NCBI GenBank assembly: GCA_965649765.1
Contig: OZ287753.1
Location: 23,312,001-23,376,000 of the forward strand
Direction: 5' to 3'
DNA from: Bispira polyomma
Taxonomy: Eukaryota
DNA length: 64,000 nucleotides
The notes under the pieces are model-generated. The model was given only the letters and a program-made list of their open reading frames with translations. It had not been told where the DNA came from and ran no database searches. The translations under genes were made by a program, and so were the position numbers. Shown here piece after piece: positions 1 through 64,000 of the stretch; within the stretch, counting starts at the first letter, position 1; every line of letters starts with the position of its first letter.

Positions 1-1063
1 TACACTAGTGGTGTTGTTATATATTGTGTGTTATGGTATACATAAGCAGCACCCATTTAATTAGGGCTCCTTTTATTTACAATAACTAATAATATAGCAC
101 ACCTATCTTTTTTTAATCGGTATGAATGGATCATAATTATTATCTTTTTCTGATAATATTTTAATCCTATACAGATGGTCTAGCGAGGCAAGTTTTTTTG
201 GTCGTGCTGTTTTTTATGAGGTTGATGGTGGTCAACATTATAGGACCAAAACAAAGATAATAAAAACATTTTCATAGAACTGAAATCTAGTTCGTATACA
301 TAAACTGCACCGGAAGTTTTGATGTAAACGAAGTCTTGCAAGAAATAGCAAATATGTCACGTAATATTTTAAATTATGAGGAAAACATATATTAACTACA
401 AAACTTAGACCAAGTTATTGTTTTGATGAAGAACCCATATTACCAGGTAGTTCGTATTAGTTTTCAGGCGTTTCAAGTACTCAAATATTGTGGATGTACC
501 CAACGACATAGAAATATCTCACCGCCTTCTGATCACCAATTACTCGTTCACAGCCCTAATAGATATGGTGTTGAAATTATCCACTGAAATATGTTTTAAT
601 CTTTTCCCCCCTAGATTACTATTGCACCGTTGAATGTTACACCTTACATTGAAGCCGAACCTATAAAGAAAGAAAATGAGGGATGTTATATCACTTTTAG
701 TAATAGCATTTGCTTATATAACTTTGTGCATAGATTATTGATACAGTGCTGAAAGTGTTCAATGAATTCCTTTTGGTCTTTTCCCCTGTAGATACGGTAG
801 ATTCCAATTGCACCAGCCAATGCCGAACTTTCCATCAAACTTGAAGAAAACAAGGTAGGTTGCATCACCTTTCATTGTTAACACCTGTCCCCAAAATTTG
901 TACCAGACTAGGAAGGTGTAAACACTGCCCCTTAATCCATAAAATTAAGGAAGTATACTATGCATTTACCAAATCTACATCCCCAGTCAACAAAATCCCT
1001 AAACACATCACCTGTGAATCAAGTTAGATCTGTATTGTTGTGAAGCCAAATTTTTTAACCTAT

Positions 1064-1590
1064 TGTATGACAGATGCCAGAATTGTTTGTAAATGTATGC
1101 CAGAATTGTTTGTAAATGTATGCCAGAATTGTTTGTAAATGTATTTCAATTTGAATAACACACTCGATGTTTGATAATCCATAATTAGTGATGTTTGGTT
1201 TTTAAGGATTATTGTAAATGAATGACATCTGTATAGGTGTATTGTATAAAGGGCTGGATTATGGGACTAATTAGTATTGTTAGAATGTATATATAAACCA
1301 CTAAATTTTAGATGTTAGGATAGAGATAAACTGAGCAGAGATAGATAGAGAACAGAGTTAAAAGGTAATAGCAAAACTAAAAGTGAACTTTAGAACTGAG
1401 AGAACAGATATAGAATACAAGTTAAGTTTAGTGTGAAGTGAACTAAAAAGAGATAGAATTAAAGTTATAATTACATGTACTGTATCTTGTTATAACATTG
1501 TTATTAAAATAAAGAACTTCTAAAGGAAACATCAATTAGACTTTTACACCCCAAACTCAATCCAAAACATTTGGTGGAGATAGCTGTTGT
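1064..1590 (+). mobile_element. LTR-like segment followed by a primer-binding site (LTR retrotransposon 5' end remnant)
   Basis: Starts TGT (1064) and ends ACA (1569), contains TATATAAA and AATAAA, and is immediately followed by TTTGGTGGAGAT, a TGG-initiated PBS-like motif. No partner LTR is seen. Confidence 0.5.
1075..1143. repeat. 23-bp tandem repeat x3 (TGCCAGAATTGTTTGTAAATGTA)
   Basis: Three perfect adjacent copies inside the LTR-like segment. Confidence 0.9.
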
Positions 1591-2154
1591 AGTCACTTTT
1601 TAGCTGACTATCAAAGAACATATATCAATCAGGATGCATCACTGGATTTGAACGTTTTGTCAGAGGACCAGACTACAAGGATCCAGTCATTAGAAAGCAA
1701 TTTTGTGAAGATGCCTTGACGTGGATCACAGCCCAAGAGGAAAACTGCACAAGCATGAGGAAAATGAACAAGCCAGATGTTTACAGCCATGTCACCTCAA
1801 CTTTAATAAAGGAAGACAGTACCAGTACGTATACAAGTACAAATCACAGATACTGAGGCAAAGAAAGGCATAGATCAACAATGAGTTCCCCCTGAAAGCT
1901 GTCCGTGACCTGCAAGAAAACCACAAATGTCTATGTGCTGGTTACTATGATCCCCCCCCCCCCCCCTTTTTTTTGTGGTCTGTAATATCAAAGTACACTA
2001 TTTGGATTAGTGTGTAATATAAGAGTACACTATGGTATTGCATCTTCTGCTATATTACGATGTACAAGTAAGGTCCACGTAAAATCAGTGCATATCGCTT
2101 GACTGAGGGGGGAATGTTAAGACATCTCAGTCATCTGTATTACTATAAAGTAAT

Positions 2155-2225
2155 TTGCTTTTACTGGGATTCGATCCCTGGATCTTGAGTTTAATAGTTG
2201 CAGGCATAACAGTCAAGCTAAAGGG
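2155..2225 (-). mobile_element. Degenerate tRNA-derived (SINE-head-like) sequence
   Basis: Minus strand has an A-box-like TAGCTTGACTG and a B-box-like GATCGAATCC at tRNA-like spacing; the cloverleaf is not intact. Confidence 0.3.
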
Positions 2226-3387
2226 AAGACCCCAGAAATGTATAATGTGCTGATATACACTGATATTACAGAGAGCACAAGTTTGTTCACATATCCAAAG
2301 GTCAATGAAATGAGAGAAATTCTATTATAAAATAGCAGCAGCACATGTTCTCCAGAGAGATTCTCAGAGTGGAGATGGATTTGTAAAATAGATTAGTTAT
2401 TTTTTTTAGGGTTTATGTTTATATACATTTTAAGTTGTGTTAGTACGGTAATCTTATCTTTTTATCTGTTTTTACTGTCAATGGATTCTATCTAAAGATA
2501 TAGTTTAAAATTGTGACTTGATGGTAAAAACATTTGGTGTTGATTGATTGTAAAAGTACTTTGATACAGCACATAATCCATTTGTGTGAAGTGTCTTCAT
2601 TTATACAGAAATAATGAAGTGAAAGGATGATTGCAGTGAATATAAATGTGTTTCAGATAATCAGATTACCTTGTTATTTGCTAATCAACATCTGATAAGT
2701 CACAGTATAAGGAAGAAATAGTAAGAATGCTTCATGCATTCAAGGCCTGTTTTAATTTACAATGGGGGGAAATTAGATTTTTTGCATCATTTAAGTGAGA
2801 ATCAGGCCCTAAAACTAAAGAATCTTGCAGCGTTCCTGAATATAATTGCATTGTTGCTAATTTGTTGGTATTGCCTATTAAGTTGTTATAAAGGATAAGG
2901 GTATTACAAATTTTGTCTAGTGAATTACATTCATTTGTTGGCTTCAACGGCAGTTTCCTCTTAAAGAAATCAGTCTGTAATCATGTTTTCCATCTTAGAT
3001 GCTTCACTGTCTTTTATTGCAAAAGGTATGTTTTTTCTCGGACATTGAGCACTATACTTTAAAAGCTGGTCGTAAAACAATAAAACCATTTTCGATAGCA
3101 TAAGCATTGAGTGCCGATGTAAAGAAATTAATGAAGAATTGTGTGATGCCATGGTTGATGTGTGCCTGAGGTAGAAAATGTGGTCCAAGTTGAAGTAACT
3201 GAGAAGTGAGAACTACCAAACGATGCAAGTATGGCTACGTGCTGATAAGGTAATACAGTAGACTCTGTATAACTAGAACCTCCAATATCCACAGGATTTG
3301 GTTCTAGTTATAGCTAACTTCCACTTATACCTACACCTACAAGAATACAGCATTTTGTGATGTTGGGACCTCGAAACTGGTTCCTCT

Positions 3388-4893
3388 TAAGCAAAATTAA
3401 CCCTGTGGGTCAAAAATGAGCTCGAAATCGCTCTATCTAGCACCGTTTCCGAGATAACTGACATTTTCAAAAAAGACGCAGAAATTCAAGATGGCCCCCA
3501 ATATTGAAATTTTTTTAAAAGTTTACATATAATCAAAATCAACCCTGTCGGTCGAAAATGAGATCAAAATCGCTCTATCTAGCACCGTTTCCGAGATAAC
3601 TGACATTTTCGAAAAAGACGCAGAAATTCAAGATGGCCGCCAAAATTGAAAATTTTTTAAAAGTTTACATATAAGCAAAATCAACCCTGTGGGTTGAAAA
3701 TGAGCTTGAAATCGCTCTATCTAGCACCATTTCCGAGATAACTGACATTTTCAAAAAAGACGCAGAAATTCAAGATGGCCCCCAATATTGAAATTTTTTT
3801 AAAAGTTTACATATAAGCAAAATTAACTCTGTGGATCGAAAATTAGCTCGAAATCGCTCTATCTAGCACTGTTTCCGAGATAACGGACATTTTCGGAAAA
3901 GACGCAGAAATTCAAGATGGCCGCCAAAATTGAAATTTTTTTTAAAAGCTTACGTATAAGCAAAAATCAACCCTGTGGGTCAAAAATGAGATCGAAATCG
4001 CTCTATCTAGCACCGTTTCCGAGATAACTGACATTTTCAAAAAAGATGCAGAAATTCAAGATGGCCGCCAAAATTTGAAATTTTTTTAAAAGTTTACATA
4101 TAAGCAAAATTAACTCTGTGGATCGAAAATTAGCTCGAAATCGCTCTATCTAGCACCGTTTCGGAGATAACTGACATTTTCGAAAAAGACGCAGAAATTC
4201 AAGATGGCCGTCAAAATTGAAATTTTTTTAAAACTTTACATATAAGCAAAAATCAACCCTGCGGGTCGAAAATGAGCTCGAAATCGCTCTATCTAGCACC
4301 GTTTCCGAGATAACTGACATTTTCGAAAAAGACGCAGAAATTCAAGATGGCCGCCAAAATTGAAAATTTTTTAAAAATTTACATATAAGCAAAATCAACC
4401 CTTTGGGTCGAAAATGAGCTTGAAATCGCTCTATCTAGCACCGTTTCCGAGATAACTGACATTTTCAAAAAAGACGCAGAAATTCAAGATGGCCGCCAAA
4501 ATTGAAATTTTTTTTAAAAGTTTACATATAAGCAAAATTAACTCTGTGGATCGAAAATTAGCTCGAAATCACTCTATCTAGCACTGTTTCCGAGATAACG
4601 GACATTTTCGGAAAAGACGCAGAAATTCAAGATGGCCGCCAAAATTGAAATTTTTTTTAAAAGCTTACGTATAAGCAAAAATCAACCCTGTGGGTCAAAA
4701 ATGAGCTCGAAATCGCTCTATCTAGCACCGTTTCGGAGATAACGGACGTTTTCAAAAAAGACGCAGAAATTCAAGATGGCCGCCAAAATTGCAATTTTTT
4801 TTAAAAGTTTACGTATAAGCAAAATCAACCCTGTCGGTCGAAAATGAGCTCGAAATCGCTCTATCTAGCACCGTTTCAGAGATAATGGACATT
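3388..4893. repeat. ~143-bp tandem array, ~10.5 copies
   Basis: Unit AAGCAAAAT(T/C)AACCCTGTGGGTCGAAAATGAGCTCGAAATCGCTCTATCTAGCACCGTTTCCGAGATAAC...CAAGATGGCCGCC...AGTTTACATAT recurs at about 3389, 3531, 3673, 3815, 3958, 4102, 4244, 4387, 4530, 4673 and 4817. Confidence 0.97.
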
Positions 4894-5742
4894 TAAAAAA
4901 AAAACTATCGCATATTTTTGGATGGGGTAAAAAATAAATAAAAATTCAGGCTATTCTTTAAAAGTTACGCGCTGCATGTACTGGTCTAAAATTAAAAATA
5001 AAAAAATCCTCACACGCTCAAAAAAGCACCCATCAACACATTTTTTTTCCCCATTTTGTATGATTGATCGACCCTGTCAATCAGTCAATTATCACCAGAT
5101 TGATCTAAAAATTTACAGACATCTATGCTTTGGTATTTGCAATGTGCATGCGAAATTTCATTGAACTATGACAAGTACTTCAAAAGAAAAGTTGATAAAA
5201 GTGCAAGATAGAGCAAAATACTCATTTGAAGTACTCAGTACTCATTGAGTACTGGACTTAGAACTGTGAAATTTTTACATCATACATAAAATCAAAAAGT
5301 AGATGAATAACTTATACCAAGAAAAAGCCGAAATCCCAATAGTTTCCGAGATAGCAAAAAAGTATCGATTTTTCACATTTCAATAAAAATCAATCGGTTA
5401 GCAATCGCTCAAATATCATCCGATTAATCTCATCAGCGTCTCCCGTCTTGAAAATTGCCTTACCAATGTACATACCAAATTTCATTAAGCTATGATGAAT
5501 ACTTTTTGAGAAAACCTAGTGACAAGCACTTTTACACCCCCCAGGGTCACCTGACATTTAAGTAGGCCAAAGTTCAAAGCCAAGAATATGAAAAAAATTT
5601 CCCACTCCTGGTTAAGAGAACTGCCAAAAATAATTTTGATGCAGATAATATTGAAGGAGATATTCAAGGAAGACCATGCGGTGGCGGCGAGGAAACCAGG
5701 GGTGAAACCAAATAAGCGCCCTTTTCAAGGGACGCTTAATTA
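3388..5742 (+). mobile_element. Helentron/HINE-like non-autonomous element carrying the tandem array
   Basis: The array is followed by CCAAATTTCATT/TTTCCGAGATA-type motifs and ends in a short GC-rich hairpin AAGCGCCC-TTTTCAA-GGGACGCTT-AAT (~5714-5740). A similar hairpin end occurs at ~10695-10718. Confidence 0.45.
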
Positions 5743-5744
5743 GC

Positions 5745-7352
5745 AGGAGTACGATGCAAACAAGAAAGTAATTATGTAATGACAGCTAGGGTCAGGCACT
5801 CCCTGAGAATGAATGAAGCTCCTCTAAAGCTCAGGGTTATTTGTGAAAAAGGAGGAAATGTTCTTTCTGAAATTGCAATTGTATGGCAGGATTAGGAGAA
5901 ACCTGCAGCGATATAGGAGCACTGTTGTTTGCAATTGATGCAGTAGTAAAAATTAGGGAATCCAAGACAGTAACACAGGATAGGGCTATTGGTTACTTCC
6001 AGCAACAGTGAAGAAGGTTAAGGATGAAAAGATAAAGGACATCAACTTTACCTCGGCCAAGACTAAGAAGAAAAGAATGGATGCAAGTATTGCCAATGTT
6101 ACAACTCGACTAGTTAGATGTCAGAAAAAAGTTCCATATGTGGAAAAAGTCAAACAAGAAGAAAGGAACCAAATTTATGAAAAAATAAAAAGGAAAATGC
6201 CAGTGACTTTATCCATAGTGGAGGGGTGTACAACAGAATATGTACTAAAAGTGCTAAGTGAGAAATATCCACAGATATTATCAGAATTAAGGGATGAGAA
6301 TTACACCACTATTGACAAAGTAGATTAAGTGAAACACTGTGGTGAAGTCTTTGACAGATTAAAAGTCACAAAGGAGGAAGCTGACAATGTAGAAGTAGCA
6401 ACAAAAGAACAGGCTCAGAGTAAAAACTGGTTCAGATTTCGCACAAGTAGAATAACAGCATCTGTAATAAATTCAGTTTGTCCAAGGATCCTGACACCCC
6501 ATCTGAGAGCTTATTAAAAAGGATTTGCTATCCAGTGCTACACAAGTTTCAAACAGATGAAACAAGGTGGGGTTGTTCCCATAAAAAAGATGCCCAATAA
6601 ATGTATTGTGAAAGGATGAAAGCAAGTCATGTTAACTTCACCTGCAAGGAAAGTGGTATTTGCCTTAATCCAGAATATTTATTCATTGGTGCTTCTCCAG
6701 ATGGTTTTGCTACATGTGATTGCTGTGGTAAAGTGTGTATAGAGATAATGTGCCCCTTTTGCATTGGCGACAGCAAGCTTAAAAATGCAACAGATAATAT
6801 GGTGCAATCACAACTTAGGTAGAAAAAATCTCATGCTTACTATTATCAGATTCAATGTCAGCTATTAGAATCTGGAAAGGAATATTGTGATTTTATTGTG
6901 TGGACAACGTAAGATTTTCATGTTGAGAGGATACCCATGGATCCCGAATTTTGTCAGAGTATAGTACATGTATCCAAAAAGTTTTTCATACAGGCCATAT
7001 TACCAGAACTTGTGGGAAAACTATTCTCAAGGCCACACGGTCATTGCCATCATCAAGTACCACTTATAATGAAGAATTAACTTTGTGCAATACACAACAA
7101 GGAAGTAGTGAAGACTTAAACAACAACACAGGGCAAACTAACAACAACACCACCAGTGATAATACTGGAGAGTTAATTTGCCTTTGTCAAACTATTAACA
7201 GTCCACATGGTGATGATGTAATTGGATGTGACAACAATGAGTGTCCTTTTGGAGGGTGGTTTCACTTTAAATGTATCAAGATAAAGAGGATTCCAAAGGG
7301 GAAATGTTTTTGTCCAACATGCAAGTTAGCAAAAAGGAAGAATACAAATTGA
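5745..7352 (+). pseudogene. Decayed KolobokP-type transposon accessory ORF: SWIM zinc finger + YqaJ/lambda-exonuclease (PD-(D/E)XK) + C-terminal PHD finger
   Basis: Frame-shifted translation gives [21 protein letters not shown](D)IGALLFAID (SWIM), WFRFRTSRITAS, FIGASPDG..CDCCG..CIEIMCP and YYYQIQCQL (YqaJ), and CLCQ...IGCDNNECP.GWFHFKC...CFCPTC (PHD). Several stops and frameshifts. Confidence 0.8.
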
Positions 7353-8585
7353 GTAAAGATTAAAATCTAACATTAGAAAAACATAAAAATTAAAGGAGAT
7401 ATGGGATTTTATGAAAAGTAATTAAAAAAAAATTGTTAAGTAATTTAAGATTAAAAGAATAACATTTGTTACTTAAGAAAAAAAAAAAATGGATTTTGAT
7501 AAACACAAAATACTGGAAATTTACCTCTATGAAACCAAGGAAGTGAATGCAGTTAAAAAAATATGAATGTGGCAAAATAAATGCAGTCAAACAAAACAAG
7601 ATAAGAGTGGCCCAAAGGGCCACATCAGCAGATGCTCTTTTGGATGTTTCTGAAAGGAGAGGTATTAGAGGCATGGGGCCATGCAGTATATTTGCTATAG
7701 GGGTGGGACAAAAGTAAGAAAAAGTATGCTACCCCCCCACCCCCCCATACCTCAAAAAAAAGAAGAAATATCCACCCCCTCCCTAAAAGAAAAAAAAATT
7801 ATAACAAATTATAAAAATATATAATTAATATAAATACATTCCTATCTTATATGCAGAAACTGTTTCATTAACAGAAGAAAAAAACATATATCATCATATC
7901 ATATAAACAAGATAAGAGTGGCCCACGGGGTCACATGTAGATTGTCTATAGGGGTAGGACAGAACCAGTCTTTGTGTGTCGGTATCCCACCAATGCATAG
8001 CAAACCGTCTTGGTATAGGAAAGACTTTGCATATTAAATAATATATAACTATTAAATACAAGTGTATGAAGCTATTATTTATTATCAGGATTATGCAGTT
8101 CTTTTTTTGTGGTCCAGTGCAAAGTAAAATTATTATTTATTATTAGCAATATAATATAAGAAATTTATGTCAGTAATACATTACCGACAATTGTCGACAT
8201 AATAGGCACTATGAATAATTATTTTCAGTCCACGATATCTTGACTTAAAATTGTTATCGTGACCTAAAAATCAAATGTCTGAATGGTTATACTGGACATA
8301 TATATCCTTTAAACATATTACCCGTAACGACATTCAAACTTCTACAGCTGAGAAAGAGACACAGTAAAAAGCCTGATTTTTTCTGTGGCGGCCATCTTGT
8401 TTTTCAAAATGAGGCCAAAATCACTCCTAGGCAAGCTTTTCTAATAAAGAACATTTTCTGTAAATTTCAGGAGCCTAGGTGTAAAAGTGTTACCAGGAGA
8501 GTGGTAATGGTAAAATCTGTACACACACTGACGCGGCGAACGAATCGTAAACCAATGTAACTTTTGGAATTATTGGGAATGTTTC

Positions 8586-9502
8586 CAGGGTTGTTATGGT
8601 ATTCCCCGGGCGGGAAATACAGGGAAATACTCTTGTGTGACTTTTTTGGCAAACTTAAATAACAAAAAGTAAGGAAAATGGCTTTCAAAAAATTAGTTTT
8701 AGAAATAACAGTTGTTTTACACTTTTTACATTCAGTTAAAGTTCTTCCACCTTCTTCAACCACATCATAAAATCCTGTAAGTAGATCTTTAGATTTCATC
8801 TTAAAATATATATTTGTGATAACATAGCACCACCAAAAAACAAAATGAATATAATTTCATCTATTATTGGCCCAGTATCAATACATATTTCTAACAAGAG
8901 GGTATTAATCTTTATGACAAGTATGTGCTCCCTTTTCTCATTGAATGGCCCGGGTATTTAAAAGGGATTATATTAACAGCATACACAAAAGTACAGGAGC
9001 CACAGTATAGAACACTGAAACTGAGTTAAAGAGCTCACTTGTCAGACTTGCTAATTGCATCTAAATCCAAAAAGGATTACACCCTCTATCAGATGGGATT
9101 TATATCTGTCACTTTTCTTGAATAGAGTAAGGATTTAAAAAGGATTAACCTGACCGCACAGATATTATTATAATCAAAAGAACAATAATTCAGTTCACAT
9201 TTTAGAGAAGCATGGACAGAAGAAACTGAACTGAACATAACTTAAACAATAACCCTCCAAAAAATTAATTAAACATACTCAATTACCTAGAAAAAGATGG
9301 ACATGATTGTTTTTCTTTCCCTATATAATACATATATGTGGATATCTACATAATAGTAATAATATATATGCATATAAAAGTATATATATGTGTATATATA
9401 TTTCTAAAAGGACCATCATATATCATATACGTGCTGCATATAACATGCTGCCCAGTATTTTCCGGTATTTCCCAGTATTTCCTGGGAAATATAACAACCC
9501 TG
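8586..9502 (-). mobile_element. Non-autonomous hAT DNA transposon with BED-finger remnant
   Basis: 12-bp TIRs CAGGGTTGTTAT / ATAACAACCCTG; 8-bp TSD AATGTTTC / AATGTTGC (1 mismatch); minus ORF from 8799 (MKSKDLLTGFYDVVEEGGRTLTECKKCKTTV) resembles a BED finger N-terminus. Confidence 0.8.
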
Positions 9503-9540
9503 AATGTTGCAGATGACTGCGTATACCTTCTGGGCCTAAA

Positions 9541-10434
9541 GGTTGAATCCAGGAACTTTGCCCACAGGAACTTTGCCCACAGGGGACTTTTCCCACAGGA
9601 ACTTTTCCCACAGGAACTTTGCCCACAACCATTTTTACAGGATAGGACTTCTGCCCACAATATAAATTTTTCCCCCCACAAAGACATTTTCTTTTTTTAT
9701 TACAATTATTATTCACCTTAGATAACTGCTCAGGACATAATAGTTTCAAAAGAGATCAAACATTAATTGACCTTCACCAAAAGCTTCCCTGCTTCCTAAT
9801 ATTCACCTTAGATAACTGCGTGATAAGTAAAAGTGAACATAGCCACAGTTGTGATGAAAACAAAGTGCAAGCAGTTAAAGTCAAAACTACTGTGAAGGAT
9901 CATTCCTCAGCCACCAGAAGTAAACCATCCCAGATTGTTGCTGACAATGTAGATAATGTGCCAGTGGAAGTCAGGGCTGCACTTGCAAATATGGAATCTG
10001 TAAAACGAGTAATCCACGAAAAGAAGAGAGGTGCACTTCCTAAGGATTTACATCCCTCCATGAGCTTGAAGAAAAGTGGACTTAATTTAGGGGGGAAGAA
10101 TTTCCGATTCATGACAGTGGAAAATCAGCATATAACAGAATGATGGTTTTTGCTACACCAGTTGGACTAAGTCACGTTGCTAGAAAACACTAGAAGAATT
10201 TCTGAAGTCTGTTGGTGCCACAATCAGACTAAACTAAAAACATGTTATAATGCTAGTGACTGATATTATATACTGTTTACATTTTATTCAATAAATTCAA
10301 TAAAATAATAACTTATTTTTACGGTTATCATTTAATATTTTATTATTATTGTGGGCAAAGTTCCTCCCCTGTAAAAATTGTTGTGGGCAAAATTCCTTGT
10401 GGGCAAAGGTCCTGTGGGCAAAGTTCCGTACACC
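9541..10434 (+). mobile_element. Internally deleted MULE (FLYWCH-type) DNA transposon
   Basis: Long imperfect TIRs built from GGAACTTTGCCCACA repeats (left 9551-9680, inverted right ~10350-10430). ORF 9820-10143 (HSHSCD...KPSQIV...MESVKRVIHEKKRGALPKD) matches the post-FLYWCH linker of MULE transposases. Confidence 0.7.
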
Positions 10435-11239
10435 CTAAAATTTGGATCACTTCCAAAAGGTAATGTTGTGCATACATCTATACAAGAAACCTACTTGCCC
10501 AATTTTATTGAGAATAGGCAAAGCGCTTTTAAGTTATCATCCGGACAAGCACACCCCTTTAAAAAAACCTGTTTTTGGTCATGTGACTTCTCTGATTGGC
10601 CGAAATGTGATGACACCATATTGAAAATTTTTTGAAAATAGAAAAGGCGGGAGCCGGTGGCCCCTTTCCCGTGAATTTTCACCTGTATACAAACAAGCGC
10701 CCCTTGCGGGATGCTTAAAGAGTTATTAATACAAAAATGGAAGTGATAACGCGTCGGATGGTAGGTGCTGAAAAAAAGTACTAGACATCGGGTTCCTAAT
10801 TTACAAGTAGTTAACTATGCGTCAGGTCCCATATTTTCCAATGAAGTTCTTTATATTACCACAAACACATGCATATGTTTTCTTACATTATTATTATATT
10901 ATTAGTTAGGTTTTTGCATATTAAAATGACATAAAGTATGCGATATAACAAATAGACTACGTACCTTTTATATTTGATTAAATAGACAAATAGACGTTGG
11001 GTCCTTGGTATAAATTTATTTATAATTGCTATTTTAGGGGAGTTCTGTGAATTGCTTTCTTCCAATGTATATGTGTAGATATAAGGTAATACATGTTGCC
11101 AATTATGTTGGCAATTCTTGCCGCGTCAAAGGTCCTAAACAGTTAAATATCTGAAGTGGCTATAGAAGTGGTCCCCCAAATTTAAGGACATTAAATGGCC
11201 CTCACAAACAGCTTATATTTCAGGTTATATGTGTACATA

Positions 11240-11398
11240 CAGTTGAACCCCTTTAAGTAGAACCTCAAGGGACCAGGACAAATACCTCTGCTCAAGTACG
11301 ATTTTTACTGAAAAGGGTTGATTTCAAAAGAACAGGCCTAGTGGGACTACAAATTTCTCTTCACATAAAAGGGAAATCGACTTAACAGGGTTTGACTG
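11240..11398. mobile_element. Tc1/mariner-pogo-type MITE
   Basis: TIRs CAGTTGAACCC / GGGTTTGACTG flanked by TA. A related left-end fragment lies at ~3256-3388. Confidence 0.7.
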
Positions 11399-11940
11399 TA
11401 TAAGGCAATATATGTTAGCAGTTCTTGACAAGTCAAAGGTCAGAGACAGTTAAATATCATCATGTATAATGTTGCCGATGTCTATTGTTAACAATTAAAA
11501 ATGGTTCTTGTAATAGTCTATTACCAAAAAATGAAATGAAGTTAATACCTGTGACTAAAACCAGTTTGTTTTGGGTATGTTAAATTATCTATTATTAATT
11601 GTGTTAAATAGTTTACTTTTGATGGAGTTTTTTTTTTTTTCAAAATGTTAGATAATGCTTTTATGGAAAATAACAGCCGTGATAAGGTTCCTGTTAAAAT
11701 AATATTTACAGCCCTTATTATAAATGCCCATGAAAAATAGGACCCTCTGTTAAAGGCTGTTTAAAAATGTAATTTATTGCAGCTAAATTTTAAAACGTCA
11801 AAAGTACTGAGATTCGTTCATTTCTAGTTCTGATTATGTACAAATAAATTAGATAAACCATAAAAAATACCAGACCAAAGTCTTTTATAATTTTTTTTAA
11901 AGTTTTGCTTTTTTTCAATGGCATCGAAAATAATTTTAAG

Positions 11941-12319
11941 TAGGGGTGAGACAGGGGGACCGGTTACCCGATTACGGGCCGGTTTTGAGGGAAACCGGAG
12001 TGAAATTTGCGACTCGGGGACCCGAAAACGTGTACGTTTTAAGTTAAAACTCTTATATTATCGCTTGTAATTATAAATAACTTCACCAAAACAATAACTT
12101 TGGTTAAATTAGAGCACCTAACATGCGTTTTTCTTCTAACTTCCAATATTCCCCCAGATATTTGCCTTTATTTTTCGTAAGATTTTGTTTACATCAGCTG
12201 CCATTTTGTTAGACTGGTTTCTGAGATTGGTGCATACTAAATTTACGGGTACCCGGTTTCAAACCGGTTAGACGCTAGCGATTAATCGGGGTGCTTTTTT
12301 TGGGCCCGTCTCACCCCTA
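11941..12319. mobile_element. hAT-type MITE
   Basis: TIRs TAGGGGTGAGAC / GTCTCACCCCTA with a perfect 8-bp TSD ATTTTAAG on both sides. Confidence 0.9.
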
Positions 12320-12679
12320 ATTTTAAGTCACGACCAACAAAATTATGTGTACATTAAAAAAGTTTTTAGTTAATTTCTTCCATTAATTGTAAAAGCTGCA
12401 GATAACTTTTAATCTTGATTTATCGAGTACTCAAATATACATAACAAACGTGTAGATATAAGGTAATACATGTTGGCGATCACTGCCGAGTCAAAGGGCA
12501 GACATAGTTAAATATCCTTATATGGAAGTTGGTGCTTTGGGGTGCTCCCAACGATGATAGATTGCGTAATTTGCATCAACTTTTTCGATTGTCGCTTATT
12601 TATACATGCTTTACTTCCCCGATCAATATCACAGAGGTTGCAATTAGAAAGAAGCAATTAATGGAACCTCACGGAATTT

Positions 12680-15600
12680 AGCTTAATTTAATGTTAATGT
12701 TTTTACTTCTACAGCGCCACAATCGATGACCAGGCATCCTCTGTGGCGCATATCCTAGTAAGTGTGCAAGAGCATAGTCCAGTAGACAGAAAAAGGTTCG
12801 CGATCAGAGATTCAGTCGTGACCATCAGATGTATGCTAAGGTGGGAAAGCGAGCTGATACAGATGTGTTTTGAGTCTTTTTCTGAAACCCATGATGCTTG
12901 TCTCAGTCCAAAGACTGGTAGGGAAGCTATTCCACTCAGCAGGTGCTGCAACTAAGAATGATTTTGAACCAGCTTGTTTTTTTGGTAGGAAACCAGAGGT
13001 GGAGAGACAAAATCAGAAATTGCCTCGGGTGAGATTGCTGAGAGACAGCATAGATGATAAATAGGCAGGTTGATGTACATGAACTATCTTAAAAATGAGG
13101 ACAATTACCTTAAATTTAATACGAAACTCAATAGGTAACAAATATAATTGTTTCAGCAGGGGAGTAGTGTGAGTGCGAGGGCCAATATGGTTAACTATTC
13201 TGCACAGGTTATTTTGTATTTTTTGTAGTTTGTTTATTTGTCCCTTTCCAATTCCATATAGTAGTGAGTTACAATAATCTAGCCGACTTGACACCAGGGC
13301 GTTTGCCACTGCAATGGCATTTTCTTGGGTTAAATGTCGTCGAATCCTGCTAAAGTCACGGATGTTGCCGTAGCAGGAACGATAAATATTCGAGACATGT
13401 TTTTTGAAGGAGAAGTCAGTCAAAAGTAACTCCTAGGTTCTTGGCACTGTCAGCTGGAACAGTGCTGTTACCAAGGAGAGTAGCAGGGAAGAAGTCAAGA
13501 ACCTTCTCCCTGTGATGTTTGGAGCCAATAAGTAGGAATTCTGTTTTGTCAAGGTTGAGTTTCAATTTTGAATTACTCATCCAAGATTCAATCGAAGACA
13601 GGCAGCTAGAAAGCTGTTCAAGGATCTGAGAACAATTTTTGGGAGTGAGGGAGCAGTAGATCTGTGTGTCATCTGCATAGAAATGATAGCTAATATTGTG
13701 GTGTGAGGATATTATACTTGTAGGGGAGTAGTGAACAGTGAAAACATAAGGGGCCCTAGGACAGAACCTTGAGGGACACCGAAAGGGAGATCATAAGGAG
13801 ATGACTTAGCTCCGTTGACCCTGATGATTTGATCACGGCATTCAAGATAGGCTTCAATCGATAGAAGAACCGAGTCAGATAGCCCGAACCAAGAATTAAG
13901 ACATTCGGGAAGTATCTTGTGGTCAATTGTGTCAAATGCAGCAGACAAATCAAGGAGGGTGAGGGCAGCCACACCACCCCTATCTAAGATTATATTGATG
14001 TCACTGCTAATTTTTAGAAGTGCTGTTTCAGTCGAGTGGAATTTTCTGTAGGCAGACTGGTGTGTATTTCTCATATGGTTGTGTACAGGTGTTCGTTTAA
14101 TTGGAGAGCAACAGCTTTTTCAATCAATTTTGAAACAAAGCTTAGATTTGATACTGGTCTGTAGTTTTTAAGGTTATTTCTGTCTAGATTTGGCTTTTTG
14201 AGTATGGGGGTTACATTAACAGTTCTGAACGATTTGGGGAAGCAGCCCTCTTGGATTGAGTAGTTTATAATGTTTGTGATTGGAGTTAATAGGATATCTG
14301 CACAATCCTTCAGTAAGGAAGTTGGGATAGGGTCTAGGTCACATTGTTTGGAAGGAGATGAAGTAATGATTTTGAGGATTTCATCTCTGCTGAGTGTTCT
14401 GAACTTTTTTAAGGTAGCTCGTTTGTATGGTGGAGTTGGGGTGTTGAGAGAGGTAGATGCTTTGAAAGCGATACGAATTTTATCAATCTTTCCTGAAAAA
14501 TATTTTCAAAATGAATTTGCAGCTTCAGAAAAGTTGTTACAGTCCGGTAGAATTGGATCTGTAACCTTATGAAGTATCTTCTTCACGGATTGCCAAAATT
14601 TCCTTGAGTCTGTGCAACTTCTTGAGATGAGAGAATCGTAGTGATCTTTCTTAGCCTTTGACAAGAGCCTATTGTGATGGTTGACAGCTGTTCTGTAGTG
14701 TGACCTATCAACCCTGGATTTAGTGTGGCGCCATATTTTCTCCAGGAACCGTATCCGCTTTTTGGCAGTGAGGATTTCCGGAGTAATTCAGCTGCAATCT
14801 GGGTGGGACAAAACGTTTTTTTCCCGAAGGGGGGCATGATTGTCTATGATGTCTCTCAGGACAATTTTGTATTGATCACACAGATCAATGGCATTAGTCT
14901 TTGGGTTTCTGAGAATTTCGGAGGATGCGATGTCACTTTTAAACTTGTCAATGTTGACTTTATTAATATTTCTAAACTTGATAGTTTTACCCATTGTGTA
15001 TGTGTGCGGAAATTTGATGTGGAGGCCGACAGTGAAATGGTCAGAAACACCCTCGGTCACGAATGATTCAACTAAGAGAGGGGAGTCTGATTTTGTTATT
15101 ACCAAGTCCAAAATGTGACCATGAATGTGGATTGGTTTGGTGATGTGTTGGGTGTAATCGAATCTGGTAAGTAGTTCTGTGAAGTCTGTAGACGAGCTGT
15201 CACCTTTGTCCATAGGGATGTTGAAATCACCTGTTATTAACGTCTCAAGAGATCTAGTATTAATTATTTCCATGAGATCTATCCAGTCAGAGGCAAAGGA
15301 AGATTTTGAGAGACATGGTGGCCTGTAAACCGTCAAGAGGCAAAAGGAAAAAGAACCATGAATAATTTTTAGGTAGATGGATTCAAAAGAGGCAAAATAA
15401 GGAAGACTGATTTCAGTGACATTGAAAATCTTTTTCACAAAGACGCCAACTCCACCGCCTCTTCTGTCTTTACACGGCTTCTGAAAGAAATTGTATGTAG
15501 GGGGGGTGATACTAGCCAGAAAAGAGTCTGTCATTTTTTCCGATCCATGTTTCAGTGATACCTGCTATGTCAAGTTTGTTGCTGAGAATACTGTTCACAA

Positions 15601-16300
15601 CTGAGGGGCCCTTGTTCCTGATGGACCTGGCATAAAAGATGCCAATTTTCAATGAATTTTTAGTGAAGCATTTAGGGCAGGATTTACCTGGATGTCACCA
15701 GACAGGGACAGTAGAAGAAACGACCAGAATGGAAAAACATGTGGAGTTTTATTTGAGAAGAATGAATTTTTTCTCTGACAGAGAATGGCCACAGTTTTAT
15801 TTGAGAAGAATGAATTTTTTCTCTGACAGAGAATGGCCACATGCGCTTTGTCAAGAGAGAAAATTAATGAGGGTTGTATCCAGGGTTTATATGGTGACAG
15901 AGATTCCTCTTCGGCCGTGACCAATCTGATCGAGATGAGGACCATCGCACAAAAAACATGTACTAGGTGCATAGTTAATTTACTAGAAGTTGAATTTAAG
16001 AAAATGCTCAGAAAATTCAAACACAACAAAGCACTCCCGACCAAGCAGAGTGGACGCCAATAAAAAGGAAAAAAAGCCAAATAGGAAAAAAAAGCTACTA
16101 GAATACTGTAAGACAACTCGACAGCCAAAAAAGAGGAAAAGCTAATAGAATACTGTAAAACAACTCAACAGCACATCCGACCAAGCGGAGTGAGCAATTA
16201 TATGGTATAAAAATTTGGCGGCAAGTGATTCAAGAAAACAGCTCAGAAAAATTCAGACACAATACAGCACTTCCAACTAAGCAGAGTGGACGCCAATATA
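12680..16300 (-). mobile_element. Near-full-length ORF2 of an L2/CR1-clade LINE (APE endonuclease + RT), frameshifted
   Basis: EN motifs ITETW, GGGV, GDFN and SDH (14788-15650); RT motifs [43 protein letters not shown] and SRLDYCNSLL. The 3' tail has a GCGCCACA/TGTGGCGC stem-loop and (ACATTA)-like repeats at ~12684-12750. Confidence 0.93.
15745..15840. repeat. 48-bp in-frame tandem duplication in the LINE leader ORF
   Basis: AGTTTTATTTGAGAAGAATGAATTTTTTCTCTGACAGAGAATGGCCAC occurs twice; it reads AILCQRKNSFFSNKT x2 on the minus strand. Confidence 0.9.
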
Positions 16301-18299
16301 GCCAAAAAACAAAAAGAAAACAGTTATAGAATTCACATTCATACAATTTTCAGTGCAACGGTCTGTATATATAAGGCAATAAAATATGATGATCACATGC
16401 TCATGTCAATGACATTCCTTTGTTGTTCCCCTATTAAAAATAAAAATAAAAGATAATAAAAAGAAAACTGGTGAATAACACCACTTAATATATCACCTAC
16501 AGGGAAGAAACGGTGAAAACAGTGGTTTTATAACTCTTTTCTAAAGTAAACAACACCCCACTCCCTTCACCACCAAAACAGTAAAAAACAGTGGTTTCTT
16601 GAACTCTTATCAAAGTAAACAAGACACCACTCCCGCCAAATGGGATGGGCGACAATATAATTATTTTAACAGTAAAAGTTCAAAGGGACAGAAAAAACCA
16701 CAAAAGGGTGAACAAAATGCGATACACAGAAGAACTGATCAATAACACCACTTGATATTTTACTTGCAGGGGAAAAAACAGTAAAAGCAGTCGTTTTTAT
16801 AGCTATTTTATAAAGTTTACCAGAATTTTACGAAAAAACACATCTGTTGATGGTCACGACTAAAGCCATTTATCTCAGTCTTCAAATAAAAAAATATCGC
16901 ACTGTCTTCGGAACCGCCATTTGCGGTTCGCAAACTCAATGGATTTAGAACCGTCATGTACATTTTAATATTATTTTGTCGACAAAAATCAATTATTTTA
17001 CCGACATACTATTTTTATATTATTTTGTCGACAGAAACTAATTGTTTTACCGACGTAATTTGATGTATATCTCGGAAGTGAAGTATGTGTATATGTATAG
17101 ATAGGCATCAGGTCCTCAAATCAATAAAGGTAATATATGTTGGTGATTAATTCTGAGTCAAAGGTCAGAGACAGTTAAATTTCCTTATGTGGAAGTTGGT
17201 TCTTTGGGGTATTGGGCAAAAATTGGAGCTGTATTTTAATCTAGAGATGTTGAAATATTATTTTGTAATGCAAGAGATATAAAACACATTTGGTTATTGA
17301 AGAAAAACAGCAAATATCGAATTTACAAGACCCTTGAATCAACAAAACCCAATGTTGGTGATTATTTTTTGCAACCGGGAGAAGTGAAAGTCACTATTTT
17401 CCGTTTTATTTGCTTGATTTTATTTTTTAATATCTACACAGTACTCAGCCATTTCTTAACAGATTCTGGCGCAACAAAAAGCACAATAATCGCAATTCAT
17501 GTTAAAATTTACAATAACAGTTCGGAAGGCAAAGTCATTTAGAACCGTCAGTGTGTGACGGTTCGAAATTACATTGTTTTCCGAACCGCCTATGACTGTT
17601 CCGAAGCCTCAGTGAAAAAATATTGTACACAGGCGTCCGGGTCACAATATTGTTCAACGCACATTTCAATGTACAAAACATAGATTTTTCAAAAATAATA
17701 TATAGTATTCTGTAATTTAATTTATAGGCATAAAATAGCATATGTTTTCAATATTAATTTCCATCAGCAAGTTTTTTTTTAAATGCGATGGACACTATTA
17801 TGACCGCCCGTGTAAAGTAGAAACATAAATTCACACTCATTGATACATTAAAGCAAAAGTAGACATTTATTTAGAGAAAATATTTTACCAAATGAGTAGT
17901 TAAACATATTTACTTTGAAATAAATTTGTAATAAATATCTTATTATTTTCAATGGACCAATATTTGACTGGAAATGTATTAAAACTTTAAATGCTGATAT
18001 CTCCCTTAATAATAGTCCGATTTTAAAAATTCTTTCACTTTTGTGATTAGTAGCACCGGGAGATAGAGACTGCATGACAAATGTGCACCTATTTTGGCTT
18101 TTAAAATTTTCACCGATCGGCTCCACGAAAATTATCGCGAAATTTATCGCTAAATAAATACCCATCTTACCTTTTAAAAAGTGCAGATATCATCAAAATA
18201 TAGTTTGTCTATCCATTTCTATGTCTAGATATCGTTATTTAAGACACATATAACAATTATTATTCATATTTCTTAAAACACAAACCAAGGAACCACCAA

Positions 18300-21200
18300 T
18301 TACCAAACCAAGTTGATTCAGTCTAAACCCCAGATATGGGTTCGCGCTAAATTCTGTGGTGGGTTTGGTGGGGTGGTGGACTTTTGATGAGGTTCAATGT
18401 TATTTTTTGTTTGCAAATTATTTGGTAGGTTGTTCGATTTTGATGTGAAATGGTATTATTTATTTGTAAATAATTTATTGTTTAATCACAAGTTATGACG
18501 ATTTTGGTGAGAAAGTTCAGAAAAGTGCAAACCATCTTTAATTCCAATAGGTCGCTTACATCTAATAATTTTGGTTTGGTGGGATCTTTTCTAAGTTCGC
18601 CAATTACTAGTAATATCTCTTTACTGAGCAACATAGAAATATGCCATATATAGTGATCTATTGTGATTTTAAGTGCTAACAATGTTTTGTTTTACCACTG
18701 AATCTTGCCGCCATGATTTGAACTAAAGCTGGCGAAAGTGATGTCAAACCCAACTAAACTGAAACCCAATTCTATTGAAACTAAAGAAGATTGTGTAAAA
18801 CTACTTTCAATAGATCTCGTCATTAATTAATTTGATATTCTATTGGGTGTTCTCCCTCAGGTTGGGGTAAATTTTAATATCTCTGCGATTTTTGAAGAAT
18901 TTAATACCTTCTTACACAACTTTTTTTTAACTATGCTCAAAGGTGTAGCTACTCTACTTTAACAGATTCAAATGGATAAGATGTATTTGCCCAAAGGTCA
19001 AACAAGCTTCTTTATTTTAGGACTACTATGTAACAAGGACTGTGATGGCCTTTTGTGGTAAAAAAGCATCTGTTTGACAATTATTATTTTTGCCCCAATG
19101 GCTGAAAATTTGCTTTTGAATTTATCTTTATAAATGGTAGCATGGTTTGGGACTAGAGCTGTGCCCATGGCTGTAGCAATTATTTTGAGGCAATGTTGTC
19201 TGTTAAAATCTAGGGCCCATGATAGTGTAGCGGTTAGAAGCACCTGCTTCACAATAACTTACCTTTCACCAATGCAGCTTTGAATCCTGTTCATGCCTTC
19301 ATTTCGGAAAGTTTGTGAGATACTTGCAGTAGGTCAGTGGTTCATGGCTTCATCATTTTGGGTATTCTGCCTTGGAAGAGGGTAAATTTTAATATCTTTG
19401 GGATTATTGAAGTCTTTACCACCTTATTACACAAGTCATTTTGAAATATGCTTTAAAGTGTAGCTACTTTGCTTCCACAGATTCAAATGGATGAGATTTA
19501 TTTGCAAGTTAAACAAGTTTATTTATTTTAGAACTACTATGTAATAAGGACTGTGGTGGCCTTTTGCGGTAAAAAGCATCTGTTTGACAATCACTGGCTT
19601 TTCACCAATGGCTAGAAATTTAATTTTGGATTTATTCATGTAAATATTAGCATGGTTTGGGAATAGAGCTGTGCCCATGGCTGTAGCAATTATTTTGAGG
19701 CAATGTTGTCTATTGAAATTGAGGGCCTATGATAGTGTAGTGGTTAGAAGCACCTGCTTCACAATCACTGGCCTTTCATCAATGTAGCTTTGAATACTGT
19801 TCATGCCTTTGTGTCGGAAAGTTGGTCACATACTTGTAGTAGGTAGGTGGTTCACAGCTTTATCCTTTTGGGTGTTCTCCCTTGGGACAGGGTAAATTTT
19901 AATATCTTTGTGATTATTGAAGTTTTCACCACCTTATTACACAAGTCTTTTTTTAACTATAAAGATTTTAAAGAGAAAGTTCAGAAAAGTGCCAAACCAT
20001 CTTTAATTCCAATAGGTCTCTTAGATCTAATAATTTTTGTTTGGTGGGATCTTTTCTGAGTTAGTCAAATACTAATAATATCCCATTACTGAGCAACATA
20101 AAAGTATTAATGGCCATGGTGATCTATATTGTGATTTGAAGTGCCAGCAATGGTTTGTTTTACCATGGAATCTTGCCGCCATGATATGAACTAAGCTGGC
20201 GAAAGTGATGTCAAACCCAACTAAATTGAAACTAAATTCTATTGAAACTGAAAAAGATTGTGTAAAACTACTTTCAATAGGTCTCGTAATTAATTTATTT
20301 GATATTCTTTTGGGTGTTCTCCATTAGGTCGGGGTAAAGTTTAATATCTCTGCGATTTTTGAAGTTTTTAACACCTTCTTACACAACTTCTTTTGAACTA
20401 TGCTTAAAGGTGTAGCTACTTTACTTTAACAGATTCAAATGGAGAAGATGTTTTTGTCCAAAGGTCAAACAAGCTTCTTTATTTCGGGACTACTAAGTAA
20501 CAAGGACTGTGGTGGCTTTTTGTGGTAAAAAAGCATGTTTGACAATTACTATTTTTGCCCCAATGGCTGAAAATTTGCTTTTGAATTTATCTTTATAAAT
20601 GTTAGCATGGTTTGGGACTACAGCTGTGCCCATGGCTGTAGCAATTATTTTGAGGCAATGTTGTCTGTTAAAATCTAGGGCCCATGATAGTGTAGCGGTT
20701 AGAAGCACCTGCTTCACAATAACTTACCTTTCACCAATGCAGCTTTGAATCCTGTTCATGCCTTCATTTCGGAAAGTTTGTCGGATACTTGCAGTAGGTC
20801 AGTGGTTTACGGCTTTATCTGTTTAGGTGTTCTCCCTTGGGACAGGGTAAATTTAATATCTTTGTGATTATTGAAGTCTTCACATACTTATTACAGGACT
20901 CCTTTTTAACTATGCTCCAAAGTGTAGCCACTTTGCTTCGACAGATTTTAATGGATGAGATTTATTTGCAAGTCAAACAAGCTTATTTGTTTTAGGACTA
21001 CTATGTAATCAGGACTGTGGTGGCCTTTTGTGGTAAAAAGCATCTGGTTGATAATCACTGGCTTCTCACCAATGGCTAAACAATATTTGCCCAAAAGTCA
21101 AACACGCTTCTTTATTTTAGGACTACTATGTAATAAAGACCGTACATAGTGGCCTTTTGTGGTAAAAAGCGTCTGCTTAACAATTACTGGCTTCTCACCA

Positions 21201-21570
21201 ATGGCTGGAAATTTTATTTTGGATCTTATCTATGTAAATATTAGCATGGTTTGGGACTAGAGCTGTGCCCATGGCTGTAGCAATTATTCTAAGGCAATGT
21301 TGTCTTTTGAAATTGAGGGCCCATGATAGTGTAGCGGTTAGAAGGACCTGCTTCACCATCACTGGCCTTTCACCAATGTAGCTTTGAATCCTGTTCATGC
21401 CTTCATGTCGGAAAGTTTGTCAGATACTTGCAGTAGGTAGTGGTTCACGGCTTAATCTTTTGAGGTGTTCTCCCTTGGGACAGGGTAAATTTTAATATAT
21501 TTTTGATTGTTGTAGTCTTCACCACTTTATTACATAACTCCTTTTTAAATATGCTTCAAAGTGTTGCTAT
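18300..21570 (-). mobile_element. Tandemly amplified, decayed Penelope-like element RT fragments
   Basis: Four copies (~19158, 19668, 20623, 21262) of DFNRQHCLKIIATAMGTALVPNHANIY, matching the Penelope RT motif F.FN..Y.Q..GTAMGT..AP.YANIF. There is a 1.46-kb duplication (18509 = 19973) with ~510-bp subunits. Confidence 0.8.
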
Positions 21571-22597
21571 AAAAAGCGCTATACAACCCAGTTAAATGCA
21601 AATTCTATTTTAATTGAAGTACACATTGTGTAAAAAAATAAACAAACATGGAAGTTTTATGCTCATTTATTGTCTTAAAAAACAAGAAAAGGCTTTCACT
21701 GTTGATACCACCAACCTGAAAAAAAAAGACATCTATTAATAAAAAATTACCAAAACATAGTCTCCTAAATATGATGAATTAATGATGAGAAATAGATATT
21801 AAACTGATCTTATATTTAGATTAAAAGCAAATAGTTACCCTTCCTTACAAACATAAAATCCAATATTAGTCACAGATACCTTCAGGTAAAAGGTGCTGAC
21901 CCAAAAATGAATAGATCTATTATTTTTGACTTACCACATAGGTAAATCATCTCATATTTCAAAGATTTTCGAAACACAATCTAAAATTAACCAGTAAATC
22001 AAATAACCACGTATACTACTCTACCAGTTTTAAGGCAGGTACCCCACTTTACTCCTAGTTATGAAGGATATGTTTCTTGTATACCAGTCTAAAATGAATT
22101 ATTCATGATCAATTTTCGGGGCTAACATTTTCTTAAATCATACAGGGTAACTCGCCTGAAAAAAATCCAAAATTCGGAAAATGGGCAGACTTTGGGATTT
22201 CACGCTAAATATTAATGCTAAGAAACTATTTGTAAACACAGCGATTTTGAAATGCATTTATCTCTGTCAATATAGGATATAATTTAATTTTGTAAGAAGT
22301 TTTAGAAAGCGTATCAACTACTATTTATGGACATATTAATCCCAAACTTGTAGCTTTGGTAACTTTGTTATTTTTTGTAACTTTAGTACTCGTATTTTAC
22401 CGACAACAGGCGTAATATATGGACCGAAGTTCGAAAAGCTTTTCCCCATGACACTGCACACGCCAGCATTAATTATAATAAGAAAAACATAATGGGGTGA
22501 GACTATGCTTCCGACGGGAGATAATTAAAAGTGGCGGGAATGAGTCGGCAAAAAAGTAGAAGAAATAATTCCAATCAATCATCTTTATACCTAGCAA

Positions 22598-22836
22598 CTG
22601 GTCAGCCAGTGAATTTCGCCACCCACTAGCGAATTTCGCCACCCACTAGAAAATTTCGCCACCCGAAATAAACCAGTTTAGAAATTGTTTTTCTGGAATT
22701 AATTGAATGTAAAATGTTGTATTATGCATAAACTATTGGTTTATGAATTCAAAATCACGAAATTACTGCCATATAGTGTCAAAAAAACGTCAAGTGGCGA
22801 AATTCACTGGCCAGCGAAATTCACTGGCTGAGTGGT
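22598..22836. mobile_element. MULE-like MITE with GAATTTCGCCAC subterminal repeats
   Basis: TCAGCCAGTGAATTTCGC at left is inverted as GCGAAATTCACTGGCTGA at right, with tandem AATTTCGCCACCC motifs. Confidence 0.7.
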
Positions 22837-23637
22837 AAATAAAACAAAAAGGGCTATAATTCCTAAACTAACAGATAACTTAACAAAATAAATTTTGCCC
22901 CATCTATAAGACATAACAAGTACACACAAAAAGTTTTAGTCAAAAAGTCCCAAAAATGAGCGACTCCAGCTTGTCCTTGCAAATCACTAGGGGTATTCAG
23001 TAAGTCATGTTATTACAACAGAAATCTCACACCGGAACTCCGTTCCAGTATGAGGCATCTGCTGCAAAAAAATGACAGTGTAATAGTTAAATGGAAGTAA
23101 AAATGTATTGTTGTTATTCTGGACAAGAGCCTAAAAATAGGATTAACTAGCAATTTTAAAAACAAATGATGTGGTCATAATTTTAATACCAATAATATAC
23201 AAGGTGCCATGCCAAAGAGTGTCCCACTTTGTTGGCAGCACCAGTATAACATTAAAGCTATACTCCTTGTACTGATGAATTATATCATGCAGTGGGGAAA
23301 ATTATTGTACATTATAGGTGGTACCGGTAAATTTAATGGAAAACTGGTTTAATTTAGGAAAGCCAAGCAAATTTAGCTGTTCCCATGAATTGGCATATTT
23401 ATTGGAAATTTTCAGTAAGATGGAAAAGAAATTGTAAGAAAATGAAACTCCAGGTACAGGTTACCATTGTCATGGTATCAGAAAAAGTAAATTTATCCTT
23501 GGACAAATAATTGTTGCTCATTGCTTTGCACCAGTGAAGTTTCACATAAGAAGTTGTGAGTTTCTTGAGTCTCAATTTTGATATGACATTTTAAGGCATA
23601 TATTACTGTTTGCAATATGTCATTAACTCGTAAACAA

Positions 23638-23732
23638 CAACTATCGTGGGGATGCCTGTAGCATCTAACTCAACTTTATCGATTAGATGTTGCCACCACC
23701 TGATGAGACTTATTGAGAGGTCGAAATAGTTG
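23638..23732 (+). ncRNA. Type III hammerhead ribozyme
   Basis: Stem III CAACTAT (23638-44) / ATAGTTG (23726-32); cleavage triplet AUC (C23645); stem I GTGG / CCAC extended by GTAGCATCTAA / TTAGATGTTGC; core CTGATGA (23700-06); stem II GACTT / AGGTC with loop ATTGAG; GAAA (23723-26). Confidence 0.88.
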
Positions 23733-24067
23733 ATTATCTAAGTCCTATTTCCAGTTATCTTTGTCTTCCAAGGTCATACTAAAACCAAAGTCATGAAGAC
23801 TAAAGGATAAGAGTTAAAGTAATTTTCCAACTTTTATTATGATTGAAAATTCAATCAACTGCCAGCTTTCTTCTAGCAAATTACAAGTGCCACCTAGCGA
23901 GTGGATTTGATAGCACAAATGCTCCCTCCTAAGGTGACATTATACATAGATGCCTACACCACTACATGCAAGTAACACATAGTACTGTTTAAAAAACTAA
24001 TATTCAATTATATATTCCCTAAGAAGTGTCACCGTAAAACATCATCACAAAAGTAAAAGTACATTAC

Positions 24068-24285
24068 AGGGGTGGACAGCTTAGCGGACGGGACAGCGAC
24101 AGTAACTTAAAACATAAAATTTGTTGCATTTAAAAAGCCATCTGTAAAATATTAAGTACTTATCAGACTAATTTATTTAGTAAGACAAACTTTACATTTA
24201 AAATCGGTCAGACTGGGCAAATGGATTAACTGGGCACATTTGAAGTTACTGTCCGCTAAGCTGTCCACTAAACTGTCCACCCCTG
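24068..24285. mobile_element. TA-flanked MITE
   Basis: TIRs CAGGGGTGGACAG / CTGTCCACCCCTG flanked by TA; internal inverted GGACAGCTTAGCGGAC. Confidence 0.8.
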
Positions 24286-24829
24286 TACATGATATCCAAC
24301 TCTATGAGTGCATAATAGAAAGTCATTTGGATAGTCTAATAATTTTATGATAAGAAAGTAAAACATTATACAGGTTTACCATATGGTTAAGTCTGGTACT
24401 CTCAGCATTATTTTTGAGCCCAATAGAAGCTCTCTGATACATTAAGGAATAAATAAGATAAGAATCTGGCGGCCTTCGGGCAGCACCATTTGTGAATACT
24501 GCGCATACGATATTCCGAAATTTGCTAGTCCACCATCACTGACAAAGTCACAGTCCTTAGGGTCGGTCTTCAGTGGGCGATAATTAAATAACTTCCTCAA
24601 ATCTGCGGTGGCAGTAGACATATACACTGGTCACGCTAGTTCATGTTACTTATCTTTACAATGTACATAAAACAATAAAATAATTTAAAACGGGTCGCCC
24701 TAAACGACAAAAACGATCAGTGACGAATTTCAACTTAAAGTTTCTCAGCGAAGCAATTCTACTTTACCGGTACGAGATTTCAACAAGTATATCTTACCAT
24801 AAACGTCTTCTTTGCTTTTGCTTTCTTTA

Positions 24830-25030
24830 AAAGAAAATGAATAACCGCGTAAAAATTACTTTTTAGCAGATATCACGTCCAATGCGTCTTATTCTAAAGA
24901 ACGCTGACATTCGATACCCTTGATAGTAACTAGAAACCAATCAGATAGCTGGAAATAAAGGCCACGTGCTTAAACCAATAGAATTGCTTTATGAAAGATC
25001 ACATGGGTTACCTATTGTTACGTCAGGCCC
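24830..25030. promoter_or_regulatory. Housekeeping-type promoter cluster
   Basis: Two CCAAT boxes (AACCAATCAG ~24935, AACCAATAG ~24973), E-box CACGTG (24963) and CRE-like TTACGTCA (25018), with CpG enrichment in an AT-rich background, just upstream of the minus-strand ATG|GTAAG. Confidence 0.5.
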
Positions 25031-25699
25031 TTCAAATTTAAATGATCATACCGTAACTATTTAACAAGATTTGTAATATAATTTCAAACCAAAATTAAAA
25101 TTCTTAGATTTGATTAGCGATCGATTTATTATGTAATAGCAAAGAGTAAAACACCAGCTGGGTTTAAAGCACAATATTTATTCGAAAACAAGCTTTACAG
25201 CTACTAAACTGTTCTGGGGATTTTGTCACAACTAAATGCTAATGACAGATTCCGCTCATAGTGTTAACATAAACTGTAACAATTTGTCATAAATAGCTCG
25301 CTAATATGGTACATCACATTGAATTTGGGTGTCTCACTATCAAGTACTAAACTCTTGACAACATTTACTACCACTCAACAGTCTCCACAGTACATTTTGA
25401 TCATGATTTTGTTGAAATATATGCTACTCAACTGGAGGTAGGCGTTTATGTGCAAAACATTATAGTTCCATGTTAACAGTAAATACAATACCAAAATACA
25501 ATTAAATTCACACTTTATTTTCATTTGTTCACAGAATATTTAGAGCAAGACTTTCCTCACATGATTTTAATTGCGTTAGGTAATGACAGAAACACATGCT
25601 GACTCCCAAATATTATTCCTAAGTTGTAGACTATGACTGGTATCAGTTTAACGTATGGCATGCTTTCAGGAGAGGTGGGGGGGGATCCGGTTTGACAAG

Positions 25700-26130
25700 C
25701 CATGTTTTGTTGTGGAGAACAGCTAAGTCAATATTTTTCAGTATGGAGACATGCTACTGCAAGATCTGCTGAGCAAAGAACCATGCACAGCATGTCAGAC
25801 TAGTCAGTCAGGGAGATCCCCAGTCTAGCCAGCCAAAAGTCGGAAGCCAGAAAAATTATCTAGCTGTAATTTTAGCCAAAATAGAATCTCTAGAAGAAAA
25901 TAACATGAGATTTGACATAAAAAGTAAAGGAAAAAAGACATGTGTACAGTCAAAACTATATTTGGTATTTTTAGAGTTCATGAACAAAAGTAAACAGTAG
26001 ACTGGAGAAGTGTCATGGCCACATGAGTTTTTGTTATGCAGGACCCAGTGGAAAAGACCTACCCTATGGGGTTAGTCCCTTTCAAATCATGTCAGGCTTT
26101 TTGCATTATTATGCCAATGCTTATTGGCAT
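25700..26130 (+). mobile_element. Possible DIRS-type retroelement gag remnant
   Basis: Frame-broken WPHEF..AGPSGKDLPYG..SPFQIMSGF resembles the WPHE..Y...LS..Q...GF gag motif of animal DIRS elements; heavily decayed. Confidence 0.35.
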
Positions 26131-28625
26131 AATCATGCTATCCTGAAGATAGTAAGGGGGGGGGGGGTATAGTGAAAAAAGCATGGTAACCTTGGTTACA
26201 TCATGGTTAAATCTTGTAGACAGGGTAATCTTAGAACTTGCTAGGATTTCAGCTTTCATATTTGGCATACCAACTGTGTCTGTTTCAGTGACGATACATT
26301 TATACTTTGGTGTTAATACAGCTAGAAATAAGTGAGCAACAGCCATTTTCTGTTTTTAGGATCGTGAGCTTTGATTAAGGGTATATTACCGCCCATTTCC
26401 TGTCTCTCAGTTTCTAGAATGATCTCCTCAGCTGGTTCATTGATGGATTGTTTTTATTGTTTTTGTGAATGAACGTAGAGTACGTAGTAAGATCACATGA
26501 TCTTCTGAGCATGCGCAGTGACACACTCTTGGTTAATCATTACACAAGACATTGCTAGAACCTTCTTTTCTTTGATATTTCCGGAAACAACTACGTCATT
26601 TGTCTGGGATTGCCTTCAAAATACCGCGAAAACCATAAAAAATTTAAATAAAATTATAAATAAGATACGTTATTTAAGGAAATAAATCTAAACCTTCTAC
26701 TTCATAGATGTTTTCGCAATTAATTGAACTACATTTTGAAATATTTCATAACATCAAAGTGAAGTTAAATCACAGTTTCTAACAGATCTCGGCTCATTTA
26801 TATGTCCCAGATACCTTTCATTTATCTGGAAATCCTCAGACTCGTTTTGGCTGTGTATAAGCAATGAAGTAAGATTGGGGAAAAAATAGAAATATGTGAA
26901 CACATAAACTTAATGGATTATTATTTGGATTATACCAAAATGGTGTTTGCAAAAGTTTCTGGTTTGATTAAGATTTTCGCAGCCGTTGGATAAGATACAG
27001 AAATATTTTTAAATGGAGACTTCAAGCTTATATGACATTCCCTAAAAAATAAAAAGTAAAATATGTGAAGGCATGACCTTCATTGTTGTTTGTATTAAAC
27101 AGAATCACATAAGCAAAGGTACTGTGAATCCTATCTGGCAGTCATTTAAATTTCTTCTTTACGGATTTTGAAGTTTTTATATATATTTTCAACATCGATG
27201 AATTGGTTCCGCAAAAATATCCTGCAAAAAAACTGAATTTTACTTAGTATTTACTGCAGTGAATGGCTGTACCTTCATCAATATTTAACCCTAAGTTTTT
27301 GTATCACCGGAAAGCTATGATTTTGTGCTTTTCGACAGTCCAAACAGTTTCCAGATCCAATGAATATTAGTTGAGCTTTGTAAAGAAATCGTTGTATTCA
27401 TCTTAAAAGTTAAAAATAAATAGGCATTGATCAAATTTCTCTGTAATTGTTTAGGCTAAAATTGATATATCATGAAAGAGCAATGAATACACTTTCTGAC
27501 CCTTTTTACAGAATAGAATTTCCTTCAATGTTGACTGAGATAGTAGTCTTTATATTATGCATACATATTTTACTGTGAAATTTATTTGGCAGTCATTGGT
27601 ATTTTATTGTCACGAGAAATCTGCGTACCGAACGATCCATATTACATCTGAAACGTGAACTTGGAAACTATTTATTTAAAGTTTGCCAAATAATATGTAG
27701 TAAAATATGTAAAGATACAACTTTCTTTGTTGTTAGGATTATATAAAATGACAATATAGGTGTAGTTTCTATTTATATACTGATACCGCAGAGTCAGATT
27801 TGGTCATGAAAGTTAGTCGATAAAATTTGTTCTTAGCCAAATGTCCTGTTAGCGTACGCTTCCTGTTGACGGACAACAATTCTACAAGCAAATCTCTTTT
27901 TTGGGTAGCAGAAAAAATAAAATAAGGACATAAACGGCAGTCTGATCTTTCATATGTATTATCGCCCACAGAAGGCGGCCGCTGTAGTGATTGTGTCCTT
28001 GTCAATTTCGACCACTATCTACTGACTGGTTCACTATTTTTGGACTCGTTAACTCGCTTTGTAGTGGCATCATCATGATGTGGCCGCCAGGTTGGTTGTA
28101 TACAAGAGACGGCTAACAGAAGTCATAGAGATACAATGGAGGAAATGTTCTGCCGGTCAAGGGAAACAGAAAGGTATCTCAAGTTCAGTAACAACATTTG
28201 CCACTTTGTGTGCTGACCTTGGAGGTAATCAATTGACCGAACATGAATGTAATCGAATATTAAGAAACAGGGACAAAAATGACATGTAAAATCAGTGTGC
28301 ATAAGCAAATATCTTGGGATAAACCTTAATGTAAACCCAGCACTATTTTGTATGGTATAATAATAGCACTAGTGTTACAAAGAGTATAGATAGTAACATT
28401 TTATATTTGTGTAGGATAATCTCATCAAGACAGTAGACTAGATAGTAAAAAATTAGGCTTGGAAATACAAGATTCCACATGTACTATTTTTCTTCAAAAT
28501 ACATTGGTTGGTCAAACTGTCACAGATAATATCAATTCTACAACAATGAAGAGTAATGCAAAGATAAGACTACCTTAAGTTATATCTTTACTTAATTCAT
28601 GGTATGAAAATATGTTTGAATATAA

Positions 28626-31000
28626 CCCAGTAGGCACACGACTTGAAAATCAAGTTGATTTCAACCAAAGAATTCAGGTTGAAATACGTTTAGATTTTGC
28701 AAACCGTTTTTAGTTGGATCCAACATTGAAATTTGGTTGATTTCAACCGGAGAATTCAGGTTGGATCCAACATTGAATTATCGTTGGATCCAACGTTGAA
28801 TTCTGGTTGGATCCAACGTTGAAATCTGGTTGGATCCAACGTTGAAATTTTGTTGTTTTTTGGTTGAATCCAACATTGAAATCTGGTCAATTTCTATCTG
28901 AGATTTTAGGTTAAAATTTGTGTAGATTTTGCAAACTATTTTTGGTTGGATTCAACACTGAAATCTATTTGAGTCTAACAGAGATAGAATGTGAACAAAC
29001 TGGATGTTATTTAATTAGTTGACAGTGAAAAATTGTTGAATTTATATGGTTCAAAATGTGGTCATAGTTGGAAACTAAGGTTTTTGTAAACATTGTTACA
29101 ATTAAATTACTCGATAATTTCTTCCTAAGGCAAATGGAAGCTCTTATTGAGTAAATTTAAAATCAAATTAAAAGACACAAATAGTGGGAATCAATAAATA
29201 TCAGTTTTATTGTGTGGATTGTGTATAATTATTGACATTAATTATCTCGTATGTATGAGTGTCTTTTCTTCCTGATGCATATTCTCTGTTGAACCTGCTA
29301 ATTGGAGTATTCCGTTATTTTATATTTTGACGAAATTGTCCCCTTGACTCCACTGAACACTATGAAATAGTTGATTTTATTGGTTTATTGGTCCCTGATT
29401 ATAAATTTCTAACAATAGTCAACATGTACATACAACTGCACTGAAATAGAACTAACATGTAAACTTTTATACTTCATTCCACTTTTATTGAATTAAAGTG
29501 TTTATCACTGATTCTATATGTGTTTGTGTCTATATCCATCTGTATCTTTAGTGTTTAATCCAATAAAATGATTCAAGGAAGTCTGTTTGTCTGGGGATGT
29601 CTTCCTGAAAGCAATAAATGGCTGCATTAAAAACTACTCAAACACAGTTGTAACAAAAGTATATGTTATCTTATACATATGTAGTACTTGAGAACAGAAC
29701 ACACATACACTAGGCATAATTATAAGTCTCTATATAAAATTCCTCAAATGGAAGTCCCATTATTGTAGAATTATTTCATGGTTTACATATGTGTGGAAAA
29801 GGATGACCCTGGGATGACCACAGTACTCAGTAAACATGCTTATAAGATAAGAAGGGATAAACTATTCTCATTATCTAGTCACTATTAGTAGCACATGTCT
29901 TAATTGGCTTTGAAGGCAGCATTAACTTTCAGCTATGTCAACAGCATGCATCAAATATAAAAGGACTTTTAAGTTTTAACCCCATGATATCACTTTTTAT
30001 TTTTTCAAAAGGCTAATTGTTGGGACTATTTGTTGGACATCATTTGTTACACATGAATTTCTTGGATTCAAACTGTTTGACAAAATAGTACAATCAAATT
30101 TTGTAAGTTGTAAGTTGTTTAAAAAATGGGTATTTTTAGACTCATGTAAAAAGTCAAATGGTAAGTAAGCCCATATACTGGACATTTAAACCTGTCCATA
30201 GTCATTTGTAATGTTAAATTTAAGGATACATATATATCTCATTATAATTTGAAATAAAATGATAGCTCTAGTATTTAAGAAATCTGTATTGAAAAAAGGT
30301 AGATTTAGAGATGAAAAAAAGATTGTTTTCTGTGCAGAATTACAGTTATAAAGTTAGATATTTCAAGTTGGTTTATTATAGATTTCGAGTTGAATTCCTA
30401 TACAAAAACTAGTGAAATATTTTCACTTGTTATAATTAATTTTTTAAACATTTTGTTCATTAAGGATAACCACAAACTATAAATTATTACAGTTACACAA
30501 CAGTTTTATACTTTTGCAGTGTGTATATATCTGAAATGTATGTCTACATATAAATATTAAACTCTATACAGTTATGTTAGTACTAGTGATGCCTCAGGAG
30601 CACCTGTTAAAATTTAAATCTAACAAGTTTAGGCTATTATGACAATATACAACATTACATACTACTATATTTTATGCAAAACTATTTCTTGATATATATC
30701 ACACTAACATGTAATAAAGCCAATGAAAGTAAAAAGAGATTTCTCAAGATATTACACATAAATTTAATATTATTAATGCTTACCTTCAAGAAAGATGTCT
30801 GCCAGGAAGTGTAAACTAACTCACTGAGCATGCTCCAGTGAGGTATTCAACCAAAAATCAACACTATTTCTAATCTAAAGGTGGCTACCTTTTTAAGTCA
30901 GGATATTGACTCAGATTTAGTGTTGAAAATCCATTTATCAACGTCAGGACCAATTTTTAACACTAAATCTACGTCGTTTTCAAGTCATGTGCCTGCTGGG
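28626..31000. mobile_element. Non-autonomous EnSpm/CACTA (CCC-ended) DNA transposon, copy 1
   Basis: TIRs CCCAGTAGGCACACGACTTGAAAA / TTTTCAAGTCATGTGCCTGCTGGG; 2-bp TSD AA; subterminal palindromic GTTGGATCCAAC repeats; second copy at 60370-62392. Confidence 0.88.
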
Positions 31001-32489
31001 AAAGTTAGATCTATTCGACAAAGTTTATTCAACACCAACAGCCATTCTATCTTCTGCCACAGCATAGTTCCTTGTGAACACACGTTGAAACAGTTAATGT
31101 TGTTATATATGTCACAACCTGGTGCTCATTTAGTAGTATCATGGCATTAAACCATACAAGGTGGAAATAAAGTGCAAATTGTTTGTGCTCTCAAGTATTT
31201 TAAAAATTGCAAATCTTTGGAAATTTCCCCTTGTTTGTCATTCTCCAAATCATAAGGTAGTTCCACGTTCTTGCCGTTTACAAGGTCAAAAACCTTGGCT
31301 TCAATACTAGCAAGGTTGAGTTTGGTCTACAAAATATACAGTTGCCTCTTCTTTTAGACTTTCAGAGGTGTCTTTTCTTTGAAATAAAAAATTTAGGATA
31401 GTGAAATATTCAGACACATGAGGGCTGGAAAAATGAAGCCACATGGCATTACTTAGAATTCACCCCAGAAGCAGTATCTGAGTTTTTTTGTATTTAGTAT
31501 GGTTAATTTTAAATAATTTAACACAATATAACTAAATGTTTTAACATACTGTGTAGAGAGCTAATTAAATTCTCTAAATTCTTGCCTTTAACAGGGACTT
31601 TAGTTTCATTTAGAAATAGTTCACCTTCTGACCTTAAAAAAAAGAGTCCTATATGGTGTAGTTATATGCCATGTCTGGTGTCTAATTGCTTGGACATTCT
31701 GGATATGTGTGTCAATGCAAACTATGAGATTGGCTTTTTCTTTTAGTCAGCACCTTCCTTGTTATTGTGACACTAATGTTACAACTTTATTGGTGAAGAA
31801 AACCAATGTTATAGCTACAGTTTTCAAGATTCGATTTTTATGGAATACTTTCACTAATTTTCAGAATTACATATTTTCTGTTTTGGTATGTTGTGGAACA
31901 TGCTTTCAGACATTAAACAAAAATATGGACTGTCCATCCGTTATATAGAATTATGTGAAACACCTTCAGGGTGTTGTGTCAATGTTTTTACTCTGCTAGT
32001 GTCAAGGGAAAAAAATTCGTCATCAGAGTTAGGTGGAAGGTGGAAAAACCAATTGATAAAAATGTATTTTGAGAGTTTCCCTGAAGCCTGTCATCAATGA
32101 CTCATTGCTAAGACTGTTATGTTCTGTTATGGTTAGGTTTCACTAAAACACAGGAAAAAACATACTAAAGTTTATTTCTTTGTCTAGGGTTTCACTCACC
32201 CTTCGGTGTGAAACTATCATAATAATATATAGATACTATATGCTGTAATAATAAGTCCTTTGTGGTCCCGTACCTAATTTCAAAGTTCACAGCTTTGTTC
32301 TGTAGTATCCCTGTGTCATGTTGTTACAGTGTTAAACAAAGTAATACTCTTAACTAAAGGGAATTGCCAACTAAAAATCTTTTTTTTCTTTAAATGCTTT
32401 AAATTGATGAAAGTTCATTAACTTGGGAGGAGAGGTTACTAGCACAGTCACTCCCTGACAGAATCTTTACTATTCTGTTAACTAAAGCT

Positions 32490-35390
32490 AATTAATGTTC
32501 ACAATTACTGTTACTAATATCCATAACGCTTTGGTGGCCTCACGGTTCTGTATAACTTGCAAGTTGCTGGGAATGGGGACGCCACTGGTTGTAATTCTGC
32601 GGTCCTGCCTGCTTGAATCTTGATCTGTTGATACTCCTCTGGAATATTTCTTGTTTGCATTCTGGCCAAGTGACAATCACCCTTTTACTAAACAGACTTT
32701 CTTTTTCACTTGTCTCACTTTCGTCGCGTCTACTTATTTCAGGCAAAACTGGAAGTTGTGATACCATAGGAATATCTGTGTCCAGCGTAAATTTCTTCAA
32801 AAACCTACGGTTTCTTGTGATGACTGGGCCTGACCTCAGTTTAACTTGGTATGTACGATCCCTGATCTTCTTTACAATATGTCCTCGAGTATCCCACTGA
32901 TCATTTCTGCAATTATAGACTAGCACATCAGAACAGACTTCAAAGTCTTGAAGGGGTTTTGAACCACGTTTATATTAATAAGCTTGCTTCAGCTTATCTA
33001 GGCTTTTATTTTCAACCACATATGCATCAGTGGCTGTTGACAGGAGTGACAAATGCATTGGCAGTGTTGACCTGATATTTCGCTGATATAAAATACCCGC
33101 TTGGGGAATACCCAGATTTCAATGCAGTGGTGCCATAGGCTAAAAAGTCTTGAAACAAGTCAGATTCAGAATCTTTGCTTTTTTTCAAGATGTTTTTGAC
33201 TACCTTAACACAAGACTCTGCCATGTCTCGCTATGATTGACAGTGTCATTGACGACTGTGTTTGCAGAAATGTCTTGTAAGTTTACCACCTCTGGATAAT
33301 TTGAATAATAATCAACCAGGATAAGGTAGTTAACCCCTTAATATTGGAACAAATCTGTGCCCACCTTCATGCAAGGGCGCAAGGGTACGTGATGGGACTA
33401 AAGTGGTTCATGTTGAAGCTTTGATGAGAATTTCATGCAAGATGGACAGTTTGAAGTCAACTGGTCAATATCGCTCGACATGCCTGGCCAATACACTACC
33501 TCACAGGCACGGCTTTTCGACTTGACTACTCCCATATGTCCTTCATAAATTTTCTTCAGCATGTCTGGGCACATAGATGTTGGTATCAAAACTTTGTTTC
33601 CCTTAAACATAACTCCATCTGCTACACTTAATTCTGCCCAGATATTCCAAAATGGGAGGCTCGGAGAACACTTCTCCCTGCAGTCGGGCCATCCATAAAT
33701 AACTGTGTGCATGAGATCTCTATATTGTACATATTTTGAAGTTTCGGGCCTGACCTGTTCTGGGCAAATATCTCAAAAAGGGTAACATTTTAACCACAGA
33801 AGCTGAACTGATGTCGTATAGCAAATGAAGGTAGCGATATTGGCCATATGGCGTAGAGAAAGCAGTGAGATAAGAGCTTTCTTCGTCAAGAAAATACTTC
33901 ACAGTTCCCAAATTTTGAATGAATTTTCCACCTTTGTGATAAGTTATATCGCTTACGATTTATGGCAGAGTTTAACACACTAGGGTCAAGGCAAATGCGT
34001 AGTTTCCCATTTGGTTTCTCAGCAATTACAAATGCACCGACCCAGTCGGTTGGCTGGTTCACCTCTGTAATAACTCCCATTACTTCCATATTGTCTAGTT
34101 CTTTTTTAAATTTCTCCCTTAGTTGAAAGGGCACTTTGCGCATTGGTTATACTACTGGGGTAACAGAGGTATCCATTTTTATGTTATAGTGACCGGGAAG
34201 GCATCCTAGTCCTTTAAACACATCACTATACTCACTGCCTTTCCAGGCATAACACCCCTTGCTATCCTGCTCCACAACTGACACACTAGGATATGAGTCA
34301 AATGTGACAGTTTTACAATTCAGTTGCACTAATTCCAAACATTTGCACAAATCAAGGCCAAGCAAACTCTGTTGGGTTCCCTTCACAATATGGAGCAGAG
34401 TCTTGGTTTTCCTATTATTATATTTTACCTCTAAGACACATTTCTCTGTAACCTGCAATCTGTCACCTGTGTATCTACGTAGTGTCTCTTTTGCTTCATG
34501 AATTTTCACTATTTTTATGCTTTTGAGGTCACCTTCCGTGATTACATTTGCCTGGGCACCTTTGTCTGATTTAAAAGGGCTAACACACTTGCCTATTGTA
34601 ACCAGGCATGTCCAGTTACTAAGTACATTATCAACAGTATCCACATTGATGACATTGAAGAACAAATCAATATTATTGTCCTCTTCCTATTTACATCAGC
34701 TGATACGTCAATTGAATGTATATTTTTTCTTAAATTTCCACACATTACACTAAAATGATGCCGCCTACCACACTTTGTGCATGTTTTTCTATTGGCCGGG
34801 CATTTTCTAGGTGGATAGTTACCACGTTATCTGCAAATCATTCTCAACGTTTTACCACAGTTGCCTGCACTACTACTTGGTTTAGGCTTTGAGATCTTGT
34901 CACTGCTCCTTCAACTAGACACCACTACTGTTTTGGTAGTACCCTGTTGAAGCTGCTCTATATGGCACATCTGTTGCCTCTGCTGTTTTACAGAGATTGA
35001 TACATTTTCCCAGGGTCAAATCTGCTTCCCTCAGTAATATTTCCTTTAAACCTTTATTAGTTGTGGTAACAACAATCTTATTCCTGATCAGGGAATCTGC
35101 TAAATCACCATACTCACAAGTTTTGATCAATGTCCGCATACGAGTCAGATAGCTTTCAATGTGCTCCTTCAGCCTGGGTGGCCTTGTTGAAGTTGAACCT
35201 CTTTAACACTACATGAGTCTTTGGTGTGAAATAGGCCTCAAATTTTGCAATCATTGGCGATAATTTTTCTTATTTACTAGAGAGTCAAATAAGAATGAAT
35301 GGAAAGTTTTGATCGCCTGCTCCCCCATAGTGTGCAAAAGAATAGCCACCTGGATCAATTTATCCTTCTTATCTTTTTTGGGTTCCTTTG
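32490..35390 (-). mobile_element. Decayed Ty3/Gypsy LTR retrotransposon internal region (gag-protease-RT-integrase)
   Basis: Gag (CEYGDLADSLIRNKIV, CCHC remnant), protease (FKSDKGAQAN), RT start (KPNGKLRICLDP..LN), integrase zinc finger (EGHMGVVKSK...YWPGM...CPSC), AESCVKVVK and GPY/F-like C-terminus (RTYQV...TRNRRFLK). No LTRs identified. Confidence 0.9.
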
Positions 35391-37413
35391 AACATATATA
35401 GACTTAATTTGTGAACATTTTACTTGTTTTAACAGGATTAAGCCTCAAGTATAGCTATATATATCTACTTAAACTAGAACAAATTAGAAGACATTTCAGG
35501 ACAGCCTGTCGGTTGTTTGGATAATTGTATTAAACAAATACACAAATAAGATGTAGACTTGGGTTTAATTTTTACTTACAACAGTTATAACTTATGAGAT
35601 GAAAGAAGTCACTCGCAAAATTTTTTTTTCCTGATCCCCGTAAAAAAATATTGACCGAAATAAACTATTGCAATTCATCATCAAGGTATTTTATCATAAT
35701 ACTACCCAGAGCAATACCTCCAACAGAGTGCAATTAATGTTCATCACTGGTTGATATATCAAGGGATAAAACCTACATGAAAACTACAGCACCTTATTTT
35801 ATAGACATATAATATGTAACACATGACCAGCCAGAGGTCAAGGTGTCTCAGGTTTTAAAATAACGATCCTCAGAACGATCCATACTGTTCACATATATTT
35901 AACTACATCATAATATATCAGACACAAATATATTTAGCTCGGAGAAACTGTCAAGTTAGTCAAAAGCTTGTGTTGTAAAAAATAACAGTTCTTTCTTACA
36001 TATTTATTCTGGTCAGGGAATGGCTAGCTATAGGCTGTTCAGGTCTTAAATATGTTTTAATCTAAAAAAATGTGGCCAGAATATCAGTTAAAATGCGTAA
36101 AAATAGTAAAATATGTTCTGCACCAGCTGTGGATATTTAAGCCAATGTCATGGGTTGTATTGCAAATTTGATCAGCTCTATTTAAGCGAAAGGAAGTGCT
36201 TCACAGAACAGACCTTAACTATGTTATTCTGCTTAAACAACCCACAATGATGTACCTTGTGCTGTGGTCACACTGAGTACGTACGCATTATGATGTTTTT
36301 TTTATAAACAGGAGAAAACGAAGTGAAATCAGGAAAACAGGAAACGTAGCAAAAATCAAAAGTATGGGCCATTCAGTACACGTTCAGTACGCATTTGTAC
36401 ATGTTTGTACATGCATTTAATACGTTTTAATAGCCATTTCAATTATATTTAACTCGTTAACCACATTTTAATGATACGTTAGCTAAGTTAGCCACGTTTC
36501 TAGAAATACATTAGCCATGCTTCTAAACCCGTTTCAATCCCGTTCTCATTTTTAACGGTTGTGAACTCGTTTCATTCTCATTCTCCTCGTCCTTAATATT
36601 ATTTGTAGGTATTGTTTGTTTTACTCCCGTCCATTATGTCAAATACGCTTTAAATACTTGTCATATGTTTGCCGCAAAAGCACCAACGTTTCCAGAAAAA
36701 TTTTCAGCAAAAGCCTAAAAACTTAAAAAAATTTCCAGCAGTCCAAAAATTAAGATGTTTTTTTTTTAAACAGGAAATAAGAAAACTTGAGGTGCCATAT
36801 TTTACCTTAGTTTACTCACGTTCTTTATGTTTACTACGTTTAACTTAGAGTACAAACTTATGCAATGGGGTACAAAAGTTTAAAGGTTTGTGCCGCCCTC
36901 TCAAAGTCAATTATCTCACAGGTTATCAAATAGTAGGAGAATGACTTATTTGGCTGAACCACCCATTTTCGAGTAGTTTTTGTGATATAAGCTAAATCCT
37001 CATTAAAGTACATATAATAATTAGGCACGTACTCACTTAGCTTGATCCGGATCTGCACCAAAATTTAATGGATTCTTATATGGCCAATGTTCCTGCTGTC
37101 AACAAAATTTGTCTTGATGTATATTATATAACAAATGAAAACCATTGATTCATTCTTTAAAACAGATTATATTCCAGGTTTATACCAGTGCATGTTTCCC
37201 AATTATCTAAAACTATTCATTGTTCCAATTTCTCAATTACAGAACATCTTGGTTTATTGTTGTCTCCAATGTATAAGAGAAATTAAAACAAGATATTTGA
37301 GAAACAAAAATTATTTTATTTTGAAATGGGACGAGTTGTTTTCAAACATTCATTTCACCCCGATATAATATTTGATCATTGTACGAATTTTGTGCTAGTA
37401 AACCTACTTATGT

Positions 37414-37634
37414 TTATGCCCGGTTCTGTTGGTTTGTTTCTCACAAGAATTACACAAAAACTTACTAAACCAATTTACATAAAACTTGGTGAAGGAATGG
37501 GGCATGGACCACAGAAGAATTTGAGGCAGCTATGGTGTTATGGGGCAGAAGCAAGAATTTTTTTTTTTCACTTTTTACCACTGTGATACATTGGCAGAGG
37601 TATGACTGAGGCTTTACCGAGTGCCATTCTAGTA
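37414..37634. mobile_element. Helentron/HINE-like short repeat (second copy ~42287-42512)
   Basis: Motif GTTGGTTTGTTT...AAAACTTGGTG...GGCAGAGGTATG...CCGAGTGCCATTCTAGT, typical of CTAGT-ended non-autonomous elements. Confidence 0.45.
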
Positions 37635-39125
37635 ATGTTAAAATATTCAAGTCAATGATGTTTAAACATCTAGAAATTACAAAACTGTCTTGATGCTTTA
37701 TGAATCCATATAATTTTTTTACATAAAACATAACAATTTTAAATGAATATAAAATAATATTTACACGTAGCTAGTACACGTGGTGGTTTTCTAATACAGT
37801 AACAGTTTCATCATTTTTTCATGGCAGCATACAACAGATGACTTGCATCATAATACTGAATTTTGGATGAAAAGGGATAGTCTCAAAATATAGGAGCATT
37901 TCAGACAGCTGCAGAATCATGGTTAGGGTGCATGTAAATACTTGGAAGGAGGCAGGGTGGTGGAGAGAAAGTAATCTTGTGTATTGGAGGGTTATCTGGC
38001 CTTATATGGTTATCTTTGTCTTGTATGGTTAATATTACCCTATAGGGTTATCCTGAAGGTGATAAGTAAAGTAAGCAATTTTGTGAGCTTATACAGTTAT
38101 CTTGACCTTATATAGTTATCTTAGCCTGCCATATGTGGTTGCATGAATAAGATAAGTAAAGTAAGTAATATCAGAGTAAACTTTGCAATGAATGTACCAG
38201 TCCCATATTTGTATAGTACATTTTAAGTACTGGCTGACTGGCTAATTTAAAAGTCAGGCATTTATAAAAATAACTCTTGATGGCGTTATCTTTCTTAACA
38301 AAGGTCATTACAGTTTTGTGAATGATTTTGGGTTCCCTCTTTTTGGCAGTAGGCTTAGATCTACAGTTGCTAGGTCACAAAAAGGTATAACACACTCACA
38401 CATAAAACTGGGTTCTTTAAGCATGGTATGTCAAATTTACCAACATCTTGTGATAAAATATATACATATCGTTCAAAAATTATTTAAGGGAACACATATA
38501 TATACCTAATATAAAAACTTTATAAAAGTTTCACTAAAGCTTTAACATGCTACAAAAAAACACACGTGGTGTAAAGTTAAGTAAGTTACTGATTCTCTTT
38601 TTGATTTACTACTACCTATATTTGATGCCCACTGTACTAGTCCAGGAATCATTTGATCACTTTTAATAACCTAGCTAGTGTTAATGGTCTACAGTAATAA
38701 AATTAAATAATTGCAAAGAGAAATGGTTAATTTCTTAATGGCTATGCAATGTTACTGCTTTGATAATGCTTAATAGGATGGCAGAAAATAGTCATATTTG
38801 TATTTTACATAAATACTGGCATGAAAAAGCTTTTTGTTCTTCCTGTCAACTTCCAGGATTTAAAGTAAATGTAAACAACTAAAATTGACTTTTTACGCCA
38901 CATCAAAAACCAGTGTAATGCAATATTCTGCATCCCCAGGCTTTCTATCAAAAAATTTGTTAAGGAAATCACTCTGTTGAGGAAGGTAAATAGTAAAAGA
39001 TGTAACCTGTTGCATACATAGTTACATAATTGTCAATAAATACAAGTTTCACTAATTAAAAATCAAACATGTTTTAGTGATATTAATCGAGGTTTTAGTG
39101 AACAAATATGCCAATCTATAAACTA

Positions 39126-40619
39126 CACTGCTCAAAAAAATTAAGGGATTGAAGTACAGGAATTAATTTGTCTCTGTTTGTTTCTTGCTCTGTTAGGATA
39201 AAATTGGATAAAAACAATAAAACAATAGTAAAATGGCAATGTGTTATTATGAGTATCCATATTAACTATACAAAAATGGGTCAAAAGACAAAAAGTATTG
39301 TGAATGTGACCTCCACCAGCATTGATGCATTTCCTGACAACAACTAGGAATGCTAATTGTGAGGTGCAAGATAAGTTTTTGTGGTAATGCCTGCAATTCC
39401 TAAAGGAGAGTCTCTCACAGTTTCTGTATAATCTGAGGCAGGTTATATGCTGAGCGTACCTGGCTGCCTAGTAAGTCGCATGACGTCTTAAATGGATTCA
39501 GATCTAGAGATCTTGCGGGCCAGTCCATTACATCTAGACCCTAATATCCCAGATATGCCATTGACAGCTGTGCAGTGTGTGGCCGGGTGTTATCCTGTTT
39601 GCAAAATTAAATCTGCCACGATAGCTCCAACACTAGGTCTAACCACTTGCTTAAGAATTTCATTTCTGTGCCTTAAAGCGGTCAAACTTCCTCCCAAGCA
39701 ATAATAAGTCTGTACATTCATCAATGCATATTTGTGTCCAGACAATTATTGAGCTTCCTCCTAAAACAAGAGAGTGCCATTCAATGAAATTGCACTGTAC
39801 AAATCTCGCACCCTGTCTTCTCCACACTCGAACACAATTATCGCAAGTGAAAATGTGGTATCTGCTTTTATCTGTGAACAGTTAGTGCAGTCCTGCAGTG
39901 TCTAAACAGCAATCAACATGATTATGAGAAAACTGGAATCTCATCACACAATGCTGTGCAGATAAAATGGAACCAGTAACAGGATGACGCGACCTTTTAA
40001 TCCTTTATCATACAACAAGTTGATAATGGTTTTTATTATTTACATATACCTCTGTAGCCAGGTCAACTGAATTTGGAGTACACAAGCAGTGGTTTTGTTG
40101 CTGGGATGCGCAAGAATTACTATATAGCGATCATTTTGTAGTTTTTTGGTATAATAGCAACCTTTTCCTTGGTGTCTAGAGTAAGAACCAGTATTGGTAG
40201 ACATTGAGCCACTCCCATTCTGATAGCCACTGCCCTCGATGTAATGCCTTGCCCCAGCATTTAAACAACTCTAAAAACTGCTGGTTTAATAAGTTGTCAC
40301 AATCTTAGTTGCTGCTGGGCCAGATGATCGCCTGATATTATAAGTCGGACACCCTTTAGTTTGCCGGGTCATTTGCTTCCAACCAATCAGAATATAATCA
40401 ACATAAAAATGTCTAATCGAAACCCTCTATGGTGGGGAGGTGGGATGAGGGGTGTTATGTGTACTTAAATGGCCATAAATTATTTGATTTAATCTGATCT
40501 TAAATTGCATGTTTCTGTGGTCATAATGGTCATCATTTTTGTATTTTGGGATTTCAATGATTTAGTATGACATAAGAGAGCCATTACCAAATCTTGCTTC
40601 CTTATTTTTTGGAGTAGTG
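39126..40619 (-). mobile_element. Decayed Tc1 transposon, copy A
   Basis: TA-flanked TIRs CACTGCTCAAAAAAATTAAGGGA / TTCCTTATTTTTTGGAGTAGTG; minus-strand remnants FTDKSRY and WPARSLDLNPF (the Tc1 FSDES and WPAxSPDLNPIE motifs). Confidence 0.88.
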
Positions 40620-41489
40620 TAGTTTTATATAAAGTATTTTGTCACTTTCAAAGGTAATTTTTTAAATAATTAATACAGGTACATGTAAACTCATAACAAC
40701 ACTTATATATTGTGTACACTGATATGATCTTTTAATGGATATTAGCAAATTTAATTTTAAATAAAAGGTATATATCAGGAAAATCTACTGACTGTACTTT
40801 GATTCAGGCAAGTATTAAGTTTTGGTCATATTGTGATAACCAATTTTGTACTTACAATCACTACCTTACAATCAATACCTAACAAAGAGGTGAGAGCCAA
40901 TTTGTGAAATTAAAGCAGACGCCATTGTGTCACATAAGTATTTCATGAGCATTTACATTAGATGATTTATGTAATAATAACATCTTGGTTTGTGTTACTG
41001 AGTGTTCATGGCTGCTTTCATTTTATTCCGTATTTTAGATTCCCTTTTCAGATTTATACTTGCATATACAATATACTTGTATTCAGAGTGCTAATTAACC
41101 TTTTCCTGACCGTAACAGTAAATAACACTATAACTGTATCAGTTACTGTCATTCTCCTAACTAAAGAGAGAGGCTTTAGATTGACCATTTATTGACATCT
41201 TAAGGATCTTTAGCCTGCCACTGGGATAAAACCCAGTGATAGAGGACCACCATTTTAAGTGGTCATCCGAGCCACTATAGACAAACATAGACAAACATGT
41301 CAAACTTGCCCAAAGATGATATCTCACCATTGTCATTTATTACAATCTGGCATATATTTTAAGAAAATCAAGAAACTATGTGCATTACTTAATAAGCTAT
41401 ATGGCCTGTATCTAATTCTAAATACCCTTCTGTCATACTGAATAGCCATTATTGACAAACGCAGCATTGTAACTTCACCTACTACAACA

Positions 41490-44400
41490 ATGGAGGGATT
41501 TGAGGAGAATTGTACAATGCATGGTATCAAACAAAGCTGTTCCAAACAAGTAGGCCAAACCAGGAAGGTAGTGTGGATTATTATTGTAACTGGCATGGTG
41601 TTTGGAATGGGTGGATTGGTGATTCAGACACTCGTTAATTATTTCAAGTAAGTTCACATTTATAGTATAATGTATAAAGAAAAACATTGCTCATATAACT
41701 TTACTAATTTGGCCAGTGTTTTATTGCAATAACTATTTTTTATGATGGACTTTTCCAGATTTTAACATCCACATGATTAAAAGTCAATATTTTAGCTTCA
41801 GAGATTAGATATCATCACCAGTATTAGATCATTGTCTTGTGTTAACTTAATAAATAGAACAAGTGACTGTGTAAATCCTTTTTTACATAATATGCAAACT
41901 TCAAAAGACCAGGTACAAAAAGGTCATACAATTTCTAAAATGTTGGAACATTCTGCATATCAATGAAATGCTTAAAATCTGAAATTTGTCTTGATGTATA
42001 TTATATAACAAATAGAAACCATTGATACATTTTTTAAAACAGATTCTATTTCAGCTGCCAGTGCATGTTTCCCAAATATCTAAAATTATTCATTGTGCCA
42101 ATTTTCTCAATTTTGCAGAACTTTTAGCTTTTTTGTTATCCACATAATGTATCACACAAATTAAAACAAGATATTTGAGAAACAAAAATTAATGTAAAAC
42201 GGGACCAGTTCTTTTCAAATATTGATTTAACCCCATTTAATATCTGACCATTCTATGAATTTTATCCTAGTAAACTTATTTATGTTTATGCCCAGTTCTG
42301 TTGGTTGGTTGCTTACAAGAATTACACAAAATGTTACTAAACCGATTTAGATGAAACTTGGTGGAGGAATTGGTCATGGACCACAGAATGAAGAATTCAT
42401 TGGATTTTGAGGCAGCTATGGTGTTATGGGCAGAACCAAAAACGTTTTTTTTTACTTTTTGGCACCGTGATATATTGGCAGAGGTATGAGCTTTACCGAG
42501 TGCAAATTAAGTAATGTTAAAATGTTCAAGTCAATGATGTTTGAACATCTAGAAATTACAAAAATGTCTTGATGCTTTATGAATCCATATAAAATTTTTA
42601 AATCAAACATAACCATTCTAAATGAATACAAAATTGTATTTGTAAGCTAGTGCAAGTGGCAGTGGTGGTTTTATACAGTAACAGTTTCATCATTTTTTCA
42701 TGGCAGCATACAGCAGATGACTTGCATCCTACTACTGAATTTTGGATGAAAAGGGATAGTCTCAAAATATAGGAATATTTCAGGCACCCTCGGAATCATG
42801 GTTAGGGTCCATGTAAATACTTGGAAGTAGGCAGGGCGGTTGGTAGAAAACTATCTTGTGTACTGGAGGATTATCTGGTCCCACATCCACATGCGTATTT
42901 TAAAATGTTCTCAGCAACGGATGACCTTTTTTTATTTGTTGGCTGTAATTTTTACATTGATTATCTGTAAGCATAATAAGAAGAAAAAGGTGAGTTCCCC
43001 AACAGTAACAGATATAATGTAAAACCCAATTTAATCCTATTTTAAAAGCAATTGACAAGAACATCAAAATCACTGGTTATATCTATATTTGTTAGCCATT
43101 TACTTTGATATAACCATAATGGGGGCTGTCAAGTTGGTATTTGTATTTTCAATCTATAATTTCGGTATTAAGTAATAGAGACTGGCAGAGACCAAATCAA
43201 CATTCCATAAAACTACTTCATGGCACAACGAATTTGTACAGGTTTACAATGCCATTGTTAAAGCAAAAAATGGGACGTATTTTGAACTATAACCTCTGAA
43301 ACATTTTTGTCCATGTGGTATATATATCTGAATCAGATGTTACATATTTGTCTGATCATGTGTATGTAAACCAATTCTGTCACAGAAATAAAATCTGTAA
43401 AATGTGCAAAGGCTAGAGTATTAGGTTACCTTCTTAATACAAGGCCTTAGCAAATGCAGTTTATAATAGAATAAATTTGTAATAAATATATATAATATTT
43501 GTAATACTTATTTCCAGGTATGACTCCTACACCACTTCACAAAAGATCTGGAATGACACATTGGAACTCCCTGGTATAACCATCTGCAACTTTAACAAAG
43601 TGTCCAGAGCCAACTATGATGTTCTTACGCAGCAACTCTACTTTGTCTATGGCCAGGCAAATCAAACAGAGGCAATTGCAGAGCTTTGGAAGCAGACCAA
43701 TGGCACTCCAATGATACTGGAGCCTTACTTTACTATTGATAACTCTGTAGGACAACCCATTGACAGACTATTGGCTTGGTGTATGTTCTCAAAGAAACCT
43801 TTCACATGTATGGATTATTTTACTCCAGTGATCACAGACGGGGGACTTTGTGCATCATTTAATGCCAAACCTCACAGGAATTCTTTGAAAACATTGTTAG
43901 TCCAACAGCCAGGTTATTATTATTATTATTATATTTATTACTTAGCGTGCATATAAATATAAGGGTTTTACTGTTCATATACTCTTGTTTTCCCACAAAA
44001 GCTACAAAAGAGTAGCTTCATAATGCTCGTGATATGTGGTGACTATGTTAAATTGGCATCCAGTAGCACCATATTTTACTTGAATGTACATTTAATTTTT
44101 TAAGGTATATAGCACGATAGTTTTGCTGAAAAGATTTATTCAAGGCTTCATTCATTTTTAAAAGTATTCTTTATTGATGTTTTCCCCAAGAACGGTTATT
44201 TGTTAACAACAAATTTCATGACTAAGTCAAGAAATACAACATATTCCCTTTACATGCTATAATAATTAAGTGTTATCTTATTTTCTGATGGAACAGGAAG
44301 CGATTTTTCTCTGCAACTTGTGTTAGATCTACACAATGAAGATGCCTTGAGACTACATCAAACAGACAAAACACTTGGAACCGGAGTAGAAGTGTTAATT

Positions 44401-45075
44401 CATCATCCAAGCAACTTCCCGTTTATGGCCAGCAATCCACTTCAGCTTTCTCCTGGGCATCAGCATTTTATTGCAGTTCAGTCATCTCATGTCCATCGCC
44501 TGTCTGAACCCTATGCCACAAGCCCATGCAATTCCGAAAAGTACTATGACTTTAATGAATGTGTTTATTATTGTCAGTTGAATACTCAGTTTGCCCAGTG
44601 TGATTGTAATGTACACAGTTCTCAACTCGATAATACCTGCTCATATTATAATGGAATAATGGATTGTTATGACATTGATATTAAGGACTACTATGAAGCG
44701 AGCTGTAACTGCAGTCCGGCATGTTCATCTTATAAGTATAGTTTCAGGCATAGTTCTATTAGTTTGCCATCTATGGCAACCATTGATGACTTTGTCAGAA
44801 TAACAGGCATAAACAGAACAGATTTGCAAGATATTCAAGAAAACATTGTTCATTTACAAATTTATTTTGAATCAATGGAATACCATGTTATTACAGAAAC
44901 TCCTGCAGTTAAGATATATGACTTAATTGGTAACATTGGGGGGCTTCTCGGTTTTTTTCTGGGAGCTAGCTTGATAACTCTCCTAGAATTGTGTGAACAA
45001 AGTTTTATTTGTTCTTACAAAACAGCACTTAAGAAGAAAACTGTCACAAAAGTGACTGTAATGCCTCAAAACTAG
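41490..45075 (+). CDS. DEG/ENaC (ASIC/degenerin superfamily) sodium channel subunit, paralog A; exons 41490-41647, 43518-43912, 44297-45075; 443 aa
   Basis: Spliced GT-AG exons stay in frame (158+395+779 = 1332 nt). N-terminal FEENCTMHG (HG motif), TM1 VVWIIIVTGMVFGMGGLVIQ, LPGITICNFN, TDGGLCASFN, Cys-rich thumb, and TM2 GNIGGLLGFFLGASLITLLE with the GAS filter. Confidence 0.93.
41983..42880 (+). repeat. ~0.9-kb duplicate of 37107-38000 inside intron 1 of paralog A
   Basis: AAATTTGTCTTGATGTATATTATATAACAAAT...TGGAGG(G/A)TTATCTGG is collinear in both places and absent from intron 1 of paralog B. Confidence 0.85.
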
Positions 45076-45324
45076 CAAGTATACAAACTTATGAAAGATG
45101 AGACATTTATTGAGGCACCTTGCAAAATTAATGTTTATACTTCAATGCAAATCAAACTGATAGTAGACATGATCTTTCTTATACAGTTAAAATGATTTAC
45201 AAAAATATTTCAGAACTGATGTTTAGATTTATTTCTTAATAACCAATGTGGTATTTATTTACCTGCCTCTTGTTGTATGCTCTCAGATAATACAAAATAT
45301 ACACCAATAAATAAATGCACTTTT

Positions 45325-46820
45325 CATTGACCTCGCCCCAGGAAGGAAGTGGGAGCGTGCACGAGGGAGGCTAATGTGGGTAGGCATGATTGAAAAGATA
45401 GGTTTTAAGCTTTTTCCTAAAACCGATAAGTGTGTCAATTGATGTGAGGTCGACTGGAAGACCGTTCCATAACCGTGGAGCTGTAGTGGAGAACGCTCTG
45501 AATCCCGCCTTTCTGATTGGTCTGACCAAAGTGACGGAGAGTCTGTTGCCTCTCTTGCGGTTACTGAAGGAAAGAAGGGAGGCAAGGTAGAGGGCTGTTG
45601 AGTGACTACAGCCTTAAAAGTAGTGAGGTCAATCTTGAACAAAAGGCGAGAGTTAATAGGCAGTCAGTGTAATTTTTTGAAGTAAGAAGTGACGTCTGTG
45701 CGATAACCCAGGCTAAAAATTACCCTCCATAGGTAGTTTTGGATGGACTGGAGCTTTTAAATGTGTGACTTGTTTGCTCCGTACAAGAGAGAATTGCAGT
45801 AGTCGAGGTGGCTACTCACAAGGGCATTTGGCACAGTTATCGCTGTATCCATGGACAAGTTGTTTCTGATTCTTTTGATGTTGTGTATGTGGCAGGAGCG
45901 ATAGATGTTGGCAATATGAGTATCGAACGAAAAAGCTGAATCAAAAGTGACACCCAGGTTTTTGGCATTTTCGGAAAGTAGTCTTTTCCCAGCAGGGAGA
46001 TGGGAAGCAAAGATTTTAGGAGTTTACTGTTTTTCTTGTTTCCTAAGGATGAATTCTGTTTTGTCAGGGTTAAGTTTTAGTTTGGAGTAGTTCATCCATG
46101 CCTGGACATCAGACAGACAGTCTGCAAGTAGGTCTATGTTTGTATTTGCATTTTGTGGATTGAGAGAGAGACAGACTTGAGTGTCATCTGCATGCATGTG
46201 GTCTTTTATACTGTGTTTATTGATGACAGTGCTGAGAGGATGTGTATAAAGGGTAAAAAGTAGAGGGCCAAGGACGGATCCCTGGGGTACTCCATATGGT
46301 AGCTTTATGGAAGATCATAGGTGATCATCTAATTTAATTCTTTGTGCCTTAAGAATAAGGTAGGATCTGATCCATTTAAGGACACTGCCATTTATACCAA
46401 ACCACTGCTTGAGAGTGTCGCAGAGCAGGAAATGATCAATAGTGTCAAATGGAGCTGAGAGATCCAGAAGGGTGAGGGTCACTGTGTCGTTGCGGTCCAG
46501 TGCAAGATTGATGTCATTGCTGATGGAAAAAAGGGCAGTGAAATTTTCTATAGGTAGACTGGTGGCGATTTTCAATGTTTTGTCTATTAAGGTGGTCAGA
46601 AATTTGTTGTGCTACAGCTTTCTCGATGACTTTTGAGACGAAGCTGACGTTTGACACCGGTTTGTAGTTTTTGAGCTGGTTTTTATCGAGCTCTTGTTTT
46701 CTAATCAAGGGAGTTACATTTGCCGTTTTGAAACAGGTGGGAAAAACACCATCCCGAAGAGAAAATTTTAATATGTTTGTTATGGGTGTGACTAGAATGT
46801 CAAGACATTGATTTATAATA
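45325..46820 (-). mobile_element. 5'-truncated L2/CR1 LINE (RT half), a second family
   Basis: [40 protein letters not shown] and HADDTQ; the 3' end matches the fragments at 51157 and 59930. Confidence 0.9.
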
Positions 46821-46973
46821 ACTGCTGTATGACCTAATTTGCAAACAGCGAACACCACTCGGCAACAGAAGCTACACTGACTCCAAGATCGGGATGTTTA
46901 CGAAATATGATGACGTCATCACATGTCATCAACACAAAAATGGCAATAAGTAAATATCTCCAATGTAATATAT

Positions 46974-47109
46974 GGAGTATATCAGCCAGAAACGGCCTAT
47001 TTTATGGCTATGGAAATAGTGTGTATATTTAACATAATAACCCTAACTTCATATTTTGAAGTAAAATACACCTTGCAATAAAATGAGCCGTTATTGGCTG
47101 ATATACTCC
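46974..47109. mobile_element. Short MITE/foldback
   Basis: GGAGTATATCAGCCAGAAACGGC and its inverse GCCGTTATTGGCTGATATACTCC. Confidence 0.6.
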
Positions 47110-49161
47110 GAAAATAGTCTGTTCACAATTGATGTAGGCTAGGCAAGCCTGATAAGGTAGGTTATCAATTAAACCTATTATCCTTCGAAGCTTTAATAAA
47201 TTAACCCCACAAAGCTCAATATATAAGAAATAATTCTAGTTAACGATGACTGAAGTAGATATATCTTGATACTGCTTACAAATAAACAGAGTTGCAAATG
47301 TTTAACAAAAATAAATAATCACAAAAGAAAAGAAAAGCTGAGCAATTATAGTTTCCAAAATTACCATACAAGTTTGATGATAATGAAATATACAATGGTA
47401 ACTTGAAATCACAATGCATTATTACTTGAGCAGGCAGTATTTTATTCATACAAATTTGCTTTCCTTCTTGTTTGTAATTGTAATTTAGTTGATAAATATT
47501 TCGATTTATTTATTTTTTTATTTATTGTATTTGAAAGCCAGAATTTAAAAATAGCTTTCAATAAAGATAACGATTCTAAAGAAATTAAAAATTATATTTA
47601 ACAAATTGATGTTTCCATTTGGTTTGCCATCTGATACAGATAAATATATGCTCCGCAGGCTATTAGAACTACCTATGTCCACTGTACATTATACATTTAC
47701 ACAAAACCAGAACTGATGTCTTTTTTAGCTGACACAAGTGGCAGTGGTTTTCTTATACTGAAACAGTTTCATCATTTTTGCATGATTGCATACAGAGATA
47801 GTCTTAAAATATAGGAATATTTCAGGGACCCTCATAATTATGGTTAGGGTCCATCTAATTACTTGGAAGGAGGTGGGGTGGTTGGTAGAAATTCAGACTG
47901 TGTACTGGAGGGTTATCTGGCCTTATATGGTTATCTTCGTCTTGTATGGTTATCATTACCTTATATGGTTATCTTGAAAGTTCAAAGTTATGGTTATAAG
48001 TAAAGTAAGTAATATTGTGACCTTATATGGTTATCTTGACCTTATATGGTTATCTTGGCATGCCATATGTGGTAGCTTGAACAAGATAAGTAAAGTAATT
48101 AATACCAGAGTAAACTTTGCCATGGATGTACCAGTCCCATATTGTATAGTACATTATAAGTACTGGCTCACTGGCTATTTTAAAAGTAAGAGCATTTTAA
48201 AAATAACCCTAGATTGCGTCAGCTGTCTTAATACAGTTTTTGTGAATGATTTTAGGTTTCCTCCTTTTGGCCGTAGGCTTAGAGCTAACACGGTTGCTAG
48301 GTCACAAAAAGTACAAAACACCAACACATAAAACTGGGTTATTTAAGCATGGTATGTCAATCAAATTCACTAACATCTCATTAAAAATATGTACATCTCG
48401 TTTAAAAATGATTTAAGGAAACATGTAAATACCTGATATGACAACTTCATCAATGTTTCACTATAAGCTTTAAAATGCTACAAAATACAGACGTGACGTG
48501 GTGTAAGTTAATGGTTCTTTTTTATATATATTACTACTACCTGTATTTGAATGGCCATGTACTAGTCGAGGCAACATTAGATCACTTCTATTATTTTAGC
48601 TTGTGTTAATGGTCTACTGTTATAACATCAAATAATTGCAAAGGGAAATGGCTAATTTCTTAATGGTTATGTCATGTTACTGCTTTGATAATGCTTAATG
48701 GTACAGCAGAAAATGGTCATATTTGTATTTTAGATAAACACTGGTATAAAAAAAGCTTTGTTCTTCCTGTCAACTTCCAAGATGTAAAGTAAATGTAAAC
48801 AACTAAAACTGATTTTTTACGCCACATTAACACCAGTGCAATGCAATATTCTGCTTCCCCATCACAGCTGAGTTTAATGTGAAAAGCGTTAGATAATTTT
48901 TTTGACATAAATACACTGCTATGGTTAACTCAAATAGTGAAACTAAATTGTAAATTGTATTTGAAAAATTGGCTAAATCATATGTAAGGGAAACTAGTAA
49001 CTAACTTGTAATGTTTTTCTATCACAAAATTTGTTGAGGAAAATCACTCTGTGGAGGAAGGTAAATAATACAAGATGTAAGCTTCACTAATTCAAAATCA
49101 AACTTGTTTCAGTGATATTGAACCATGTTTTTAGCGAACAAATATGCCAATCCTAAAACTA

Positions 49162-51067
49162 CACTGCTCAAAAAATTAAGGGATCAACAGTTTGGGAATT
49201 AATTTGTTTCTGTTTGTTTCTTGTCCGGTCAGAATAAAATTGGATGAAAAAACAACCACAAACAAATAGTAAAATGACTGTGTTATTGTGAGTATCCATA
49301 ATACCTATACAAAAATGGGTCAAAATAAAAAAAAATATTGTCTTTAGTAGTGAGTGTGACCTCCACCAGCATTAATGCATTTCCTGACAACAACTAAGAA
49401 TGCTCATTATGAGGTGTCAGATAAGTGCTTGTGGTAATGCCTGCCATTCCTGAAGGAAGGCCTCCCACAGTTTCTGTATAGTCTGAGGTAGGTTATATAG
49501 TGGGAGAATCGTTCTGCCATGTAAATCCCATATGTGCTCAATTGGATTCAGATCTGCAGATTTTCATGACCAGTCCATTACATCTTTACCCTCATTCTAC
49601 AGATATGCCATTGACAGCTGTGCAGTGTGTGGCCGGGTTATATCCTGGTTGCAAAATGAAATCTTTCCCAATAGCTCCAGCAAAAGGTCTAACCACTTGC
49701 TCAAGAATTTCATTTCTGTGCCTCAAAGCGGTCAAAATAAGTCAAGCATAAACAAGTCTGTAGATCCATCAAAGTATATTCGTGCCCAGACAATCATTGA
49801 GATTCCTCTGAAAGAGTGCCTTTCAATAAAGTTATACTACACATATCTTGCACCCTGTCTTCTCCACACTCGAAAACGATTATCACAAGTGGAAATGTAG
49901 AATCTGCTTTTATTTGTGAACAGGGCAGTCCTGCAGTGTCTAAACAGGCAAACTGGAATCTCATCACACGATGCTGTGCAGCTAAAATGGAAACAGTAAC
50001 AGGATGACACAACCTTCACCCTTTGTCATACAACAAGTTTATAATGACTTGATCACTGACATGTACCCAGGTGAAACTGAATTTGGAGCACACTGGCAGT
50101 GGTTCTCTATCTGCAAGTTGCAAGAATTGATAAATAGCGTTCATCTTATTGATTTTAGGTATGATGGCGACCTTGTCATTGGTGTCTAGAGTAAGTGTAG
50201 AACTTACCGAAAGACTCCATGTGGGGATACTTTTAGAAACACTGTACCAAGTTTAACTTTTATTCACAAAAACCATTTTATTTCATTCAGCACCTATTTT
50301 CCATTAATTCTGTCCACCAGGTTCTAAAATTTTGCCATTCTCCCACATTTCTGAAAGTTGGAGTTACATATATACCCAGTCTTTTCCCACAGTCTTATCT
50401 TCAAATGCCCTTGTCCNNNNNNNNNNNNNNNNNNNNNNNNNNNNNNNNNNNNNNNNNNNNNNNNNNNNNNNNNNNNNNNNNNNNNNNNNNNNNNNNNNNN
50501 NNNNNNNNNNNNNNNNNNNNNNNNNNNNNNNNNNNNNNNNNNNNNNNNNNNNNNNNNNNNNNNNNNNNNNNTACTTCAAACCTGTCACTCTGTAATTTCC
50601 TGAGAAATCATATTTTCCACGGTAAGCATCAGTATTGGTAGACCTTGTTTATACCACAGGAGGTTAACATTGAATCACTCCCATTTTGTTAGCCACTGCC
50701 CTCAGTGTCATGCCCTGCTCCAGCATTTCAACTATTTCAACTGCATTTCTATTATGAAACAAACAACATCTACAGACAGAAATTGTGGCTGGACATGATT
50801 AATCGCCTGATATTATAAATCTGACACCCATAAGTTTTGCTGTGTCATTTGCTTTCAACCAATCCAGGAAGATGTTCTATATTTCCAACATGAGGGGTGC
50901 TATGTATACTTAAGTGGCCACAAATTATTTGATTTAATCTTGTCTCTAGTTACATGTTTCTGTGAACATAATGGTCATCATTTTTTAATTTTAGGATTTT
51001 AATGATCTGTTATGATGACATAAGAGAGCCATTATCAAATATTGCTTCCTTATTTTTTGGAGCAGTG
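49162..51067 (-). mobile_element. Decayed Tc1 transposon, copy B (duplicate of 39126-40619)
   Basis: Same TA-flanked TIRs at the equivalent position in the duplication; FTNKSRF and SADLNPIEHIWD motifs; interrupted by an insertion at 50196-50621. Confidence 0.88.
50196..50621. mobile_element. Probable solo LTR inserted in Tc1 copy B (spans the N gap)
   Basis: Flanked by a 5-bp direct repeat GTAAG (50191-95, 50622-26) that is single in copy A; ends TGTAGAA...TTCCACG (degenerate TG..CA inverted ends). Confidence 0.6.
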
Positions 51068-51156
51068 TATTTTAATGCAAAGTATGTGGTCTCTTTCAAA
51101 GGTAATTTTTTAAATTATTAATACAGTTACATGTAAGCTCATACCAACACCTATAT

Positions 51157-51665
51157 ATTGTCTATCTTAGAGCACAAAAAATTAAATTGTCGCACAGATG
51201 TCATGCCTTACCTGAAAAAATTATACTGGCTACTCATTCACTCTTGTATTTTGTTCAATATTCATATTACCACTTTTAAGGCTCTAGTTACTAAACAGCC
51301 CTCCTACCTTGTTTCTCTTCTCTCCTTCAGTAACCGTAAGAGAGGCAACAGACTCTCTATTTCTTCGGTCAGACCCATCAGGAAGGCGGGATGCAGAGCA
51401 TTCTTTATTGCAGCTCCTTTGTTGTGGAACAAGCTCCCAGTTGATCTCAGATCAGTTGATACGCTTATCGCTTTTAGGAAAAAGCTTAAAACCTATCTTT
51501 TTAACCGTGCCTACCCACCTTAGCTTACACGCTCCCACCTCTTTCCTTACGACTTTGCCTTGCCCATGGACTTCACGATTGAATTATTGATTCTACTATT
51601 GCACTTTAAAATATGCCTATCGTCAATAAAGCGCGTTAAAAATTCATATAATATAATATAATATT
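51157..51665 (+). mobile_element. L2/CR1 LINE 3' fragment with (ATAAT)n tail
   Basis: ORF 51158-51523 reads LKKLYWL...RAFFIAAPLLWNKLP...FRKKLKTYLF; it is absent at the equivalent site in copy A (~40710). Confidence 0.88.
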
Positions 51666-51973
51666 GTATACTGATGTGACATTTTAATGGATATTAGCAA
51701 ATTTAATTTTTAAGATATAAATCAAGATAATCTACAAACTGTACTTGGATTCAGGAATTTGTGATATTGAAGCAGATGCCCTCCTAGTACCCAAGTATTC
51801 CATGAGAATGTACATTTACCTTCATCTGGTATTGTATTCAGAGTGCTAATGTACATTTCCTGACTGTGGGCAAACGAGTGTACAAATCTTGCCCATGGAT
51901 GATATCTTACCATTGTCATTTATTACATCGACAATTGGTCATATGTACAATACTTAATAACCTACCTAGCCTA

Positions 51974-53659
51974 CACTGAAAAGTGCGGACACATTATTGT
52001 TTGTCCTGGGGTAGAGTGTTGTCAAAAATTGGTCGTTTAGTATACACCAGGTGCTTGGTGTATGTGTATGTGTTTTATTTCTGTAACATGCAGTTGAATG
52101 GAAATGGAAGAAAATGATAACACATAAGTGTAAAACATATTTATAAACTACATATAAAGTTTGTCATTGTGTTTGACTATCTTGTTTATTAATATATATA
52201 GTTTTTTCAAAGTTATAAATAAAGGAAATGGCAAATCTGGCAAATCACAAAAAAATGTGAATAACTTATTATTTTTCATAGAAGGGTTGTCATGAATTTG
52301 TCAATAATTTGGAAATACCAGTCAAATGACAAATTGTACTGTTTGTTTAGTACTTCGACTTTGCAAATGTGTGCACCTTTTTGTAGTGCTAGTGGACATA
52401 GTTTCTGCATTTCAAAAATAATAGTACACCAAATGATTTACTGTTAAGGTCATTTTTTATGAGAAGTAAATAATAATTTTTTTTAAGATTATGTTTTAAT
52501 TTGTCAATGTTTAATTTGTCAGTGTTTAATTTGTATGTCAACTGATGAAGTTGCTGCCATAATGCCATGGGTCTGTGCATCAGCAAATATTTTACCAAGT
52601 TTTCCAGAACTATGGAAGAGATGAGCTTGTATGAAATACAGATACCTGACTATATTGATAAAGAAAATATTTGGACGTTCACTTTTTGGGTAACAAATTT
52701 TGGAAATATATTAATTTCAAGTTTTAGTTTCATCAATTATATTTGGGAACATTTTTTGGACTGAAGCGTGATTGCTTTTTAATCAGTTTTAGGTCATCCG
52801 AAATTGATTCCAACAGCCACGTTCGACTGGTACGATAGATACTTATCTTATTTAATTAGAAAAAAAGATTAGTATCTGTGACTGTTTGTCTGGTCAATCT
52901 ATATAAAACATAAGTATCAAAGTTATACATATATCTTGCTGGTTAACTGTCTAAATAAGTCATATGATCAGCTAAATAATCATATGTTTTAGCAGAGAGC
53001 ACTTTGAAGTATTAACTTCCATGTAAGAATATTTAGTTGTGTTTGACTTTTGGCTAGGCAACCACCATGTGTTACGTTTTATATAATGATGAAAATAGAA
53101 TTAAATATTACCTTAAATGTACACATATTTGAATAAGTATATTATATGGATGCATAATTTATCTAATAGGTTAGCATTCCTTAAAGTATTGTATTTATGT
53201 CAAATATGGCTATATCGCCCATCATGCAGGTGGTATACTTCCGAGTCTTTCCTTTGTTAATTTTTGTTTGTTTTCGGTGGTAGATAGTTTTTTTTTTCTG
53301 TGCTTCTGGCAGCATAATAGTTAAGTATATCTGTTAGTGCGCTGGTGGGTGGAATTTACAGATACTTATGTGAAACCATACCAGTAGAACAGCCTAAATG
53401 ATAAAAATATGACAATTTTATGACTATTTTTTAATTTGTCCAAAATGGTGCCAAGTTTTTTAAATGACAATTTAAAAATCGTTAAATGTTTGTTAATTAT
53501 TCATCAATAATTGAGCATATATTTGTCTTTTTGACAAATTTGAGTTACAAGCTTTTAAAAAAATTTTGACAAGAAATAAATATTTGTTTTAGGCACTATG
53601 TGGGACAATTTTTTTTTTTTTTTTTTTTGGTCATATATTAGTCAAAATAATTTTCAGTG
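51974..53659. mobile_element. CACTG-ended EnSpm/CACTA-type non-autonomous element upstream of paralog B
   Basis: Ends CACTGAAAA / TTTTCAGTG with TA on both sides; many TTTGTC/GACAAA subterminal motifs; the empty site is present in copy A (~41405). Confidence 0.7.
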
Positions 53660-53742
53660 TACATCTGATACTAAATACTATTTTATCATACTGAATAACC
53701 ATTATTGCGAAACACAACACTCTAACTTCACCAACGACGACC

Positions 53743-56156
53743 ATGGAGGGATTTGAGGAGAATTGTACCATGCATGGCATCAAACAAAGCTGTTCCAAAC
53801 AAGTGAACCAAGCAAGGAAGATTGTGTGGATTATTATTGTAACTGGCATGGTGTTTGGAATGGGTGGATTGGTGATTCAAACACTCGTGAATTATTTCAA
53901 GTGAGTGAACATTTATAGTATAATGTATCAAGGAAAAACATTACCCATATAGCTTTACTAATTTGACTAGTGTTTAATTGCAATAAATATTTTTCATGAT
54001 GCACTTTTCCAGATTTTAACATCCACAAGCTGTAATTTTTACATTGAATATCTGTAAGCATAAAAAAGAAAAGAGTGAGTTCCCTGACAGTAACAGGTAT
54101 AATGTAATACCCGGTGTAATCCCATATTAAAATCAATTGACAAGAACATTAAAATTACAGGTTATATCTATATTTGTTGGCCATTTACTTCGATATAACC
54201 ATAATGGTGACTGTCAAGTTGGTATTTGTATTTTTCATCTATAATTTTGGTTTAAAGTAGGAGGGACCTGCAGAGATCAGATAACCATTCCATTAAAATA
54301 TTTTATGGCAGAACAAATTTGTACAGGTTTACATTGCCTTTGTTTAAGGTAAATTTGTCATATTTAAACATTCTGAACCTCTGAAACATTGTTGTACATG
54401 TACTATATATATCTGAAACAGCTGTTACATATTTGACTGATTATATGTATTGTAAACCAATTTTGTTACAGAAATAAAATCACTAAAATGTGCAAATGCT
54501 AGAGTATTAGCTTACCTATATATAATATTTGTAATACTTATTTCCAGGTATGAGTCCTATACCACTTCACAAAAGATCTGGAATAACACATTGGAACTCC
54601 CTGGTATAACCATCTGCAACTTTAACAGAGTGTCCAGAGCCAACTATGATGTTCTTATGCAGCAACTCTACTTTGTCTATGGCCAAGCAAATCAAACAGA
54701 GGCAATTGCAGAGCTCTGGAAGCAGACCAATGGCACTCCAATGATACTGGAACCATACTTTACTATTGATAACTCTGTGGGACAACCCATTGACAGATTG
54801 TTGGCTTGGTGTATGTTCTCAAAGAAACCTTTCACATGTATGGATTATTTTACTCCAGTGATCACAGACGGGGGACTTTGTGCATCATTTAATGCCAAAC
54901 CTCACAGGAATTCTTTGAAAACATTGTTAGTCCAACAGCCAGGTTATTATTATTATTATTATATTTATTACTTAGCGTGCATATAAATATAAGGGTTTTA
55001 CTGTTCATATACTCTTGTTTTCCCACAAAAGCTACAAAAGAGTAGCTTCATAATGCTCGTGATATGTGGTGACTATGTTAAATTGGCATCCAGTAGCACC
55101 ATATTTTACTTGAATGTACATTTAATTTTTTAAGGTATATAGCACGATAGTTTTGCTGAAAAGATTTATTCAAGGCTTCATTCATTTTTAAAATTATTCT
55201 TTATTGGTGTTTTGTTTCCCAAGAAATGGTTATTTGTTAACAACAAACTTCAAAACTAAAGAATTATAACATATTTCCTTTATAGGCTATAATAATTCAT
55301 TCAGGATATAGTAATGTAATTATATAAATTTAGAAAGTGTCTTCTTATTTTCCTAAATCTATTTTCTTATTGAACAGGAAGCGATTTTTCTCTACAACTT
55401 GTGTTAGATCTACACACTGAAGATGCTTTGAGAATATATCAAACAGACAAAACACTTGGAACAGGAGTACAAGTGTTAATTCATCACCCAAGCAACTTCC
55501 CTTTTATGGCCAGCAATCCACTTCAGCTTTCCCCTGGGTATCAGCATTTTATTGCAGTTCAGTCATCTTATGTCCATCGCCTGTCTGAACCCTATGCCAC
55601 AAAGCCATGCAATTCCGATAATTTTTATGACATTAATGAATGTCTTTATCATTGTCAGTTGAATACTCAGTTTGCCAAGTGTGATTGTAATGTATACAGT
55701 TCTCAACTAGATAATGCCTGCTCATATTATAATGGAATAATGGATTGTTATGACATTGATATTAAGGACTACTATGAAGCGAGCTGTAACTGCAGTCCGG
55801 CATGTTCATCTTATAAGTATAGTTTCAGGCATAGTTCTATTAGTTTGCCGTCTAATGCAACCAGTGATGACTTTGTTAGAATGACAGGCATAAATAGAAC
55901 AGATTTGCAAGATATCCACGAAAACATTGTTCATTTACAAATTTATTTTGAATCAATGGAATACCATGTTATTACAGAAACTCCTGCAGTTAAGATATAT
56001 GATTTAATTGGTAACATTGGGGGGCTTCTCGGTTTCTTTCTGGGAGCTAGCTTGATAACTCTCATAGAATTGTGTGAACAAAGTTTCATTTCTTCTTACA
56101 AAACAGTAATTAAGAAGAAAGCTTTCACAAAAGTGACTGTAATGCCTAAAAACTAG
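53743..56156 (+). CDS. DEG/ENaC sodium channel subunit, paralog B; exons 53743-53900, 54548-54942, 55378-56156; 443 aa
   Basis: Same exon lengths, phases and motifs as paralog A; ACCATGG Kozak context; open frame through the GASLITLIE TM2 to the stop. Confidence 0.93.
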
Positions 56157-56459
56157 CAATATACAAGATTATGAAAGCTGAGAGATTTATTCGGGCACCT
56201 TGCATAATTAATGTTTATACTTCAAGGAAATTCAATGTGATAGTGGACATTTCAGAACTGATGGTTAAATTTATTTCTCAATAACCAAGGTGGTATTTAT
56301 TTAACTACCTTTTGTTACATGCTCTTAGATTAGATAGCACAAAATCTACCACAAATTAATCAATGCACTTTTTGTTATAGGATGTTTTACTAATAACCAT
56401 TTTGATTGGGAATTTTTGGAGTTTAAGACTAAGCGTGCCAAACAATTTCATATCATCTG

Positions 56460-56700
56460 TAATATATTCAGTAAATTGTTTGATATTCATGCATACAATG
56501 TACCCTTACAGCACTCTGATTTGGATGTTTTTATTGCATTAACCACTGTTTTTTTAGCTTTGGTTGTGAGATTGTATCTTTTGTAATGTATGTTCCTTAG
56601 CTGAAAATAACATGATTCACAAACTTGATCTACAAGAGTCTGCACACTGAAATCTTGTTTTTCATATTTCTGACAGAAAGCCATGCAACTATGATAATAA
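56460..56700 (-). mobile_element. Old L2/CR1 RT 3' fragment
   Basis: VDQVCESCYFQLRNI...LTTKAKKTVVNAIKTSKSECCKGTLY resembles the ...CYF.LRNI...LV.SRLDYCNSLL motif. Confidence 0.55.
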
Positions 56701-58394
56701 AGAGCAGGGTAGCAGAAAATTATATTCGGAAGAGTAAACATTGTGTGGTTTTTAGAACAACAATGTTTGCTATATATATTTTATTTTAGTAATTCTTTTT
56801 AAATTTCAAAAATAAAAGTTGCTTCAATTATGACATTATTAAAATTCATGATATAAAAAAGGTAACGTTTACATATAAAAAACATTAAATTATATTTAAT
56901 ACTGCTACAATGGTGTCATCCATGCATACATAAAATTAACAATTTAATTTAAGCATTTGTGAAGCACCAAATTAATGAAGTATCCTCTAAGGTTTCTGAT
57001 TCTCCGAAAAGAGATAGTCTGTTCACAATTGGTGTAGGCTAGGTAAGCCTGAAAATGTAGGTTATCCATTGATTTGCAACCTTTTATCCTATGTTATCTT
57101 TTGAAGCTTTTATAAATTAACTTTACAAAGCTCAAATGTAAGAAATAATTGTAGTTATCGACGACTGAAGTAGATATATCTTCAAACTGCTTGCAAATGA
57201 ACAAAGTTGCAAATGTTCAAAAAAATAAATGATGTCCTTGAAATCATAAAAGAAAAGAAAAGCTGATCAATTATAATTTCCAAAAATACCATACAATACT
57301 TTGATGATGATGAAAGATACAATGGTAATTTCAAATCACAATGCATTATTACTTAAGCAGGCAGTATTGTATTCGTACAATTTCGCTTTCCTTCTTGTTT
57401 GTAAGTGTAATTTAGTTAATGAATCTTATGCTTTAATAATTTTTCTAAAGTCAGAAGTAAAAAAAAAGCTTTTTAGGAAAAAATAACCTTATGAAACAAA
57501 TCATTCTCTTTGTATACACTTAACACACATGTCAACCATGTCTTTATTTTTAAGTTACTCCAGGCTAATACCCTCAAGTTTTATTTGAGACTGGGTCTAA
57601 ATAAATAGGGAAAACTAAAATCATTTTAAGATAAGCTCAGTCAATTTCACATACATAAAATAAACTGATTCCTGCACTAATTTCACATCACAAACTTATG
57701 GAGATTTCATGACACTCTTTGGGCAGACATGACACTGTTTGGTTAATTGTCAATATCTCATTTTCTGATGACTTAGCCAAGTAATTTTAAGCATTGCAAC
57801 TTTTGACAACTGTAAATATATAGAATGTAAAATGGCAATATAAAAAGAAGTTTTTTATTCATAATAAAAAGATATATAGATTGATGTCTCATGCTTCATT
57901 GTAACTCTATTATGTATGCATATTTTCTAATTTAAGTATCTATGTTAAAATACATTGAAATGCAAGATAGATGTATTTAGTAGACATGTAATACTAATAA
58001 TATATTTTATGAAGATAAGCTGGCTATTTTGTTTTTACTATATTCAATTGGTTTATTGATTTTGTTGTTGCACTTTAACAGCTGGATTGCTTCAATACAA
58101 TGTGTTAAAACCATAACACAATACAACTTACATTCAGATGGTTATTATAACATATGACCCTATTCAAATGTAACATGGATGAACTTTTCGAAATATTCTA
58201 ACCTGGGTAGCCATGATTGGGTGAAAATCTGTGAATTTAGTAAATACACTATAAAACTGGGTGGTACATATATCTTAAAATAATTCAGTACCGGTTACTT
58301 ATAAAGTGGAAGTAGGGACAACCCAAAAGTTTCTTAGCTGAGAAAGTTGAAGTTAAAATGGGTCAAGGAATTTTACAGCGAACCCAACAAAACA

Positions 58395-58657
58395 GCAGCG
58401 AAAGTGTCGTGCAACAAAACCTCTGGTAATCACACACAGTAGTGCATCTTCACATACGAACTTCATAGACTGATGCACCTGCTCTTTCACTCATCGCAGC
58501 TGCTTCTTCTATATTATTGATGACCAACTTTCCAAAGGCCTTGTCCTGGATGACACATTTGTTGCAGTTGGTGCAGCGGATGGAGACGGTGTGTCCACGG
58601 GGCTTCTTTAAACGTCTGTTTAGCATTTTACTTGTTATTTTGGTTTCCACAAGAAAG
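58395..58657 (-). pseudogene. RPS26: Processed pseudogene of 40S ribosomal protein S26
   Basis: RLKKPRGHTVSIRCTNCNKCVIQDKAFGKLVINNIEEAAA...ASVYE aligns to RPS26 [40 protein letters not shown]. After a frameshift it reads YVKMHYCV*. No intron; ATG lost. Confidence 0.9.
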
Positions 58658-59929
58658 TTAATAAGACAATTTTAATATCAGCATTGATAGCAACTTTAAC
58701 TTTTTACATTTAATACTGGATATACTTTTCTGATGCTTGTTGATTGTACATTTAAATGATTTTTTTTTTTAGTGTTGTGGTTGCAATAACACATCAAAAT
58801 CAGTTTTCAAAACGACAAAACGGATTGGTTCGTTTTGTACTAACTCAAATGTTCTGGTAATTTTTACTCAATCATTTTGGGGGAGTATGCTACCAACCAT
58901 GTTTTACTACTGATAGTTTTGAGTTAATTCCATGAATGTTCATAGTAACGTGAACACAAAAGATTGATTTATTCCCACAAAAATAATTTAGTTAAAAACA
59001 ATGTACAAGTTTACACTTTTCATTTAAGGTGAATAAAACTTACCAGTTTTAAGAGACCAACCATGCACTAATCTCACTGACGTAATTTTATTTTTGATGG
59101 AGGTTATCACAAATGATATTAGGATAATTGACTTTATCTCTAGCAAAAGGTGCAATTGAGGAACAGCTCTGTCGAAAAGTATTGGCTGACGTGACCACCA
59201 TTGAAAAGGGCGCTGTCATTTTAGAAATAATATGCAAGGCCTTCAAGGATTGATGGGAGTAATCAACTAGGTAAAACTGAGGGAATCATATTTGCTTGAG
59301 TCTCTAATAAACAGTGGTTTTAAACAGTTCAAATCAGACATTTTAGCTGTATGTGTATAAATTACTGCATTTTGGTCTACTTGTTAGAAGAAGTGGAGAA
59401 ACAGGATGTAAATGGTTTGCCTGCATTAAACACGTACTGTAGAATTTTATTAAAAGAAGATCACTGCATTAAAATTATCATTTGTTTTATTGTTCTAGCA
59501 TTTACTAAACCAAGACAAAAGTAATATGTATTAAAAGCTTATTCTCTTGAGAATATAATAAAATAGATATAATTTACAATTACTTGATCACCTGTTTAAA
59601 AACAACCACATTCCACTGATAAACAAAGAAAACTTTGCTTAGACATCTTTGAACTATTCTTGTTTTATTACTTAATTATAATCAACAATTAGTTATATTT
59701 GATGATTTTCTTTTGTAATAAAAATTTATGTCACAATAATTAAATTTTGTATTACTTGGAATTTTATTCATGTATATTTTTTTCCAACATTCTTTTGACC
59801 ATTTTATATGTGCCATTGAACAAATCAATTTATTTTTTGTGCGTGTATGGTTTTATGTTTGTGTTATAAACATTAGGTAAATATGCCCTTCTAGCTGTAA
59901 CAGGACAAAAAGCTGTGGACATCTTAGTA

Positions 59930-62475
59930 TTATTATTATTTTAGATTTTTAACGCGCTTTATTGATGCTAGGCATCTTCTAAAGCGCAACAGCAGAATCA
60001 TTAGTCCAATCATTAAGCCCATGGAAATAGCAAAGTCATAAGGAGGGAAGTGGGAGCGTGCACGAAGAAAGCTAAGGTGGGTAAGCAAGATTAAAAAGAT
60101 GGGTTTTAAGCTTTTTCCTAAAACCGATAAGTGTGTCAACTGATCTGAGGTCAACTGGGAGACTGTTCCATAACCATGGAGCTGCAGTGGAGAATGCTCT
60201 GAAACCCGGCTTTCTGATTGGTGTGACCGAAGTGACGGAGAGTCTGTTGCCTCTCTTGTGATTACTGAAGGAAAGAAGGGAGGCAAGATAGGGTGGCTGT
60301 TGAGTGACTACAGCCTTAAAAGTGGTAATGTGAATCTTAAACAAAATTCGAGATTTAATGGGCAGCCAGCCCAGTAGGCAAACAACTTGGAAAGCAAGTT
60401 GATTTCAACCGAAGAATTCAGGTTGCAATACGTTTAGATTTTGCAAACCGTTTTTAGTTGGATCTAACATTGAAATCTGGTTGATTCCAACCGGAGAATT
60501 CAGGTTGGATCCAACATTGAATTCTGGTTGGATCCAACGTTGAAATTTTGTTGTTTTTCAGTTGGATCCAACATTGAAATCTGGTTGATTTCAACCTGAC
60601 AATTCAGGTTGGATCCAACATTGAAATCTGGTTGTTTTCTGTCTGAGATTTCAGGTTAAAATGTGTGTAGATTTTGCAAACTATTTTTTGTTTAGATCCA
60701 ACAGTAAAATCTGTTTGAGTCTAACAGAGATAGAATGTGAACAAACTGGATGTTATTTAATTAGATGACAGTGGAAAATTGTTGAATTTATATGGATCAT
60801 AATGTGGTCATAGTTGGAAAGGTTTTTGTAACCTTGTTACAATTAAATTATTCTATAAATTTATCGCAAGGCAAATGGAAACTCTTATTGGGTAAATTTG
60901 AAATCAAATTAAACGACACAAATAGTGGGAATCAATAAATATAAGTTTTATTGTGTGGATTGTGTATAATTATTGACATTAATTATTTTATATGTATGAG
61001 TGTCTTTTCTTTCTGGTGTATATTCTCTGTTGAGCCTGCTAATTGGAGTATTCTATTATTTTATATTTTGACGAAATTGTCCACTCGACTCCACTGAACA
61101 CTATAAAATAATTGACTTTATTGGTTTATTGGTCCCTGAATATAACTTTCTAACAATAGTCAACACGTACATACAACCGCACTGGAATAGAACTAAAATG
61201 TAATCTTTTATATTTCATTCCACTTTTATTCAATTAAGGTGTTTATCACTGACTCTATATGTGTCTGTATCTTTAGTGTTTACTCCAACAGAATGATTCA
61301 AGGAAGTCTGTTTGTCTGGGGATGTCTTCCTAAAAGCAATAAATAGCTGCATTAAAAACTACTCAAACACAGTTGTAGCAAAAGTATATGTTATCTTATA
61401 CATATGTAGTACTTGAGAACAAAACACACATACACTAGGCCCAATTATAAGTCTCTATATACTATTCTTCAAATGAAAGTCCCATAATTGTGGAATTTTT
61501 TTATGTTTTACATGTGTATGGAAAAAGATGACCCCGGGATGTAAAAAGTCAAATGGAAAGTATGCCCATATACTGGACATTTAAACCTGTCTATAATAAT
61601 TTGTAATGTTAAATTTTATGATACATATATATACATTATAATTTGAAAGTAAATGATTGCTCTAGTATTAAAGAAATCCGTATTGAAAAAAGGTAGATTT
61701 AGAGATGAAAAAGATTGTTTTCTGCACAGAACTACAGTTAAAAAGTTAGATATTTCAAGTTGGTTTATTATAGATTTCAAGTTGAATTCCTATACAAAAA
61801 CTAGTGAAATATTTTCATTTGGTATAATTAATTTTTTAAGCATTTTGTTCATTAAGGATAACCACAAACTATAAATTATTACAGTTACACAACAGTTTTA
61901 TATTTTTGCAGTGTGTATATATCTGAAATGTATGTCTACATATAAATATTGAACTCTATACAGTTATTTCAGTACTAGTAATGCCTCAGGAGCACCTGTT
62001 AAAATTTAAATCTTACAAGTTTAGGCTATTATGACAATATACAACATTACATACTACATTATTTTATGCAAAACTATTCCTTGATATATATCAAACTAAC
62101 ATGTATTAAAAACAATGAAAGCAAAAAGAGATTTCTCAAGACATTACACATAAATTTAAAATTATAAATGCTTACCTTCAACAAAGATGTCTGCCAGGAA
62201 GTGTAAACAAGCTCACTGAGCATGCTCCAGTCAGGTATTCAACCAAAAATCAACACTATTTCTAATCTAAAGGCGGCTACTTTTTCAAGTCTGGATATTG
62301 ACTCAGATTTAGTGTTGAAAATCCATTTATCAATGTCAGGACCAATTTTCAACACTAAATCTACGTCGTTTTCAAGTCATGTGCCTGCTGGGAGTGTAAT
62401 TTTTTGAGGTAAGGAGTGACGTCTGTGTGACAACCCAGGCGAAAAATGACCCTACATAGGTAGTTTTGGATGGAC
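59930..62475 (-). mobile_element. L2/CR1 3' fragment (59930-60369 and 62393-62475) split by the EnSpm insertion
   Basis: RAFSTAAPWLWNSLP...FRKKLKTHLF with a (TAA)n tail; the sequence resumes after 62392 exactly as in the uninterrupted copy at ~45660. Confidence 0.88.
60370..62392. mobile_element. Non-autonomous EnSpm/CACTA (CCC-ended) element, copy 2
   Basis: Same TIRs and interior as 28626-31000; 2-bp TSD AG; carries a ~0.33-kb internal deletion. Confidence 0.9.
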
Positions 62476-63360
62476 AAATAATATATAATAGATAAAATAG
62501 ATAAATGGACAAATTCACAGTCTACATTTTCCTATATGTTTTTATTATTTCATAATCTATATCTGTATCATAATTCTCAATATGATGTAAAATATACTTT
62601 TATATTGATGTTATTAAGTAATGGAGTATTTATATTTCATATGAATTCCTGTAATTGGTTATTAGTATTAATTAAAAACTTTCACAGTTTCTGTCTATAC
62701 TTTATATTAGTATTTATAATATATAGCATTATGATACAAGGTCATTTTATATTCATGTTATTATTGGTGTAGTATATACTTTTTCTGACATATAACCTGT
62801 ATATATAATGTAATGACTTGTTTGTATCTTTATCACACATACATATAGTATCAAATGCTTTTAGTATACACTTTGTATTAAGTATTTAGCCAGCCCTTAA
62901 GATCTTACAAAAAAAATCAAATGCAAATGAAATCAAAGACCTTAGTTCCATATAATAGCACTTATCTACAGACGAACCAGTATTGAATTCATTTCTTGCT
63001 CAAGATATTTATGTTTAATTACTTTTTGTAGCCATTAAATGTTAAGCTGCTTATTTCTGCTGGCACATGTAAATATGTAAGGTTTAGTTTTTATCAAGAT
63101 AAAATTTAAAGGCCAGTACATTTCATTTTCACATGTATATCCTAGAGCAAGTGATGTTTGGTTCAATTCAAGTGTCATTATCATTTAACTGTTTATCCAG
63201 TATTTAACATTATGCCACAGATCTATTACCTTAGAACATTCAGAAAATATATGAATGAAGGTTTCACTATATTGCCAACATAATAAACAAAAATCATTTT
63301 CTTGATATTTTAGTTATCAACAAGTTGTGGTTTACTCCCATTATTCTGTAAAGAATTCTA

Positions 63361-63587
63361 TACTGAGACCATATATAACTATTGGACTTAACTGAAAAAA
63401 AGCATGCAGTGTACAATCTTTTCCATTTGAATGTATCTAGTTTTTCATTCATTTCCAAATTCCATTTTGTTTCATTCTTTACAAGAGTATCATCTAATTT
63501 ACAAAGTGATAGATAGATAGATATCTTTTGTACTTTTATTACTGCCTACTAGTAATTTTATCTGGAATGGTATATATGGTCTCAGTA
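63361..63587. mobile_element. Short MITE
   Basis: 17-bp perfect inverted repeats TACTGAGACCATATATA / TATATATGGTCTCAGTA with an internal (GATA)n. Confidence 0.65.
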
Positions 63588-63599
63588 TTACAAAATCAT

Positions 63600-64000
63600 T
63601 TTGTTTTTATAAATATTAATAAAAGATGTAACCAACTTTCTAACTGTAAAATAATGTAAGAAATTAATATTAAAAGGATATCTTTTTTCAAGTCTTCTAA
63701 ACTCACAAATTTTCCTTCTGAATCCACAACATCACCAACTGTATTAATACCATTTTTTTGACCAACTTATGTAAAATAATGTACTACTCGACAATTGTTT
63801 GTTAAACCAGATACTACTGGTTAAAATGCCTATGTTAGAGGTAACCTTCTTAAATCTACTTATTTTTATCCAGTAAGAGAAAACATTTTTCCTGAATGGG
63901 CTCAAGTTTGTCATTAAAGTGGAACACCATTCACCTCCTAAAATACAGAAATTGTCTAAATCACAAACAGTATCAAGTAAAAGTTGATACCAAATTTGGT
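63600..64000 (-). mobile_element. L1/Tx1-clade LINE ORF2 C-terminal fragment
   Basis: Minus frame SSIWFNKQL...FYISWSKNGINTVGDVVDSEGKFVSLEDLKK..NINFLHY matches the post-RT W...GI..D...G.F.S..L...NFL.Y region of Tx1/L1 ORF2. Confidence 0.65.

What the first reader, a model, noticed from the sequence alone, without database searches (positions are those of the whole stretch)
23638..23732. Intact solitary type III hammerhead ribozyme in an animal genome
Seen: every core nucleotide (CUGAUGA, GAAA, A15.1-U16.1, AUC triplet) is present and all three helices pair. Stem III has 7 bp with open ends, stem II has 5 bp, and stem I has 4 bp, an asymmetric bulge and 11 more bp. Known: most animal genomic hammerheads are type I motifs in tandem retrozymes or Penelope repeats, while type III is typical of plant retrozymes and viroid-like RNAs. 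Inference: an undamaged single copy among heavily decayed repeats is either a young mobile ribozyme family or a domesticated RNA-processing element. Predicted cleavage is 3' of C23645.
Basis: partly seen in the sequence, partly recalled or inferred. Interest (0 to 1): 0.85.

Follow-up and report, generated by a model that had tools for sequence, protein, structure and literature searches.

The report
Transposon-borne type III hammerhead ribozyme copy
The stretch is a real, well-preserved self-cutting RNA motif (a type III hammerhead with an extra-long first helix), but it is not solitary. It is an old copy inside a jumping-gene family, and the same ribozyme recurs, strongly conserved, in other mobile elements of this and other organisms.

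Summary
The motif at 23638-23732 is exactly as described: a full hammerhead core, a 7-bp open helix III, a 5-bp helix II, and a helix I of 4 bp, an internal loop and 11 bp. No Rfam model detects it. A single motif of this quality could arise by chance in a 1-Gb genome.

Homologues settle the question.
- The genome holds at least 14 copies in one repeat (family A, to which the window copy belongs) and 2 copies in an unrelated repeat (family B).
- Metagenome contigs from other organisms hold two more families (C and D).
- These families share only the ribozyme.
- Across them, 96% of helix positions pair. Each of the three helices shows a compensatory change, and the outer hairpin of helix I is swapped wholesale yet stays a hairpin.
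- In C and D the ribozyme is about 97% identical between copies whose flanks are 33-89% identical.

"Solitary" is therefore wrong, and domestication is unsupported. The window copy is an old, truncated, intergenic fragment of a transposon of at least 6.7 kb.

In D the ribozyme lies 350-430 nt downstream of a Helentron helicase-endonuclease gene. In C it lies 75-140 nt after a small orphan gene.

The closest known kin are the extended type III hammerheads of delta-like RNAs and insect genomes. Cleavage itself is untested. Earlier notes of this scan record type I Penelope hammerheads elsewhere in this genome; none that I saw records this family.

The parts
23638..23644 (+). Helix III, 5' strand (CAACUAU). 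U23644 is U16.1.
   Evidence: Pairs with 23726-23732. Two of its 7 pairs show compensatory changes in family C, and two others show A-U to G-U changes in family B.
23645..23645 (+). C17, the predicted cleavage site (cut 3' of this base).
   Evidence: Position follows from the hammerhead consensus. Homologues have C, A or U here and never G.
23646..23699 (+). Extended helix I. Proximal stem 23646-23649 with 23696-23699, possibly extended by G23650-C23694 with A23695 bulged. Internal loop about 23650-23657. Distal 11-bp hairpin 23658-23668 with 23683-23693. Terminal loop 23669-23682.
   Evidence: The proximal stem and the GGAU..CUG internal loop are conserved in families A-D. The distal hairpin differs completely in sequence between families but always pairs. 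There is a U-A to C-G compensatory change at pair 1.2-2.2 in family D.
23700..23706 (+). Catalytic core, CUGAUGA (C3-A9).
   Evidence: Unchanged in 13 of the 14 aligned copies that retain this stretch (one has G5 changed to A) and in every copy in the cross-family alignment.
23707..23722 (+). Helix II hairpin: 5 bp (G-C, A-U, C-G, U-G, U-A) with the 6-nt loop AUUGAG.
   Evidence: The fifth pair changes U-A to C-G in family D.
23723..23732 (+). Core GAA (G12-A14), then helix III 3' strand starting at A15.1 (AUAGUUG).
   Evidence: GAAAUAG is unchanged in 13 of the 15 aligned copies; G12 is mutated to A in copy c4, and c8 carries a 1-nt insertion just after it.
23066..24683 (+). The family A repeat fragment that carries the ribozyme. 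It is old and truncated, and is interrupted by an unrelated foldback insertion at about 24069-24285.
   Evidence: Blastn against other copies gives 79-92% identity in blocks 23066-23128, 23215-23555, 23569-23842, 23844-24068 and 24286-24683. The inverted repeat is at 24065-24098 / 24254-24287.

Best explanation
The stretch is one copy of a conserved family of type III hammerhead ribozymes with an extended helix I: a short proximal stem, a conserved internal loop and a long variable hairpin. The family is carried by transposable elements of invertebrates.

**Shown**
- The motif is complete.
- It has homologues in two otherwise unrelated repeats of this genome and in two further element families from other organisms.
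- All three helices are kept through compensatory changes.
- In the better-preserved families the ribozyme is by far the most conserved segment.
- The window copy is an old, truncated, intergenic fragment of a repeat of at least 6.7 kb. Its younger copies also contain a degraded Harbinger transposase on the other strand, 800-bp tandem repeats, and a 3' end with a 14-bp palindrome 25 nt from the terminus.

**Inferred from established hammerhead chemistry**
When the + strand is transcribed, the RNA folds into the three-way junction. The 2'-OH of C23645 attacks its own 3' phosphate. This leaves a 2',3'-cyclic phosphate on the upstream RNA and a 5'-OH on G23646, so almost the whole ribozyme stays on the downstream fragment.

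**Inferred from context**
- In families C and D the ribozyme sits on the sense strand, 75-430 nt after a stop codon.
- In family C it lies at the 3' edge of the conserved unit. In family D, conservation between the two copies is lost right after it.
- Its likely role is therefore to cut the element's transcript free of downstream read-through. That is 3'-end definition, or a limit on expression, for a transposon-borne gene.
- One carrier (D) is a Helentron-type rolling-circle transposon. The window's family A may be a non-autonomous relative.
- The window copy itself is most likely a functionless relic that still looks competent to cleave.
For: **Motif and chance**
The motif and its fold are confirmed. 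The chance rate comes from the shuffle control.

**Copies in this genome**
- 11 full-length family A copies, 3 family A copies with an internal deletion, and 2 family B copies.
- Families A and B share only the ribozyme, as a 44-45-nt match. Family B still folds as a hammerhead, with a GUA cleavage triplet and a helix I of about 105 nt.

**Homologues elsewhere**
14 metagenome contigs carry the core pattern. Twelve of them hold the complete ribozyme (10 of family C, 2 of family D), one more family D contig has it cut by the contig end, and one is an unrelated compact hammerhead. They match this genome only across the ribozyme.

**Structure**
- 96.3% of cells are paired, against 39-58% when the partners are slid.
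- 4 pairs show changes on both sides, with at least one in each helix.
- The covariation score is 0.174, against 0.076 for shuffles.

**Selection**
- Family C: ribozyme 97.5% mean identity, against 52% just upstream, 60-89% across the ORF-bearing stretch and 33% downstream.
- Family D: a 97% identical island in flanks of about 65% identity.

**Context**
- Family D: the upstream ORF carries PIF1 helicase and Exo_endo_phos domains. It matches the C-terminus of 1,200-2,700-aa proteins that also carry OTU and Helitron_like_N domains. A 149-nt tandem repeat array follows the ribozyme.
- Family C: a CRE/TATA promoter, an orphan ORF of about 190 aa, then the ribozyme. This layout appears in three independent datasets, with protein identity down to 44%.
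- Family A: extent and Harbinger domains; 3' palindrome and T flank.
- Helentrons and their non-autonomous derivatives have a 3' palindrome 8-35 bp from the end, insert at TT and carry tandem repeats (PMC4067079). Such elements are known in oysters (PMC7492417).
Against:
- No Rfam hammerhead model reports the motif.
- The covariation rests on only four lineages.
- The young, recently amplified family A copies have A-C mismatches at helix I pairs 1.1-2.1 and 1.3-2.3. Spread of that subfamily therefore did not need an intact ribozyme.
- The Helentron link rests on a single lineage (two contigs with the ORF).
- The closest Helentron relatives (52-61% identity) and 12 Helentron loci of this genome have no such ribozyme within the flanks fetched: 1.5 kb in this genome, 3-4 kb in the relatives.
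- No RepHel ORF was found near any family A copy.
- A type III cut removes the ribozyme from the upstream mRNA and leaves no poly(A) tail, so a role in 3'-end formation is plausible but unproven.
- No conserved Watson-Crick contact between the helix I internal loop and loop II could be found.
Confidence: 0.8

Rival explanations
1. Chance hammerhead-like motif. An AT-rich repeat happens to contain CUGAUGA, GAAA and pairable flanks, and the RNA has never functioned as a ribozyme.
For: Shuffles imply several chance motifs of this quality per 1-Gb genome. There is no Rfam hit. Within family A the ribozyme is no better conserved than its flanks: about 92% against 89%.
Against: The same motif recurs in four otherwise unalignable sequence families, with compensatory changes in every helix. 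In families C and D it is a 97% conserved island.
Confidence: 0.03
2. Domesticated host element. This particular copy has been co-opted to process a host transcript, in the way the Clec2 3'-UTR hammerhead or the intronic HH9/HH10 motifs of amniotes have.
For: It is one of only four copies in the genome that pass the strict motif test, although it is an old copy.
Against: It lies in a truncated repeat fragment, and its closest relative (c14b, about 90% identity) is equally intact. No host exon was found within about 20 kb; the neighbours are a LINE remnant and, from 43.5 kb, ASC channel exons. Identity to other copies is the same inside and outside the ribozyme.
Confidence: 0.03
3. Retrozyme-type element. 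The ribozyme belongs to a non-autonomous retroelement that is cut at two hammerheads and spreads through a small circular RNA.
For: Type III hammerheads are the hallmark of plant LTR retrozymes (PMC4918200, PMC7761336). Family C units are small, at about 1.1 kb.
Against: There is only one hammerhead per locus. None is found elsewhere in the 64-kb window, in up to 10 kb of flank, or twice on any metagenome contig. No direct LTR-like repeats surround it. Family A copies are at least 6.7 kb long.
Confidence: 0.05
4. Relative of delta-like (kolmiovirus) or viroid-like RNA replicons. The ribozyme, and in family C the adjacent small basic protein gene, derive from or gave rise to circular RNA agents of molluscs.
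For: Kolmioviruses of molluscs and termites carry type III hammerheads with an extended helix I (PMC7936874; bioRxiv 10.64898/2026.09.02.748743). Family C has a lysine-rich ORF of about 190 aa followed within about 100 nt by the ribozyme on the same strand. From my own knowledge, that order resembles delta antigen followed by the antigenomic ribozyme.
Against: The ORF has no detectable similarity to delta antigen or to anything else. There is only one ribozyme polarity. The units have a TATA/CRE promoter and differing flanks, as integrated DNA would. There was no hit in viral contigs. The GCCR/YGGC pseudoknot of the delta-like hammerheads is absent.
Confidence: 0.05

Closest known systems
Extended ('atypical') type III hammerheads of HDV-like/kolmiovirus circular RNAs and of termite and dipteran genomes (de la Pena et al. 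2021, PMC7936874)
   Same: Type III topology. Helix I is built as a short first stem, an internal loop of about 6-10 nt and an extra capping hairpin. They occur as isolated genomic motifs in invertebrates.
   Different: Helix II here is 4-5 bp, not 6 bp. The GCCR (internal loop) to YGGC (loop II) pseudoknot is not present. No sequence relationship was shown. The motifs here are embedded in transposon-like repeats, next to ORFs. The host is not an insect.
Canonical type III hammerheads of plant LTR retrozymes, viroids and satellite RNAs (Rfam RF00008)
   Same: The same catalytic core and the same open helix III.
   Different: Those have a 6-bp helix I capped by a 6-8-nt loop, and they occur in pairs in LTRs or in both polarities of circular RNAs. 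Here helix I is 50-105 nt, there is a single ribozyme per element, and there is no RF00008 hit.
Discontinuous type III hammerhead in mammalian Clec2 3' UTRs (reviewed in PMC6155905)
   Same: Type III topology with a very long helix I, located downstream of a coding region on the sense strand. The position is similar in families C and D.
   Different: That one is a host gene element restricted to mammals, with a helix I of 150-1500 nt. This family is carried by repeats, and homology was not tested.
Type I hammerheads of Penelope-like elements and metazoan non-LTR retrozymes
   Same: Transposon-borne hammerheads in invertebrate genomes. Earlier notes of this scan report them as abundant in this same genome.
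   Different: Different topology (helix I open, weak helix III, often acting as dimers), different carriers (retroelements, tandem arrays), and no sequence similarity beyond the core.
Helentrons and their non-autonomous derivatives, HINE/DINE-1 (Thomas et al. 2014, PMC4067079; oyster elements, PMC7492417)
   Same: The family D carrier encodes the helicase-endonuclease end of a Helentron protein and has a tandem repeat array. The family A 3' end has a palindrome 25 nt from the terminus and a T flank.
   Different: No ribozyme has been described in these elements; the literature searches found none. Subterminal inverted repeats could not be checked. Most Helentrons examined here lack the ribozyme.

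Membership tests
Hammerhead ribozyme, type III | Conserved core: C3 U4 G5 A6 N7 G8 A9, G12 A13 A14, the A15.1-U16.1 pair, and H17 that is not G. | tested here: met
   Read directly at 23700-23706, 23723-23726, 23644 and 23645. The core is kept in families B, C and D.
Hammerhead ribozyme, type III | Three helices around the core, with helices I and II closed and helix III open. | tested here: met
   Helices of 7, 4+11 and 5 bp. The descriptor scan agrees. The MFE of families B and D gives the three-way junction.
Hammerhead ribozyme, type III | Helices maintained by covariation in homologues. | tested here: met
   96.3% of cells paired, and compensatory changes in helices I, II and III. Only four independent lineages.
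Hammerhead ribozyme, type III | Score at or above the gathering threshold of Rfam RF00008. | tested here: not met
   No hit at gathering threshold or at E <= 10. I attribute this to the 50-105-nt helix I against a 54-position model.
Hammerhead ribozyme, type III | Site-specific self-cleavage giving 2',3'-cyclic phosphate and 5'-OH ends. | not testable with these tools
   Needs in vitro transcription or end-specific RNA sequencing.
Hammerhead ribozyme, type III | Tertiary contact between helix I (loop or bulge) and loop II. | tested here: inconclusive
   A conserved internal loop (GGAU..CUG) sits at the height of loop II, but no conserved complementarity was found. The CUCAA/UUGAG pairing is specific to the window/c14b lineage.
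Extended type III hammerhead of delta-like agents and insect genomes | Helix I made of a short stem, an internal loop and an extra hairpin. | tested here: met
   compared with the description in PMC7936874.
Extended type III hammerhead of delta-like agents and insect genomes | 6-bp helix II whose YGGC loop pairs with GCCR in the helix I internal loop. | tested here: not met
   Helix II is 4-5 bp. Its loops are AUCGAG, ACGGAG or UGUGGAGC, with no YGGC/GCCR pair across the families.
LTR retrozyme | Two type III hammerheads in direct terminal repeats 600-1000 nt apart, with a PBS and a PPT. | tested here: not met
   One hammerhead per locus or contig. No flanking direct repeats.
Non-LTR retrozyme / Penelope-like element | Type I hammerheads in tandem units or in pseudo-LTRs. 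| tested here: not met
   The topology is type III. There is no tandem arrangement of the ribozyme.
Helentron / HINE rolling-circle transposon (as carrier) | Rep-helicase-endonuclease ORF on the same strand. | tested here: inconclusive
   Met for family D. Not found next to family A or B copies. The 5' flanks of the young A copies could not be fetched.
Helentron / HINE rolling-circle transposon (as carrier) | Palindrome 8-35 bp from the 3' terminus, insertion next to T, and central tandem repeats. | tested here: met
   Young family A copies have a 14-bp palindrome 25 nt from the end and a flank that starts with T in 6 of 6 copies. They carry two units of about 800 bp. Criteria are from PMC4067079.
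Helentron / HINE rolling-circle transposon (as carrier) | 12-15-bp subterminal inverted repeats at both ends. | not tested
   The 5' ends of family A copies lie outside the DNA I could obtain.

The most novel reading that the evidence does not exclude
This hammerhead may be a selected, functional module of Helentron-type rolling-circle DNA transposons and of small promoter-ORF-ribozyme cassettes in marine invertebrates. If so, it would be the first self-cleaving ribozyme tied to a DNA transposon. It would define or limit the 3' end of the element's mRNA, and its hairpins might double as the element's 3' terminal palindrome. The same ribozyme lineage could also be the cellular pool from which mollusc delta-like RNAs drew their type III hammerheads.
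Probability: 0.2. Interest if true: 0.8.

Novelty: new member of a known kind. Interest (0 to 1): 0.55.

Why it matters
- Animal genomic hammerheads are described as almost all type I and tied to retroelements. This adds a well-supported type III family with an extended helix I in a non-insect invertebrate, and Rfam models miss it.
- At least one carrier is a Helentron-type DNA transposon, and another is a compact promoter-ORF-ribozyme cassette.
- The family gives ribozyme surveys a new covariance model to search with.
- It offers a testable case of a ribozyme placed where a poly(A) signal would be expected.
- It points to a possible cellular source for the type III hammerheads recently found in mollusc delta-like viruses.
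- The window copy itself is an ordinary decaying repeat.

Tried and rejected
**Rfam**
- Scans of the window at gathering threshold, of the locus at E <= 10, of the genome with RF00008 and of homologous contigs gave no hammerhead hit.
- The genome-wide RF00008 search scored only 68 of about 110,000 candidates, so it says nothing either way.

The 5' flanks of the young family A copies and three further model hits at 41 bits could not be read, and I did not try to obtain them another way.
- The viral contig scan gave no match.

**Helentron link**
- 12 Helentron loci of this genome and 5 loci of the closest relatives (52-61% identity) showed no ribozyme. One of those loci had only 184 nt of downstream sequence.
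- The family D protein found no match near any A or B copy.

**Family C ORF**
There was no Pfam, PHROG, PDB or Atlas relative, and no match in this genome.

**ORFs near family B**
No Pfam hit.

**Kissing-loop idea (CUCAA/UUGAG)**
- The complementarity exists only in the window/c14b lineage and is not kept in the family A ancestor or in families B, C or D.
- The loop also lies at least 16 bp out along helix I.
- I consider it coincidental.

**Other readings**
The retrozyme, domestication and chance readings were rejected; see the rival explanations.

Full report
**1. The observation**

- CUGAUGA at 23700-23706.
- GAAA at 23723-23726, with A23726 (A15.1) pairing U23644 (U16.1).
- C23645 as the cleavage nucleotide.
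- Helix III: 23638-23644 with 23726-23732, 7 bp.
- Helix II: 23707-23711 with 23718-23722, 5 bp including one U-G, loop AUUGAG.
- Helix I: GUGG/CCAC (23646-23649 with 23696-23699), an internal loop, then 11 bp (23658-23668 with 23683-23693).

The MFE fold keeps helix III, the distal part of helix I and helix II (-27.3 kcal/mol, z = -2.8).

A descriptor scan that I wrote finds this as the only type III hammerhead in the window. In 300 dinucleotide-preserving shuffles of the window it found 2 looser hits and none with 4/5/7-bp helices. Scaled to 1.04 Gb, that allows a handful of chance motifs per genome. The motif alone therefore proves nothing.

- No family at gathering score in the window.
- No hammerhead at E <= 10 in 23540-23840.
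- Nothing in the genome-wide RF00008 search, which scored only 68 candidates.
- The clear homologues found later are also missed. I read this as a limit of a 54-position model faced with a 50-105-nt helix I.

**2. Not solitary**

A search of the window's own 1.04-Gb assembly with 23560-23830 returned 21 matches. Alignment, two pattern searches and a purpose-built covariance model agree on the following:
- 11 full-length copies of one family (A).
- 3 family A copies on C14 with a 33-nt deletion that removes CUGAUGA.
- 2 copies of a second family (B; C13:3284404 and C5:13152028).
- 3 further hits at 41 bits that I could not read.

Eight family A copies are 95-98% identical to each other over at least 6.7 kb. 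The window copy matches them at only 79-89%, in blocks from about 23239 to 24683 (23066 against its closest relative c14b). It then stops, and a 92-nt piece reappears inverted at 26215-26304. It is an old, truncated, rearranged member, and its closest relative is the copy on C14:22.32 Mb (c14b).

The young copies contain:
- a degraded Harbinger (HTH_Tnp_4 and DDE_Tnp_4) transposase on the opposite strand;
- two tandem units of about 800 bp;
- a common right end in which a perfect 14-bp palindrome lies 25 nt from the terminus, with a flank that starts with T in six of six copies.

Only four copies in the genome pass the strict motif test: the window, c14b and both B copies.
- The young A copies have A-C mismatches at helix I pairs 1.1-2.1 and 1.3-2.3.
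- Copy c4 has G12 changed to A.
- Copy c8 has an inserted A in helix III.

**3. Evidence that the ribozyme is real**

Families A and B share nothing alignable except a 44-45-nt stretch of the ribozyme and an unrelated 206-nt small repeat. B nevertheless has the whole hammerhead:
- a helix III of up to 12 bp in which two A-U pairs have become G-U;
- a GUA cleavage triplet;
- the same GUGGGG...CCACCAC proximal helix I;
- a helix I of about 105 nt;
- an MFE that is the three-way junction.

One scan of metagenome contigs with the core pattern returned 14 contigs.
- Ten form family C and three form family D. Twelve of these thirteen hold the complete ribozyme; in the third D contig it is cut by the contig end.
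- One is an unrelated compact hammerhead.
- C and D match this genome only across the ribozyme.

On a 15-sequence alignment of A-D, with the helices written from the window copy:
- 96.3% of cells pair, against 39-58% when the partners are slid by 1-3 columns.
- Four pairs change on both sides: two in helix III (C-G to A-U, A-U to C-G), one in helix I (U-A to C-G) and one in helix II (U-A to C-G).
- The covariation score exceeds all 500 shuffles.
- The distal hairpin of helix I has a completely different sequence in each family but always pairs: 11 bp in A, about 15 bp in C, 11+9 bp in D.
- The internal loop GGAU(A/G)(U/C)CUG is conserved.

Selection is visible where copies are diverged.
- Among six full family C units, the ribozyme has 97.5% mean pairwise identity. 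This compares with 52% in the 95 columns just upstream, 60-89% across the ORF-bearing stretch and 33% downstream.
- Between the two family D copies, the ribozyme is a 97% identical island in non-coding DNA of about 65% identity.

The caveat is that these are only four lineages.

**4. Context in the other families**

*Family D*
- The ribozyme lies 350-430 nt downstream of, and on the same strand as, an ORF with PIF1 helicase and Exo_endo_phos domains.
- That ORF matches the C-terminal 640 residues of proteins of 1,200-2,700 aa at 52-61% identity. Those proteins also carry OTU, DUF6570 and Helitron_like_N domains. It is therefore the helicase-endonuclease end of a Helentron transposase.
- After the ribozyme comes an A-rich run. 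Homology between copies is then lost, and a 149-nt tandem array follows.

*Family C*
- The conserved unit is about 1.1 kb.
- It consists of a cluster of TGACGT motifs and a TATA box, an ORF of about 190 lysine-rich residues with no detectable relatives, 75-140 nt of spacer, the ribozyme, and an end of homology 8-45 nt later.
- The ORF-plus-ribozyme pair recurs in three independent datasets (JGI, ENA ERZ27296412, SRR7133727), with protein identity down to 44%.

*Limits of the Helentron link*
- It is confined to one lineage.
- The closest Helentron relatives and 12 Helentron loci of this genome have no such ribozyme.
- No Helentron ORF lies near any A or B copy.
[quoted passage not shown] The diagnostic subterminal inverted repeats could not be checked, because the 5' ends were out of reach.

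**5. How it most likely works**

The chemistry is that of any hammerhead, and this part is established knowledge. In a + strand transcript the 2'-OH of C23645 attacks the adjacent phosphate. The upstream RNA ends in a 2',3'-cyclic phosphate, and the downstream RNA starts with a 5'-OH at G23646.

Because the topology is type III with a 7-bp helix III, nearly the whole ribozyme stays on the downstream product.

From its position in C and D (sense strand, shortly after a stop codon, and at or near the point where conservation between copies ends), I infer that the family cuts the element's own transcript. This would give a defined 3' end, insulate it from downstream read-through, or limit expression. 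This is inference only.

Two points argue for caution. An mRNA ending in a cyclic phosphate without poly(A) would be unusual. And the young family A subfamily amplified with a weakened helix I, so transposition itself does not need the ribozyme.

The window copy lies between a LINE remnant (13-16 kb) and two ASC channel genes (43.5-56 kb), with no host exon detected near it. I consider it a relic that still looks competent.

**6. Comparison with what is known**

- Reviews state that type I hammerheads typify metazoan genomes and type III typify plants and infectious circular RNAs.
- An 'atypical' type III architecture with exactly this build of helix I (short stem, internal loop, extra hairpin) was described for toad and termite delta-like RNAs. 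It was also found as isolated motifs in termite and dipteran genomes (PMC7936874).
- Type III hammerheads were recently reported in mollusc kolmioviruses.
- The present family shares that architecture but lacks the 6-bp helix II and the GCCR/YGGC pseudoknot. I therefore do not file it in that family.
- Full-text searches found no paper that links hammerheads to Helitrons or Helentrons.
- It is not a retrozyme, because there is one ribozyme per locus. It is not a Penelope-type hammerhead either; earlier notes of this scan show those are common in this genome.

**7. Verdict**

- The reading as a genuine, unusual type III hammerhead is supported.
- The readings as a single domesticated element or a small mobile ribozyme are not supported.
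- I rate it a new member of a known kind, of moderate interest.
- The open and more novel possibility is that the ribozyme is a functional part of Helentron-type DNA transposons.

**Steps not done**

Noticed in passing
L055:1-1300 (also L052, L056, L058, L061-L065, L082, L083): A compact cassette of about 1.1 kb in metagenome contigs. It has a cluster of TGACGT (CRE-like) motifs and a TATA box, then a conserved lysine-rich orphan ORF of about 190 aa (44-90% identity between copies), then the hammerhead. No relative of the ORF was found in Pfam, PHROGs, PDB or the ESM Atlas, and none in this genome.
   Followed up: partly
L053:859-916: A compact, canonical-looking type III hammerhead (6-bp helix I, 58 nt) on a 1.2-kb metagenome contig with 44% GC. 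It shares the CUGAUGAGACC...GGUCGAAAUAG core but is otherwise unrelated. Rfam did not report it either.
   Followed up: no
G000 C8:3123889-3124062, C11:2784221-2784394, C14:23689570-23689746: Three further hits of the covariance model R1 at about 41 bits (E about 1e-4), each about 175 nt long. They may be a third hammerhead family with a longer helix I. The DNA could not be fetched.
   Followed up: no
window 24065-24287: A foldback insertion of about 220 bp with 34-nt inverted terminal arms (82% complementary). It interrupts the window's family A copy and is absent from the other copies.
   Followed up: partly
window 13013-16128 (- strand): Remnant of a non-LTR retrotransposon, with ORF pieces carrying Exo_endo_phos and RVT_1 domains.
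   Followed up: partly
window 43561-45075 and 54591-56156 (+ strand): Two tandem gene copies encoding amiloride-sensitive sodium channel (ASC, DEG/ENaC) domains, about 11 kb apart. These are the nearest host-type coding sequence to the ribozyme.
   Followed up: partly
L038:6348-7859 (- strand), copy on C3:84.9 Mb: One young family A copy carries a nested 1.65-kb insertion with a reverse-transcriptase (RVT_1) ORF.
   Followed up: partly
L008/L035 (c1 positions 1203-1408), also near the family B copies: A 206-nt small dispersed repeat (86-93% identity). It is inserted just upstream of the ribozyme in the young family A copies, is absent from the window copy, and is found at unrelated places in the family B loci.
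   Followed up: no
L054:1-927 and L057:1-726: An array of 149-nt tandem repeats directly downstream of the family D hammerhead, as described for satellite-carrying Helentron derivatives of oysters.
   Followed up: partly
window 22608-22667: Three tandem copies of a 20-nt unit (AGTGAATTTCGCCACCCACT), about 400 bp upstream of the repeat fragment.
   Followed up: no
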